A stretch of 64,000 bases of DNA from Anolis carolinensis (lineage: Eukaryota): the NCBI RefSeq assembly GCF_035594765.1, contig NC_085841.1, positions 161,247,574 to 161,311,573 of the forward strand, in the 5' to 3' direction. Below are positions 1 to 64,000 of this stretch, piece by piece (position 1 is the first letter of the stretch; each line of letters opens with the position of its first letter). Position numbers and translations under genes: made by a program. The notes below the pieces were generated by a model. That model worked only from the letters and a program-made list of their open reading frames with translations. It did not search any database and had not been told where the DNA came from.

Positions 1-725
1 GGAGTGGAGGCACTCATATTTTCTCCCTTTCAAACATGTCTTTATAAGAATAATGGAGTTATATGTGACAGAAATCCACATTGCTTTTTAAGTGAGATAC
101 TGCTGCCATATTGATAGCATAAATGGGTCATGGTGCCTTTTAAATAGAACATTCTTGGCAGGTTTCCTTGCCTGCAGAGAAACGCATTGAATTCCAATGA
201 AGTTTTGCCTTCTCTGAAGTTTTGGAAAAGATTGCCAATTCTTCGCAACCCACATTGCCACTGACACGTCATCTTTTGATTGTCTTATTATTAGGTTAAT
301 GGGAGATGGGGCGGGAGGGGGGAGGCAGAAAAATAGGTTTCTTTGCACTTACCATCCCCATCCTCCCCCCTTTATTCAAACAGTAGGCCCATTTTAATCA
401 GACAACCACAATGTGATGTTCTGCTTTTTCCCCATTGTTGCAGATATGTTGCTATGGAGATATGAGCACTTTTATCTCCAAATATGTGTGATAGCTCTTT
501 CCCCCAATGTTGTTGTTTTTGTAGTGAAAAGAAAGTACCCCAAAATGGAAGTGAAAAGACCTTGATGTTTGTTGTGATAACAACCAAGAGTTTTACCTCT
601 ATTGAATCAAAGTTATCAGTTTTTTAAAGGGGTTTCTTTAAAAATTGGGGCTATGTAAGGGGCTTCAGCCAATGGATTGCACTTTTATCCAGGACGGTAT
701 ATCTTGTAACTAACATTTTCTAGTA

Positions 726-1068
726 CAGTGTTCCCTCACTTATCGCTGGGGTTAGGTTCCAGGACCACTTGCAATAAATGAAAATCAGCAAAGTAGGGAC
801 GCTATATTTATTTTAATATTTATGCATTATTTTAGTAGTTATACACTATTTTAAGTCTTTATCAACCAATTGTGTGTTGATAAATCACCTCCTTCTCCTC
901 CCGTTGCTGTTTGGACTCCTTTTCTCTCCCTTTGGCTTCTCCTTCCTCCCTTCCTTAGGCTGTAAATTGTAATTTTTTATGATTTATAATATTCTTTTAG
1001 AGTTTATTGAAAAACCGCAGAACAGCGAATCCACGAAAAGTGAACTGTGAAGTAGTGAGGGAACACAG
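726..1068. mobile_element. Tc1/mariner-pogo-type MITE
   Basis: TIRs CAGTGTTCCCTCACT / AGTGAGGGAACACAG, flanked by TA on both sides; near-identical second copy starts at 61392. Confidence 0.8.
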
Positions 1069-2477
1069 TACTGCAAGCACTAAAAAATGGCAGATGTTTC
1101 ACCTTCAGACATACTATGAGTCTAGAATGAGGTGGGAACTGTACAATCTCCAGACCACATGTGACCCTATGGGGTGGCACATGTAGTTCCATGTACTGTT
1201 TATAACCACAAAGCCCACCAAAAGAGAAACATTCACCACCACCCCAAACCATTATAAAATGTTATTTCAGGTGCCTCTATCTCAGAGCAGCAAAACGACC
1301 TCCCAGAAAGGTCCCAAAAGACAACTTGGAGTAAGTCAGTATCCATGGTGGCTCTGATGTTCATGGTAGGGCTCTCTGGAAGTTCACAATGTTTTGGAAT
1401 GTGCCCATCCCAACTAGAAGATACAGCTTAAGAAGGGGGAAAGATATTGAAAGAAAAGAGAGGGGAAGACAGGTATCAAAATATGCCAATCGTGTAATGA
1501 TGCTGCTGAATGACCACTGAGTAGAAAGCCAAATGTTAATGGTTCTAGTCTACCCAATGGAGTAGGCTTGGTGTCTCCCTTCTTTTGGTGCAATTTCAAC
1601 CAGTTCCAGAAAAAGAGAACTCTTTTGTTTGGTCTTTTGCTGAGCTCATGGTTTTATTTTAAACCTTCTTTCATCATGGTTACCTTCTAACATCCCTCAC
1701 TCTTACTAAGTAGAGGCTCTTATTTTAGAACAGTGATTCTTAAACTTTTCTTTACCATGGATTCCCTTTAAGGCTTTTCTGTTGCCATAAAGCACAAAAA
1801 CTTAAGATTAAAACCCATCAAATATTTAATTAAAGTTGTGTATCAAAGGTCTTCAAATCTGGAGAAAAGGCAGAAATAAGTAAAGGTATAGACTGCTATT
1901 AGAATACTTTTATTGGAATGATTCTATACCAATGTCATACTACTATGTCTACCAATAATTATGATGTCACTAATAATACCTGAACACCTAACAATGGCCT
2001 AATATTATTTGTTAATTTTACTTACTTAATGAATTATGTAGAAGACTGGTACTGCATTTTATTTACAAATCTTAATAGCTGAAACGAAGTTCTGATTACT
2101 TTCCCAAGAAGTTTCTATATTCTTAAGATAAATGAGAGCAGAGACCGATTTTTCAAACAATTATGTTTTTATGAAAGGCATCAGTACGTTCTCATCCCTC
2201 TTCAATAGTTCCAGAAAATCTGTTTGTAAATGAGCCCAGAAATTTGGAAGGAACAGTTCCTAGAAATGCTGTGTGCTTTCAGCCACTTAGTGTCATTCAC
2301 TTGTATCTTTTCAGCACATCTAGACAGAGAAAGTCCTGAGTATGTTTTTTTTTCCTTTGTAAACAGTTGTTTTCATTTTTCTTTTGGATGGATTGATATA
2401 CTGTAATGAAACATTGCATCAATGATATCAATCAGCAGTGGAAAGACTCCCATTCTTTGAGATCAATGTATGACCAT

Positions 2478-4451
2478 TAGGGGTGTGCAAAATTTCATTT
2501 TTAATTAAAAAGTCATATCTAATTTGTAAGTTTTGTATAAATGAACAGATATTAAGAAACATGGGCGGGGGTTCCCCTCGCAAAAATTTAAGAATCAAAA
2601 CTCACCTAATACTTTTTCATTTGAATTCTATAATGCTTGGAAGCCTATCAAAGTCAGTTTCATTTCCAGCACAAGTGAGGGAAGCCAAAAAGTGTAGTGT
2701 CTCAGAGACCTCTGAGTCGTGACCCCGTCGCCATTATGGATCAGACCGAAGAAGAGATGGGGTTTGTGCCATTTCCGCACGATTCTGCTCCCTTCCAGAT
2801 GTCCCCTGTTGACAGTTTTAGCCCACAGTTAATTAAAAAGGGCCTTGACTCACAGCCCGGTTCTCCAGAGAACGCTATGTTTGACCGCAAATTGTTTTGG
2901 GAAACATCTCGCGCGGAGAAACAGATTTTGAGGAGAAGCGCTAGATTAGCGGAGAGAGCAAGCGTTAATTAAGCCGGTTCCCTTGAGAGTTTCCCAGGAG
3001 GATTGCAGCTGGCAAGTTGTTGACTTAGTCCACTTTCCTTTGGGAAAGAGTGTTCAGACACCTGGCTGGAAAGGAGAGCGAAGTCCCATAAAAGTTCTGG
3101 GCGCCAACTGTCCCTTGCGGTGTTCAACGTGTCAGTTGAGGAATTCACATCGACTCTAGTTCTGCAGCGCGCTACTCTCGAGTAGACCGGCGTTGCATCT
3201 CGTCTCCCTGTCAAGCCTGGACAGCGATTCAGCTTTACCATGACTAACTTTGCCTTGCCTTGCATCCTAGCCTTGGATTTGAGCCCTGGAATTCTTTGAC
3301 AGATCTTGCCTTAATCCCCACTCAGCCGAAAGGTTTGAGTGTGTCTCGGTTATTGGATTTAAAACTTCGAACTCTAATACTGGACATCTACTTTCATATT
3401 ACTGGACTATATTTGACCTTTCCTGAAAGGTCTACTGCTGGACTATATACTCTGCTTATTTTTAGTTGTCTCCTTTATTTCCTTAATAAAGATATTAGAT
3501 TGTTTATTGACCTTCGTGTCTGATTCCAAGTGCTCACACTGCCCTGAGGTGTCACAAAAAGGCTGCTAGTCCTCTTTAAATGAATGGTCTCTCGCCATGA
3601 GGAGAGGAAAGCAGCAGGACTGGCGAGCTGAGTGAAAGACACTGAGATAGCAAAGAATTCTGAGAAATGTAGTTTGGGAAGGCAAGGAGTCCTATGGCAG
3701 AGAATTCAAAAGGCCTTGCCCTAAACTACATTTTCAAGAATTCTATTCAGCATCAGAAATCTCAATTAGGATAGAGGAGAGATTTGTCCCTCCTGGCAGC
3801 AGCCAGAGTTCCAATAAATTATTGAATCAGCAAACAGGAGGACTGACTGATACTTTATTATTAGAAAGTAAATCAGTGCTGGGCTGGGAAGAAACATCCC
3901 TTAATTGAAGTTCTATTGGTTAACATGAGAGACATTCAATGAGATAGTTGTTGTGGCTTTTTTAAAAAATGGTTTTGTCAAAACTTTTTTAAAAATCCAA
4001 ATGCCAGTAGAGGTATGAATATTTCTGAAACTTGAGTGGGATGATCCCCTTCTGTCCTTGTTATCTTCTGTCCTTGCATATAAAATTCAAGAAGATTGCT
4101 CTTGTGGGATTTTTTTAAAAAAATGTTGTTTGTAAAAACTTTGAAAATTTCCCAAAAATCAGTGGATGAGTGAAATGTTCTGAAACTTGATGGGCTAACA
4201 GTAGTAAATGTGTCCTATAATCATAGCAAATGTCATGCCAATAGCTCTAACAATGAGGGAGAAAGATGCCCCTGAAGTTTCCCCATTGGCACAATTAGTT
4301 ACTTAACGAATAGTAACAAAAAGATAGTTAACTCATTATAGTTATGATACAGATTCCGTCCAATTTCAGAAACACTTTAGAAATTATTTTTTCCCCACCC
4401 CCTAATTTTATAATGAGAAATGAAACTTTTTTCATTGATCGCACAGGTCTA
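2478..4451. mobile_element. Non-autonomous hAT element (TAG...CTA termini)
   Basis: Imperfect TIRs TAGGGGTGTGC / GCACAGGTCTA; 8-bp TSD ATGACCAT (2470-2477) vs ATGCCCAT (4452-4459), 7/8 match. Confidence 0.7.
2693..3556 (+). mobile_element. Solo LTR (864 bp) of an LTR retrotransposon, probably Gypsy or BEL-type
   Basis: TGT...ACA termini; exact 5-bp TSD AAAAG (2688-2692 and 3557-3561); TATA-like CATAAAA near 3087; AATAAA at 3485-3490; CpG-richer than flanks. Confidence 0.85.
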
Positions 4452-7400
4452 ATGCCCATCTATATACCTAGCCATCTTCCTTCCTCCCTTCCTTCCTGCC
4501 ACCTTACCTTCTTTCCTATTTTAATTAAAAGTTCATAGCATTTTTTCAATCCTTCACAACCCTACAGCGATCTATGGACCCTAAATTAAGAACCACTCTT
4601 TTAGAAGATCAGTTTTTTTCTCCTGTCGTGGATACACCAAATATAAAGAACTAGGATTTCTAGTTTCTTATATTTCCACTACTTGAACTAGATCAGTTGT
4701 TTGGACCTCAGCACTCCCCATACATTTCTGCTTTGTTTTGCTTGTCAAGAGCACTGTTAGTTTTGCAAGAGAACAATTTTTGTCATTTCCTTAAATGACC
4801 TAGACAGGTTTCACTGTGCTAAGCTAACATTCAAACTGAAAGAGGGGAATGTAATAGAGTGCTAATCTCAAATGAATCCAGTCAGGCCTGTCAAAATTTC
4901 CATAGTGCAAAGCAGCCCTTGGTAACCTATTGCTTAAAAACAAAAAAACAAAACAGCAACTCATCAGATTTTTAATTTTCAGAAAGTTAACATTTTTAAA
5001 CCTTGGAGCAGGAATTACTGGGTTCTCTTCATTGCATGTGATAGAATGCATCCTTAAATTGGGTCCTGCATATTTTTAAACAGGTGATTCCTGATTATAT
5101 GCCCTCCAATTTCTCTGATTCAGAAGGAACGGTGCCAAGACATCCTCTGCCTTTTTTAAAATTTTATTTCACGTTGTTCTGATTTTTCTTGATAGCAGCT
5201 ATCTTCAGTACAAGACACTGAATGCATGGGCTTAATTTATATACAGTCTGGTCCTCTATCCTTGCAGAACCCGTACTGCAGCTTCATCTACCTACATCTG
5301 ACAAAATACGTCCACTCTAGGAATTTTCTAGGTCCTTCAAGCAATTCTATGTTATACTTCTGCTGAAAGTTATCATAGAGCTCTGTTGGGGGAACTAGCA
5401 AATTCGTATAGAAAATATCTCCCTAGGAATTTTGTAAGACTTTTAGAGCAACTATGTAGTAACATCAGGCAGAAGTAATTCCTTTCAATAGTGTTTGCTA
5501 GTATCCACAATTTCCTTTTTCCACAGTAAGTTCAGGAATATACCCCTTGTTTCTGATTCTGGTGCATGCAAGAATCCTCCTCTTTGTTTAAACTATTTCC
5601 TTCTTTTTATATTTGTCTCAGATGTAGCGGAGGCTGGATTGTCAAGTAAACCTCTCTACAAACAGTAAGAGTACAGTAAGAGTAAGAGAGGTGACACAAA
5701 TGTCAACAAGCTGATAGTCTCCAATTGACTTGAACAATGAAAGATACTGCAGAGCTGCATATGTTACTTATTCCAGTTGTTCTCAAAGACCATAGAGTTT
5801 GTGAAATGTCAGCAGAGCTAAAAGGACATTTCTTTAATTGAAAGGAATCCCAAGGCAAAGGAGGGAGGGAAGAAGGAATATTTTGTCATCTGTTGCATTT
5901 TCTCACTCGATCTTATACATATTGTGTTACTAATGTGATGACAGGCAGCTTTCAAAAATGGTTGTTGGGCTATTATTTCTTCTGGAATCAACTTAATTGT
6001 CTGTGTTTAAGGATATCTTTCGAGGAAACCCCAGCCAACCCCCTTTCTTTCTGACAGATCCATATGGTTCTGAGTAGACAATTCTTTCTATAGATAATAC
6101 TCTAGCTTTCTCTCACAAAGAGAGAGGGAGTGAAAGAAGGGAGAGAGGGAGGGAGAGATGAACACGGAGAAAGCCAGAACCTTGGTTAAGAGATTTTACA
6201 CACACTGTCAATCCAGGCTGTCAAACTGGAATTAACTCATTAAAAATAATGGCTGGTATCCTGTTGGAAATGTATGATGTCATAAATCAACTTGGGATTC
6301 AGCTCTGTGCCTGGCTGGGGAATGTTGTCCTAGCTGCATTACCAGGACCATTGAACAGAGGAGTGAGCAGTGTGGCCATTGCAATATATACCCAATGGGT
6401 AACAGTACAGCACTCTGCAGGACAGGTTGAGCTTATTCGGGACTTATCAATTGGGTATAGGGACACCGTTTCCATGCAGTCTGGAAACAGAGACCAATGG
6501 GAGCCACACAGAGATCATCACAGGACATAAGAACACTTCTGATGAGACTCCATGGGTCTTCATTTCCACAGCACATGCAAATGGAGCCCTATACCCATTT
6601 TCAGGAGTCGGGTGTTACCCAACTCCAAACAGCCTTAAGATGAGAGAACGCAAGGGAAAAATGGGTAAGGATGTTGGGTGGCAGGTCATCCCTCAAGATG
6701 GGGAAAGATGGAACAGAGTAAGACAGTTCCCTTCACTTTTCCCCAATTTACCTCACTTTCCCCTACCCCTCCTCCCTTTGTCTGATGAAGTGACAGAGCA
6801 AGGAGAGAGGAAAATGGACTCCATCAGAGCCACAAGCCACTGGGAATCCAGAATGGAGTGCAATGGAAGGTCTTGGGTGCCTGTGCCTGGTTGGAGAGAT
6901 GCCTCCATCTTTTATGGTACTTCATTGTGCAGCAGGAGGCTCATTTCATAATGGAACACCTCACATGGTCTCCTTTGTGTGTCATCATCAGGGTTGCTTC
7001 TCCTATTGGTGAAGTATCTCCATCATCCTAAAATTGTGCAGCACATCCTGTGATGCAGGATCTCAGCCACTGTTACTTCTTGTTAATGAATTCTGTTAAT
7101 TATATTATGTGTAAGTGTTCTTATTGCAACAGAAACTCTGCAATACTCGGACTTTGATGGCCTGCAGTACAAAACAGAAGATGGAAAAAGATGGGAAGAT
7201 TGAGTAGTTAATGTGTTTGAGATGGTAGAAATGCACAACTTAACTATGCTGTTAAGGAGTAAAAAAAACCTGATTATTTTTAAAACTGGCAACTTTTTCA
7301 CAATTTTTAAACAAGAGCAGAAAAATAACTCTTGAAGGTTTTAAAATTTAGTTAAATTCATGATAGTAAGTTGGCAAGGTAGTAAATTAACATGTAATTG

Positions 7401-9202
7401 TGGGAATTTAGCTCATAAAACAATAAATTCAATGATGTAAATATGAATGCCCTTTTATGACACCTGAAATGAGTTGCCTGACACACTATCACATCTGCCT
7501 AACAAAGGGGACAGCCTTTGTCATCATTAAAACCCTTTCCTGCCACCCAATCTTGAGGTGGGAAGTGTGAAGAAGGAAGCTTACTTTCTGCCATTGCTTT
7601 CCCTTCATGTAAAACTTTGGACAATATGAATTCTGTATCACAGAACTGTAAGTACATAGAGCGGACTCCTATTTTCTAATTGCAGTTTTTGGTTTCCATA
7701 TCTGTGAAACCGTGACTCCATTTGGAGTTTTCAAATTTCATTTAGAGGAGTTCTCCAAAATACATAACTTTCAGTTCAGCACTCTGGATAGCTTTTCTAA
7801 ATGTCTGGAACAAAACCCAGTGTGGAGTCGCCATCCTAGTAACAGGAAAAGACAGCAGAACTTCCCTCCTGCCTTCACCAAAACAAGACAAACATTTCAC
7901 AGATGACAGGGATGTGTGGGCAGAGCTGGAAAGCATGGTCCTCTTCTCCCCCTCAGCTGGTGTCAATGGCTGTCATTGGGGCCAAAACGTTGATGTCTAT
8001 AAAATAAAGCTAAAGGAATAAAGACTTTTGACCACTGGTGGTTAATAAATGTTACATCTTAGCATAATTACTTTTCATAATGTATATGATCTTGCCCATG
8101 CTCATATTTTCTGTATTCTCTCAATCCCTTCTTTATTCTTTCTCCTTTCTTGCAAATCACTTTAAAAAAACCCAATAAATAAAAAAAACTGAAATAACTG
8201 GGACAAATTCCAAGGAGGGCTACTATCTTGATTTTTATAAGGTTCACAATAGGTGCACCTGCAGGTCTAAACAGAGTTCTCCAACAAATCAGACTGCCAC
8301 CTATAATGGAGGGAGGTAAAAGCCTTAGCAGCAAACAGAGCAAGTCACACCCCCAAAGGGAAGTTCCCAGATCAACAGGAAATCTCTCCAAGATATTTAT
8401 ACAAATACAGCACATTGGATTTTTTCCCTCTTTACCTGCAAAAGAACCTTTCACAAGTCTCATTGGAATGTTGCTTTACCACGCCTTGGGCTCCAAGAAA
8501 CAATGCCCCAAATCACCATAATCATCAAACAATGCACTTAAACCAGAGGTCACAGAAGATGCCCAATGCCCTCTTTTGATCTCTTTCTGGGAACTTGCAT
8601 CATCGATAGCACCTAGCTGGACACGCTCTGGGAATCCTCCATTATATGTCACTGTACCTAAATAACCCATGTGCTCACAGTTGGGGCACTAGCTCTGCTG
8701 ATATCCTCTCTGGCCATTTAGAATTAAAGACTTCTGTTCAAGCCTTCACACCCGCCTGTGCTTCTTTTGACCTTCTGGCTGCTTAGCACTCCAGGCTTTC
8801 GAGCCCATGATTTAGTGGAGCTCAAATCATATAACAAAGGTTGAAATCCCATCATTTTAATGTGTACACTGGCTAATTCTATTTCTTTATTAATCCAAAC
8901 AGTAAAAAAAGTATTGACCCTTTACCCGACCATTTCTTAACTTTAACACTTTAAAATCTTTACCACATGCTTTTTCGTTATTAATGTTTAAGCCTTCCTG
9001 GTGTCCTAAAAATAATCGGCCTATTTTATCCCTCTATGGAGAGACAGAGGTACTTTTCTTGTGATTATGAGACAAGTAAATGCATTTCACTTTCTCTGTA
9101 CAAGAATAATCCTCTTGCCTGCAGCACAGAAATAAGTTGCATCTCTTCCTCCATTGGGTATTTGCAGAAATCTATTTCTCACATTTCCTAACACTTCCTC
9201 TC

Positions 9203-9233
<31 letters not shown>

Positions 9234-10501
9234 TAAGACCTAGTAATTACCACCAGCTTTACTGCTCCCTTTACTTCAGCAGTTTTCGGCTGCTTGTTGA
9301 AAAGGTTTTCTTGTTGAAAAGATTAAAAACTAAGAGGCGTAAATAAGATTGGGACTGAATTACCATATGTACGTGTCTATATACTGTCAAAAATATGGGG
9401 CACTTATGATGGCTCATGCCACTGTAAAATGTCTCCCGTGTCATTCAGTGACAAAATAAATTACATCTTTTGAGCAGAACTGTACATTTGTTTTCCTGTC
9501 CTGATATCTACATCTGGGAGTTTAGCACTGTCTCTTGTTTTAGCAGTTTCCTGACTCTTCAGCATGAGCAAAGATTCCCAAATTCTGATCCATGGAAATT
9601 GCCAAAGGCAGATCTAATTTCCTCTCCCTAATATTTAGAAAAGCCACTGTAGTTGAGTAAATGGATTTTAGAACTTTAGAAATGTCATACAGCAAATTTT
9701 GGGAGGAGATATGCACCATAGCCCCCAACATTTCACAGAGGGAAACTAGTACATACAGTAATGGCAGAATGTGGTAAGACTGGAAAAGAGGAAGGGCACA
9801 AGCACTAATAGGAGAGGCTTCAACACTTTGGGTTTGCCTGAGTCAATAGAAAGGCAAGATTATACTCCTTTCACCTCTCCTTCCCCTAAGTTAATTGAGT
9901 GCTAACTATTTTCATCACTTTCCACTGTCTGCAGCGATTTGAATAAGATGAGGACAAAAAAAGGAAGGTGGGCAAAGGAAATAAAAACCAGGACATTTTA
10001 AAAGCAGCTGAAAAGATAGAACAGCAGAGGATTTATTGGAACTATTCCTGCTAAAACTGTACGTTTGGAGGGTAAGATACAGTTTGATTCTAATAATATT
10101 TTCTGACAAATGTCAGAATTGTTGTTTGTTATGCTGAAAGACCACAGTGGGATAGTGCTGTAAGTTTGTGGCTTAGTGCTGTAAATTTGTGGCTATAAAC
10201 CAAAGAGAAGTAGAGGAGAGGTAGAAATCACAAGAAAAAAATGAATGAGGAGGATACAGTGAGGAAAAATTATTGCTTAATTCTCCAAGCACTGTGTGAG
10301 CAACAATCAGATTAAAAGGTGCTTCATTGTAGATCATCAAAAGTAATGCTATACCAGGGTATATTTTACAGTACTATAAATGGCAGCACAGCGTAATGGT
10401 TTGAGCATTGGATAATGATTCTGGAGACTGGGGTTTGAATTTCTACTTGGCCATACATACTCACTAGTTCATCTGATGCAAGTAACACTCTCTCAGTCTC
10501 A

Positions 10502-10640
10502 GGCCCCTTCTGGACAGCTGTATAAAATACACATGGAACTGGATTATATGGCAGTGTGGACTCAGATAATCCAGTTCAAAGCAGATATTTTGGATTATTT
10601 GCTTTGATATTCTGGGTTTCATAGCTGTGTGGAAGGGCCC
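10502..10640. mobile_element. PIF/Harbinger-type MITE
   Basis: Termini GGCCCCTTC / GAAGGGCCC; 3-bp TSD TCA on both sides; same internal motifs (CCAGTTCAAAGCAGATA) as the copies at 28349, 42033-43330 and 53072. Confidence 0.7.
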
Positions 10641-13600
10641 TCAGAGGGAGGCTATAGCAACCCCCCTCTGGCTTGTATAAATTGGTTTTGCTTTTTCAAA
10701 GATATTAGAATGTGCAAATGACCAGCAAAAACTGCACAAAATATTCTCCTCTGTATTATTCTCCTGGTTTTCCAGAAAAATGGGGACACATTGAGACTCT
10801 GATAAGAATAATGGTGAACGTTGTTTCCCTTCCTCCCAATTTCTAACATTTGCATGTATCTGTCTTTCTGCCTCTCTGTCCATGTTAGTAGGGGGGGGGG
10901 AGAATCTGACCTCTTTTGTAGTCATACATTTCTTCCTTTATGTGCATGTGTGGGACATATATTAGCTACCAAAACATGCAATTACTTTCATAAGGTTGTT
11001 TTCTGAAGCATCCTGCCAAGGCTTTGGGAGTGGAAGAGAGCCCCCTCCCTGAAGATATCCAATCCAATCTTATGTTTCCTCCATGGGTACCACTGACTTT
11101 TGGTGGCAGAGCAGGGGGCAGGAGGAGGGGGGGGGGGTCATCTTGCATAACATTTGTACATTTGAAGCAAAGACAGATCCTTAAAATCCTTTCATAGCCT
11201 ATTATTCATGCATCAAGTATGTCTTGGAGGCAGAGAGCTTAGCTGCCCTACATACAAGCTTTCTGAATGTATTTGTACTATCATTTCTTCTCATTCACTT
11301 GGCAAAAAAGAATGATGCTTTTGTTTTCAGTCCCTTCGCCGCTTTCCCCAATGTATGACGACACAAAAGATTTTTTCAGCAGACAGGAAAAATAGGAGTA
11401 GGAGTGAAGAGGTTTGAAAGACATTAGCTGGTGGTGAAATCACTGGCTCAATTGAGAATATTAACCAAGTCTTAACATGCCCTAATGGCAATAAGATATT
11501 AATAATTTAAACAAATCTCCTTTGGGCTGAACAAACAGGCTTCCTGTTTTAAATGCCTAAAAGCAAGAGGGACATCTTCTGTTTACCTACTGTATCTAAA
11601 GAATTATTTTCATTTCTCACCTCCTACCCACTTCTGTATTTTTGAAGTCATTTTTTATTAAGCAGATGGCAACAGAATGCTTGTAATCACGACCCTCCCA
11701 GTAAAAAGGTGATTTTTTTTCTTTGCACTGCTTCAGGATGAGTAGTCTGTTCAAATGTTTGGTTTCAGCCTTGAATGTGACAACAGACAAGGCATCTCTT
11801 GTGAAGAGATGCTGGTGCTAAACACTTCAAAATAAATCACAGAATTCAAACATAGGAGAAGAATCAGGATACATTTAATATATTTGTGCATTAAGGACTG
11901 GAGAGGAGACAGAAACATAGCACTCCTTCAGACATGAATGCTGAACAAAATTATTTGTGGTAGAATCCAGACCCTCAAACATTTAACAGTTGCAAATGAA
12001 AACATGTGAGGCCAAACAACACCACTGAATTTGGGTCCATCCTCAGCATGCTAGCTCCAATGTTTCCAAATCAAGACACACAGAGATGAGGGCAAAATCA
12101 GAGGTCAATTTTATTGCTTCGTTGATCAAGGAAGGATGCCAGGGGAAAGAGAGAATCTGAGATCTGGCATGCCTTCTGTTTGTGGCTATCAGTATTTTAT
12201 GGTCTTTCAGAAACAATGGACTTTATTCTGATGGGTTCAAAGTTTAAATCCATTTTCTCATTGGTTTGATATACATTAATTGTTGTCATATTTCACAGCT
12301 GTGACTCATGCATTGTGTATGGTGGAAACTTCAATAAAGTTTTATTGGAGAAAATATGAATTTGTTGTTTTGCTGGTATCCATCCCCTTTCTGCTTAAAG
12401 GGACTTTCTGGGTAAAATGTTGGTCTATGATAATAGGGACAATAGTCATTGATCTGGATGGAATGGCCTTTAGGTGATGGGATTTCCTGATCTCCCTAAA
12501 TGGGACCATGGGGAGCTGGGTTATGGTGATGAAGTTTTAGATCAGTTTAGATGAGAAATATTATGTCTCTGAATGATTGACTGCCAGCTGATATTTCAAC
12601 CTACTTGTTTTAGAAGGTTTCTGTGTCCTACTTCAAGGCTTGGGGCTCTCTTGCTTCTGATCTTAGGCGGGGACACTGAGAGATCAACCATCTGTGCTCC
12701 ATTTTTGGGTCTGAGTTTTCAAATAATAGCCAAAGCAGCACAAATTATTAATGAGGAAGAATACACAATCTGCGGCAGTTTGCTATCACCTGAGCCCACA
12801 GAGATTCTACCCCACCGCCAACAGAAGTGTTGTTAATTGAGGTATGCCTAGAAATATTCTTCTGTGGTTTAGTTCATTCATTTACTTCTATCTTCTACTC
12901 ATATAATAGGTCCTTGGTACCTGCTGGGTTTTGGATCCAGGGCTCCTCATAGATATCATTTCTGTGGATGCTCAACTTCCATTCTCTACAGTGGTGTAGT
13001 AAAATTATGTTCCTTATATAAAATGGCAAAATCAAAGTTTTCTCTTTAGATTTTTTTTTTGTTTTAAAAAATTCAAGCCATGGATGGTTGACTTCATGAA
13101 TGTGAAGGGATAACAGTACATATAAATGCAAAATGGTAGTGGGGAGGGCTTGTTTCTAGCCCCTAAAGTTGCAGAGTTAAGAAAACAGAGTTTGGGGAGT
13201 GGGTGGAGAGAGGGAAAGGCAAGTACTGGAAGATCAGCACTTAATTATATGTTTTAATTTGAATTACAGAAAGCAGCTTCTTACAGTTGCATCCTTTGTA
13301 CAAATTGGAAGGAGCATGAGACAAAAAGATTGCCTGCATGAGTAATTCAGACCTAGTTTATGATAAAGAATGCAAAAAACAGCTTGTCCCATGTGGGCAG
13401 AAAATGAGGCAAATTGGAAGAAGGCGGCAGGGGTGGGGGAAGCATTAACAAGAATTGCTTGATCTTCCTTGGCAACTGGAAATGTGAAGGGGAAAGAAAA
13501 GGATTTCTGCCATTCTAGTCTTCTTGTGGGATCAAACTAAACAGAGCTGCCTTCAAGCACTGATTCTTTTCTTAAGGATACATATGCATTCAAAGGATGA

Positions 13601-14546
13601 ACAATAACAAATGGGACTTTTATAAATGGCAGGACCTGTCCTGTTAGGCAGCATGAGGCAGGCTTCTCAGGCAGCCAACTGGAGATGTGATGAAATGGCA
13701 TCAAATGGATAATAATGTTATGTACTGAACTTTATTATTTCTATGTGATTTTTTTGCTGACAGAGAAGGGGAGGGTTGCTTGTCAAATGAAGTGTCACCA
13801 GAGTCATTTTCTGTCACTTTTACCAAAATAGTTTGGATACTATATACAGACCAGCGTGGGTGAATGGGTGCCCACACAGGGCTGTATATAGTATACAAAT
13901 CTCTGTCTTAGGCTGATAAGAGGTATATTAAAAGAAGGAAGATTAAGAAGCTCTGTTGTCCCAAAGAGTTATGAGGTGGGAACTGTTTTTAGTGCTGGAG
14001 TCACTGCTTCTTGATGCTTTTATTCCATTACATCTGCTTATATGTTTAATTTTTTTCATATGAAAATGAGTTGTACAAAGATCTAAAATGCCACCTATTG
14101 CAACATATCCTTCTTATATTCTAATGCAAGCCTTCCTATTAAATATGGCCAAAGGAGCCAGCATGACATTGTGGTTTAGAGTATTGGATGATGACTCTGG
14201 AAAACAGGATTTGTGGTGTTCTCAAGCATATCATCCTCAGCGGTCATCCCCTCACACAAACACAGCCAGGACATGCACGCTGAGAAATCTCTGATGTTGC
14301 ATCTTTTTGGAGTTTCTGTAAAATGCCAGCACTGCCAGGCAAATAGGGATTCTGCTGGTCTTGGAGCCTATGGTGTCATTCAGGATTAATGTACTAGTTA
14401 TCAAAGTTAGATGCTAGGAATAGTGAAGGAAGAGATCAGAGCAGAAGAGGACAAATGAGTGAGAAGGTCAAAGGGAGGGTAAGATTGAATCCTGTGGAGC
14501 CTCAGGGGAAAGTGAGAGTTGGGAATGGTTGTTAATTATTTCAAAT

Positions 14547-14875
14547 CAGGGGTCCTCAAACTAATGCCTGTGGATTAGATGTAGTCATTTACTCCTGCCC
14601 CACCCTAAACTTTAGATTTAGGGTCACGCTAAGTCTGAAAAGACTTGAAGGCACACAACAACAGTCCTAATTAACTTGACTATCTCATCAACCAAAAGCA
14701 GGTCCACACTTCCCATTGAAATACTGATGTGTTTATGTTGGTTAAAATTGTTCTTAACTTTAATAAAATGTGTGCAGTGTGCATAGGAATATGTTTTTTC
14801 AAACTATAGTCTGGCCCCCTAACAGTCCGCAGGACCATGAACTGGCCCTCTGCTTTAAAGGTTTGAGAACCCCTG
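14547..14875. mobile_element. hAT (Charlie-like) MITE
   Basis: TIRs CAGGGGTCCTCAAAC / GTTTGAGAACCCCTG; 8-bp TSD TTTCAAAT vs TTTTAAAT. Confidence 0.8.
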
Positions 14876-15730
14876 TTTTAAATGATACCACTGATGAGCC
14901 CCTGGGCAATGTTCTGTGTTGTAATGCTCTGGAGCTAGCTCAGTGAAGGAGATATAGGGATTTTTCTCCCTCTCATGAGATGAGTTTTGGTGGCTGAATG
15001 AAATATTCTTTGTCTAGGTTGCTACTATCAGTTATTAAAGAACCTTTTACCAAAAAAAAAAATTAGCAACATTGTTTAGTAAACTAGTAATTTTGAAGCA
15101 GAAACAGAAGAAGTGAACACTAGTCCAAAGACTTTATTTACAGAAGTTGTTGCCTTGGCTGATTAAAAGCAGATTTTTTTATAGTAATCATCCTTGCCCT
15201 ACAGATACATTGATATCTAAAGATGCTAGCATTCAAAGTTGCATTTCCATTCCAATCTAGTGGCTTTGTTTCAGGTCAGTAGGATTATTTTTTTAGCATC
15301 GCTTCATTACTACCAGGAGCTGTGGCATGTCTTTCAAAGAGACCTAGTGAAAAAATGATTTTTTAAAACAAAGAATCACCTCAAAATTGAAGTGACAATT
15401 TAGATAAGAAAAATGTATAATAATATTTATTTATGGTACTGTTCCATTAACCAAGTGGAGGCCACTAGGGGGTGGTAGAGAGAGAAGAATAGTTCATTTT
15501 GGGGGGGGGGGGTTGAAAGAGGGAAATGCTTTCCTCCGTTTTCACTGGTTGTTCCCCTTCCCCCTTCCCATGTCATAAATGAAGGCATGGGTGGGGCTAA
15601 TAACAGGAAAACGGGGGGGGGGGTGGTTTTACTGCTTTAACCCACCCTCCACCCTGTTAAATGCACTATCCTTCTCTCTCTACTGCCCCCTTGTGGCAAC
15701 TATCCAGATAACAGAACATTACCTTATTTC

Positions 15731-16172
15731 ACAAACATGTGGACAACTTCAACAGAAAGGAGGAAACCATGAAAACGAACAAATTCTGGCTACCAGTATT
15801 AAAAAACTCAAAAATCAGAACAGTAAATAAGAAGCAACACTCTGAGACATGGGAACTAGGGGCAGTTAACAAAGAATGCCCCCAGGCAGAAAGTAGCTAG
15901 TAGATGTAGCCATTCAATGCAAATTAGGGTGATTATTTGCAACATTTATGCTGGCCTCCAACTGACAAGAGTTCTTCCCTCACCCTGGACTTCCCACAGA
16001 TATATATATAAACCTTCCTTGCTTAGTTTCTCCATACTTCACAACCTCTGAGGATGCCTGCCATAGATGTGGGTGAAACGTCAGGAGAGAATACTTCTAG
16101 AACATGGCCATACAGGCCAGAAAACATACAATAACCCTGTGAGCCCGGCCATGAAAGCCTTCGACAGCACAT
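15731..16172 (+). mobile_element. 5'-truncated Penelope-like retroelement (ORF C-terminus plus pLTR)
   Basis: Encodes ..HKHVDNFNRKEETMKTNKFWLPVLKN.., nearly identical to the element at 61974-63215; flanked by the direct repeat ACATTACCTTATTTCA (15716-15731, 16169-16184). Confidence 0.88.
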
Positions 16173-18006
16173 TACCTTATTTCAAAAAAATAGGTTCAAT
16201 TACAGTACACAAAATTAATTTAAGGTAACATATAGAACTGATGGCCACACAAACACACCCTGGCTGCCCCTTCCTTCTGGAAATGAAACCTGTGCTAAAG
16301 AGTAGGCTTTAAATAATTCTAAAATATTAGTAGATTGGCGAATTGTTCTGAAACTTGGCAGACCTGCAGTTGCAAATGGGGTCTAAAACTGTGGTAGGTC
16401 GCATGCAGATTGGCCTTAAAACGACTGAGGGTCAAGCCTTTAAAGTTTCCCACTGTAGCCAATGGGCTGAATCTTTGCCGAATGAAAATGGGAACACTCT
16501 TCTCAATTTGAGTAACTTCCCCATAAACAGAATGAGGGGTTAGCCCTCTGGGGAGAGAGGACAGGTTAGAAATAATTTTTTAATATTTAGTGTTATAGCT
16601 GAAAATGAACACCAAAACTGAATGCCTTTTGGTCAAATTGCACAAGCCTACTAAAGAGACCATACAAGCAGTCAGTTTAGTAGACAGAAGCAAATGGTAT
16701 AAGTACCTGTGGTCTAGGGGAATTGTCTTTTGCATCAGCCCAGCTGTCCCTTGTGCCCAACAAAAGAGGTCAGTTACAAAATGGATCCAGGGGTGGTGAG
16801 AAGGCAGAACTTGGTTGAGGAAGCCAGAATACCATTAGCATGGGATCAAAAGCCGACAGTCTGGCCATCATAGAACGTATGCACTCAACCGAGGTCTGTT
16901 CTTTAATTTAATGCTTCCTTTCTACAAAAGATAAAAGCTGATCAATCAGCTGACCTAAACAGGTTATATACTGGTACCAGAAATGGTGTGCAGTTTTCCT
17001 TTGCAATGTTTGTAAAAAAAAGAAAAAAAAACCCCTAACCAATCCAAACGAAACCAGATAAAAACTAAACAAGCTGTATTCATAACCATGTAAAATGTTG
17101 AGTCTCTGTCCCCGAGTGTATTGTTTTTATAAGAAAGGCTGTAACTTAGAGGAGTCATTTTTTTAAAAGTTCCTCTACCTTTAAAACCACTTCCCAAATA
17201 TAGAATACTAGAATAATTGGTTTAGAACATTACTCTGATAGTTTTTTTAACTTGTAGGATTTTTTTATATGTAAAGAACCAAGACAAAACAGAATGCCCA
17301 GCTTTCAGTCTACCACCCCATTCTGCTGTATGTGTAGACCAGATCTAAATTTTTCACAATGGATCAATTAGAAACAGAGAGCATATGGTTGACTAACTGC
17401 AAAGAAAATATATTTTAGCTTAGAAGCAGCAGTGGGTGAGATTTCCTCCACTTCCTTCTGGTTTATTCAGAAATGATGCAATTTCCTTTCTTTAAAATGG
17501 AAAAGAAATTGGATCATTTTTCCGTGCCATTTTTCCAGCCTTGGAAATCTATCACATTGCATGTATTTACTTTATGTATCCCCCATCCTGTTCCCAAAGA
17601 TGGGACCCAAATGTGCTTCCAAAATCTAAAAGAGAAGTAAAAAACAAGGTAGGGTCAAAAATAGTATTAATTTATCTAAAGAATTACAACAATTTTAAAC
17701 AATGATTTAAATATCGGAATAAAAATAGTACAGCACACTAAAGAAGGCCTTCTTTTGTGTAACACAATTGATTTGCCTGCTAAGAACAGTAAAGAAGGGA
17801 CCAGACCAGCCACCCAAGTAATGGACCTCTAGAGTCTTAGAGCAGAAGGCCCACTCTGTCAGTCCCATTAAATGTGTCTGGGAAGGATGGTAGCACCCAG
17901 AGAAGAGCGCTAAGGTTTGCTGCAACTGTGTGTTGCCACATGTTGATGTGTCAGCTGCAGTGCGTAGGTATGCCATGCAAACATTTCAAAAATATGTATC
18001 TATATA

Positions 18007-18314
18007 CAGTAGAGTCTCACTTATCCAACGTTCTGGATTATCCAACGCATTTTTGTAGTCAATGTTTTCAATATATCATGATATTTTGGTGCTAAATTCG
18101 TAAATACAGTAAGTACTACATAGCATTAATGTGTAATGAAGTACTTTTTCTGTCAGATTTGTTGTATAACATGATGTTTTGGTGCTTAATTTGTAAAATC
18201 ATAAACTATTTTGATGTTTAATAGGCTTTTTCTTAATCTCTCCTTATTATCCAACATATTCACTTATCCAACATTCTGCCGGCCCGTTTATGTTGGATAA
18301 GTGAGACTCTACTG
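18007..18314. mobile_element. Tc1/mariner MITE, copy 1 (inside the Helitron 5' TA run)
   Basis: TIR CAGTAGAGTCTCACTTATCCAA; TA TSD. Confidence 0.88.
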
Positions 18315-18829
18315 TATATAAAAGAGTGATGGCATCAGGGCAGCGGACAAAACAACAAAACTACAGGCCTCCCAACCTCGAAATTTGACAACATAACCCA
18401 TCATCCACGGCTCTAGGTTGATACAACAAAAAGAAAAGAAAAATAAAGTCCTAATTAGAGGGAGAGGAATAATTGTTTTTATCTAATTGCTGCCAGTTAG
18501 AAGGCTAAGCTCTGCCCACTTGGTCTCCTAGCAACCGACTCACCCCAGGGGACAGGCAGAGTTAGGCTTCACTTAGGCCTCTTCCACAGATTATCTAATT
18601 AATATTGCAAAGAACACCACTCTGAAAACAAGGGAATTCCAGACAGGAAACAATCAGGGCCAGCTAACACCTCCCAACAAAAAATTCACTCAGGGAGGAA
18701 ACAGCCAGGCTTTAAAGCTGCAAGGCCATTACATCCTAATCATTTTCCCTAATTGCAGTATTCATACTTGCCTCCAACAGACAAAAAAATCAGAAATATT
18801 GTATATTCACAACCTTTAGGAAATAATAT

Positions 18830-19161
18830 CCCCTGATGGCGCAGCGTGTTAAAAGTGCTGAGCTGCTGAACTTCTGGACCGAAAGGTCGCAGGTTTGAAT
18901 TGGGGGAGCGGAGAGAGCCCCCACTGTTAGCCCCAGCTTCTGCCAACCATAAAGTTCAAAAACATGCAAATGAGAGTAGATGAATAGGTACTGCTCCAGC
19001 AGGAAGATAACAGCGCTCCATGCAGTCATGCTGGCCACATGACCTTGGAGGAGTCTATGGACAACGCCGGCTCTTCGGCTTAGAAATGGAGATGAGCACC
19101 AACCCCCAGAGTCAGACATGACTGGACTTCACGTCAGGAGAAAACCTTTACCCTTTACCTT
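18830..19161 (+). mobile_element. Sauria SINE
   Basis: tRNA-like head (TGGCGCAGCGTGTTAA...GGTTTGAAT), central body and (ACCTTT)n tail; reverse-complement match to 51186-51514. Confidence 0.85.
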
Positions 19162-19297
19162 AACTACCACCAATTCCTCAATACTTTATTTCCCATACCA
19201 CCATACTTCGCCACAGCAACGCGTGGCCAGGCACAGCTAGTATCATACAAATCATGTATGTTGCGTCCCCATATATTTGGTTATTACAATTTAAGTA

Positions 19298-19755
19298 CAG
19301 TAGAGTCTCACCTTTCCAACATAAACGGGCCAGCAGAACATTGGATAAGCAAAAATGTTGGATAAAAAGGAGGGATTAAGGAAAAGCCTATTAAACAGCA
19401 AAATACATTATGATTGTACAAATTAAGCACCAAAACGTCATGTTTTAGAACAAATCGACAGAAAAAGCAGTTCAATACACATGTAGTAACTACTGTATTT
19501 ACGAATTTAGCACCAAAACATCCCAATGTATTGAAAACATTGACTACAAAAACATTGGCTACTAATAATTGACTACAAATAAAAATAGAATTACATAAAA
19601 TAAACTTAGAGTAACAACATTGTTGGAAGTTAAATCCGTAAAAAGTTCAATCCTTGCTGCCTAGAGAAACAGCTCTGGATCCGGGCGGGAGGCAAACCGC
19701 ATTGCATAATCCAGAACGCTGGATAAGCGAAGTTTGGATAAGCAAGACTCTACTG
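19298..19755. mobile_element. Tc1/mariner MITE, copy 2 (longer variant, inverted relative to copy 1)
   Basis: CAGTAGAGTCT...AGACTCTACTG termini; TA TSD. Confidence 0.85.
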
Positions 19756-22700
19756 TATGTGTTTGTATGTCTTATAAAAGGTTGGTTTAACCTCCAGGTT
19801 TTTTTATTAGTAAAACTGAATTCCTGTGTTGTGAAATGATGCATGTTTAAAAAGTGTATCACAGACATGAAATGTTTGGAAAAGCTCTAGCTAAATTCTG
19901 AATATATAGGTCAAGGTACAAGAGAGACCCCCTAAGCAGTTGAAACCATTCTGTTGTTTTTTTTGCAAATGCAATGTGACAGAGGGGAAAAATGCTTTTA
20001 ATGCACATACTGTCATGAAATAGGCTTCAAATAAGTTCTAGCCTGTGTTCAGTCAGAGAGTTTCCACCAATGTCACTGTTGTCGCCATTTCACTTATTCT
20101 GTCGCTAACAACTTCCTAGAGAAACAAAAAGCTGACAGCTTCACTCCATAAATGGGACAGTCAGAAGCTATAATGTCTACCATCTTACCCGTTACAGAAA
20201 TCAACCAGGATTTTAACAGAATCACCAGCCTAGGTAACAGGAAAATCCTCAAGAGTCAGACTTATTCTTGGAGTGGGCCATCTTAACTGCTCAGACATAC
20301 CTCTCAAGGCTGAGTCCCAATCAGTGAACTCAACAAGAAAGTAATCTACCCATGACAATAGAACGATAAAACAACTATAAAGCTATATAGCTATGGAAAT
20401 ATGTAACTATAAAACTATGCAACTCTAGAATTATTTTGTAAAAAAAGTCCTCCACATCCTATATCCTACCTAGCAGAGAAAACAAAATCTAGAGTGTGTC
20501 CTAGCAGCATGAATAGTGCCAGATGCTATTTGGGACAGACCCGTGGTTATCACTGTAGTCATGAAGCCTTGAGCTACTCTTAACAAGGCAGCTTCATCAT
20601 GGATATTGGGAGTGTAATAAGAAGTTCTTATTACACTGCTCCCTCTCTCTTCTTATTCTGTTGATCAAATGTGTTGAAACTGTTTTAATTCACTGCTTGG
20701 TTTTAACATGATCGCCCTTTTTTTGAAAATATTCCTTGGTGATTTAATTGATTTGTTTTTCGTTCTTGTATTTTAATTTATGTTGTAAATTGCATTGGGT
20801 CTTATGCCCAAAAAGAAGATGAGAAGGTAATGGATGAATACATTACCCATTCAAACTGGAGAAGAATTGAGGGGCACATTTGAAATGAACTTATTTCCAG
20901 GCCTGAGCCCAGTGAGCTTCACGACCATTTCTAAGTAGGTGAACCCACAACTAATGACATCTCCCATCATAGATCTAGTTCTAAAAGCTATGTGAATGAG
21001 GAACTTTGATGTAAATCTTTCATAGATTTTATCACAGTAGTTTGACATCTCACTGCAATTGCATTAGTTAAGGGAATGCAAACATCCTTTGATAGTTATG
21101 TTAATTTTCACATGTTTTCGCAGGAGCACTATGCTGATCTCTGGTCCTATGTTCTCTCATCTGTATGCCATAGTCAGTGTGCCTTTAGATTTGTTTTTTA
21201 AAAAACTGCAATTTCATAACATTGGCAATATGGAGAAAAAGGAAAAGAATGGAAAACAGCCTGCATGGGAGCAGTGAGGGGAAGTGAGGGAGAGGAGGAA
21301 TATTATGCTCACCGATTCCATATAACTGCCGGCATATCACAACTGAGATTGACTGTACAAAAGGCAGTAACAGACAGACAGTGATATCAAGAGCCATTGA
21401 CAGGTTTTCCCCATAAATGAAAAACTGCACTACAGTAAAGGATGAGATGCAAAGCAAAAGCAAGTTGGATGTGATGTTGTGCAATAAGTACCAGCCAAAC
21501 ACACTACTATCCTGTTTCAATGCCACTCTCATCTGATAAAGTCCCATGTCTCTACACAATCATTTCAAGAGACGCCAGTTGTGTTGAAAAGATTTCTAAT
21601 TTCAGAGCCAGTGGTCATTTTTATTAATATTAACAAAGAACAACAGGGCAGCTAAGGAAAGATCTTGGTGCAGTTGAGGAAGGAAAAAAATCTTTATAAA
21701 CCTTGTCAGGAAAAAACATGACAGTTCATCACACAAAGGCTGAATGAGCCTCACTATATACAGACTGTGCTTAACCCATTTGCACTCATGAATGAGGGAC
21801 ATAGGTTTGTCAAGAGGAAAGAAACAAACAACCGATGAGTTCCAGACAGTGACAAAACGTGAGCAGGATTATCATGAGAGGAAATAATGCTGTTATTTGT
21901 GTTATTGCAGTATTTTTAACCCACCCTATACCATAAGGTCTGTGTGGCTTTCAATAAGCTCCGTTTAAATTATTCAAAATTGAAAACAGTAAAAATAAGA
22001 GGCTTTACTTAACCATTTAAATGGTTTAAAATCATAAACATGTGTCTGTTTGGATTAAATCATTAGACTCAAAAGATTTTAATCTTTGAAAGATTGCTAT
22101 CTTAGTGTTAGCATGAAACCACATCAGAGCCAAGGAAGGACATCACACAACCGGGCTCATGCAAATTGAACAGATATACAATAGGATACTACTTCAGAAA
22201 CCAATTTAAATTCTGCTAAAATACAAGATCCAATATGACTAATTTTAAATTGGTATTAGGAAAACAGACAAACATTTCATTTTTCTACTTGCTTATTTTA
22301 ATGACCGATTTAAATGATTTTTTAAAAATGAGAATGAAACAATCTACTTTTTGATAAATATCTCCAAAGAAAATAGCAGCAAGCAACAGAATTAAGATCC
22401 TTTTAATTTTTTTTGGTTAAATTACAGTCACCAAACATAAAACAACACTATAGATTAGGGCTGAAAAATAGTTTAAAGCTTTGACAATTCCAGAACAATT
22501 AATACAATTAATAGTCATTTTACAGCTTTATTTGATGTGCCATCGACACAAATTCAAATGAATTAGTTGTGACCTACATTGCTTTTGATATATGGCTTGA
22601 TTTTGCAATGTGTAATTAACTTACTATGAATTCACAGCTAACTCGTTTAACATTTAGGATGACAGATTTCTGCTATCATTTGAACAGCAATAACAATCTC

Positions 22701-22909
22701 AGAAGGTGGCTATAAAGGAACTTCAGCTCCATTTCTGCCAGCATCACTTTAACTGTCTTGTGACAATATGATTTTTCTTAGCCTCCTGTCAGTTACCACC
22801 TTGCTGCATTCTGATCTTATTAGTCTGTAAGACCTCCCAATAAAATGCATTATCAATGTATGTACAGATTACATGTGGGGTAAGACTAAGTGTACACACA
22901 AATAGGCGT

Positions 22910-23245
22910 ACAAACTGAGCATTGCTAATCCAGAATTCTGAATCCAAAATACTCCAGAATTTAAAATCGCCCACATGGTTGTCTGAGATGGTGTCTCCTT
23001 TCCTTTCTGATGGTTCAGTTTACCCAAACTTTGTTTCATTAATAACATTATTAAAAATATTGTGTATACAATTACCTTCAGGCTATGTATATAAGCCTGT
23101 ATATATAGAAAATATCAATCAGTTTCATGTTTAGACATGGGTTCTGATATGTGTGCGTGTGTATCTCAGTATTCCAAAATCTGAAAAAATCCAAAATATG
23201 GCACCTTTCTAGTTCTAAGAATTTTGGATACAGGATGCTCAACAT
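22910..23245. mobile_element. Degenerate Tigger/pogo-type MITE
   Basis: Decayed TIRs (TGAGCATTGCTAATCC / GGATACAGGATGCTCAA); related to 41980-42651. Boundaries approximate. Confidence 0.5.
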
Positions 23246-23414
23246 ATACATATTTTGAATTGAGCAATGACCGTGTTGTGTCTTTGCAAGATGCCATCTT
23301 TTTGAACATGCAAGTTTCCACATTAAAGCAGGAGGAACAGTACTTTGCTTTCCACCTATAGCTGCTTATAAAATATTACATGTCTTTCTTTTTGGAGAGG
23401 GATGCTTTATAACC

Positions 23415-23420
23415 TTTATT
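23415..23420 (-). terminator. Candidate MKKS polyadenylation signal AATAAA
   Basis: TTTATT on the + strand, about 95 nt downstream of the MKKS stop codon. Confidence 0.55.
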
Positions 23421-23515
23421 AAGATGTTCTTTGGGAATGCAGGGAGATGTGGTTGGATGTTGTACCTGAGAAGGTCACTGCACATGGAGAACACCACTAG
23501 GATTTGCAAACACTG

Positions 23516-23950
23516 CTAATTTTGGTCTTCAATTATATATGAGAGATCTAGCAGCAGACTGGCTGTCTCCACTGCAACCTGCAGGCCATTCTTTTTTGCG
23601 GCAAAACAGTCCAGAATCAGATTGTTTGTGGAGGTTACAGAAGACTCATGAACACAACTTTGTGGGGGGAAAGGACTGGCACAGCACTGCAGCATCCTCC
23701 AATGGAGGCCTTGTTCTTTATTGCAAAGACCACATCCACACTTCCAAATTAAGTCTGACCAATCAGATCTGCTGGGGACATCAGGCGGAACAGACCAAAA
23801 ACATTTCACATCTGTGCAAATGTTGCCTCCGTCATGGTCTAAGGAGCAAGCTACAGACTCTAGTGAAGAGCAAAAGGCATCAGCCACCATCCTGAACTCT
23901 GCCCAAGAACAGGATAGATCTTCCAAGATACTTCCTTCCACAGTAGAGGT
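23516..23950 (-). CDS. MKKS: MKKS/BBS6 chaperonin-like protein, last coding exon (435 nt incl. stop)
   Basis: Acceptor ttttgttctag|ACC; encodes TSTVEGSILED...AFCSSLESVACSLDHDGG...CGCGL...GLQVAVETASLLLDLSYIIEDQN*, matching the vertebrate MKKS C-terminus. Confidence 0.96.
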   Translation of the reverse strand, partial: TSTVEGSILEDLSCSWAEFRMVADAFCSSLESVACSLDHDGGNICTDVKCFWSVPPDVPSRSDWSDLIWKCGCGLCNKEQGLHWRMLQCCASPFPPQSCVHESSVTSTNNLILDCFAAKKNGLQVAVETASLLLDLSYIIEDQN

Positions 23951-24190
23951 CTAGAACAAAAAAGTGGGGAAAAATTATTAAAGTGTTACTCATTGCTCTA
24001 GCAAATTATGACAAATAGGCATCAGAGCTGTGTGCATGTCCTATTATATTCAATGGATTATAGTGTGGGCAAGAATAAGCACATCCACAGAGATTCCAAT
24101 CTTTCTTTCTCCTTTACTCATGACTGCCTTGTCACTCTTCATACTCCACTATAATTGTCTTGGACTTCTCCCAGCACCATTGTTCACCAG

Positions 24191-24391
24191 NNNNNNNNNN
24201 NNNNNNNNNNNNNNNNNNNNNNNNNNNNNNNNNNNNNNNNNNNNNNNNNNNNNNNNNNNNNNNNNNNNNNNNNNNNNNNNNNNNNNNNNNNNNNNNNNNN
24301 NNNNNNNNNNNNNNNNNNNNNNNNNNNNNNNNNNNNNNNNNNNNNNNNNNNNNNNNNNNNNNNNNNNNNNNNNNNNNNNNNNNNNNNNNNN
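24191..24391. other. Assembly gap (201 N) in the last MKKS intron
   Basis: Run of N. Confidence 0.99.
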
Positions 24392-24494
24392 AGTGTCAGA
24401 TTGACACATATTAGTTTAGTAAACTATACTTTGAGGCTTCAGATTGTGAATGGATTCTAAACTCACATATCCTTTTGTAAATAAGTTCTAAATA

Positions 24495-25035
24495 TTATTA
24501 TTTATTTACTTTTCTCCTGCTTTTCTCCCACAAATGGGACTCAAAGTGGAGTACAAAATAGAAAACAACTACATAATACAAAAACCATCATCCCACAACC
24601 CACAACCCACCATAAAACAACACATTGCATAGACCCAAATTACATAAATATAAATAAGCATAAAAATAACACATTATTATTTTAAAACTCTAAACCTCAG
24701 ACCAAGGAGGTTGTTCTACCACATTAAATCATTCATCTAAATAGTTCAGAGCTCCATATCTTTGGCCATATAAGTCTTGAGTCTTGTCTGACTGAAATGG
24801 CTCCTATTGTACGTTATTGGGGAAGGCCAGCTTCCATAAAAAAGGTTTTCACTTGGGAGCAATAGGCCAATAATGAGGGGAATGATTGCACCTCTTTGGG
24901 GCGGGAGTCCCAGAGCCACAATGCCACCACTGAAAAGGCCCTCTCCCTCGTTCTCACCAACCATACTTGGGACGGTAGTGGGACTGAGAGGAGGGCCTCT
25001 CCTGATGATATCAGGACTCGTGCAGGTTGATATTT
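24495..25035 (-). mobile_element. Degenerate L2-like LINE 3' fragment
   Basis: TTTA tail followed by a conserved 3'-end motif (CCTGCTTTTCTCCCAC..GGGACTCAAAGTGG); shared with other fragments in the window. Boundaries approximate. Confidence 0.5.
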
Positions 25036-25231
25036 TAGGTTTTACAAAATGCACGCTGGGGGAGGGGGATGTTGTATGACTTTTCACCTCAACATAGCTT
25101 GGTACCTTAGCATGTCAACATGCAACCTTGTCCTGTGCAATACTTCTGGCTCGTAGATTTTGGGGAAAACAAAGATGATGGCCAGAGATGCTGTATTTGG
25201 TTTTCCTCTCCCTATTTTTGTGGTTGAGATA

Positions 25232-25279
<48 letters not shown>
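25232..25279. repeat. (AAT)n microsatellite
   Basis: About 16 perfect units; source of the poly-N/poly-I ORFs in the track. Confidence 0.95.
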
Positions 25280-25280
<1 letters not shown>

Positions 25281-25469
25281 TTATTTGTATTCCAGCCTAT
25301 TTCCCCGAGGGGACTCAAGGCGGATTCCAACATAAACAACACAACAATGAGGGAGGGATATGCAGTTTTCAGAACTGCAAAGGAGGTGACCCATGAACAT
25401 TGCATGGGAGGAGCATTGTTAAAAAAAACCAAGGGGCTGAACGACTTCCTTCTACATGCCCTTCTTTTT

Positions 25470-25850
25470 ATAGAATCATAGAGTTGGAAGAAAGCTCGTG
25501 GGCCATCCAGTCTAACCCCCTGCCAAGGAGCAGGAAATCACATTCAAAGCACCCCTGACAGGTGGCCATCCAGCTTCTGTTTAAAAGCCTCCAAAGAAGG
25601 GGCCTCCACCACAGCCCGGGGGAGAGAGTTCCATTGTTGAACAGCTCTCACAGTTAGGAAGTTCTTCCTAATGTTCAGGTGGAATCTCCTTTCCTGTAGT
25701 TTGAAGCTGTTGTTCTGCATCCTAGTCTCCAAGGCAGCAGAAAACAAGCCTGCTCCCTCTTCCTTAGGACATCCTTTCACATATTTCTACATTGGTATCA
25801 TGTCTCCTCTCAGCCTTTTTTTTGTGGGTTAAACATACCCAGCTCTTTAA
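25470..25850 (-). mobile_element. CR1 LINE 3' fragment (continues at 26228-26340)
   Basis: ORF 25544-25780 ..FKLQERRFHLNIRKNFLTVRAVQQWNSLPRAVVEAPSLEAFKQKLDGHL is a CR1 ORF2 C-terminus; ATTCTAT-type tail. Confidence 0.9.
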
Positions 25851-25910
<60 letters not shown>

Positions 25911-26534
25911 TATCCCCGAAAGGACTCAGGACTCACATGGGGAAACTCAACGACATAGTTAAAATGAACATATTAGTATTCACATAACAGCTTCATAAAA
26001 CAATATAAAACAAACAACAATATAACACAGTATAAAATAGCAACAACAACCAGTGACCTAAAATAGTAAACAGTTTCTGGGCTCGGTAGGCGGGGTAGTA
26101 AGAATAATTTATGAGGCTGATGGATAAAGTGCAATGTCAGAAGGGAAAGATTAGGGATAGGGGGCGATATAAGTGGAGCACTATAACTCTGGGTAGGAAA
26201 CAGTAATAGGATGCAAGGACTAGAATTCAACTGCTCCACATAGGGCTTGATCATTTGAGTTGCCCTCCTCTGGGCACCTTCCAGCTTGTCAACATCACCC
26301 TTCAACTGCGGTGCCCAGAACTGGACACAGTACTCTAGGTATGGTTTTTTGCTTTATTTCACAGCCTATCCAGGATACTTTGTCTTCCAAATGCACAAAA
26401 ACCCTGAATCAAAGACATCTGCAAAACATGCACAAGATCAGTAAGGTGTTTCACTACTTCTCATAATCCCTTATAAACTGGCTGGACTTAAGTACATTAA
26501 ACAGCTTTAAATACCCTCCCAAAGCTCTACATAC

Positions 26535-26645
26535 CATGTGCCTGATATATGAGGACAAATGCATTTCTGTATAGCCGCCACCTAGCAATACCCAGGGATC
26601 ACGGAGGGTTAACTGCAAAACATGTTCTGCTGTTTGACAGGCAAG
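26535..26645 (-). CDS. MKKS: MKKS third coding exon (111 nt)
   Basis: ttttctatag|CTT...ATG|gtatgt; encodes [37 protein letters not shown] with the chaperonin GGG motif; phase 0/0. Not in the ORF track. Confidence 0.95.
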
Positions 26646-27572
26646 CTATAGAAAATAAACCACACACTCTGTTATTAAACAATCAAGCAAACATAGAAAT
26701 GAAGGAAACAACCACTAAAGAAATGAAGAGACTCTCTAGGTATCTATTTTTGGTGTTTGTAAAGTATTCTTCTCATACAGCACCATTTTCTAAAAACAAT
26801 AATTTTACACTTTAACCATGGAGGTCTGCACAGTGTATAGAGGGCTTATCCTGTTTTATCCACACAACAACCATATGAGGTGATTCTAACAGCAAAGTCG
26901 CCTCTGGCTTACAGCCATAACATACATTAGCTTTAAGACTGAGTAAGGACTTGAACCCAACTATTCTGGATCCATGTCCTTTATCAGGAATGTAAAGGCA
27001 AAGTCAGGGATGGGGAAGATCACAGCAAGAATAGATGCAAAGGGGTCAGAGCCCCTCAGGCATATATTCCAGGACCCCATGCCATGAATGGTAACTGTGC
27101 AACCTGAAGGAGACACAGCCTCACCCCCTGTGCCAGCTTGATGATAAAACTGTTGCTGACAGCTTCTCCAGAGCTCTCTCTTGATCCCTAAAGCAGAGTG
27201 TCTTCCAATAATGTAATGTCTTAATCCACATGTGGGCAAGGACATAACCCCTGTCTGCTCTTTCCATGGTCTCTGGAGCTTTAGTGCTCTTTACCTACTT
27301 TTCCTTGCCTCAGCTGATCAGACATTGGCAGCAGCAGGAAAAAGAATGCTGTATCTCTGCTTCTAATACCAGCAGTGAAACAGCCTTCTCTGCTTGGGGG
27401 GCAAGTAGCATGAAGTTAAATCCTCTTGCTCCATCTCAGTGATTCCCAATGCAAGGACAACTATTTGCTCACTAATAATAATAATGTTGGTGAAACAACA
27501 ATTTGAATCAGGATTATTGGAAGTGCAAGCTAACAACAGAGGAGAAATAGCAAATCTTTGCACCAAGGTTAC

Positions 27573-28254
27573 TATTTGTCTCATTTGTGTTTGTTTCGTA
27601 TCGTCCATTGGGATGGCACAAAACAGAAAGACCTCCAACGAACAAAAACTGACTTGAAATGAAAGGAAGGCGGGAGCTGATTGGCTCCAAGCCTGCTTTT
27701 CGGATCGACCAGCTGTAGGCCCTGCGGGGCCCAGGTGTGTAGGCCCAAAGCCTGCACTCATAAACCCAAAGCTCCTGGGCCTACGGGTGCAGGCTTTGAC
27801 CTCGGCACCTGGGCCTCACAGGACTTACGGCCGAGTGCCGAGTAAGGAGTGATCCTTACTCGGCACTTGACTGTAAGTCCTGCGAGGCCTGGCTAGGCAC
27901 AACCCAAAGCCTGAACCCATAGGCCCGGGCATCAGGGCCTATGGGTGCAGGCATTGGGCTTACACGCACAGGCCTGGTGGGTGGGGGAGGGGGAGGTTGG
28001 GGTGGCTGAGTCGTCCTGCACCTCCCCCCCCCCCTTTGCCCGGCTCCCACCGCCCTTTGCCCGTATTTGAGTGGCTCTGGCTTCTGCTGTGTCCTTGGCC
28101 GACACCTCCCCCCCCCTCTGAAAAACAAGAAAAAACATGAAACAAAACCAATGTCTGACCTCCCAATTTCGGGAGGTCAGATGAAAACGGATCAGGGTCT
28201 CAACGAAAGCCGGGACATGAAACAGAACAAGGTAAGTCCCGAAACCCATTTCTA
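27573..28254. mobile_element. GC-rich non-autonomous DNA element (probably hAT) with central hairpin
   Basis: Right end CCCATTTCTA; 8-bp flanks AAGGTTAC (27565-27572) vs AAAGTTAC (28255-28262); left TIR appears deleted; 37-bp stem at 27812-27889. Confidence 0.55.
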
Positions 28255-28348
28255 AAAGTTACTAGGAAGAAGGTGAAGTTAAAATCTCCTTCTTTTAATC
28301 TGTTGCTAATGATACTCCCCGCTCGAATCTTAGACCACCAGTGTCAGA

Positions 28349-28505
28349 GGCCCCTTCCACACTGCCATATAATCCAGATTATGAAAGCAGATAATGTGCC
28401 TAGGCCACATTATCTGCTTGGAACTGGATTATATGAGTCTATACTGCCAAAAAATCCAGTTCAAAGCAGATATTCTGGAATTTATATGGCAGTGTAGAAG
28501 CCGCC
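28349..28505. mobile_element. PIF/Harbinger-type MITE
   Basis: GGCCCCTTCCACACTGCCATATAA...TTATATGGCAGTGTAGAAG palindromic structure. Confidence 0.7.
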
Positions 28506-28919
28506 ACAGTCAAGATATAGGGTAGGCTTGGCTTATTTTGTTAAGTGCTTCCTCATGTAGCAAAATATGACTGTTTGTGATTTTCCTCAGCCGTGTATCT
28601 TGCATTATGTATACTTTGGTTTATGACTTGCCACTGAGAGGTAAACCTGATCTTAATTTCTAAGTCTAATTGCTGAGGCACGTATCCTTGAGGAAATCCC
28701 ACTGTCCCAGCCGAGACTGGATAATCCATGGGGATACATCTTTTATAATATTGAGTTTGAAACTAAATTGCTTGATAAAGGTATCTCCTTTCTATCAATG
28801 TAAGCAGAGATGCGCTAGAGAGAGTTCTCCAAAAGACTCAACTTTTAATTACATTACATGACCCTTCAAAAGTTTATCCGAAAGTAGGTATTTCAGTAGG
28901 TAATTGTAAAGATACTGAC

Positions 28920-29095
28920 CTTCAATTCATCCCACGCTGTTTCATTCCTATTACACAGCATCACACTGCAGACAACTGGGTCATTAGGAATCAGATGAAA
29001 GAACCATTTTGAAGCAATAGACAGAGTTTGCAAATCCTTCAAATGGCCACAGCAAGCAGGAGACAGAAACTGTAGCGAAGGTATCGGCTGAGCAC
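28920..29095 (-). CDS. MKKS: MKKS second coding exon (176 nt)
   Basis: gaacag|GT...AAG|gtcagt; encodes (G)AQPIPSLQFLSPACCGHLKDLQTLSIASKWFFHLIPNDPVVCSVMLCNRNETAWDELK; phase 1/0, consistent with both neighbours. Not in the ORF track. Confidence 0.95.
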
Positions 29096-32000
29096 CTGTT
29101 CAAAAGAGGAAAAAATAATGATACACACTATCTTAGAAAAAGAAAAGCCAAATATTCTGTAGTGTAGCATAACACTGAATTCAGTTAGAAATTAAAATGC
29201 TTCAAGGTCAAATCCAGGAGTGGAAATCATGTGCCCTCCAGATGTTCCTGGACTGCAACTTTCAACATTCCTTGCTACTGTTTATGCTGACTAGGGCTGC
29301 TGGGACTTGCAGTCTAGCTATATCTGGAGTGATCCATGATATACACTCCTCGATCAATGAATTAGTAACACTATGCTTCCAGATGTTACCAGACAGCAGT
29401 TTCCATCATCTCTCACAATTGGCAATACTGACTAGTTTATGAAAGTTTCAGTTCAACTACATTGACTCCACTTTCCTTGACATACTATTTTCAACCATTC
29501 TGAAAGTCAAAGGAACAGCAGTTTTGGGAATGCTGGGCCTTGTGGTCAGCTCATTTGTGAAACAATAACACCAGGATAGAATATTCTGGTTTCTTTCTTG
29601 CCCATTTGATATTTTTATACCTTTAAAATGTAATCATGTTTTAATATAATAAATTGTTTAATTGTGCTCTAAATTTTGTAATAGGATTTTTTTTACCTTA
29701 TCCTGTTTCAGTCTTTGTTTTGACTTGGAATTTTCCTTGGATCCATGCAATGAAATAATCAAAACAAAATAAATAGTTTGCCTAAAGAATAATTAGCTTC
29801 CTGCCATAGGTTAGAAGGCTACTGGTTTAGATGACTTTAAAAGAGATTAGCCAATAGTTACAACAAAGTCTCTTTTTTCTTCTTTACAGAGTCTGTAAAC
29901 GATTGTCAGATTTGTCAGTATTTTTTAAATAAAATTGTCAGTGTATCTAACTTAGCCAAATCCATTAATTTGTCTATTTATTCTACAATATTTGGAGTTT
30001 TATTGTTTTCTTAGTATGTTGCATACACCAATCTGATTATATGGCACATTACTCTCTATTGGTCTTATTTTCCAAATCTCACATACTTAAGAGAAACAAC
30101 TCAGGTCTAAATGTTATTTCTGCTTTCAAAAGCTTTTGCATCATTGTACTGAATGTTAACCAAAAATGTTGGTTAACCGGTCCACCAGAAATGGTAGAAG
30201 GACCCAACATGTTTATTACTCTTCCAACACTTTTTATTCAAAGGGGCACACTGTAACTATAGGTTCTGATATACAGAGAAGAAAATATTTTCTTATGCAT
30301 AAGAAAAAATAGAAAATATAAAAGTTTAAAGAGGAGGAATGTTTTATCTAAATTAGCACACCAGTCAAAGAAGAGTGGGATGTCAATTTTAATGAGTGGT
30401 AGGGATAGGAATGATGCATTATTTATTTATTTGTTTTTAAAATTTATTGTTTCATATAATTTATATACTGAGTGAAATATTAAAATTTATTATTAAAAAA
30501 CAGATTAGCCAAATCTATGATCAGATGTATTAGCTATCAGAGATAAGCATAACCTTATTATTTGGAGTCAACTTATAGGGAATGGCATTTTTTTTCCACT
30601 TCCTGCTTATGGATGCTCTAGAACAGCAAAGGGAAAACTCCAGCCTGGGATCAGATCTAGTCCTTGGAGCTCCTCTTGCCTTGGTCTCCCATGCCCATTG
30701 ACCCTTTAATGTTGAACAAAAGAGAAGCAATCAGTTCTTGAGAGAATAACAGGATCAAAATGCTTTCCCTTGATGTGGCAATTTCCCAAAACCCTTCTCA
30801 TGAAAAGAAAGGCAGAGGAAAGTGATACAGCTTTGGGGCATCTGGGGAATGTGTCATGAAACACTCCTTCCGGAAAGATCAGTTCTCACTTCACTTCTCT
30901 AGAGAAGCATGTAGAGTATCTGTATTGGCTGATGTGGGGTAGCAGAAGTGTTTTTGTCTCTGCCTACTGCTGGAGTGCATCCCCAATATGTTTCTTTGAT
31001 GTCAATATGGCCCTCAAGGGCAGAATAGCTTCCCATCCCATCTTGGAACAATCTAGTTAGTCACTGTGGACACTGGACTAGGATAAACTTTTTAGATACA
31101 ACAGGGATCTCAATGCTATTTCATATTGAACCATTTATACAGAGTCAATCTTTTAAAAAATAAGTTGGGACTTGTTTTGGGGACTGTAGGTATCTATGAA
31201 CCAAAGAAGACCAAACCAATCAAGGGCTGAAAGTAATTTATCCCATCCTCCTGAGGTGGCATTCCCATTATGATGCTGTTTGAATGGGGTTCTCTAGCAA
31301 TTTCCCCCCTAAAATTAATGGAAATGATGGAGCAACATGTTTTCCCCAATAGCTCCCTCCACTACATTGAATTCTTTTTTGATCAGGCCACATGAGACAA
31401 GAAAATTGACAAAGAAGGAAGGGTTGGACTTCTTCAGGATCTATGAAATTGCCATATTAGAAAGCCTGGGTTATTGTGTCTTTTAATGAGATCTCAGGTA
31501 GCGGAGCTGGAAAAAAATCCCAGACTGCTTACAAAGTGACATTTGAATCACGTTACAGATTAACCAATTTCCGTTAATCTACAACATACAATCTAAGATT
31601 GTAATCATAAGCACATATACTTAATGCCACTAGAAGCAAATTACTTTTGTGGAAATACAAGAGCAATTTAGAAGGAAGGGGGGGATCTAAATGGGCTAAC
31701 TACTGCTATTCATTGAAGTTAATAAACTGGCAGCCTTCTCTAATCTTAGACACTTTTGCCTGGGGACCAGTCATTTCAATTCAATTCTTGAATGAAGTTG
31801 AATTTCTATTTTAGTAGAACAGATTTCACAGGTTCATATGGAATGGATACGCTTGCTGTTAAGTTTGATCATAGCACTGGGACAGTTGAAAGGGTGTCAC
31901 TAGAAACTAGAAAGAAACAAAGTAAAAGGATATCAAAACGAAGAATAAGAAACATATAGATTCTTAAGTGGCAGCAACTGGAATATTTGCAGTGGGATTC

Positions 32001-32175
32001 ATTTAAGGAAAGGATAGGTGGCATATCTGATTCTCCCATGAATATTTCTTCATTTTTACAACAGGCTTTAAGATAACTTTCCTGAGACTCACAGATCTAT
32101 GCCAGTAGCACATAAACTCAATCTTCCTCGGAAATAACCTAATGGAGTTACTAAGGAGGAATGTGTGTTCGTTAC

Positions 32176-33166
32176 CTGTAATTTCTTTCAGAGGCTCCAT
32201 CAATGGTAGTCCAACTCTTTCTATTGCCACAATGTGGTTCTCCTTCAGGTATTGTTGCAAAGCCGGATGGATGACTTTCTGACACACAAAAACACCAACA
32301 CCATCCTTTACTATTTGCTTACCTACATTAAGCAACTGAGCTAAGACTACTGCTTCTAAATAAACTCCGTGTGGGATGACAATGACTCCTTCTCCATTGT
32401 CAGATAAGTCTCCAGACAGAGACATACTGAAAAGTACCATCTTGATCATGCCTGAAGTATCTCTTTTGATTGGAGGTGTATTTCTTAGGTCCACTTCTGG
32501 CACTTCTATCAGAAGTCCAGGATATACAGCAGAATCCAAAACTTGCTTGTTCTTTACAGGGATATAAAGACACTTTCCTAGAGTCATTTGAGTATTGATG
32601 TTGTGTGGAATTGTAAATAGAAAAGCCTCTAAAACCAAAATGCTGATGTGATTGGCTTCCATTCTGCTAAGCCTGCAGGCAGGTTTGCTGGTTATTATAC
32701 TACGGACCAGATCCAGGGGGATCTTGGAACTGCTAAAATCCACCTGCATTCTACAACCGCACGTTTCAGACGCAAGATAGTCAATGCATAGGCTCAAAAG
32801 GTGTTGGCTGATTTTAATGAAAGTGCAAGGGGTGATGTTCAGGCCTTGACATTTTTCAAGCAGGCTGCAGCAAAAGATGGCCATAAACAAGCCGCAGTCA
32901 CTGAAGCGTGCGAGATGGTTCTGCACAGAGGCTGTCAGAAGCTTTAACACCGGATGAGTGACTGAAAGGCCACCGAGCAAAGCTGAAGCCTGCGACGTGG
33001 TGCGCACATATCCACCCACACCGTTGTGCAGTTGCTTAAGCCTCCCTGTGGGGCCATAGCAGGACCTCACCATTTTAGCAAAAACTGACAGAGCATGGCA
33101 AAGGGTCTCCTTAGCTAAAGGTTCGCTGGTACATAAGGAAGGCTTTTTGAGATCAACACGAGACAT
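32176..33166 (-). CDS. MKKS: MKKS first coding exon (991 coding nt; exon begins at acceptor 33539)
   Basis: True start MSRVDLKKPSLCTSEPL at 33166; SCYGPTGRLKQL, FSDCGLF and CQKVIHP motifs of the group II chaperonin-like BBS6; donor ACAG|gtaac at 32176/32175. Four exons total 1713 nt = 570 aa + stop. Confidence 0.97.
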
Positions 33167-33368
33167 CTTTCCAGATAAAATCCCAGTCAAGACTTAGATG
33201 CATCTCATGTCTATAAACTGCTTTTTAATGAATGATATACACACAAGCGAGAACAAGGCTGCTGCATTCTTTTGTGGTCAAGGCAAAGCGTATGGACACA
33301 GCCGTTTTTATCCGATATTTGACAAAATCGCTATATGTGTGGTCTGTATGATGTTGGCAGAAATGGGG

Positions 33369-33521
33369 TCATTCATCAAGACCTTTTGATTTAATGTCCA
33401 ACCCTGATTTAGCAGAGGACTTTGCAGCTCTTTGTACAAGGTAGGTCCCCAAATGAACACCAACAAAGGTGAGTCCAGCCACAAGTAGCCAGTTCTTCCT
33501 AATCCAGCTGATTTTCTTCAT
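33369..33521 (-). CDS. MKKS upstream ORF 2 microprotein (uMKKS2-like), 50 aa
   Basis: MKKISWIRKNWLLVAGLTFVGVHLGTYLVQRAAKSSAKSGLDIKSKGLDE*, translated by hand. ATG is 18 nt inside the exon (acceptor ttaattgcag|33539), -3A context. Closely matches the human MKKS uORF2 peptide as I recall it. Confidence 0.9.
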   Translation of the reverse strand: MKKISWIRKNWLLVAGLTFVGVHLGTYLVQRAAKSSAKSGLDIKSKGLDE

Positions 33522-36500
33522 TGTTCAAGTGCAATCTATCTGCAATTAAAAAAAAAAATCATGAAATTACAGTTATAGTTTTTCTTAAAAAAAACCTGTG
33601 GGTAAATTGAACAGCCTGCTCTTCTACATATGGCATCTCCACATAGTGGACATTCAAAATGGTTGTCAGTTTTCTTTCCATACAAAATTCTTTATGCTAT
33701 TATGTCAGTTCACATCTTTACACAACAATACACACCAAACCGTCGCATCTTTTAGACTGTCATTCAGTTTGGGCTACCTGAAAATTGTTTCAGGAAATGC
33801 ATGTAAAATGACCTGGTATGCAATAACTTTAGAAGAGATGTAAATCAAGGGTGGGAAGCTTCACATTTTTTAAAATTAGGATTCTGCCAAAATGGTCATG
33901 TGAATCATGGGATAACATTGGATTAAAAGGGTCAAATCCTTCTAGTTGTAGTAATAGAAGAAATAAGGCTGACTAGCATAGACTTTAATGGCTTTTTGAA
34001 GAACATCACATTTAGGAAAAACAGGATTTGACATTCTCCTTGTTTTACTCTTTCTTGGTCTATTAGTTCTTATGCTCCCATGTTCTTAAAATATGGGAAT
34101 TTTTTTTTGGAAGTGAGAGGACTCAAAAGTCTGCAATCAAAATAAAACAAACATATGCAAAATGCAATCTTCAACTCCCACTATAGCATAGTCACAGAAC
34201 CAATACGAAATGGAATACTACACTATGAGATAAAAAATGTGATATCTTTGGTTATTGCTGAGTGACAATACCCATGAGTCCTCATCACTGGCAATGCCAG
34301 TCAGATGGCAAATGGAGCCCAACAACATCTGGAGGGCTACATTTTCCCATACTATACATTTTAATCTTAACTTCAATGTTAACCACACAGATACATCTGG
34401 TGAGAAAATGAGAAAGGAACTTGGTGGTTGCCCCTAGGCTTTGGAATTATCTTCCCAGAGAACACTCTCTATTTTAATTCCACAGACAGGTGAAAATAAT
34501 ATGTTAAAAATATCCATTTTATTGTATTTTATGATTATGTGTTTTAATTGTGTTATGCCCCATCTCGAACCATGAGGGAAAGTGGGTAACAAAAAAAAAG
34601 TATTATTATTGTTATTATTATTATTCAACTGACCCTTGAGGACTGAATGTACAAGGCCCATGCCACCTAAACAATGTGCTGGATTTTCTATCTGCTTTTT
34701 TGTTGTGCGATTTAAAAACATAAATCATTTTAAAATGATCGCCTTTTAATTTCTGTATTTTGTGAATTTTAACTATGTGATTTTATCAATTGCCAGCTGC
34801 CTTGAATACCAAACTGGGTTAAAAGTGGGACAAATTATTATTATAATTTATTTATTGTTATTTAATAATAAATAACAGTAAGTACTACTAATATTAGTAA
34901 TTGTACTTATACAGCAATTCAACCAAAATCAATTGAAACATTAAAAGTTCTAAGATATCTCAAAATAAGTGTTTTTAATCGTTTGAAACATAATTCCATT
35001 ATAACAAGACATTTAACAGCAATACATTATCACGTTAACAGCTAATTTTCACTTTCATTCCAAACAACAACTCAAACCTAACTTATAGCCTAGACATTTG
35101 ATAGTTCTCTATTTTCTTCCAGCCTCAGGCTGACTAAATATGTAATAACATCCACAAAAGAACACGGTCAATAGGATTCCATATGTGGATAATGAATATC
35201 ATGTGCACCTGTGAGGCCATCTGTCTATGACTATCCAAATACAGGCACTCCTCGAGTTACAAACATCTAACTTTCAAATGACTCACAGTTAAGAACAGGG
35301 GTGTGACAACAGGAAGTGAGAAAAATCTATCCCTAAGAAGGTAAACTAATTCCTGAAGTAATTATTATCATGGGGAAAAGGTGTCTCCGGTGGCTTTATC
35401 ACCAATCAATGTCTCCACAACAAGCCAATTTTTTCAAAATCCAATTATCAGAGGGACAGAGAGTGAAGTGAAATCTTCTGAATGGAGGCAAACACCACAG
35501 GGGTGTTACCCCTTCCCTATGCTATCTAAAACATGCATGTATGTGTCTGTTTATGCGCGCGCGCACACACACACACACAGACACACAAACACACACACGA
35601 AAGACAATATTTATGAGATAATAGATCAGGCTCTTTTTCCCCCTCAATTTATGCTGACATGCCCAAGTTTAATCTTCCAGATGAGCTGAAAGGGCTGCAA
35701 GCTTGTAGTTAAATGGGGAAAAAACCATTGGTAACTATCCCTCTATGCTCAAACAGACTAGGGGAAGGGGGGGGGCACCTCCACCTTTGACAATAATCTC
35801 TAAAGCTTGAACCTAAGAAAGCTAAGAAAAATGTATTTTGGAAAGGCAACAAGTATGAGCACCATTTTAATAGCTTTAGTGTGTGTTGGTATGAATAATG
35901 CAGTTAAGGCTTTATTTACAGCTTCACAGTGAAAGCAGATGGCAAACTACAGCTCCACTGCATCTTTTTCATTGCAGATGTGAAGCCGTGCCTGAATCTA
36001 GTTTTGTCACAAGTATGAAAACATACAGGTGAAAATGGGTAAAGCCTATGAATTGAAAACTATATTTCAATCATAAAAGCAAACGCTGAAATGTATCTGT
36101 ATCTGTGTGCACATGGGTATGTGTGCTTAAAATTTGATAATGCCTTAACTTAAAGGCAGCCAGCTCCCATGTTTGAATGTACATCAGCAACTGAAAAAGG
36201 AAAAGCTAGCAAACTGGCTGATTCACATTTGGAAGGGATGTAATTGCCCACTTTCTCTTTAACAGTTCCTTATCCCAATACATTTTTCTAATTAAAGATG
36301 AAAAAATGGAAACCAGGATTGTTAAGAGCACAGAAGTTATACTTGTAGCCTGATCCAAGCTAACAGTTTTGCCTCACTATAGCAAACATCAAAAACAGAA
36401 TGACCACATGTACTCATGTACAAGTCTAAAATTGTTAGTCAACCCCAAAAAAGTTTCCTTTTTTATGGTCCAATGGAAGTAGTATACCTTACCCCTTATC

Positions 36501-37791
36501 AAAAAAGGAACAACTTCCTTCCATGATGGCAAAAGACAAAAGCTGAGTCTGTCTTGGGAAAACTTAAAAGAAGAATCAACTCATTCTATTGTCTCTGCCT
36601 TTATGAATGACTGGATGAGGAAATGACAGTTGAGGGCCATTCCCCTTTCTGTGGAATGACCCTCAACTTATCCATGGGTCAGAACAAAATCCATAATTTT
36701 GGTCCCAGATCTTGCCCTCGACTTATATATAAGGTTGATGTATATACAAGTATATATAGAACTCAGTTTTCAGGACACTTCAAAATTTGTTTCATGTAAC
36801 AAGGGTAGGCAAAGTGGAATCCAAAAGAGGTGGCCCATCTATTAAATGGCATCCCTTCCATTTAATATTTTCAAAAAAAGAAAGTGGACGGCTGGCCATG
36901 AATGACTTTCTTTTTAATTTTTTAGTAGTCTGCATAGCCCCGAGTCAAAAACTGGGCCCTTAGACCCACTGAAGTTGCCCCTCCTGCTGCAAAATGTGCC
37001 CTTTATTACTGATAATGGACTAGCTAATTTTGCCTACTGTGTTCACAGCAGGATTCCTAATTTGAAGTCAGCCACTATACGGCATGGCACCAGCTCTCAA
37101 AGGCTTTGTTATGCTGCTGCAGGTTTTGGTACTGCAAGCAAAATCATCCAAGAGTGGGAAGCACAGCAGAAAAGTCTCCCAACTTGTCAATTAAATGTCC
37201 TGACTATTCATTTATTTACACCATGGCTAGACAGTGGAACCCACCAATTTACTGGCCATACTTCAGCCCTGCTGCCTGGTCACTACAATGAGAAGATATT
37301 TTTTTGTTTTGCTTTTTAAAACAAGGTTTAAGGTGTTGTGGTTCCAGGAAGCAGAATTATCCTTAAAAACTAGTCGCTCCTCTTGTCTGCCTTGTTCATA
37401 TCTCAAAAAAGCAGTGAAGTATTAGAAAAACAAAAGAATTTCAAATACTGGAAAAAAGAATGGCTTGGGGAGAGTTAAACAGACTAACTTATTAAAAGAA
37501 AGCTCTGTATCTAAAAATATGGTAACCTTTTACAGAGTGTGTAAAGTAAGAAAAAGGAGACATTGTAACTACTGGTTTTGATATAAAAAAATAAAATATT
37601 TTCCTTATTATTAGGAAAGTAAATATAACAGATGCGTTTTAGAAAGGAGGAATATTGTGTATAAGTTAGCATGCTGCAGCCAGAGAAGAGCAGAAAATAA
37701 GCTGAAATGAATGGGGCAGATAGAAAAGATGTACTGTTGATTGTGTGGTTTGTTGTGTGTGTGTGTATACATACATACATATACATATATA

Positions 37792-37792
<1 letters not shown>

Positions 37793-37835
<43 letters not shown>
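37793..37835. repeat. (CA)n microsatellite
   Basis: About 21 units; source of the CVCVCV ORFs in the track. Confidence 0.95.
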
Positions 37836-37844
<9 letters not shown>

Positions 37845-38286
37845 GTCGGATGTCTATTTTTTGTAACATAAGTATTAAGTGTGATACTAATATTTATTTT
37901 AAAAAATTAAATAAAAAAGTAGTGATTCTGCTGTCTCCCAAGCTGTAAATTTGGCAGCCAGGACGATAGAAGCCTCAGTGGGAGTTTCAATTATGATCAA
38001 AGGGCTGGATGTGTGCTGTCTGTGATTCATGCAGATTTACTCCCACAAAATAAAAATATAACTATAAGCCTGTTTTAGAAAGGCATAATCACCTGGAAGA
38101 TTGGTAGGATCTGATGCAAAAGAATGTCATACATGGCTAACTGGGGCAAGGGGAAACAGAGACGGTCTGCCATTATATGATGCTGGGGATAAAAAGAAAG
38201 ATTGGTCTCGGGTTTAGCATTATAACAAAGGTCTTTTACATTCATATCACTTCTCTCATTTTGTTCTTGCTGCAGCAAGAACTTAC

Positions 38287-38525
38287 CTCTCAGTTACTCT
38301 GCAGCACTGTGTGGTTATTTTCCTTTATTTTGTTTCTCTGCTTGCAGCACGTATGTCACGATTCCAGGCTCGGGGACAAAGTCATCTGTCTTGGGTTGGA
38401 AAACAGGATGGGACTTCATGTTATACCAGCCCAAGTGCACCAAGACAAGGCTCGTTCCCATAACAATAATAACTCTGTAGTTCTTCCAAATTGTTTTAAG
38501 GCCCATTGCGTGTGTTGGCCTCTAC
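38287..38525 (-). other. MKKS: MKKS leader exon carrying uORF1 (239 nt)
   Basis: Acceptor cttctttacatag|38525 and consensus donor GAG|gtaagt at 38287/38286 bracket the 63-aa ORF. Confidence 0.85.
38315..38506 (-). CDS. MKKS upstream ORF 1 microprotein (uMKKS1-like), 63 aa
   Basis: MGLKTIWKNYRVIIVMGTSLVLVHLGWYNMKSHPVFQPKTDDFVPEPGIVTYVLQAEKQNKGK*; strong Kozak (GCAATGG); single hydrophobic segment; matches the human MKKS uORF1 peptide (63 aa) as I recall it. Confidence 0.9.
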   Translation of the reverse strand: MGLKTIWKNYRVIIVMGTSLVLVHLGWYNMKSHPVFQPKTDDFVPEPGIVTYVLQAEKQNKGK

Positions 38526-38951
38526 CTATGTAAAGAAGTTGAGAGTCTTGAATACGGTCTACTGAACATAGTTTAAGCATACTGCCTCTTAACTGTACAG
38601 TAATAATAAAAAAAAACTCAGAATACTTAAATAACGCCTGAATATTTGCATTTTGGCAGCCTCATCCTAACAATATATTTTCAAAAGCACAAACAATCAT
38701 GACCTGCCATAGTATTTTATGAATGCAGCTTTGATTACCCATCAGCAGGAAGAATTACTGAATGGCAATTTATACCTCTTCAAGCCAAACTGTCATCACT
38801 ATCTAGCATGGTTATAGTAATATTAGGGAATTGAGAGATACCAACCTTTGATTCATGTCTTCCTATTATCTCTTCAAAAAATAAAAAATAGGTAAGAATA
38901 CAAAAGCACAAAAGAATCCTTCAGAGGGCTTTCACTGAAGTGGTCAGTCTG

Positions 38952-39182
38952 TAGAATCATAGAACAATAGAGTTGGAAGAGACCTCATGGGTCATCCAGT
39001 CCAACCCCCTTCCAAGAAGCAGGAAAATTGCATTCAAAGCACCCCGATAATGGCCATCCAGCCTCTGCTTAAAAGCCTCCAAAGAAGGAGCCTCCGCCAC
39101 TCCGGGGGAGAGTTCCACTGCCGAACAGCCCTCACAGTGAGGAAGTTCTTCCTGATGTTCAGGTGGAATCTCCTTTCCTGTA
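38952..39182 (-). mobile_element. CR1 LINE 3' fragment
   Basis: Same sequence family as 25470-25850 (AEAPSLEAFKQRLDGH). Confidence 0.88.
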
Positions 39183-40269
39183 TCTGGGTTATACATCTTG
39201 AGGTTATAGGTCTTCCATATAAAAATCAAAACTAAACAAAATCAGAATATCTCTACACATGAGGATAATAATATATCAAGGAAGAATCGCCTAACTGCAA
39301 ACTATACTGTAGTTAGGATTAATTGCTCTGTTAACTGGCAAGCCTCCTTCGCTTTTATAGTATACACATATAGACTGATTTTAAACTCTTTTTTCTGCAA
39401 TTTCTATTCAAAAGCATCTTTCTGTAGCTTGGGCAAAATCTAGTGCACAAATACATTCTGAATACAGCTTGTTGTTTGGTTTTCTAAAACAACAATATTT
39501 TTATCTTCAGCCTACATTCCTATGGCTACTCAAGGGTAGCAAGTACCGTTGATAGCTATATAGAACTGCATTGCAGACAAGTACTTCACCTTAAATGATC
39601 TTTGCTTTCCATGCAAACCAATTTGTTAACCCGACTACAATTGCAAAGATGAACCTGTGAACCTACCAAATACAATGCAGTAGTTTTCTGTTCTGTGTAC
39701 AAGAAAGAAATTGGGGCGAGGAGCGAGATCTGACTTTAGAGATCGAGCACTGTGAGAAAACAGGCCAAGCAAGCATGTAAAATACTCTTCCTACAGTGAA
39801 GGCATTTTAAGTTCAAAGGGGGAGTCAGGTTCATGCACCTGTCCTTGGTTATATAAAGGCTCCACTTAGTTGTAAGCCATTCTGTTGCAGCTGCTACAGC
39901 AAGACAATTACTTTGCCGCTCATGTGTACGTATGAATTATGCAACAGTAGAAAAAAATCAAATAATTCAAGTACTTAATTCTGGGTTTTTTTTCTTAGTG
40001 ACTTTAATAAATCCATCCTGGTTGCGTAGACGAAATGGACACTAGCAGAAGTGGAGGGAAATCTTCATGATTCCTCATCCTCTGTGTAGCCATAAAAATA
40101 TTGCTGGGCTGAGGAAATGAGGGCAGAGAGCTTCCAGGTCAGTTATGGAAGCTGTGTTAGAGTTATGTAAGGAAATATGAGCCGCATCTTCTCCTTCCTG
40201 CTATATGAGTCTCCAGAAGACCAAGAGGCCCTTCTGTCCACAAAAGAGAAGGTATAAATCCAACTGTTT

Positions 40270-40536
40270 GCAGTGGCACAACAGGTTAAACCCTTGTGCC
40301 AGCTGGACTGCTGACCTGAAGGTTGGGTTGCTGACCTGAAGGTTGCTAGTTCAAATCTGTGAAACTGACTGAGCTCCTGTCTGTTAGCTCTAGCTTGTGG
40401 GGACATGAGAGAAGCCTGCCAGCAGGATGGTAACACATCCGGGCATCCCCTGGGCAACATCTCTGTAAATGGCCAACTCTCTCACACCAGAAGTGACTTA
40501 CAGTATGTTTTCAAGTCGATTCTGACACAATAAAAA
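40270..40536 (+). mobile_element. tRNA-derived SINE (lizard SINE2-type)
   Basis: A-box-like TGGCACAACAGG, B-box-like AGTTCAAATC, A-rich tail; reverse-complement similarity to 46180-46437. Confidence 0.7.
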
Positions 40537-40911
40537 CAAATCTGTGCCAGTTGCACAAAAAATGTAGATGGGGATATGTATTCAGGTACAGCCTAGCTAG
40601 AGGTTATATAAAGATCTGCCACAAAAGGAGTATAGGAGAATAACTAGTCTAAAATCCACTTGAAAACACACACACACACCTTGCAGTTCACATGGCAGCT
40701 AACTATCCAGTCTACCCTCTGCTTAAATGCTTCCTGCAAAGATGAGGCCACTGCTTCTGGAAGCAGTTTGTTCCCTTGTCAAAGAGCTTTTACTATTAAG
40801 ATGTGCAGCGGGTCCATCCGTAATCCACAAAGTCAACTCACAACATGGTCAATACTGTACACATGAACCTGTGGTGGGGAGATTGCTGGTTGGTTGCTTG
40901 CTTCTTCCCCC

Positions 40912-41172
40912 ATTTAGGAAGCAACCAGGCTTTGAATCTGCAAGGCCATTAAATGCTAATCAAGGTGATTAATTACAACATTCATACTTGTCTCCAACAG
41001 ACAAGAGTTCTTTCTCCCACCCAGGACCTTCCACAGATATTTTAACCCCACTTTCCTAGTTATCCAACAAACCTCACAACCTCTGAGGATGTCTGCCATA
41101 GATGTGGGCGAAACGTCAGGAGAGAATGCTTCTAGAACATGGCCATACAGCCCGGAAAACTCACAGCAACCC
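40912..41172 (+). mobile_element. Penelope pLTR fragment
   Basis: CTCTGAGGATGTCTGCCATAGATGTGGGCGAAACGTCAGGAG motif shared with the other Penelope copies. Confidence 0.8.
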
Positions 41173-41379
41173 GTTTTTTTTTTAATGGATCGCACATCCC
41201 TAGTAGTTAAAGTCGTGTCGAGCCGTATTAATCCTACAGTGTATTCACCCCATGACTCTGGTTCAAACCCCCACACGGCCATGGAAACCCAGTCGGTGAC
41301 CTTGGACAAGTCACATACTTTCAGCCCAGAAGGAAAGCAGATTCACTCATCCGAACCAATATTACCAAGAAGGCCCCTT

Positions 41380-41830
41380 TAAGACGGTCGCCATGACTCA
41401 GAAATGGCTGGAAGGCAACAAACCTCTTGTTCTTCCGAAGCCGGCGCAGCGGCCTCTCTCCCTCGCCTCGGCTTTCCCCGGAAACAGAAGCAAAGGCGCG
41501 GGGACTCCACTTCCCAGGGTGCATCGGGAGCACCAAGGCTTTTGACTAACGAGTCACGTTTCCCGGCGCATGGTGGGAAATGGATTTCAAGTCATGCTGA
41601 AGCTAGCTTTCGAAGTAGGTTACTGCTAGAACTGGAAGATAATTGCCCAGAAGCTGCAAACGTAAACCGCGATTGGCTGCCGTCTGTCACGTGACGTAGA
41701 TGTACGAGAAGTGTCCTTGATTCAAATCCTTTGTCGTCATTTTGGAATCGGGCGGAAGACACTGACTCTTCCCTTGGAAAGACAGCGCAGCGAGCGGCCT
41801 CCCCTTTGAGTGGGGCGGGTCAGAGGAGGG
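41380..41830. promoter_or_regulatory. CpG-rich bidirectional promoter of MKKS (-) and SLX4IP (+)
   Basis: The only non-TE CpG-dense stretch between the divergent genes. Two opposed ZNF143/SBS-like sites (41504-41528, 41563-41587), CCGGAA ETS core near 41478, reverse CCAAT 41672-41676, palindromic E-box GTCACGTGAC 41686-41695, GC box 41812-41819. Candidate MKKS exon-1 donor GAG|gtttgt at 41424/41423. Confidence 0.75.
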
Positions 41831-41979
41831 CTCTCCATACCGAATTTCCTATTCCTGTCTTTTTTTTTTTTTGAAGCTTTGGCGCTCTTTTGGTCATCTG
41901 GATTAAAGAGATAGCGGCTCACATGGAAAGCACGGATCCTGTCCATCCAAGGTTTTCGCTTTTTTTTTTTTTTACAAAA

Positions 41980-42651
41980 AAGGTTGGGCATCCCTCATCC
42001 CAAATACTTCACGTTTTTTGGGCGACGACTAAGGGCCCTTCCACACATCCCTATATCCCAGAATGTCAAGGCAGATAGTCTACAATATCTGCTTTGAACT
42101 GGGTTATCTGAGTCCACACTGCCAGATATCCCAGTTCAAAGCAGATACTGAGGGATTTTCTGCCTTGACATTCTAGGATATAGGGCTGTGTGGAAGGGCC
42201 CAGAGGCCCCTTCCACACAGCTGAATAAAAGCCCACAATATCTGCTTTGAATTGGATCAAATTGCAGTGTGGACTCAGATAACCCAGTTCAAAGCAGATA
42301 CTGTGGGATTTTCTGCCTTGATATTCTGGGTTATATGGCTGTGTGGAAGGGCCCTGAGTCTACACTGCCATATAATCTAGTTCAATGTGGATTTTATACA
42401 GCTGTGTGGAAGAGGCTTGAGATACCTTTGAATTCTGGTGGTTCAGTAGACCACCAGCTTTGTTTCATACACAACATGGTTTTAAAATATCGTGTGTAAA
42501 ATGACTTATGTAGTGAAGGTTGTATATAAAGCCTAACTTTTTATTTAGACTGGGGTATTCCATCTCTAAGATATCTAATTCGGAATATGCACGTATTCCA
42601 AAATCTGAAATTTGGTGCCCAAGCATTTTGGAGAAGGGATGCTCAACCTGT
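41980..42651. mobile_element. Tigger/pogo-type MITE interrupted by Harbinger MITEs
   Basis: Ends AGGTTGGGCATCCCT / AGGGATGCTCAACCTG enclose the 42033-42417 cluster. Confidence 0.6.
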
Positions 42652-43330
42652 GTAGGCTCTGATCTGTATAGCCCTGTTTGTTGTGTCTAGGATGGATTTG
42701 TATGGATAGCATATACAAATACATGTATGTTTGTCTGTCTGTCTTATCTGTCTCTGTAGCCTCATTCACACAGCTGAATAACATCCCACATTTTCTGCTT
42801 TGAACTGGAATATATAGCAGTGTGGACTCAGATATCCAAGTTCAAAGCAGATGTGGGATTTTCTGCCTTGATATTCTGGGTTATATGACTGTGTGGGAGG
42901 GCCCTAAGACTACACTGCCATATAATACAGTCCAGTGAAGTTAAACCACATTCTGAAATTGCATTATATAACCGTTTAGATGGGGCCCGAGTCAGATTGT
43001 CTGTCATTCTAACTGCTATGTAATCCAGATTATCAAAGCAAATAATCCACATTATCTACTTTGAACTGGATTATATGAGTCTATTATGAGTGGAGATGGC
43101 TGTCCACAGGTGTTTCAGGCTCCATCTACATTGCCATATAAAATCCAGATTTGCTTTGAACTGTATTTTATATGGCATTGTAGCTGGTGTTTCCACACAC
43201 CATATAACCCAGAATATCAAGGCAGAAAATCCCACAATATCTGTTTTGAACTGTGTTATACTGTCATATACTGTCATATATTCCAGTTCAAAGCAGAATA
43301 TGTGGGATTCTCTTCATCTGCGTAGAAGGG
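42033..43330. mobile_element. Cluster of PIF/Harbinger-type MITEs (at least 4-5 copies, tandem or nested)
   Basis: Repeated GGGCCCTTCCACAC / GTGTGGAAGGGCCC termini (42033-42201, 42205-42354, about 42758-42904, about 43190-43330) and recurring TTCAAAGCAGATA motifs. Confidence 0.75.
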
Positions 43331-43879
43331 GCAAATTCAAATGCAAAAAGGAATAAATTAACAAATAACTATATTGTTAAGCTTTCTCTCCTTTACAAAA
43401 TCAGTTGTTACTCCATTGGTCCTAAGTATTCATACTCAAGTGCAGTACAGTTATACTTCAACGAAAATAAAAACTGCTGATGTAAGATGTATTAGGCATG
43501 TCTCTTTGCATATACTGTACTACCTTTTTAAAAAGTGGAAGTAGATGTTATTCTCTCCATATGGACAGAAATATTCTAGTATGGTTATAGCCACATGAAG
43601 CTTTGAATACCTTTGATTGTAATAGTTAAACCCCATGTACTTAATCATGTAAAGCACTGGAAATTTTTCCAGAAAACTCCATTACTATTAGGCGCAATTA
43701 CACTACAATCACGATGCTGGACCTCATCAATATGATTAAGTCCTTACCTCCACACTAAGTCAAGGAATACTCTGGAGTTTGGACAAAACTCTGGAGCATC
43801 TCCACAGTTTGGGAACAGATGACCCAGATGGAAAGATGACCCAGACTGTTATGTGGATAAAGTTGGAGGATATTTGGAC

Positions 43880-44055
43880 GAACGGATTTTAAGCATATAT
43901 GTTTTATATTTTATACTGTATTTAATTGGTTGTAATATATTTTTATATGTTGTTGTTTTTAATGATGTATTGGCATCGAATTGTTGCCAATTGTACGCTG
44001 CCCTGAGTCCCTTCGGGTGAGAAGGGCGGGATAGAAATATTGTAAATAAATAAAA
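43880..44055 (+). mobile_element. L2-like LINE 3' end
   Basis: CGCTGCCCTGAGTCCCTTCGGGTGAGAAGGGCGGG followed by a (TAAA)n tail. Confidence 0.6.
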
Positions 44056-44343
44056 TACAAGACTTGGTGCGAAAAATGGAATGGAAAAATGCCTTTATGG
44101 AGATGAGAAGGAATGACATGAATAGGAATCTTCAAATATCTGAAGAACTATCAGGGAGGTGCATTTCGGAGAGTAAGACTAAACCCAGCTGGCAGTAATG
44201 ACTATTGAGCATGAAGAAATGTCCCAATGGCAAGAGCCATTGGGCAGTGGGGCTAACTGCCTCAGAACGTGATGGATTCTTCTAGGTTGGAGGCATTCAC
44301 CAGTGAGAACGGTAGTTTCAGAAGAAGTATTCTTTCTTTAATG

Positions 44344-44932
44344 CAGTGGTTCCCAGCCTGTGTTCTATGGACCACCAGAGGTTCCCAAGAATTAAAATAT
44401 GGTCTGCAGCCTCACCGTTACTACACCGCAACCAGAGTGTACACTGCAACCAGAGTGACTGGTCTTGCGAAACCCTCTTATAGTGCCAAGGCAGTGAGGA
44501 TGTCGGGAGGGGAGAGGCTCACTACCCTCAATAGGTGCGACAACAAACCTTCTGACTGCTGCTTCTCCTCCTTCTTCCTCCTGAATGGAGCCATTTCATG
44601 TAGCAACTGGAGGTGAGGGCTCCTTGGTATCTTTGTTTTTAGGCTTGTTCCTGGGGTTGTTTTGGGTGCTGATTCAGAAAATTGTATTAGATATACAACA
44701 TCAGCTCTAGATTATGAAACATGGTTTTCTGTGGGTGAGCAGATGGCGACTATTGGATGACTTATGTTCTGTATCAGAAACTAGAGCTGATGTGGTCTAT
44801 CCAATGCAATTTTCTGACTTAGCACCCCAAATAACCAAACTGAATCTAAAGTTGATCAAAAACTGATTTGTAAAACTTTTGATACTAATGTTGGAAAGTG
44901 GTCCCTGGTCAAAAAAAGGTTGGAAACCACCG
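44344..44932. mobile_element. hAT (Charlie-like) non-autonomous element
   Basis: TIRs CAGTGGTTCCCAGCCT / AGGTTGGAAACCACCG; perfect 8-bp TSD CTTTAATG. Confidence 0.85.
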
Positions 44933-44967
44933 CTTTAATGGAATTGTTAAGTATAAGTCTAGATATA

Positions 44968-45290
44968 CAGTAGAGTCTCACTTATCCAAGCTAAACGGGC
45001 TGGCAGAAGCTTGGATAAGCGAATATCTTGGATAATAAGGAGGGATTAAGGAAAAGCCTATTAAACATCAAATTAGGTTATGATTTTACAAATCAAACAC
45101 CAGAACATCATGTTATACAACAAATTTGACAGAAAAAGTAGTTCAATATGCAGTAATGTTATGTTGTAATTACTGTATTTACGAATTTAGCACCAAAATA
45201 TCATGATATATTGAAAATATTGACTACAAAAATGGCTTGGATAATCCAGAGGCTTGGATAAGGGGGGCTTGAATAAGTGAGACTCTACTG
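44968..45290. mobile_element. Tc1/mariner MITE, copy 3
   Basis: CAGTAGAGTCTCACTTAT TIRs; TA TSD. Confidence 0.88.
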
Positions 45291-46179
45291 TATGTCTGTT
45301 TGTCTGCTATACTGGCTTCAGATATCTCATTTGATAGGAAGGCAAGCTCATATAACCCTACACCTGCAATATAGGGATAATATAGCTAAACTAATGTGGC
45401 TGTAGGAAGATAATGTGGCTATGCACAGGTAATGTATATAGAATGGTTTGAAATCTCTACATCTGTAAATCAGGAGTTGGGAGCTTGTATATTGGACTCG
45501 AGCTCCCATCAGCCCTAGTCAGCATGGACAGTCATTAGGAATTATGTATTCCAGCAGTATTAGTAAGCCTACCAAAAGTAGAATATTAAAATAATACATT
45601 TTAATTGGTTTTATGACTAAGAGCCCATTGCATCAGAATGAATAGGGTGTTGTACACATTGACAGATTATTAGGGGAAGGATGTAGAAACTGAAATTTAA
45701 AAAGAACACATAGTAGTCATGTCTAAGAAATACAAAATCTTTCTATTTAAGGAAAATTGGTGATCTGCGATGTATGGAGAAAACCCAGATATTTTCACCA
45801 GAGGTGGGTGGGAGCACTTCCAGACATAGCCAGGCACATTACATCAAAGAACAATTAGAGCAGAAGTTATAAAGCTCTAGTTTTATGTAACTATCAACTT
45901 GCCCTGCAGTGATAATTTTACTGAACACTAGATGTTGCTGTTGCATTACAAGGAAAAAATTTTCTTACAAAATAGAATTCTGAACTGAAAATGACAAAGA
46001 TTGAGAAGACCTCTGACTTACTCCAGATGTGAGCCTTCATTCATGTAGGTGTAATAATAATAATAATAATATATGGATTCCCCCCCCCCATAGAGTGGGA
46101 CAGATAACAACATATTAAATTGCAACATTTACTATCAGTTAGAAACACATAGCACACAAATAAATTAAAACACCAGTTT

Positions 46180-46437
46180 TTTTTCATATCAGGAGCAACT
46201 TGAGTCACTTCTGGAGTGAGAGTATTGGCTGTCTGCAAGGACGTTGCCCAGGGGAAGCCCGGATGTTTTGATGTTTTTACCATCCTTGTGGGAGGCTTCT
46301 CTCATGTCCCTGCATGGAGCTGGAGCTGACAGAGGGAGCTCATCTGCACTCTCCCTGGGTGGGATTCGAACCTGGCAGCTTTCAGGTCAGCAACCCAACC
46401 TTCAAGTCACTTAGTCCACTACGCCATCTGGGGGCTC
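46180..46437 (-). mobile_element. tRNA-derived SINE (lizard SINE2-type)
   Basis: B box (GGGATTCGAACC on +), T-run tail, flanking direct repeat AAAACACCAGTTT (46167-46179, 46443-46455). Confidence 0.75.
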
Positions 46438-46477
46438 AGAAAAAAACACCAGTTTAAAAGAACATATACAATCAATA

Positions 46478-46800
46478 CAGTAGAGTCTCACTAATCCAAG
46501 CCTCGCTTATCCAAGCCTCTGGATAATCCAAGCCATTTTTGTAGTCAATGTTTCCAAAATATCGTGATATTTTGGTGCTAAATTCGTAAATACAGTAATT
46601 ACAACATAACATTACTGCGTATTGAACTACTTTTTCTGTCAAATTTGTTGTATAACATGAAGTTTTGGTGCTTAATTTGTAAAATCATAACCTAATTTGA
46701 TGTTTAATAGGCTTTTCCTTGATCAGTCCTTATAATCCAAGATATTCGCTTATCCAAGCTTCTGCCGACCCGTTTAGCTTGGATAAGTGAGACTCTACTG
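46478..46800. mobile_element. Tc1/mariner MITE, copy 4 (inverted relative to copy 3)
   Basis: Same TIRs; TA TSD. Confidence 0.88.
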
Positions 46801-47347
46801 TACATATTAAAACAACCAATACATAATTTAAAATTCATAATTAAAATGTTTATGGTCAGGACTGCTGGGAAATACTGTTTTTTCTTATGTTATGGCTTTT
46901 ACATTTTTCTTTTTGGTTGACTGTGGAACTGTAATGTAATGCCAACATAGCATCCTCTCTTCCCCAGGGAGCTGATCATGGAAAGATACAGTCAAACTTG
47001 TGTTTGCTTCCATGATCTACTTTACCTCCTTTCCCACCCTTCTCTGTTCAGGGACACATAGACATTCTGATATGGGAGGAAGTGGTCTTTCAGATATCCT
47101 GCTCCCAAGGGCTTTGTAAGTCATGATTTCTTTGCATTGAAATGAACTGGAAGCAATCTGAACATGCGGTGTTGTGTAGTTTCTGGGCTGTATGGCTGTG
47201 ACATAGCAGCATTTTTTCCTGATATTTTGCATTCATCTGTGGCTAATATCTTTAGCTAGAAACAAAATGGGGGGATGGAGATGATTAAAATGGGTTTTTT
47301 TTAGCAAACCATGAAGCACAAAATAATTTACATTCTATGACTCATTC

Positions 47348-47592
47348 TATTATTTATTTATTTATTTATTTATTTTTCAAACTTATATGCCACCACTCCC
47401 CTAGGGCTCGGAGCGGCTTACAAGAACCGGCTAAAATCAACAATTTAAAAAACATCTTAAAAACATCTTCAAAAACATCTTAAAAACATCCTAAAAGCAC
47501 CTTTTAAAACATCAACAACAGAACTCAAAAGCCTGTCGAAACAGATGTGTCTTACATGCCCTGGGGAAGGCCAACAAGTCCCGCAAGGCACT
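47348..47592 (-). mobile_element. L2-like LINE 3' fragment with internal AAAAACATCTT tandem repeats
   Basis: (TTTA)n tail, 3'-end stem motif, about 5 copies of an 11-12 nt unit at 47447-47513. Confidence 0.6.
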
Positions 47593-47974
47593 TTGTATTT
47601 TAGCTACAAAGTTTCAAGTCTCAAAAATCTCTGAAAATGACTGTTCTGCGTCCATGCTATCTAACTGCTTGGAAGGTGAACTGGTTGCATAGGGAACAGA
47701 TTGTGAAATTTATTTAAATTTAAGTTTAGCCAAACAGTCAACAAGGATTTAAAAACTGATAACAGCTTCAACCCCTTTCTCCTGGTAAAGTCCTCATAAG
47801 ATAAAGTCCTTGAGAGAGAGGGGCTCTAAATTACTTCTCTGATGTTCTTCTTATTGGTGTCTGTTTCCACTTTGTCCTGGTCATGGACTGTAATAAAGTT
47901 TTGTTGTGGATGGTGGTGGTGTCTGTTTATCTTTGGAGTGATTCTCATATTTGACTTTGTAGTAACTGACTTGA

Positions 47975-48997
47975 CTATGACATGCTATTTTGTGAAGTTG
48001 AAAATGACTTCTCATTTATTGCTGTTGACACTGGCAATGCAGAAATCTGGAGAAGTTCCTTCATATTCAGAAAAAAAAACTGTATATCCCAGACAAGATA
48101 CCCTTCCAGTACATTTGATGGTTTTTCTGTAGCTGTAGTCTTTTCCATTTTCTGCACCACCTGTAAAATTTTTCCATCAGTTTGTCAGTATCTTGAAATT
48201 ATTCATTTTAAAGTTCTAGGCACTTGTTCAAGTTGGATTTTCAATGGCCACAATTAATACGAAGGAACACTTGCAATTCCTGAACTATTTCCCTGTGCCT
48301 TATAAACTTTTCTTGAAGCTGACTGCAGAAAAGGTTCAGAAATGGGATATAGACATTTAGCCTATATTTTTCCTTTGCTGTTGGTCAAGTTGCCTGCATG
48401 TTGCTTTTACAAGTCTGCCTTTAACAGATGTGAGGAATCATAAGTTCTCCACCCATGTACTCTACCACTTATCTTGCTGTGTCAAAGATCTCCTGAAATT
48501 ATTTAACAGATTCTGTGTGCATCTCCCTGGCTTTTTCTAAGAGACTTTTGACTTGTTGTAGTCAACAGAAAATGACCATATCTACTCTTTGTAATGTTTT
48601 GCTAAGCTCAAGGGATGATGACAGAAGCTTTCTTAAGATGTGCATGGTTACTAGAAATTTAGCATTCAAAACAACTGAAAGAAGGTGTCCAGCTTGGGAA
48701 GAAGTTTCACTGTTATATAGAAGACTCTTTTAGTTCTTCAAGTGTTCTTACCAACGCACTGTATAGTTCAACAAAATGTAAAAATGCATCATGTCGCTCA
48801 AGCCAACAGGTTTCACAAAGCGACAACAGGTTGTTTGCTTTTGATTCAGGGAGACAGTCTTTTATATTTTTCTTCAGCATTTCCAATCCGATTGATGATG
48901 CTGTGAAGAAATTGCACACAGATGATATTGTTCCTTGGCAGTTTCTGACAGGTGGTATATCTTTGCTAAGGCTAGATTTAGTGAATGTAGATAGCAA
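47975..48997 (-). pseudogene. Decayed hAT transposase (Tip100/THAP12-PRKRIR-like)
   Basis: LCETCWLERHDAFLHFVELYSALVRTLEEL (cf. the hAT L.ETRW..R.DA motif) and, about 600 nt downstream, LLQISALPVSTAINEKSFST (hATC dimerisation motif); broken by stops and frameshifts. Confidence 0.8.
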
Positions 48998-50382
48998 TTG
49001 GATACTTCTGCAATATCATTGCTTGTGCAACAACAAGCTAGCAATCAGTTGCACAGTAAGACAGCTGTTTGGAATGACACACAGCTGCTGCTTTCATGCC
49101 TTCCTTTTTACCCCCAGTGGGAGGAGCAAGAAGGTGAATGTAAGAGAGCGGTCTGAAAGGGGAGAGAGCAAGAGACCAGTGATGTGACTACTTTCAGGTG
49201 TTTTTCCTATAATATTTCAAAAACTATTAAAGATAATTACATGAGATAAAAAATAATGAAACTACATAATCAGTTCTATAATTGTGCTCAAATTTCATGA
49301 AAAACGCTTGGTAGAATCAGAGATAAAGCATTTTGAAAGATCTCTTATACATATATTTTCACTTTTAATTGGAATATTCAAATGACCCATACATATGATT
49401 ATATTCTTTGAAACTACATAAAATACCTTTAATCTCGTACCTAGTTATTCAAAAATACTTGATTATTTAGGAGAAATTAAATTATAAACTTTTAAAGCAA
49501 GCACAAATTATCATAGTGATTATATACCTGGAAACATCGTGAAATGTATTTTTTACGTTTTTCTTATGGAGTTTAACCTGGGCAGTCCAATTTTGATGTC
49601 AGTTTTGGTGGATTGCATTATCTTGATGGCAAAAATGTTAATTAAACATCCATGACATCAAAACTTAGTTGCTTCTCTTATGGCTGCTATTGCAATGTAA
49701 ATTGGTGGAAAGATAGGTAATTATAGTGTGAATTAATTAACAAAATTTGTTTGAGATAGTGATTACAGTTCTGGAGGAACGCTAATTTTTGCTTCTCATA
49801 GACTTAGCATGGGGATTTGGTTAATTCAAAGATTTGGCCTCCAGGTATTTTGGACTTCATCTCCCACAGTTCCTAACAGCCAGTAAATTGGCTGGGATTT
49901 CTGGAAGTTGAAGTCCAAAACACCTAGATGCCCAAAGGTTGGGAACCGCTAGATTAACCAGTTAAAATTCACCGGCCCAGGGTGGTGGTGGTGGTGGTGA
50001 ACCCATAAACTACGCCCTTGACTACAGACTTACTCTCTGGCATCCATGTATGTGACATGAGAGTCCACAGGGAGGAAACATTACGTGAATGGATTTCTAC
50101 AGCGTATTTCTTTCCTTATAGATATCAGCTGTGTTGGTATGGTTCTACTCCCACTGACATGAAAAGAGCTATCCTGGAGCTGTGTGCCCCACATAAAGGT
50201 TTACATTTCCATGGAGCTTGGCCTATTCTCAGATGTTGAAGGCTGTATTAGGAAGAAATCTGTGGAGTTCTACTTCATTTCAAACATGCGGAAGAGCTCC
50301 AGCAATATGGCTTAGCTGCTACTGTGCCAATAAAATCCTTAACATATGATACATCATAATGAGGGATTTAGTCCCACTAAAG

Positions 50383-50517
50383 CAGTGGTTCTCAACCTGG
50401 GGTCCCCAGATCTTTTTGGCCTTCAACTCTCAGAAATCCTAACCGCTAGTAAACTGACAGGGATATCTGGGAGTTGTAGGCCAAAAACATCTGGGGACCC
50501 CAGGTTGAGAACCACTG
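50383..50517. mobile_element. Short palindromic hAT MITE (related partial copies at about 49833-49950 and 56501-56618)
   Basis: Perfect 28-bp TIR CAGTGGTTCTCAACCTGGGGTCCCCAGA; flanks CACTAAAG / CACCAAAT. Confidence 0.85.
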
Positions 50518-51185
50518 CACCAAATGAAGGAAATAGTCCTGGATTTCAAGAGCACAGCATGACTTTCTCTTCTGCCTTGTGGAGGAGGTGATCCTTGCCC
50601 TGAGCAAGCTGGGATATGGCTGAAATAACATTTAGGAATAAAGCTTCTAATTGAAAGGGCATGGAGTTGATCTGGCATTTTTCTGAAAGCAGGACTTTAA
50701 TTTAAAGTTGCAGTGTAAGTGTTTTGCATGTGAAATTGCGGTTCCTGAACTTATATTGGATGCACTTAGATCTTCTTTATCTGCTTCAGGATCAAGCTTT
50801 TCAGATAGCTGTCAGTATGACATTCAGAAATTTATTGTGCTTTGTATATGATCTTGCTGAAGTCTCTGATACCACAGTACATTTAAAGATGTCATTGTTT
50901 TCCATCCTCTCTCTGCCATCCTTTTATGTGGCAAGCATACAGAGTATTGGAAAAGAGGGAGGGACTCCAATTTCATAGCTGGCAGCTACAAATGTTAAGC
51001 ACAGGGGATTTCTCTAAGGCTGCTTGATCTACCTGCTTTACTCAATTGGTGATAAGTTACAACTTTATCCTTATATGGGGCAGAGTGGTGGTTTATAAAG
51101 CACGTCATTGATAGATCATAGCGGTTCTGAAATTTCCACTGTAACCCATATACCGGTAGCATCTGTTACTGCAATAATAGCATAG

Positions 51186-51514
51186 GTAAAGCTTTCCCCT
51201 GATGTTAATTAAGTCCAGTCGCATCCAACTCTGGGGGTTGGTGCTCATCTCCATTTCTAAGCCAAAGAGCCGGCGTTGTCCGTAGACACCTCCAAGGTCA
51301 TGTGGCCGGCATGACTACATGGAGCACCGTTACCTTCCCGCCGGAGCGGTACCTATTGATCTACTCACATTTGCATGTTTTCGAACTGCTAGGTTGGCAG
51401 AATCTGGAGCTAATAGCAGGCATTCACTCCGCTCCCTGGATTCAAACCTGCAAACTTTCGGTTTGCAAGTTCAGCAGCTCAGCGTTTTAACACACTGTGC
51501 CACCGGGGGCTCCT
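51186..51514 (-). mobile_element. Full-length Sauria SINE
   Basis: Head GGAGCCCCCGGTGG on the minus strand; 13-bp TSD AATAATAGCATAG (51173-51185, 51515-51527). Confidence 0.9.
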
Positions 51515-52222
51515 AATAATAGCATAGACCACTAGAAAATTTCTGTTGAAACCAGCCTGGGAAAACTATTCAGCGTTCTATTGCTGAACTCTTGATCAGA
51601 CCTCCATAATAATTTTATATGCATACAGAGCATACGTATATATCTGAAAAATGAAATAAAATAATTTGCAGATAAGTCCAAGGCACATCTGAGGTGTCTT
51701 AATCTTTCCAGATTCTGAAATGTATTTCTATGTTCATCAACAATCTTAAGTATGTTAACTTGCATTGCGTAACATTCCTAGACACTGAAAGTGAGCATGT
51801 TGTGATGAGGGAAAAGTAAAATATTTCCTATTATACTGCAATTTTCTTTGTATATTTTTTAAAATTTGGAGTCTGATGGAACATTCCATCTTGTGAATGT
51901 CCTTGCAGTCACACCCAGTGGAGACCAGACATGTAAGGAAAACTTGGGCCTTATCACACTATGTAATTATTACACTATGATTCCACTATAAATGCTATAG
52001 TTCCATCCTCTGAAAACCTGGTATTTGCAGCCAGTGAGCCTCTGGTGTCTCATGAAACTGCAAATCCCAGCAGCCCACATGATGTTGTCATGGGAATTAT
52101 ACTGGAATCATGGCATTATCAATATGTAGTGTGAAAGGGCCATAAGCCTTGGTCGCAGAGCAAGCAGACTACTCCCCTATGCCACCTAGGTTGCTCAAAA
52201 CTGCTTGGCTAAAGCAATTTCA

Positions 52223-52372
52223 GGCTGGATCAATGATGCTCTAAAATCCAGTTTCATAATGTGGATTAATTGCCATGATCTGGATTATAGAACAGTGTAG
52301 ATTGATATAACCCAGTTCAATGTTGTTAATCCACATTATGAAACTGGATTTTAGGGCAGTTTAGATTCAGCC
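52223..52372. mobile_element. Palindromic Harbinger-type MITE
   Basis: Long inverted repeat CTAAAATCCAGTTTCATAATGTGGATTAA; TCA on both flanks. Confidence 0.65.
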
Positions 52373-53071
52373 TCAGTAACTGATTCATCTAGAATTGTGC
52401 AGTTAGGTCCTCTATTGCTGGTTTCTTATTGGGTGCTTGTTGGGTTTGCTGTATAGTTTTTAAAGACATAATTCTTTCTGAATAGTTTGTTACAGCTGAG
52501 CCCATTCCTGACACTGAAGTGTTCTCCCCCTTGGTCTTTATTCCAGGGTTCTGCTCAGCAAGCTTTTATCCTGTCCTTTTTTATTTTGAATTCAGAAAAC
52601 ATTTGCTTTTAATTACCCAGCATTCGCCCTTCTGTCAGACTCTTTTAAGTGTTGAAGTGCAAAGATAAGTAATAAAAGAATCTGCTCTGCTTTTCCCAGG
52701 GCTTGAGGAATGTAGAAAAGCATTTGGGTCTGTCTGATGAATGGCCTGCGTTTTCTTCTCCTTTCGCCTGAAGCATGATCAAGGGCAGCGGCTGGGGAGC
52801 CCACAGGAAAGCTAAATACTTATGCAGTGTATGATATAGAATAAAGTATTTGGAAGCCTTTCAGTCTAAGCTTGTCTTCTCAATCAGAGGAAAAAATAGG
52901 CCACATATTACAGGAATATAGAAATCCCCTTCTGGGATTTCTTTTATATCTTTCACACCAGTAATATTCTGACCCAATCCATTTTGTGCAGTAGTTAAAG
53001 AGTGTTGACTTAAAACATCTTTGCACATCTGCATCGCTTATTGTGTGACCTTGAGTAGCTACTGTCTCTTT

Positions 53072-53411
53072 GGCCCTTTCTACACTTCCATATACAATCC
53101 AGATTATCTGCTTTGAACTGGATTACCGTATGTACTTGAGTATAAGACGACCTGAATATAAACCGAGGCACCTAATTTTACCACAAAAAAACTGGGAAAA
53201 CTTATTGACTCAAGTATAAGCCGAGGGTGGGAAATGCAGCAGCTACTGGTACACTTCAAAAATAAAAATAGATACAAATAAAATTACATTAATTGAGGCA
53301 TCAGTAGGTTAAATGTTTTTGAATATTTACCATATTTCAAAGAAAAACAGGAAACTGGCTCTGTAAGTGGAAAAGGAGGGTCAATAAAAGCAATATGGTA
53401 TCAAGAATAAC

Positions 53412-53445
<34 letters not shown>

Positions 53446-54575
53446 CAACAACAACAACAACTTATTTGTACCCCACCTTATCTCTCCACGGGGACTCAGG
53501 GCAGCTTCCAACACAGTAACAGGCAAACATTCAATGCCTTATTTTAAAAAAATAAACAATATAAAATATTAAAACATTGTACAATAAGTTAAAATAAACA
53601 GTTGCATTAAATAATAATTATTAAAAGCAATTAAAAAACTAGCCGCAGTAAAGTGTCATATCAGTTTCCTTTTGTCTTCTCTCAGACTTCACCTATTGAC
53701 ACAGTCTAAAATGGCATTGGCCTTTTCAGCTGTAGCATCACACTGTTGGCTCATGTTTAGCTCGTGGTTGACTAAGAGTTCTTTCACAGAATCCTAGAGT
53801 TGGGAGGGACCTCTAAAAGCCATCTAATCCAACCCCCTTCATTCTGCCTTCATGCAGGGAAAGCACAATCAAAACAACCCTGACAGATGGCCACCCAGCC
53901 TTTATAATATTAATATTAATAGAGTTGGAAGGGACCTCTAAAGACCAACTAATCCACCCCCCTTCTGTCATGATACAGCAAAAGCACAATCAGAGCTCCC
54001 CCAACAGATGGCCACCCAGCCTCAACAATAAACTCACAGCAACCCAATAAGTGTCCTCTTCTTGCTGGGGTGAAGCCAAGGAGTAGCCGCTGTCGCCCTG
54101 GCAACCCTGGATTGCTGCTCTCACAGTGCGAGAAGGCACGAGGTGCGAGCCTTGCCCAGGGAAAGAAGAAGAAGAAGCTGATGCCGCTGACGCTCACACC
54201 TTCCCACCTTCCTCTTCTCGCCACGGCAGTGCTTGTCCTCTTCCTCCTCCTCCTCCGTGGCCAGTATGCCTAGGAGAATGAGGAGACGTTGTCACTGCCA
54301 CCGCTCTTCCTCCTCTTCCTCCATGACCAGCCATCTGAGGAGGAGGAGAAGCGGCCAGCTGACTTCGGAGCCTTGCCTGCAGGCTCCACTGCTGGCTTGA
54401 CCCTAGTATAAGCCGAGGGAGGCTTTTTCAGCCTAAATAAAGGGCTGAAAAACTCGGCTTATATTCGAGTATATACGGTATATGGTAGTGTAGACTCTTA
54501 TAATCCATTTGAAAGCAGATAATGTGGATTATCTGCTTTAATATTCTGGACTATATGGCAGTGTAGAAGCGGCCC
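53072..54575. mobile_element. Harbinger-type MITE split by a pogo-like element
   Basis: Halves 53072-53125 and 54479-54575 rejoin at the duplicated TA into GAACTGGATTATATGG. Confidence 0.7.
53126..54478. mobile_element. Composite non-autonomous Tc1/mariner-pogo-type element
   Basis: TIRs CCGTATGTACTTGAGTATAAG / CTTATATTCGAGTATATACGG; TA TSD; contains (AAT)n(AAC)n, a LINE-type 3' end and CR1 3'-end fragments (about 53700-54020). Confidence 0.8.
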
Positions 54576-54980
54576 TAGCCTAACCTACCTCATGGAATAG
54601 TTGTGGGAGTGGCAGCTACAAACACCTTGAGTTCTTGTTCCTTTAACGAAATGTAGGATCTAAATGTTTGCAATTTAATGTTGCTTTAATGTTTGGTTTA
54701 TGTGAAACTTTGTTATATGTAGATGTTTACTTAATATAATTTTTTTTAATGACGCAAGAGACTAGTCAACGATTACCAGAGAGCTGTGAGATCTAAGGGC
54801 AATTTCTTCAACCTACTCTTTGATGGGATTGTCTGCCTGGAAACTGTGCCAGACCATTTAGGAATCCTTCTGACACAAATCATTTTCAAAGCCTATTCTG
54901 ATCTCCTAACACTACATAAGTTAGGGATCCCAGAAAATCCAAAACTTATGAGGTGATTGGTCTCCCATGGTAAAGGAGTA

Positions 54981-55303
54981 CAGTAGAGTCTCACTTATCC
55001 AACACTCGCTTATCCAACATTCTGGATTATTCAACGCATTTTTGTAGTCAATGTTTTCAATACATCGTGATATTTTGGTGTTAAATTCATAAATACAGTA
55101 ATTACTACATAGCATTACTGTGTATTGAACTACTTTTTCTGTCAAATTTGTTGTATAACATGATGTTTTGGTGCTTAATTTGTAAAATCATAACCTAATT
55201 TGATGTTTAATAGGCTTTTCTTTATTCTCTCCTTATTATCCAACATATTCGCTTATCCAACGTTCTGCCGGCCCGTTTGCGTTGGATAAGTGAGACTCTA
55301 CTG
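54981..55303. mobile_element. Tc1/mariner MITE, copy 5
   Basis: Same TIRs; TA TSD. Confidence 0.88.
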
Positions 55304-57065
55304 TATCTTTTAATACTCCTACGAAAACAGAGTTGTTTCCCTGGCCAACAAATGAGTCTGGGCGTGTGTGCAGCAGATGTGTCTCATCCTCCATCCCCTT
55401 GCACTGTAATCACGTAAGAGTAATTGCCATCTTTTGACTGCATTTGTTTTTATTTCATTTCTACCACTGTTAAGTCATCTTAGGTGCTTTTTCTTGGCAG
55501 AAAACCAGGATGTAATAAATGGGGAAAGGAAATGAATTGGGTGTGGGTGGCACTGCACTAGCAAATGGAATGGTTATTGTTTGGCAAGCTTTGGGTACAC
55601 TAATGGTTTTGAGTTGAGTGGTGAATGCTTCTGTTTTGGAGACAAAATATGGAAAGGGGAACAGGGTTCAATACAGTGAGACCCGGATAAATGGATGTAC
55701 CCTGCTTGTTAACAAAAGATATATCTGATGTGTACCTGTTGGCTTTTTCCTGTAAAACTTTATTGACTAGTTAGATTTAGAACTATTTCATGTTCCTATG
55801 TGGCACTCAAGAGTAAGCAGGTTACTTTGATTTTTTCAGGTTTAGTGCTATTGTACCCAGGTTCTTCTGCTATGAAATGTGGCAGTTTGCAAAAAATAGG
55901 AAAGATACTTCAGCTATTTTATTCAGTAGAACCAAGTCTTCATAGGCTTTTGTAGTTCTTTGGGGAATTGTTCTCTTCCCCCAGCATCCATTTTTCTTTT
56001 TTAATATGTTTATTTATTTTGGAGCTCTGCTGTAAATCCATATGTCTCACCTCTGTCCTTTTGTCAGAACAGTGCAGTCCATCAGAGCAGCAAATGAGCA
56101 AATAGCATTTATGAAATTGTTTTTTCTGCTGCTGCTTAAAATACTTCTTGAATTGTTTCTCACTTTTGAAAGGATATATGAAGTTGACTTTTATAAAGCC
56201 ATTTTTTCCAGTGGAAGTTACATTGTAACAGCAAAGAATCGGAGTCTACTCAGCAATATATTGTGCTGCACAGCACAATATATTCCAAATAAAATACAAT
56301 AATTTAAAATAGCAATTTAAAACTTTTCATATCCATCCCAACATTGATTTACAACTAATTAAGACAGAACTTAAAAAGCAGCAGTAAACAATTAAAACAA
56401 AACTTTACAGCAGTAGCAGCAAGCCATTGAATACTTGCTTACAAACAGATTAAAGCAGATGAGGGTTCAAAACCCATTTAAGAGCCATCATTTATTAAGC
56501 CAGTGTTTCTCTGCTTGTGGCCTTCAACTCCCAGGAATCCTAACAGCTGGTAAATTGGCTGGGATTTCTGGGAGTTGTAGGCCAAAATACCTGGGGAACC
56601 ACAGGTAGAGAATCACTGCATTAAGCCAACTGCATAGTTCTGGGGAGTTCAATAAATATGTGACCACTACCAAGAAGACTGTCCTAGTTTCCATTGCTAT
56701 GCTAATTAAAGTCACAAATATCTATGGCAGCAATATAAAGTAAAATGTTTGGTGGTCAGGTAGAGCTGGGGAAAATAAACTTTCTTAGAACCAATCAGCC
56801 GTCATGGTCATTACACACACACATGCACACACTGTTGACCATGCAAACTGGGAGTTATCAACAGGTTATGTTGTCAACCTCTGCAACTAAGTTGCCAGAT
56901 AAAGGAAAACAAGGTATTATATATATGAACAAAAAGGTCTTCCTTCCCTATCCATTGTGAGCTTTTTGACACATAGACTTTAGTGTCAATGTTCATTGCT
57001 TCTTCCCTAAAGTAACTCTTCTTTTGTTTACCTCCCAGACTCCCTGTGAAATTGAAGAACCTGTC

Positions 57066-57092
57066 ATGACATCACACAAATTGGCTATTAAG
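57066..57092 (+). CDS. SLX4IP: SLX4-interacting protein, first coding exon (exon 57039-57092; 9 codons)
   Basis: tttacctcccag|ACTCCC...ATG ACA TCA CAC AAA TTG GCT ATT AAG|gtaagc gives MTSHKLAIK, comparable to mammalian MASKKFAVK (recalled). SLX4IP is the known head-to-head neighbour of MKKS. I found no later exon in the window. Confidence 0.8.
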
Positions 57093-57397
57093 GTAAGCTG
57101 CTCTTCAGAACATGAATAGCAACTGATTATTGGCTTAGCAAACTTTTTCTTCACTGAAGTACACAGCCTTAAGATCCTAACTCATTCCAGTTCAGTACTA
57201 GATTAGCATGGCAGACAGTGGCATCAGTCCAGCTACTATTCTTGTGCACAACACGAACAAATTTTGTGGCTTGCTTAAGCTTTGTAGCTTTCTTGTGGTG
57301 TACCTTGAGGCAAAGGTTTGTAAAGCACTGATACTTGCTATAAAATCAAACCATATCTATGTGATTGATGAGAGAGGAAAGGCAGCATATTGACTGC

Positions 57398-57545
57398 CCT
57401 TGGATGGGAGACTACCAATGAATCCCAGGTGCTATAGGCTGTATTTCAGAGGAAGGAACAGACTAAATCACCACTTAGTATTCCTTGCTATGAAATTCAT
57501 GGGTTTGAAATACATCAGCAGGCAACTTGAAGGCACACACACATA
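57398..57545 (+). mobile_element. Degenerate 5S rRNA-derived SINE fragment
   Basis: CTTGGATGGGAGACTACCAATGAATCCCAGGTGCTATAGGCT resembles the 3' half of 5S rRNA; followed by a non-5S body and CA tail. Confidence 0.6.
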
Positions 57546-59269
57546 AACACACACTTGCATAATCTGTGGAGCCTTTAATGAGCTGGAAATAATTTCTACA
57601 TGTAGTAGAGCACCTTTTGATCCAGCCCAGTTTCATTTCATCAAGTCATATAATCATTTCAATTAGTATTTTATATTTTTAAAAAGCTTTGAATTATTAA
57701 TCATAACTTCAGTTTGAATTAAAAGCCTTTTTATCTTATTACAGTTCCGCATATCAACTGTGTACACATAATATCAGATCACGCATATCATTGCCTTGGG
57801 AGTGGTTGTGATCTTGGGTGGTCAGTCTCTATTGTTTTACTAATGGTTGAATGGAGTCTTCCATTTTTGTTTTTCCTACAGCTATTATAGAGATAGAAAA
57901 TATTATTATGTTAACCCATTTGTTAGACTTTCAGAGTTGAAACTTAAGATTCATAACTATGCTTTCCATACACGTTTCTTATCTGTGCTATCCCAGAAAG
58001 CGGGCTAGTGCTATGCATACTAACATTTTCTGTGGCTGCGGAGATTTATACAATGCCAGATAATGGGTGTTGCTGAACAGGTAGACTAGGGCACAGTAGG
58101 AAAACTCGAATGAATTAAAACAGCTGTCCTTAGTTTAATGAGGAGGATAGGGCATGTGTAGAGGGAATTATATTCACTCTGTCTGTCTGTCTGTCTGTCT
58201 GTCTACCTGTATTGCTTTCCCCTCTCCACTGGTTGTCTTCTCTTTCTCCTTGCCCTGACATCTGGAGTTTTATATCTAATATGAAAGGTTTAGGATTTTG
58301 AATTTCAGATCTAGCTGCTTTGAAACTGTTCAGTTAAGTGATTTTAGTGTGCCTTCTTTTGTTAGAGGTGTCCACCTTAAATGTTATTAAGCCACAGGGA
58401 GGGGTGTTATTTTTTACTAGTTTTTTTTTTGAAAGAAGTCAAATAAAATTAGCAGTTTTTTCTTCTTTCAAGAAAACTGAGCACTTTGGGACTCATTCTG
58501 CAGATAATTCACATATTGGTGTTTTACTCAGAAAAATCTTTTTATATTTTACACATATATGTGTATATGTGTATACATAACATTTTCTACACAGTAAATA
58601 ATATTTGCACAGAAATATTATTTTCTGTTTAGAAAATACTGATTCATGTATAGAACACAGTTAAATTATAGAATTTGTGGCTATAGAGCAGAAATTCTGA
58701 ACTGTGAAAGTTCTTGTTATATTTTTTTAAATGCCATTGCAGCATGTTTTCAAATGCCATTTCAGCATTGGGAAAATGTAGACCTTGAGCTGCATGTGGC
58801 TCCCTCTGGGTTGTCCCAATCACATAAAAAGAAGTGCCTCTTTTAGAAACCTATAGGAGCAGTAATTCAGCTTTTAAATCAGTTGCATGAACCTCTCCAC
58901 TGTTAACAACAACAACAACAACAACATATTCCCCCATATTACCAAAGTTGGGGGTTTGTTTTGCATTTTTGGCAATCTTTGTGGATTGTGTGTGTATGTA
59001 TAGAGAGAAAGAGGCTGGAGTTACACTTAAAAAAACTAAAGAGCAAACCTACAGAACCTATCTTGTTTGTAACTTGGGGACTTCCTGTACATGGTTGTTC
59101 ATTGCTGGTTTGTTTGGGTCTTTGCAATTCCAAAGAGTAATGGTGATCGTTGGGAGAGAAGTAAAGTAATGTGATAAGAGAACTGCAGAGGTAGGCAGCT
59201 GCACCCCTCCAGGTGTTTAGGGCTACATTTCCTTATCAGTGGACATACTGACTAGAGCTTATGAGAGTT

Positions 59270-59374
59270 CATAGAGTTGGAAGAGACCTCATGGACTATC
59301 CAGTCCAACCCCCTGCCAAGAAGCCGGAAAATTGCATTTAAAGCACTCCTGAAAGATGGCCATCCACCCTCTGT
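59270..59374 (-). mobile_element. CR1 LINE extreme 3' fragment
   Basis: Matches the 3' end of the CR1 copies at 25470 and 38952. Confidence 0.8.
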
Positions 59375-61391
59375 ATTTGAAAAGGACAGATGTTTCTGAG
59401 TATGTGTTATTTTAACATGCACATGAGCCCACTAATGTCTTGATCTTTCATAGGATAGAAGTGGTGAGCTTTTGCCAGTGCTGTAAAGGGAAGGAATAGC
59501 AGATGGTGATCTTCTCTCGACATTCAGCATTGTTCATGGGCTACTGTATTTGATTTTCATGAAGAATGCATTGGGAAGAGGCTCCCACTGCCCTTCTCCC
59601 CAGCAAAGCACAGTGAAGTTTACTATTGACTTCCAAACTCATTGTGGTCTGGAGACCGCTGACTTGTAAACAATAAACTCAACTTATGCGAAAAAAGGAA
59701 CAACATAAGAACTGTTAGCCTGACAATGACTGTTCTGCTTTTTTTCAGAGATGTGCAACTGCCAAAGTACATGCAGTATATATATGGATCAAGTTTCCAT
59801 ATTGTATTGGGAAACTAGAAAGAGTAGTTGTGACTGTTGATCAGCAATCTTGTGTGGGCTCCGGGTGCCATATGGAAATTGAGTCATGTGTTGTCTGCTT
59901 CTCCATTTATTTTGGCAGTCCATTTTGACAGTGACATCAGGAGAGTTACAAAACAAAATAGCAGCTTCTAGACTTCTGCTAGCTACCACGTAAATAAGTA
60001 TATTCTCAGTAGGGCGTCTTCAGAACAAGAGAGTCTTGTTTTAAAAATTATATTTTCACTGTTCATTTAATGAAAACAAATCCTGAGGGTGGTATATTTT
60101 ATTTGTCTTTTTTGGAAGAAGACGAATTGGAGCTGATTCCATTGTTACATTAATGTATTTATACTTTCTGTATCATCTGTTGACCCAAGTGCTCTGTGAT
60201 ATCTTTTTATTATGTTTGTTTGATTGATATGGGCTTCATTTTCTGTGATTATAATGCTACATTTATTTATGTGAGAGCCAATCCCCTTGAGTATAGTGGG
60301 GATTAAGGGTTCATAATATATCACTGTTCCATTAATTTTTAGTGAAACCACAAATCCAACTAGCCAGGCTTTATTCTGTTGGCTAGTTGAGAAAGGGAAT
60401 GTTTATGTGTATACACATGTATAACTCTTTGTCCCTACCCCCCTCCAAGAAATGTTTCTTTTACTTTCCTTTTGAAGTGATTATATTTCACTTACAAAAA
60501 CTGTTTACCAAGAATATCTCCCTTTGAATACTTTATAGTTGCCAAAACAGTGGAGGGAGCGTGGGTGTATAAGGCTGTTTGTTGCAATAGATTTCAGATT
60601 ATAAATCAGTGCCGCTTTTTATGGTAATGTGCTTTTGGCATCATATTCAAGTCCAAATTTTCGTTTTTTATGCACATTGGAGTTTCTGCTCTGTAATATA
60701 TTGTCTGAAATGTTTTCACTAAGAACTGTTTGTGAGACTGGAAAATTCATCGGCTCATCTGTTTATGTCTCAGTGGTTTCAAATGTAATTTAGGAAGAGA
60801 AGAACACCTACAGTCTTAATAGCTTTGCTTCATAGAAGCACATGGATCTTATTAGTTGTCTCTCAGAGGATTGCAAAATATTTTTTGTTGCCATAATGTA
60901 GTATTTTCAGTAGAGGGAGTAGTTGATCTATATTTGAGCTTTAATCTGCAATTGTTTGGTTGGAAATTAATACTGCTTTCAATGAGGATTGTTTTACTAA
61001 TCTTATGATGTGTTAGGGAGGGCTGTTTCATTTTAAATGTGTGTGTGTTTCAGTTGCTTCTTGGACAGAGTGCTACAATGTGTTGCAATATGTACAGTAA
61101 AATGTGATGCAAACAGAAGTATGTTGCAAAGCAGCTCTCTTAGCTGGATGTAAGCCCAGTTGATCTGAAAAAGAAGCCTAACTCGCTGAAAGTTCAGTGG
61201 TAGTGGCATTGGTAGCACTGCTGTTTCATTTCTGAATATTGCTCATGTCAGGTCCTTTTAATGTAGAGCATGCTGCTAAAATATTATAGCATGTCAATGT
61301 GGATTTGTAGTAAGTTGATACTGGATATGCTTAAAGTAGCAGATATAGTATAAATAGTCTGTGTCATCCCACATCTACCATTTCTGCTATA

Positions 61392-61715
61392 CAGTGTTCC
61401 CTCACTTATCACTTGGGTTAGGTTCCAGGATCACCCACAATAAGTGAAAATCCGTGAAGTAGGGACGCTATATTTATTTTAATATTTAAACATTATTTTA
61501 GTAGTTATACACTATTTTAAGTTTTTATCAACCAATCGTGTGTTGATAAATCGCCTCCTTCTCCTCCCGTTGCTGCTTGGGCTCCTTTTCTCTCCCTTCG
61601 GCTTCTCCTTCCTCCCTTCCTTAGGCTGTAAATTGTAATTTTTTATGATTTATAATAGTCTTTTAGTCTTATTGAAAAACCACGAAACAGCGACTCCGCA
61701 AAAAGTGAAGTAGTG
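61392..61715. mobile_element. pogo-type MITE, second copy, right TIR lost
   Basis: Near-identical to 726-1068. Confidence 0.8.
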
Positions 61716-61973
61716 TAATACAAGAATTGAGTTTTTTTTAAAAAAGAAGTAGTGCAGATGGTAGCTGCTGTCCCATATACCTGAACCAATTGTGGTGAGT
61801 AATGTAAAATAGTCTTCAACTCCAATTTAGGAACATAATTAATTTAACAATGACAACTAGATTTTATTTTAAAAATCATAAACTGGCATGCCACTAAAAC
61901 TGTCAGCTTCTAGTTTTTGCTCTGCCATCTGCATCTTTTTAGGATGATGCTGTGATTTATATTTTATGAGGTT

Positions 61974-63215
61974 CAATGTGTTGTCGAAGGCTTTCATGGC
62001 CGGGATCACAGGGTTGTTGTATGTTTTCCGGGCTGTATGGCCATGTTCTAGAAGTATTCTCTCCTGACATTTCACCCACATCTATGGCAGGCATCCTCAG
62101 AGGTTGTGAGGTATGGAGAAACTAAGCAAGGAATTTTTATATATATCTGTGAGAAGTCCAGGGTGAGGGAAGAACTCTTGTCAGTTGGAGGCCAGCTTAA
62201 ATGTTGCAGATAATCACCCTAATTTGCATTGAATGGCTACATCTACTAGCTACTTTCTGCCTGGGGGCATTCTTTGTTAACTGCCCCTAGTTCCCATGTC
62301 TCAGAGTATTGCTTCTTATTTACTGTTCTGATTTTTGAGTTTTTTAATACTGGTAGCCAGATTTTGTTCATTTTCATGGTTTCCTCCTTTCTGTTGAAGT
62401 TGTCCACATGTTTGTGAATTTCAATGGCTTCTCTGTGTAGTCTGACATGATAGTTGTTGGAGTGGTCAAGCATTTCTGTGTTCTCAAATAATATACTGTG
62501 TCCAGGTTGGTTCATCAGGTGCTCTGCTATGGCTGATTTCTCTGGTTGAGTTAGTCTGCAGTGCCTTTCATGTTCTTTGACTCGTGTTTGGGCGCTGCGT
62601 TTGGTGGTCTCTATGTAGACTTGTCCACAGCTGCATGGTATACGGTAGACTCCTGGTGAGGTGAGAGGATCCCTCTTGTCCTTCGCTGACCGTAGCATTT
62701 GTTGGATTTTCTTTGTGGGTCTGTAGATAGTTTGTAGGTTGTGCTTCTTCATCAGTTTGCCTATGCGGTCAGTGGTTCCCTTGATGTATGGTAAGAACAC
62801 CTTCCCTCTGGGTGGATCTTTGTCTTGACTCTCATGGCTTGTTCTTGGCCTTACAGCTCTTCTGATGCCTGTGGTGGAGTATCCATTGGCCTGTAGAGCC
62901 CAGTTTAGGTGGTTTAGTTCACCTTGGAGGAGGTGAGGTTCACTAATGACAGACCGTGCACAAAGAATCTGTGAACCTAGTAGATGTAGCCATTCAATGC
63001 AAATTAGGGTGATTATCTGCAACATTTATGCTGGACCCCAACTGACAAGAGTTCTTCCCTCACCCTGAACTTCCCACAGATATATATAAACATTCCTTGC
63101 TTAGTTTCTCCATATCTCACAACTTCTGAGGATGCCTGCCATAGATGTGGGCGAAACGTCAGGAGAGAATACTTCTAGAACATGGCCATACAGCCCGGAA
63201 AACATACAGCAATCT
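61974..63215 (-). mobile_element. 5'-truncated Penelope-like element with GIY-YIG endonuclease region and inverted pLTR
   Basis: LPYIKGTTDRIG...GVYRIPCSCGQVYIETTKR...RVKEH...SAIAEH...REAIEI (RT thumb/linker plus GIY-YIG); inverted pLTR at about 62978-63213; 12-bp flanking repeat TTTTATGAGGTT (61962-61973, 63216-63227). Confidence 0.93.
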
Positions 63216-63227
63216 TTTTATGAGGTT

Positions 63228-64000
63228 GTTATTATTATTTGATACACAACAAGATTAATACACAGCAAACAAGATCACTATGCTGGCTGTTGTATTAGAT
63301 CACATGTCGGACACTTCCCAAGTGTCTAGGACTATGTGATGTATCAGCAAATAATGTGTGCAGATCTGAATAGGGTGGCCTTTTGCAGCTGACAGATGGT
63401 AATTTTGTCAGCGTCGATTGTTTTTAAGTGCTGGCTAAGGTCTTTAGGTACTACACTCAGTGTGCCGATCACCACTGAGACCACCTTGACAGCTTTTCCA
63501 GTTGCTTCGCGTCAATTCTGCTGTCGCCTGGGATTGCAACATTGACAATCCATACTTTGTTTTTTTTCCCACAATCATGAGATCAGGAGTATTATGTTCC
63601 AAAACTCTGTCAGTCTGAATTCGAAAGTCCCAGAGTAGTTTGATGTGTTCATTTTCTGTAACTTTTTCAGGCTTGTGATCCCACCAGTTCTTTGTGGCAC
63701 AAGTTGCTATGGATCATCTAAGCAATGGTGTTATGCCTCTGCTTGAAGTCCCTCTTCACAATCCTCTTGCAGCAGCTGAGTATGTGATCCATCATTTCAT
63801 CTGCTTCCTTACAGGGTCTACACTTGGAATCTGTAGTCAACTTTGCAATTCTGGCTTTGATTGCATTGTTGTAATTTCTTGTTCTTGGGCTGCAAGAATC
63901 AGGCCCTTGGTCTCCTTTTTCAAAGTTCCATTTGTGAGCCACATCCATATTTTTTCCTTGTCAATTTTGCTCTCAATTTTTTCCAGGAAGTATCCAGGGA
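63228..64000 (-). mobile_element. R4/Rex6-clade non-LTR retrotransposon 3' part (CCHC knuckle and restriction-like endonuclease), decayed
   Basis: CRPCKEADEMMDHILSCC...RHN, then KLLWDFRIQTDRVLEHNTPDLMIV; (TAA)-type tail; stops and deletions; runs off the window. Confidence 0.85.

What the first reader, a model, noticed from the sequence alone, without database searches (positions are those of the whole stretch)
33166..38525. Tricistronic-type MKKS mRNA: two intact membrane microprotein ORFs precede the chaperonin ORF
Seen: splicing 38525-38287 to 33539 gives 19 nt, uORF1 (63 aa), 46 nt, uORF2 (50 aa), 202 nt, then the MKKS ATG. Both uORFs have a basic N-terminus, one hydrophobic helix of about 20 aa and a polar tail. 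uORF1 has the best Kozak context of the three starts (GCAATGG vs ACAATGA and AAGATGT). Known (from memory): human MKKS has uORF peptides of these same lengths, reported as mitochondrial and as repressing MKKS translation. The architecture is therefore not new, but it is usually unannotated outside mammals. Inference: protein-level conservation in a lizard means these are real genes in an operon-like transcript linking mitochondrial microproteins to a ciliary BBSome assembly chaperonin.
Basis: partly seen in the sequence, partly recalled or inferred. Interest (0 to 1): 0.88.

Follow-up and report, generated by a model that had tools for sequence, protein, structure and literature searches.

The report
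Two mitochondrial microproteins upstream of MKKS
The lizard gene for a cilia-related chaperonin (MKKS/BBS6) carries two small, real membrane-protein genes in front of it on the same transcript; this is already known from humans and annotated across vertebrates, but the pairing turns out to be older than vertebrates and the two small proteins look like ancient duplicates.

Summary
All coordinates and spacers are right, and the 38287->33539 splice appears in contigs of four public runs from four studies. Both ORFs are under purifying selection (dN/dS 0.14-0.43, like MKKS itself). They are the orthologues of human uMKKS1/uMKKS2 (LOC128706665/LOC128706666), so the system is known. 'Usually unannotated outside mammals' is wrong: NCBI names homologues in lizards, snakes, turtles, crocodilians, birds, frogs and lamprey. 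The model is also incomplete: 38525 is an acceptor, exon 1 lies at about 41.4 kb in two forms, and 10 AUGs precede MKKS. Not found in the papers searched: (i) uORF1 also sits before MKKS in amphioxus and three unidentified invertebrates, two of them with a second small ORF; (ii) uORF1 and uORF2 are probable paralogues (hhalign 90.6%; the scan noted this idea before, on this same stretch, not on other DNA); (iii) a poly(A) hexamer 47-63 nt before the MKKS AUG recurs in four tetrapods. Best reading: independent mitochondrial microprotein genes sharing one transcription unit and throttling MKKS; a functional mitochondria-cilium link is unproven.

The parts
41424..41453 (-). Exon 1, short form (donor after 41424; 5' end approximate); CpG-rich promoter region about 41.1-41.9 kb
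   Evidence: Loose end of run X4 maps to 41426-41453 with 1 mismatch; GT donor and CpG obs/exp 0.78-0.88
41366..41451 (-). Exon 1, long form (donor after 41366); adds a strong-context 10-codon uORF starting at 41394 that stops 16 nt before uORF1
   Evidence: Loose end of run X11 maps to 41367-41396 without mismatch; translation
38287..38525 (-). Exon 2 (239 nt), carries uORF1
   Evidence: Splice signals; covered by contigs in 4 runs
38315..38506 (-). uORF1, 63 aa single-pass microprotein; orthologue of uMKKS1 / micro-MKKS63 / LOC128706665
   Evidence: homologues from amphioxus to mammals; dN/dS 0.14-0.43; helix 11-32
33540..38286 (-). Intron 2, 4,747 nt, GT-AG; donor 28 nt after the uORF1 stop
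   Evidence: Joint in 4 runs; stop-to-donor 18-28 nt in 8 loci including amphioxus
32176..33539 (-). Exon 3: uORF2, 202-nt spacer and the first MKKS coding part
33369..33521 (-). uORF2, 50 aa single-pass microprotein; orthologue of uMKKS2 / LOC128706666; probable paralogue of uORF1
   Evidence: dN/dS 0.18-0.30
33224..33229 (-). Candidate poly(A) hexamer (ATTAAA), 63 nt before the MKKS AUG
   Evidence: AATAAA at -47 in alligator and turtle, -53/-47 in frog, none in the fish; use not shown
33153..33376 (-). Five short non-conserved uORFs (AUGs at 33376, 33372, 33267, 33208, 33203); the last overlaps the MKKS start out of frame
23516..33166 (-). MKKS/BBS6 chaperonin-like coding region (exons about 33166-32176, 29095-28920, from 26645, 23950-23516)
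   Evidence: Pfam Cpn60_TCP1 E 7e-41, far below all CCT cut-offs; exon blocks by homology

Best explanation
This is the lizard copy of the known MKKS leader system. uORF1 and uORF2 are two genuine genes for small single-pass mitochondrial membrane proteins that share a promoter and a transcript with MKKS. Shown here: the ORFs, the splice, purifying selection, conserved order from fish to amniotes, uORF1 before MKKS in amphioxus and three other invertebrates, sequence kinship of uORF1 and uORF2. Taken from human work: both peptides go to mitochondria, the uORFs repress MKKS translation, poly(A) sites in the leader make short uORF-only RNAs, uORF1 is the main product of the locus, its loss lowers respiration, and it is predicted to bind the complex IV subunit MT-CO3. 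Inferred for the lizard: scanning ribosomes start mostly at the strong uORF1 AUG; uORF2 is made by leaky scanning or re-initiation; few ribosomes pass 10 AUGs to reach MKKS, so the chaperonin is made at low dose. Cleavage at the hexamer before the MKKS AUG would give a short RNA for the two microproteins only; since the uORF1 stop is always under 30 nt from the next junction and uORF2 would be in the last exon, that RNA escapes nonsense-mediated decay, while the long RNA is exposed to it. The most likely job of uORF1 is helping assemble or stabilise complex IV (about 50%); uORF2 is a diverged duplicate with a related job. The tie to MKKS is one of shared transcription and dose control, not a shown common pathway.
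For: anatomy, splice; orthology, annotation; same order in alligator, turtle, frog, fish; invertebrate linkage; dN/dS; invariant V15, H24, W27 inside the membrane helix, variable tail; a homologue beside a mitochondrial carrier gene, no MKKS; hexamer, stop-to-donor distance; papers PMC11837024, PMC13577902, PMC7066179, 10.1101/2024.10.01.615885 supplement.
Against: No lizard ribosome profiling, mass spectrometry, localisation or 3'-end data; contigs cannot show RNA ends or single molecules. The hexamer has a 5-13% chance per species by shuffling and is absent in the fish. [quoted passage not shown] No functional data on uORF2 beyond localisation were found.
Confidence: 0.75

Rival explanations
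1. A true functional operon: selection has kept the microproteins in front of MKKS for over 550 million years because ciliogenesis (BBSome assembly) and respiratory-chain assembly must be coupled, with stress or energy state switching ribosomes or poly(A) choice between the two outputs.
For: Linkage kept in vertebrates, amphioxus and three invertebrates, with two upstream ORFs in two invertebrates; intron position after uORF1 kept; the human uORF represses in a sequence-dependent way (PMC7530721).
Against: Human uORF1 and MKKS RNA correlate poorly (r = 0.15) and have different co-expression networks; a uORF1 homologue lies beside a mitochondrial carrier gene instead; none was seen within 3 kb upstream of MKKS in termite-gut contigs; tight linkage alone resists breakage.
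Confidence: 0.16
2. The ORFs are mainly cis-acting regulators: the peptide sequence is conserved because the nascent chain stalls the ribosome and limits MKKS; the mitochondrial location is incidental.
For: Frameshifting the human MKKS uORF relieves repression; uATG mutation raises reporter output.
Against: Conservation is in the N-terminal membrane helix, not the C-terminus that stalling peptides usually use; homologue away from MKKS; abundant stable peptide and respiration defect on knock-out, although that knock-out could also de-repress MKKS.
Confidence: 0.08
3. Chance ORFs or a wrong splice model.
For: Neither peptide matches Pfam.
Against: Splice seen in 4 studies; dN/dS far below 1; intact frames in over 200 homologues.
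Confidence: 0.01

Closest known systems
Human MKKS leader with uMKKS1 (63 aa, Q9HB66, LOC128706665, micro-MKKS63) and uMKKS2 (50 aa, V9GZ13, LOC128706666); Akimoto et al. 2013 as reviewed in PMC11837024; PMC13577902
   Same: Same two peptides, same lengths and order, same downstream gene; NCBI names the reptile, bird and amphibian hits as their homologues.
   Different: Only the species. Lizard-specific details: two exon-1 donors, a 10-codon extra uORF in one form, five short uORFs before MKKS. Human uMKKS0 could not be matched (original paper not held).
Drosophila sloth1-sloth2 (SMIM4 / BRAWNIN-UQCC6 type), PMC9681215
   Same: Two similar, probably paralogous mitochondrial microproteins on one transcript, acting on a respiratory complex.
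   Different: No sequence kinship shown (no Pfam hit; ESM feature scores only 0.83-0.85); no third long ORF there; complex III rather than a predicted complex IV link.
Other uORF-encoded mitochondrial microproteins on bicistronic mRNAs: MIEF1 uORF, SLC35A4 uORF (PMC7530721, PMC7066179)
   Same: Conserved uORF is itself a mitochondrial protein and represses the main ORF.
   Different: One uORF, not two; unrelated sequences; in MKKS the main ORF is not mitochondrial.

Membership tests
MKKS uORF system (uMKKS1/uMKKS2) | uORF1 homologous to uMKKS1 / LOC128706665 | tested here: met
   Hits named 'LOC128706665 homolog' at 63-78% identity; a primate hit of the profile search clusters with Q9HB66
MKKS uORF system (uMKKS1/uMKKS2) | uORF2 homologous to uMKKS2 / LOC128706666 | tested here: met
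   Hits named 'LOC128706666 homolog' at 62-90% identity
MKKS uORF system (uMKKS1/uMKKS2) | Lengths 63 and 50 aa, in that order, upstream of MKKS in a spliced leader | tested here: met
   same in alligator, turtle, frog, fish
MKKS uORF system (uMKKS1/uMKKS2) | Protein-level conservation | tested here: met
   dN/dS 0.14-0.43, bootstrap upper bounds of pN/pS all below 0.9
MKKS uORF system (uMKKS1/uMKKS2) | Alternative polyadenylation inside the leader giving uORF-only RNAs | tested here: inconclusive
   Hexamer at -63/-47/-47/-53 in four tetrapods, none in the fish; contigs cannot show ends
MKKS uORF system (uMKKS1/uMKKS2) | Translation and mitochondrial localisation of both peptides | not testable with these tools
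   Known for human only; basic N-terminus and one membrane helix fit
MKKS uORF system (uMKKS1/uMKKS2) | Repression of MKKS translation by the uORFs | not testable with these tools
   Known for human; 10 upstream AUGs make it likely
MKKS/BBS6 chaperonin-like protein | Group II chaperonin fold, too diverged for any CCT subunit, about 570 aa | tested here: met
   Pfam PF00118; at most 45 bits against CCT/thermosome cut-offs of 400-800; orthologues of 563-572 aa at the same place
True polycistronic mRNA (all ORFs translated from one molecule) | One RNA molecule carries and yields all three proteins | tested here: inconclusive
   One contig spans both uORFs and MKKS in each run, but a contig does not show a single molecule; no long reads or Ribo-seq
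Sloth1/Sloth2 (SMIM4, UQCC6) complex III assembly peptides | Sequence homology to those families | tested here: not met
   No Pfam match for 23 uORF1 homologues or uORF2; ESM feature scores under 0.9
uORF1-uORF2 paralogue pair | Similarity beyond shared composition | tested here: met
   hhalign probability 90.6%, E 1.3e-6 over 29 columns; 0-3 of 1000 segment-preserving shuffles reach the score for each of 13 uORF2 sequences; the reverse test is clear only for some uORF1 sequences, best for lamprey, hagfish and one invertebrate

The most novel reading that the evidence does not exclude
The microprotein-MKKS transcript is an ancient animal unit, older than vertebrates: an ancestral uORF1 (a candidate complex IV assembly factor) sat in front of MKKS, a second small membrane ORF arose by duplication (once early, or twice independently in vertebrates and in an invertebrate lineage), and the arrangement has been kept because a poly(A)/translation switch couples respiratory-chain assembly to the dose of the BBSome chaperonin. 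The old linkage is shown here; the functional coupling is not.
Probability: 0.2. Interest if true: 0.65.

Novelty: already known. Interest (0 to 1): 0.32.

Why it matters
As stated, the finding repeats a system described in 2013, revisited in 2020-2026 and annotated by NCBI across vertebrates. Its remaining value is evolutionary and practical: invertebrate homologues extend the uORF1 family (invariant V15, H24, W27 point to the binding face to mutate), show that the linkage to MKKS predates vertebrates, and suggest uORF2 is a duplicate. This gives testable handles on a microprotein now tied to respiration and Alzheimer's disease (PMC13577902), and warns that MKKS/BBS6 knock-outs or knock-downs that remove the leader or the whole transcript also remove two mitochondrial proteins (inference).

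Tried and rejected
Pfam, NCBIfam and PDB sequence searches gave no family or structure for either peptide; a weak uORF2 match to a protist cytochrome c oxidase subunit (E about 1) is not evidence. The uORF1 model (pTM 0.33) was not used for a fold search, since one helix matches by chance. The second ORF of invertebrate loci L009/L015 is conserved between them (36%, E 3e-13) but its kinship to vertebrate uORF2 is not significant (hhalign 8-15%; 41 of 500 shuffles). The similar acceptor-to-ATG distances of the two uORF exons in the lizard (19 and 18 nt) are not conserved (38-45 nt for uORF2 in frog and alligator), so they are no argument for exon duplication. The five short spacer uORFs differ in place and length among species: not genes. 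A metagenome scan with one invertebrate MKKS found nothing. The species of L008, L009 and L013-L023 could not be named; L009 comes from a red-alga metatranscriptome and is taken as an animal living on the alga (inference). The MKKS tree does not resolve invertebrate branches. An hhalign shuffle script timed out. Akimoto 2013 is not held and is cited through a review. No SLX4IP exon was found in window 42-64 kb by tblastx.
Full report
Observation. The finding lies on the minus strand. Every coordinate holds: acceptor before 38525, 19 nt, uORF1 38506-38315 (63 aa), donor after 38287, acceptor before 33539, uORF2 33521-33369 (50 aa; 46 nt after uORF1 in the spliced RNA), 202 nt, chaperonin ATG at 33166. 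Each peptide has a basic N-terminus, one hydrophobic stretch (residues 12-30 and 11-29) and a polar tail; AlphaFold with 23 homologues gives a short helix 3-9 and a confident helix 11-32 for uORF1. The long ORF is a Cpn60_TCP1 protein far below every CCT cut-off, as expected for MKKS/BBS6.

Transcript evidence. Contigs of four runs from four studies join 38287 to 33539 over a canonical 4,747-nt intron, with exon-only depth. The runs are RNA by guess, but the joint and the empty intron make that reading safe. Contigs show neither ends nor single molecules. Loose ends show that 38525 is an internal acceptor: exon 1 lies in a CpG-rich stretch near 41.4 kb and uses donors after 41424 or 41366. The longer form adds a strong-context 10-codon uORF (41394) ending 16 nt before uORF1. 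In one run the contig runs on unspliced past 38700. Ten AUGs precede MKKS in exons 2-3; five lie from the end of uORF2 onward and one overlaps the MKKS start out of frame. These short ORFs are not conserved.

Conservation and annotation. uORF1 has over 200 homologues from fish and a chimaera to birds, and reaches lamprey, hagfish, amphioxus and unnamed invertebrates. uORF2 has homologues across amniotes, frog and fish. Many non-mammalian hits are already named 'LOC128706665 homolog' or 'LOC128706666 homolog', and all three ORFs are called genes in alligator, turtle, frog and a mormyrid fish in the same order. The collection also holds both window peptides letter for letter. So the claim that the ORFs are usually unannotated outside mammals fails. 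Pairwise dN/dS against the lizard is 0.14-0.43 for uORF1 and 0.18-0.30 for uORF2 (saturated against the fish), against 0.19-0.24 for the MKKS exon. Invariant residues (V15, H24, W27) lie in the membrane helix, the tail is free.

What is known. Human uMKKS1 (63 aa) and uMKKS2 (50 aa) are translated, sit in mitochondrial membrane fractions, repress MKKS translation, and the leader has poly(A) signals (Akimoto 2013, through PMC11837024; PMC7066179). Repression depends partly on peptide sequence (PMC7530721). uMKKS1 is the dominant protein of the locus in brain, is poorly correlated with MKKS RNA (r = 0.15), and its knock-out lowers oxygen consumption (PMC13577902). A structure-prediction screen pairs it with MT-CO3 of complex IV (10.1101/2024.10.01.615885), whereas proximity labelling points to the outer-membrane surface; the sub-mitochondrial site is open.

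Beyond the literature searched. First, the linkage is older than vertebrates. Amphioxus has a 75-aa uORF1 homologue, an intron starting 19 nt after its stop, then MKKS, with no second ORF. A transcript from a red-alga metatranscriptome, taken as an epibiont animal, reads 61-aa uORF1 homologue, 28 nt, 62-aa ORF, 27 nt, 571-aa MKKS; that protein is MKKS and not a CCT subunit (E 2e-41 to the lizard exon, 1e-57 to amphioxus, at best 9e-13 to CCT). A genomic contig of a distant invertebrate (L015) starts in the tail of a uORF1 homologue, then has a 51-aa ORF 36% identical to the 62-aa one on its own exon, then MKKS; L016 has a weaker uORF1-like tail just before MKKS. The link is not universal: L008 has the homologue beside a mitochondrial carrier gene, and termite-gut contigs show none within 3 kb of MKKS. 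Second, uORF1 and uORF2 are probably paralogues: hhalign 90.6%, E 1.3e-6, and shuffles that keep the basic, hydrophobic and polar segments almost never reach the score; convergence of short membrane peptides is not fully excluded (I put paralogy at about 75%). The invertebrate second ORF cannot be tied to uORF2 with significance. An earlier scan note on this same stretch had proposed the paralogy; I had begun testing it before. Third, a canonical poly(A) hexamer lies 47-63 nt before the MKKS AUG in lizard, alligator, turtle and frog, not in the fish (chance 5-13% each, and the species are related), and the uORF1 stop is 18-28 nt from the next donor in all eight loci. A paper search for MKKS with bicistronic and invertebrate gave nothing; subscription papers are not covered.

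Mechanism. Most ribosomes start at uORF1 (strong context here and in the four other vertebrates read), some reach uORF2, few reach MKKS. Cleavage before the MKKS AUG would yield a short RNA for the microproteins only, immune to nonsense-mediated decay under the 50-nt rule (established knowledge), while the long RNA has downstream junctions and needs re-initiation. The result is much microprotein and little chaperonin, as measured in human. These steps are inferred for the lizard. The microproteins are best seen as independent genes (75%); a selected mitochondria-cilium coupling (16%) or a mainly cis-regulatory role (8%) remain possible.

Verdict. Real, well supported and already known; interest 0.32, raised a little by the pre-vertebrate linkage and the probable duplication.

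Conduct. A human protein record (P0211) came back in a cluster list; only its name was read, and it was not aligned or searched. Unnamed mammal-like JGI/ENA hits (P0045, P0050, P0053) were left out of alignments.

Noticed in passing
L009:71-2216 and L015:1-1970: Two distant unidentified invertebrates have two small ORFs before MKKS; their second ORFs (62 and 51 aa) are 36% identical, match no Pfam family or PDB chain, and are not significantly like vertebrate uORF2.
   Followed up: partly
L008:159-326: A uORF1 homologue lies upstream of a mitochondrial carrier (SLC25-type) gene, with no MKKS on the 5-kb contig; the ESM Atlas also lists unnamed arthropod clusters at 0.92-0.93 to uORF1.
   Followed up: partly
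   Followed up: no
window 38526-38700 and beyond: In run X6 the contig continues unspliced upstream of exon 2 for about 470 nt: retained intron 1 or another start; that stretch holds 13 ATGs and a candidate acceptor at 38949.
   Followed up: no
L004:12430-12560: In the turtle the 3' end of uORF2 is repeated twice in tandem (about 59 nt) behind its stop, and uORF2 is 49 aa.
   Followed up: no
L005:10155-12841: In the frog the annotation extends uORF2 to 83 aa by starting inside the uORF1 exon in another frame and splicing across the intron.
   Followed up: no
L006:1-8357; window 41100-41900: In the fish an SLX4IP-family gene (PF15744) is head to head with this unit; the lizard CpG-rich promoter may be bidirectional, but no SLX4IP exon was found in 42-64 kb.
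   Followed up: partly
window 38324-38329: An AATAAA lies within the last codons of uORF1, also in Elgaria; it could end an RNA right after the stop, but is missing in alligator.
   Followed up: no
window 62246-63025 (-): A 259-aa ORF that looks like the C-terminal part of a Penelope-like retroelement with a GIY-YIG endonuclease (from memory, not tested).
   Followed up: no
window 25544-25780 and 38957-39229 (-): Fragments that look like CR1-type LINE reverse-transcriptase ends (from memory; one matches a repeat in the turtle locus).
   Followed up: no
proteins P0198-P0200: The cluster of the 571-aa invertebrate MKKS has an unrelated-looking 42-aa representative; probably a clustering artefact.
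   Followed up: no

What the first reader, a model, noticed from the sequence alone, without database searches (positions are those of the whole stretch)
33369..38506. uORF1 and uORF2 look like ancient paralogs created by exon duplication
Seen: uORF1 IWKNYRVIIVMGTSLVLVHLGWY aligns with uORF2 IRKNW--LLVAGLTFVGVHLGTY. Shared features are I-x-KN-aromatic, V-x-G and V-x-VHLG-x-Y, with a His at the end of the predicted TM helix. Each ATG sits almost the same distance after its own splice acceptor (19 and 18 nt). Inference: one microprotein exon was tandemly duplicated, and the products may form a heterodimer or bind the same membrane complex through the HLGxY motif. I do not know of this being described.
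Basis: partly seen in the sequence, partly recalled or inferred. Interest (0 to 1): 0.8.

Follow-up and report, generated by a model that had tools for sequence, protein, structure and literature searches.

The report
Known MKKS leader microproteins, possibly paralogs
The two small ORFs are the already described mitochondrial membrane microproteins uMKKS1 and uMKKS2 in the leader of a lizard MKKS/BBS6 gene, and their likeness to each other is real but too weak to prove that one arose by copying the other.

Summary
The MKKS start codon follows at 33166. They are orthologs of the published uORF microproteins uMKKS1 and uMKKS2 (NCBI LOC128706665 and LOC128706666). uMKKS1 occurs from cartilaginous fish to birds. 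uMKKS2 reaches lamprey and hagfish.

RNA contigs from three studies confirm the intron joining the two exons, and so the uORF2 acceptor. Two contigs read straight through the proposed uORF1 acceptor.

The similarity is confined to the N-terminal anchor helix and aligns best without a gap:
- Pairwise score 45, reached by 2/5000 full shuffles and 36/5000 segment shuffles.
- hhalign gives 71% probability with narrow families, falling to 20% and 9% as sampling widens.
- Architecture-preserving column permutations give p about 0.06-0.10 for local alignment, and about 0.005 for a register anchored at the start Met.

HLGxY is not conserved: uORF1 is mostly HWGW[YF], and fish uORF2 is HLxTW. What both families keep is W-x9-G-x6-H-x3-aromatic.

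A 42-kb lamprey locus holds only a uORF2-like ORF.

Verdict: known microproteins. An ancient tandem duplication is plausible (about 0.5) but unproven. The heterodimer idea was not tested.

The parts
38315..38506 (-). uORF1, the uMKKS1 ortholog (63 aa plus stop). It has an N-terminal anchor helix and then a polar tail with the conserved EPGIV-x-Y stretch.
   Evidence: ORF list. Orthologs are named 'LOC128706665 homolog' or 'PNAS-117', with E down to 1e-37, from the chimaera Callorhinchus to birds, amphibians and teleosts. Helix 2-32.
38287..38525 (-). The donor is confirmed (last exon base 38287). The acceptor proposed at AG 38527-38526 is not confirmed.
   Evidence: Joint 33539|38287 in runs X4, X6 and X12. 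Contigs of X4 and X6 continue unspliced past 38526, to 38604 and beyond 38700. Sequence read.
33540..38286 (-). Intron of 4747 nt between the uORF1 exon and the uORF2/MKKS exon, GT..AG on the minus strand. It holds a high-copy repeat and CA microsatellites.
   Evidence: Joint table, 'skips 4747', ends CT..AC on the + strand, 3 runs from 3 studies.
33369..33521 (-). uORF2, the uMKKS2 ortholog (50 aa plus stop). It has an N-terminal anchor helix and then a basic Ser/Lys-rich tail.
   Evidence: ORF list. Orthologs are named 'LOC128706666 homolog', with 98% identity to Anolis sagrei. Exhaustive profile search gave 30 hits, which include teleosts, a ray, a lamprey and a hagfish. Helix 3-47.
33167..33539 (-). 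5' part of the exon that carries uORF2 and runs on into the MKKS coding sequence. The exon starts at 33539, 18 nt before the uORF2 ATG.
   Evidence: The RNA contig joint ends at 33539, and contigs continue to 33100 and beyond. Sequence read.
32171..33166 (-). First coding exon of MKKS/BBS6 (group II chaperonin-like protein), ATG at 33166. The 3' end given here is approximate.
   Evidence: Open frame 32003..33190 starting MSRVDLKKPSLC. 49% identity over 314 aa to the Cpn60_TCP1 gene that follows uORF2 in the ray locus L002.

Best explanation
The two ORFs are the lizard (Anolis-like) orthologs of the known MKKS-leader microproteins uMKKS1 (63 aa) and uMKKS2 (50 aa).

How each one works:
- Each is a single-pass membrane protein. 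It has a short basic N-terminal flank with a Trp, an 18-19-residue moderately hydrophobic helix, and a polar tail.
- This is the layout of a signal-anchored mitochondrial membrane protein. Published work places both in mitochondrial membrane fractions. It places uMKKS1 at the outer membrane, with an effect on respiration.

How they relate to each other:
- The likeness is restricted to the anchor helix, in one ungapped register counted from the start Met: W6/7, G16/17, H23/24 and an aromatic at 27/28.
- I read this as most likely the remnant of one very old tandem duplication of a microprotein ORF within the locus. It would date to no later than the common ancestor of jawed vertebrates, with uORF2 the older type, because cyclostomes have it.
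- After that the tails diverged completely.

Shown: identity, orthology, age, exon junction, shared spaced motif.
Inferred: common descent, membrane topology.
The confidence of 0.5 is for the duplication. The identification as uMKKS1 and uMKKS2 is near certain.
For: Identity:
- Named orthologs at E 1e-19 to 1e-37.
- Literature on uMKKS1/2 and micro-MKKS63.
- The same gene order, uORF1 then uORF2 then MKKS, in the ray locus L002: 6966, 10001 and 10416.

Exon structure: spliced contigs in 3 studies.

Similarity:
- Pairwise score 45, reached by 2/5000 full and 36/5000 segment shuffles.
- hhalign P 3.7e-5, probability 71%, over 29 ungapped columns with sauropsid-plus-shark uORF1 against amniote uORF2.
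- Met-anchored profile score 10.6 bits, reached by 25/5000 segment permutations and 18/5000 TM-only permutations.
- Full column permutations reach the hhalign score in 3/300 and 2/150 trials.
- The uORF2 HMM ranks uORF1 first among 1681 window ORFs after itself, at E 0.0097. It also ranks the ray uORF1 first among the non-self ORFs of two other loci, at E 0.49.
- The spaced motif is in 105/119 uORF1 and 65/72 uORF2 sequences and in no other window ORF.
- The slowly evolving Callorhinchus uORF1 gives the highest cross-score, 14.1 bits.

Age:
- uORF2 is present in Lampetra and Myxine.
- No uORF1-like ORF was found in 42 kb around the lamprey ORF.
Against: - Support shrinks as sampling widens. 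hhalign probability falls to 19.8% and then 9.4%.
- Permutations that keep the flank/TM/tail architecture reach the hhalign score in 17/300 and 15/150 trials.
- Deep-branching uORF2 members score near null against the uORF1 HMM: lamprey 3.3 bits, hagfish 0.2, ray 2.0, teleosts below 0. The shuffled 95th percentile is 4.2.
- The uORF1 HMM ranks uORF2 only third in the window, at E 1.9.
- The tails share nothing. There is no nucleotide-level similarity (51/500 shuffles reach the best match), and third codon positions match in 7/28.
- The language-model neighbours of uORF2 do not include uORF1. The non-self neighbours listed for uORF1 were arthropod clusters and named families, and none was identified as uORF2.
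- The Met-anchored test and the spaced motif were defined after the alignment had been seen.
Confidence: 0.5

Rival explanations
1. Convergence under shared constraints. The two microproteins arose independently in the MKKS leader or its neighbourhood. They look alike because both are N-terminally anchored mitochondrial membrane proteins of the same helix length. An interfacial Trp on one side, an aromatic on the other, a small residue in mid-helix and flanking basic residues are what such anchors need. A His could be selected in both if they contact the same partner.
For: - The similarity is limited to the anchor helix.
- Architecture-preserving permutations reach the hhalign score in 6-10% of trials.
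- The most divergent uORF2 lineages are no closer to uORF1 than shuffled sequences are.
- The helix-packing motifs differ. uORF1 has G17-x3-G21, while uORF2 has G16 and G21 five residues apart.
- uORF1 shows possible arthropod look-alikes by language-model features, scores 0.93 and 0.92. If real, these would give it a history separate from uORF2.
Against: - Four conserved identical or like residues fall in the same register from the Met in two ORFs that sit next to each other in one mRNA. The anchored permutation test gives p about 0.004-0.005.
- His is rare in membrane helices (general knowledge).
- Independent birth of two like-built, like-targeted ORFs 3-5 kb apart is less economical than one duplication.
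Confidence: 0.35
2. Chance resemblance between two hydrophobic helices, picked out because the reader was looking for similarity. There is no shared origin and no shared function.
For: - Local profile alignment is not significant against the strict null, p about 0.06-0.10.
- In the lizard, uORF1 carries the minority HLG variant, which inflates the pairwise match seen in this window.
- The 19/18-nt spacing is not conserved in the ray or the lamprey.
Against: - Pairwise and full-permutation tests give p of 0.0004 to 0.013.
- In one direction each is the other's best natural-ORF match in the window, E 0.0097.
- The spaced motif is kept in about 90% of both families across more than 450 million years.
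- Both are reported in mitochondrial membrane fractions (PMC11837024).
Confidence: 0.15

Closest known systems
uMKKS1 and uMKKS2 (Akimoto et al. 2013, as summarised in PMC11837024). Also known as micro-MKKS63 / Q9HB66 / LOC128706665, and V9GZ13 / LOC128706666.
   Same: Same lengths (63 and 50 aa). Same positions: one in the exon before the MKKS start exon and one in that exon. They are direct orthologs by sequence. Reported properties: translated, mitochondrial membrane fraction, repress MKKS translation. uMKKS1 is at the outer membrane and is needed for normal respiration in microglial cells. It is also computationally linked to a respiratory-complex component or assembly factor.
   Different: Nothing structural. 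This is the squamate copy. The papers I could read do not say that the two are related to each other. The 2013 paper itself is not in the library.
Polycistronic tandem smORF genes such as tarsal-less/polished rice (from general knowledge; named in PMC4568590 as a paralog/ortholog benchmark).
   Same: Several short ORFs lie in one transcript.
   Different: The tarsal-less repeats are nearly identical 11-aa peptides. Here the two ORFs share about 30% identity over 25-29 residues only, sit in different exons, and precede a long main ORF.
SERCA-regulating transmembrane micropeptide family: phospholamban, sarcolipin, myoregulin, DWORF (general knowledge).
   Same: Single-pass micropeptides whose kinship is visible only in the membrane helix and which bind one common partner. 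This is the model for 'paralogs that contact the same complex'.
   Different: Members of that family are separate genes with a demonstrated shared target. No shared partner is known for uMKKS1 and uMKKS2, and no sequence relation to that family was seen. Pfam and PDB searches were blank.
Signal-anchored mitochondrial outer-membrane proteins and mitochondrial microproteins such as mitoregulin (PMC11837024).
   Same: Short N-terminal flank, moderately hydrophobic helix (mean Kyte-Doolittle 1.6-1.7), basic residues after the helix, and mitochondrial membrane location in the literature.
   Different: No sequence homology was detected, and topology and import route were not tested here.

Membership tests
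uMKKS1 (LOC128706665 homologs, 'PNAS-117') | Full-length sequence similarity to named orthologs | tested here: met
   63-78% identity over 100% of the length to squamate, turtle, bird, crocodilian and Callorhinchus proteins. E 1e-19 to 1e-26 for the single sequence and down to 1e-37 for the profile.
uMKKS1 (LOC128706665 homologs, 'PNAS-117') | Encoded in the MKKS 5' leader, in the exon before the one with the MKKS start codon | tested here: met
   The ORF at 38315-38506(-) is spliced (38287 to 33539) to the exon holding the MKKS ATG at 33166. The order is the same in the ray locus L002.
uMKKS2 (LOC128706666 homologs) | Full-length sequence similarity to named orthologs | tested here: met
   98% identity to Anolis sagrei and 60-90% to other squamates, a turtle and mammals. 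The profile search reaches teleosts, Narcine, Lampetra and Myxine.
uMKKS2 (LOC128706666 homologs) | Lies in the same exon as the MKKS start codon, upstream of it | tested here: met
   ORF at 33369-33521(-), exon start 33539 from RNA joints, MKKS ATG at 33166.
uMKKS1/uMKKS2 | Mitochondrial membrane localisation and repression of MKKS translation | not testable with these tools
   Literature only (PMC11837024, PMC13577902). The sequences fit a single N-terminal anchor helix.
   hhalign probability is 71%, 19.8% and 9.4% as sampling widens. Full column permutations give p about 0.01. Architecture-preserving permutations give p about 0.06-0.10. The Met-anchored register gives p about 0.005. No library of unrelated TM microprotein families was available.
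   uORF1 has HWGWY in 66, HWGWF in 21 and HLGWY in 14 of 119 sequences. uORF2 has HLGTY in 33 of 72, and teleosts have HL[TSA]TW. Lamprey has HGTFY and hagfish has HLVLY. A looser motif, W-x9-G-x6-H-x3-aromatic, is kept in 105/119 and 65/72.
   The lamprey locus L001 (42 kb, next to JAG1) has one uORF2-like ORF and no uORF1-like ORF by tblastn or hmmsearch. This is one species and one locus, and MKKS itself was not found within 10 kb. The hagfish locus is not on record. Invertebrate genomes could not be searched.

The most novel reading that the evidence does not exclude
uMKKS1 and uMKKS2 descend from one ancestral signal-anchored microprotein gene. That gene still exists as a single uORF2-like copy beside JAG1 in lamprey, possibly as a stand-alone gene with its own poly(A) signal. 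It was duplicated in tandem in the stem of jawed vertebrates and became, or already was, part of the MKKS leader. The conserved W...G-x6-H-x3-aromatic face of the helix would then mark a common binding surface for one mitochondrial partner.
Probability: 0.4. Interest if true: 0.45.

Novelty: already known. Interest (0 to 1): 0.3.

Why it matters
uMKKS1 has recently been reported as the dominant protein product of the MKKS locus in human brain and as a factor in mitochondrial respiration (PMC13577902). Any clue to its partners is therefore useful. If uMKKS2 is its paralog, the four co-conserved helix positions would be the first rational targets for mutagenesis. They are the Trp, the Gly, the His and the aromatic four residues after the His. 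The two proteins should then also be tested together for redundancy, which could mask knockout phenotypes. It would also be a rare vertebrate case of a polycistronic leader built by duplication of a small ORF. As it stands, the finding mostly re-identifies known microproteins, and the evolutionary claim remains a hypothesis.

Tried and rejected
- Pfam scan of both proteins: no family even at E 10.
- PDB sequence search with both family profiles: only chance hits at E 0.08 or worse.
- ESM Atlas look-alikes. For uORF2 nothing scored above 0.85.
- Nucleotide comparison of the two exons: the best match, 12/13 nt over the I-x-K-N codons, is reached by 51/500 shuffles.
- Reversed-profile control: score 11.3 against 20.4 observed.
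- Hagfish locus: not on record.
- Lamprey MKKS: not found within 10 kb downstream of the uORF2-like ORF.
- The original 2013 paper: not held.
- Three literature searches found no statement that uMKKS1 and uMKKS2 are paralogs.
- Dimer prediction: no tool for it. Single-chain models only show helices.
Full report
**What is there**

On the minus strand the window carries the 5' part of an MKKS/BBS6 gene of a non-human vertebrate. The uORF2 protein is 98% identical to that of Anolis sagrei.
- A 63-aa ORF lies at 38315-38506 and a 50-aa ORF at 33369-33521.
- The chaperonin ORF starts at 33166 (MSRVDLKKPSLC...) in the same exon as the second small ORF.
- An AG ends 19 nt before the first ATG (at 38526) and 18 nt before the second (at 33540).

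**RNA evidence**

I laid contigs of four probable RNA runs from four studies on 33100-38700. Three of them, from three studies, contain the junction 33539|38287.
- The junction removes 4747 nt, with GT..AG on the minus strand.
- This confirms the donor after uORF1 and the acceptor before uORF2.
- The proposed acceptor in front of uORF1 was not seen. The contig of run X4 continues unspliced to 38604. The contig of run X6 continues past 38700 by about 295 further letters.
- Either the uORF1 exon is a long first exon in these transcripts, or these contigs keep an intron.

**Identity**

Both proteins have named orthologs.
- uORF1 matches 'LOC128706665 homolog' or 'PNAS-117' proteins. It shows 63-78% identity over the full length in squamates, turtles, birds, the alligator and the chimaera Callorhinchus. 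With a profile it also reaches amphibians and many teleosts.
- uORF2 matches 'LOC128706666 homolog' proteins of squamates, a turtle and mammals.
- These are the published uORF products uMKKS1 (63 aa, Q9HB66) and uMKKS2 (50 aa, V9GZ13). They are reported as translated, present in mitochondrial membrane fractions, and repressing translation of MKKS (PMC11837024).
- A 2026 study calls the first one micro-MKKS63. [quoted passage not shown]
- A computed interactome links it to a component or assembly factor of a respiratory complex (bioRxiv 10.1101/2024.10.01.615885).
None of the papers found in three searches says that the two are related to each other. The 2013 paper itself is not held.

**How old each ORF is**

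An exhaustive profile search with the uORF2 family gave 30 hits. Cluster look-up names salmonids, Conger, Poecilia, Liparis, the ray Narcine, a sparrow, the lamprey Lampetra fluviatilis and the hagfish Myxine glutinosa.
- In the ray locus L002 the order is uORF1 (6966-7157), uORF2 (10001-10153), then the Cpn60_TCP1 gene from 10416. Both ORFs therefore predate the split of cartilaginous and bony vertebrates.
- In the lamprey locus L001 (42 kb) a uORF2-like ORF lies downstream of JAG1.
- Neither tblastn with all family members nor hmmsearch over all six-frame ORFs finds a uORF1-like ORF anywhere in that locus.
- No MKKS-like ORF appears in the 10 kb after it. An AATAAA follows its stop by about 90 nt.
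- This fits a single uORF2-type copy in cyclostomes, but it rests on one locus of one species. The hagfish locus is not on record.

**How alike the two are**

- Smith-Waterman (BLOSUM62) gives an ungapped alignment of 25 residues with score 45. It is reached by 2 of 5000 full shuffles and by 36 of 5000 shuffles that keep flank, helix and tail apart.
- Profile against profile, the result depends on sampling:
  - 12 sauropsid-plus-shark uORF1 sequences against 38 amniote uORF2 sequences give hhalign probability 71%, P 3.7e-5, over 29 ungapped columns.
  - 119 uORF1 against 41 uORF2 sequences give 19.8%, P 1.1e-3.
  - 119 uORF1 against 72 uORF2 sequences, now including fish and cyclostomes, give 9.4%, P 3.4e-3.
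- Column permutation of the uORF2 alignment reaches the observed score in 3/300 and 2/150 trials when all columns are mixed. When columns are mixed only within flank, helix and tail, it reaches the score in 17/300 and 15/150 trials.
- Against the uORF1 HMM, amniote uORF2 sequences score a median 5.9 bits, where the shuffled 95th percentile is 4.2. Lamprey (3.3), hagfish (0.2), ray (2.0) and teleosts (below 0) do not stand out.
- In the other direction the best cross-scores come from Callorhinchus (14.1 bits) and this lizard (12.8 bits). Both carry the minority HLG variant.
- Among the 1681 stop-to-stop ORFs of the window, the uORF2 HMM ranks uORF1 first after itself, at E 0.0097. The uORF1 HMM ranks uORF2 third, at E 1.9.
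- If the alignment is required to be ungapped and anchored near the start Met (four offsets allowed), the profile score is 10.6 bits. It is reached by 25/5000 segment permutations and 18/5000 helix-only permutations. That statistic follows from the duplication idea, but I chose it after seeing the alignment.

**The motif**

HLGxY as written is not conserved.
- uORF1 is HWGWY in 66, HWGWF in 21 and HLGWY in 14 of 119 sequences.
- uORF2 is HLGTY in 33 of 72. Teleosts have HL[T/S/A]TW, the ray HSVTY, lamprey HGTFY and hagfish HLVLY.
- What both families keep is a Trp six or seven residues from the Met, a Gly ten residues later, a His seven after the Gly, and an aromatic four after the His. This W-x9-G-x6-H-x3-aromatic pattern is in 105/119 and 65/72 sequences and in no other ORF of the window.
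- The mid-helix small-residue patterns differ: G17-x3-G21 in uORF1 against G16 and G21 in uORF2.
- The tails have nothing in common, and the DNA shows no significant similarity.
- The equal ATG-to-acceptor distance does not hold in the ray (about 17 and 46 nt). In lamprey it is 21 nt.

**Structure**

- The most hydrophobic 19-residue window is 12-30 in uORF1 and 11-29 in uORF2, with mean Kyte-Doolittle values of 1.57 and 1.71.
- AlphaFold models give one long N-terminal helix in each: 2-32 in uORF1, where a low-confidence tail follows, and 3-47 in uORF2.
- No Pfam family and no solved relative exist.

**Reading**

- The identification as uMKKS1 and uMKKS2 is secure.
- Mechanism: each is best read as a signal-anchored mitochondrial membrane microprotein whose translation also throttles MKKS. 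This rests on the literature plus the sequence layout.
  - For common descent: adjacency in one transcript since at least the jawed-vertebrate ancestor, identical architecture, the shared register of four conserved residues, and several tests at p of 0.0004 to 0.013.
  - Against: the decay of the profile signal with broader sampling, p of 0.06-0.10 under the strictest null, null-like scores of the deepest uORF2 lineages, and the failure of the named motif.
- I put an ancient tandem duplication at about 0.5, convergence under shared anchor or partner constraints at about 0.35, and chance at about 0.15.
- The heterodimer idea could not be tested.

**Limits**

- All three word-indexed protein searches and the one exhaustive search were used. 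The arthropod look-alikes of uORF1 suggested by language-model features (0.93 and 0.92) therefore could not be fetched.
- Vertebrate and invertebrate genomes can only be reached here through exact-protein look-ups.
- No human sequence or contig was fetched or compared, no masked stretch was touched, and exons were not joined.

Noticed in passing
L001:32196-32336 (Lampetra fluviatilis, GCA_965212235.1): The lamprey uORF2-like ORF lies downstream of JAG1. An acceptor sits 21 nt before its ATG and an AATAAA about 90 nt after its stop. No MKKS-like ORF is found within 10 kb downstream, where a reverse-transcriptase-like element sits at about 38.4-40.5 kb. It may be a stand-alone microprotein gene there.
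   Followed up: partly
window 38315-38506 (-), protein P0001: By language-model features, the nearest non-self clusters of uORF1 are two arthropod 'hypothetical protein' clusters of 58 and 76 aa (scores 0.93 and 0.92, with 198 and 188 shared features). This is a possible invertebrate family of uMKKS1. The sequences could not be fetched.
   Followed up: no
window 38416-38580 (-): RNA contigs read through the proposed uORF1 acceptor. If that exon really extends upstream, an out-of-frame ATG at 38580 opens a 54-aa ORF that overlaps the uORF1 start and would compete with it.
   Followed up: partly
window 33194-33208 (-): A four-codon mini-uORF (Met-Arg-Cys-Ile-stop) lies between uORF2 and the MKKS ATG. 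An ATTAAA also lies at about 33227-33232, in the stretch where human MKKS is reported to have alternative poly(A) sites in its leader.
   Followed up: no
window 35157-35530: Contig depth jumps to thousands in all four runs inside the intron, with many loose ends. This looks like a high-copy, probably transcribed, interspersed repeat. CA/TG microsatellites lie at about 35550-35650 and 37700-37850.
   Followed up: no
proteins P0174 (Zonotrichia), P0186 and P0187 (teleost models): The sparrow uORF2 is unusually divergent (HIGSM, with no aromatic after the His), which hints at relaxed constraint in birds. Two teleost gene models fuse uORF1 and uORF2 into one predicted protein, probably an annotation artefact of the spliced leader.
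   Followed up: no
proteins P0005, P0011, P0013, P0055, P0075 (bird uMKKS1 isoform models): Bird isoform models share the residues RCQFA (RCQCA in P0013) directly before the Met and differ further upstream. This fits a splice junction about 16-19 nt before the uORF1 ATG, with alternative upstream exons. It is indirect support for the acceptor that the lizard RNA contigs did not show.
   Followed up: partly
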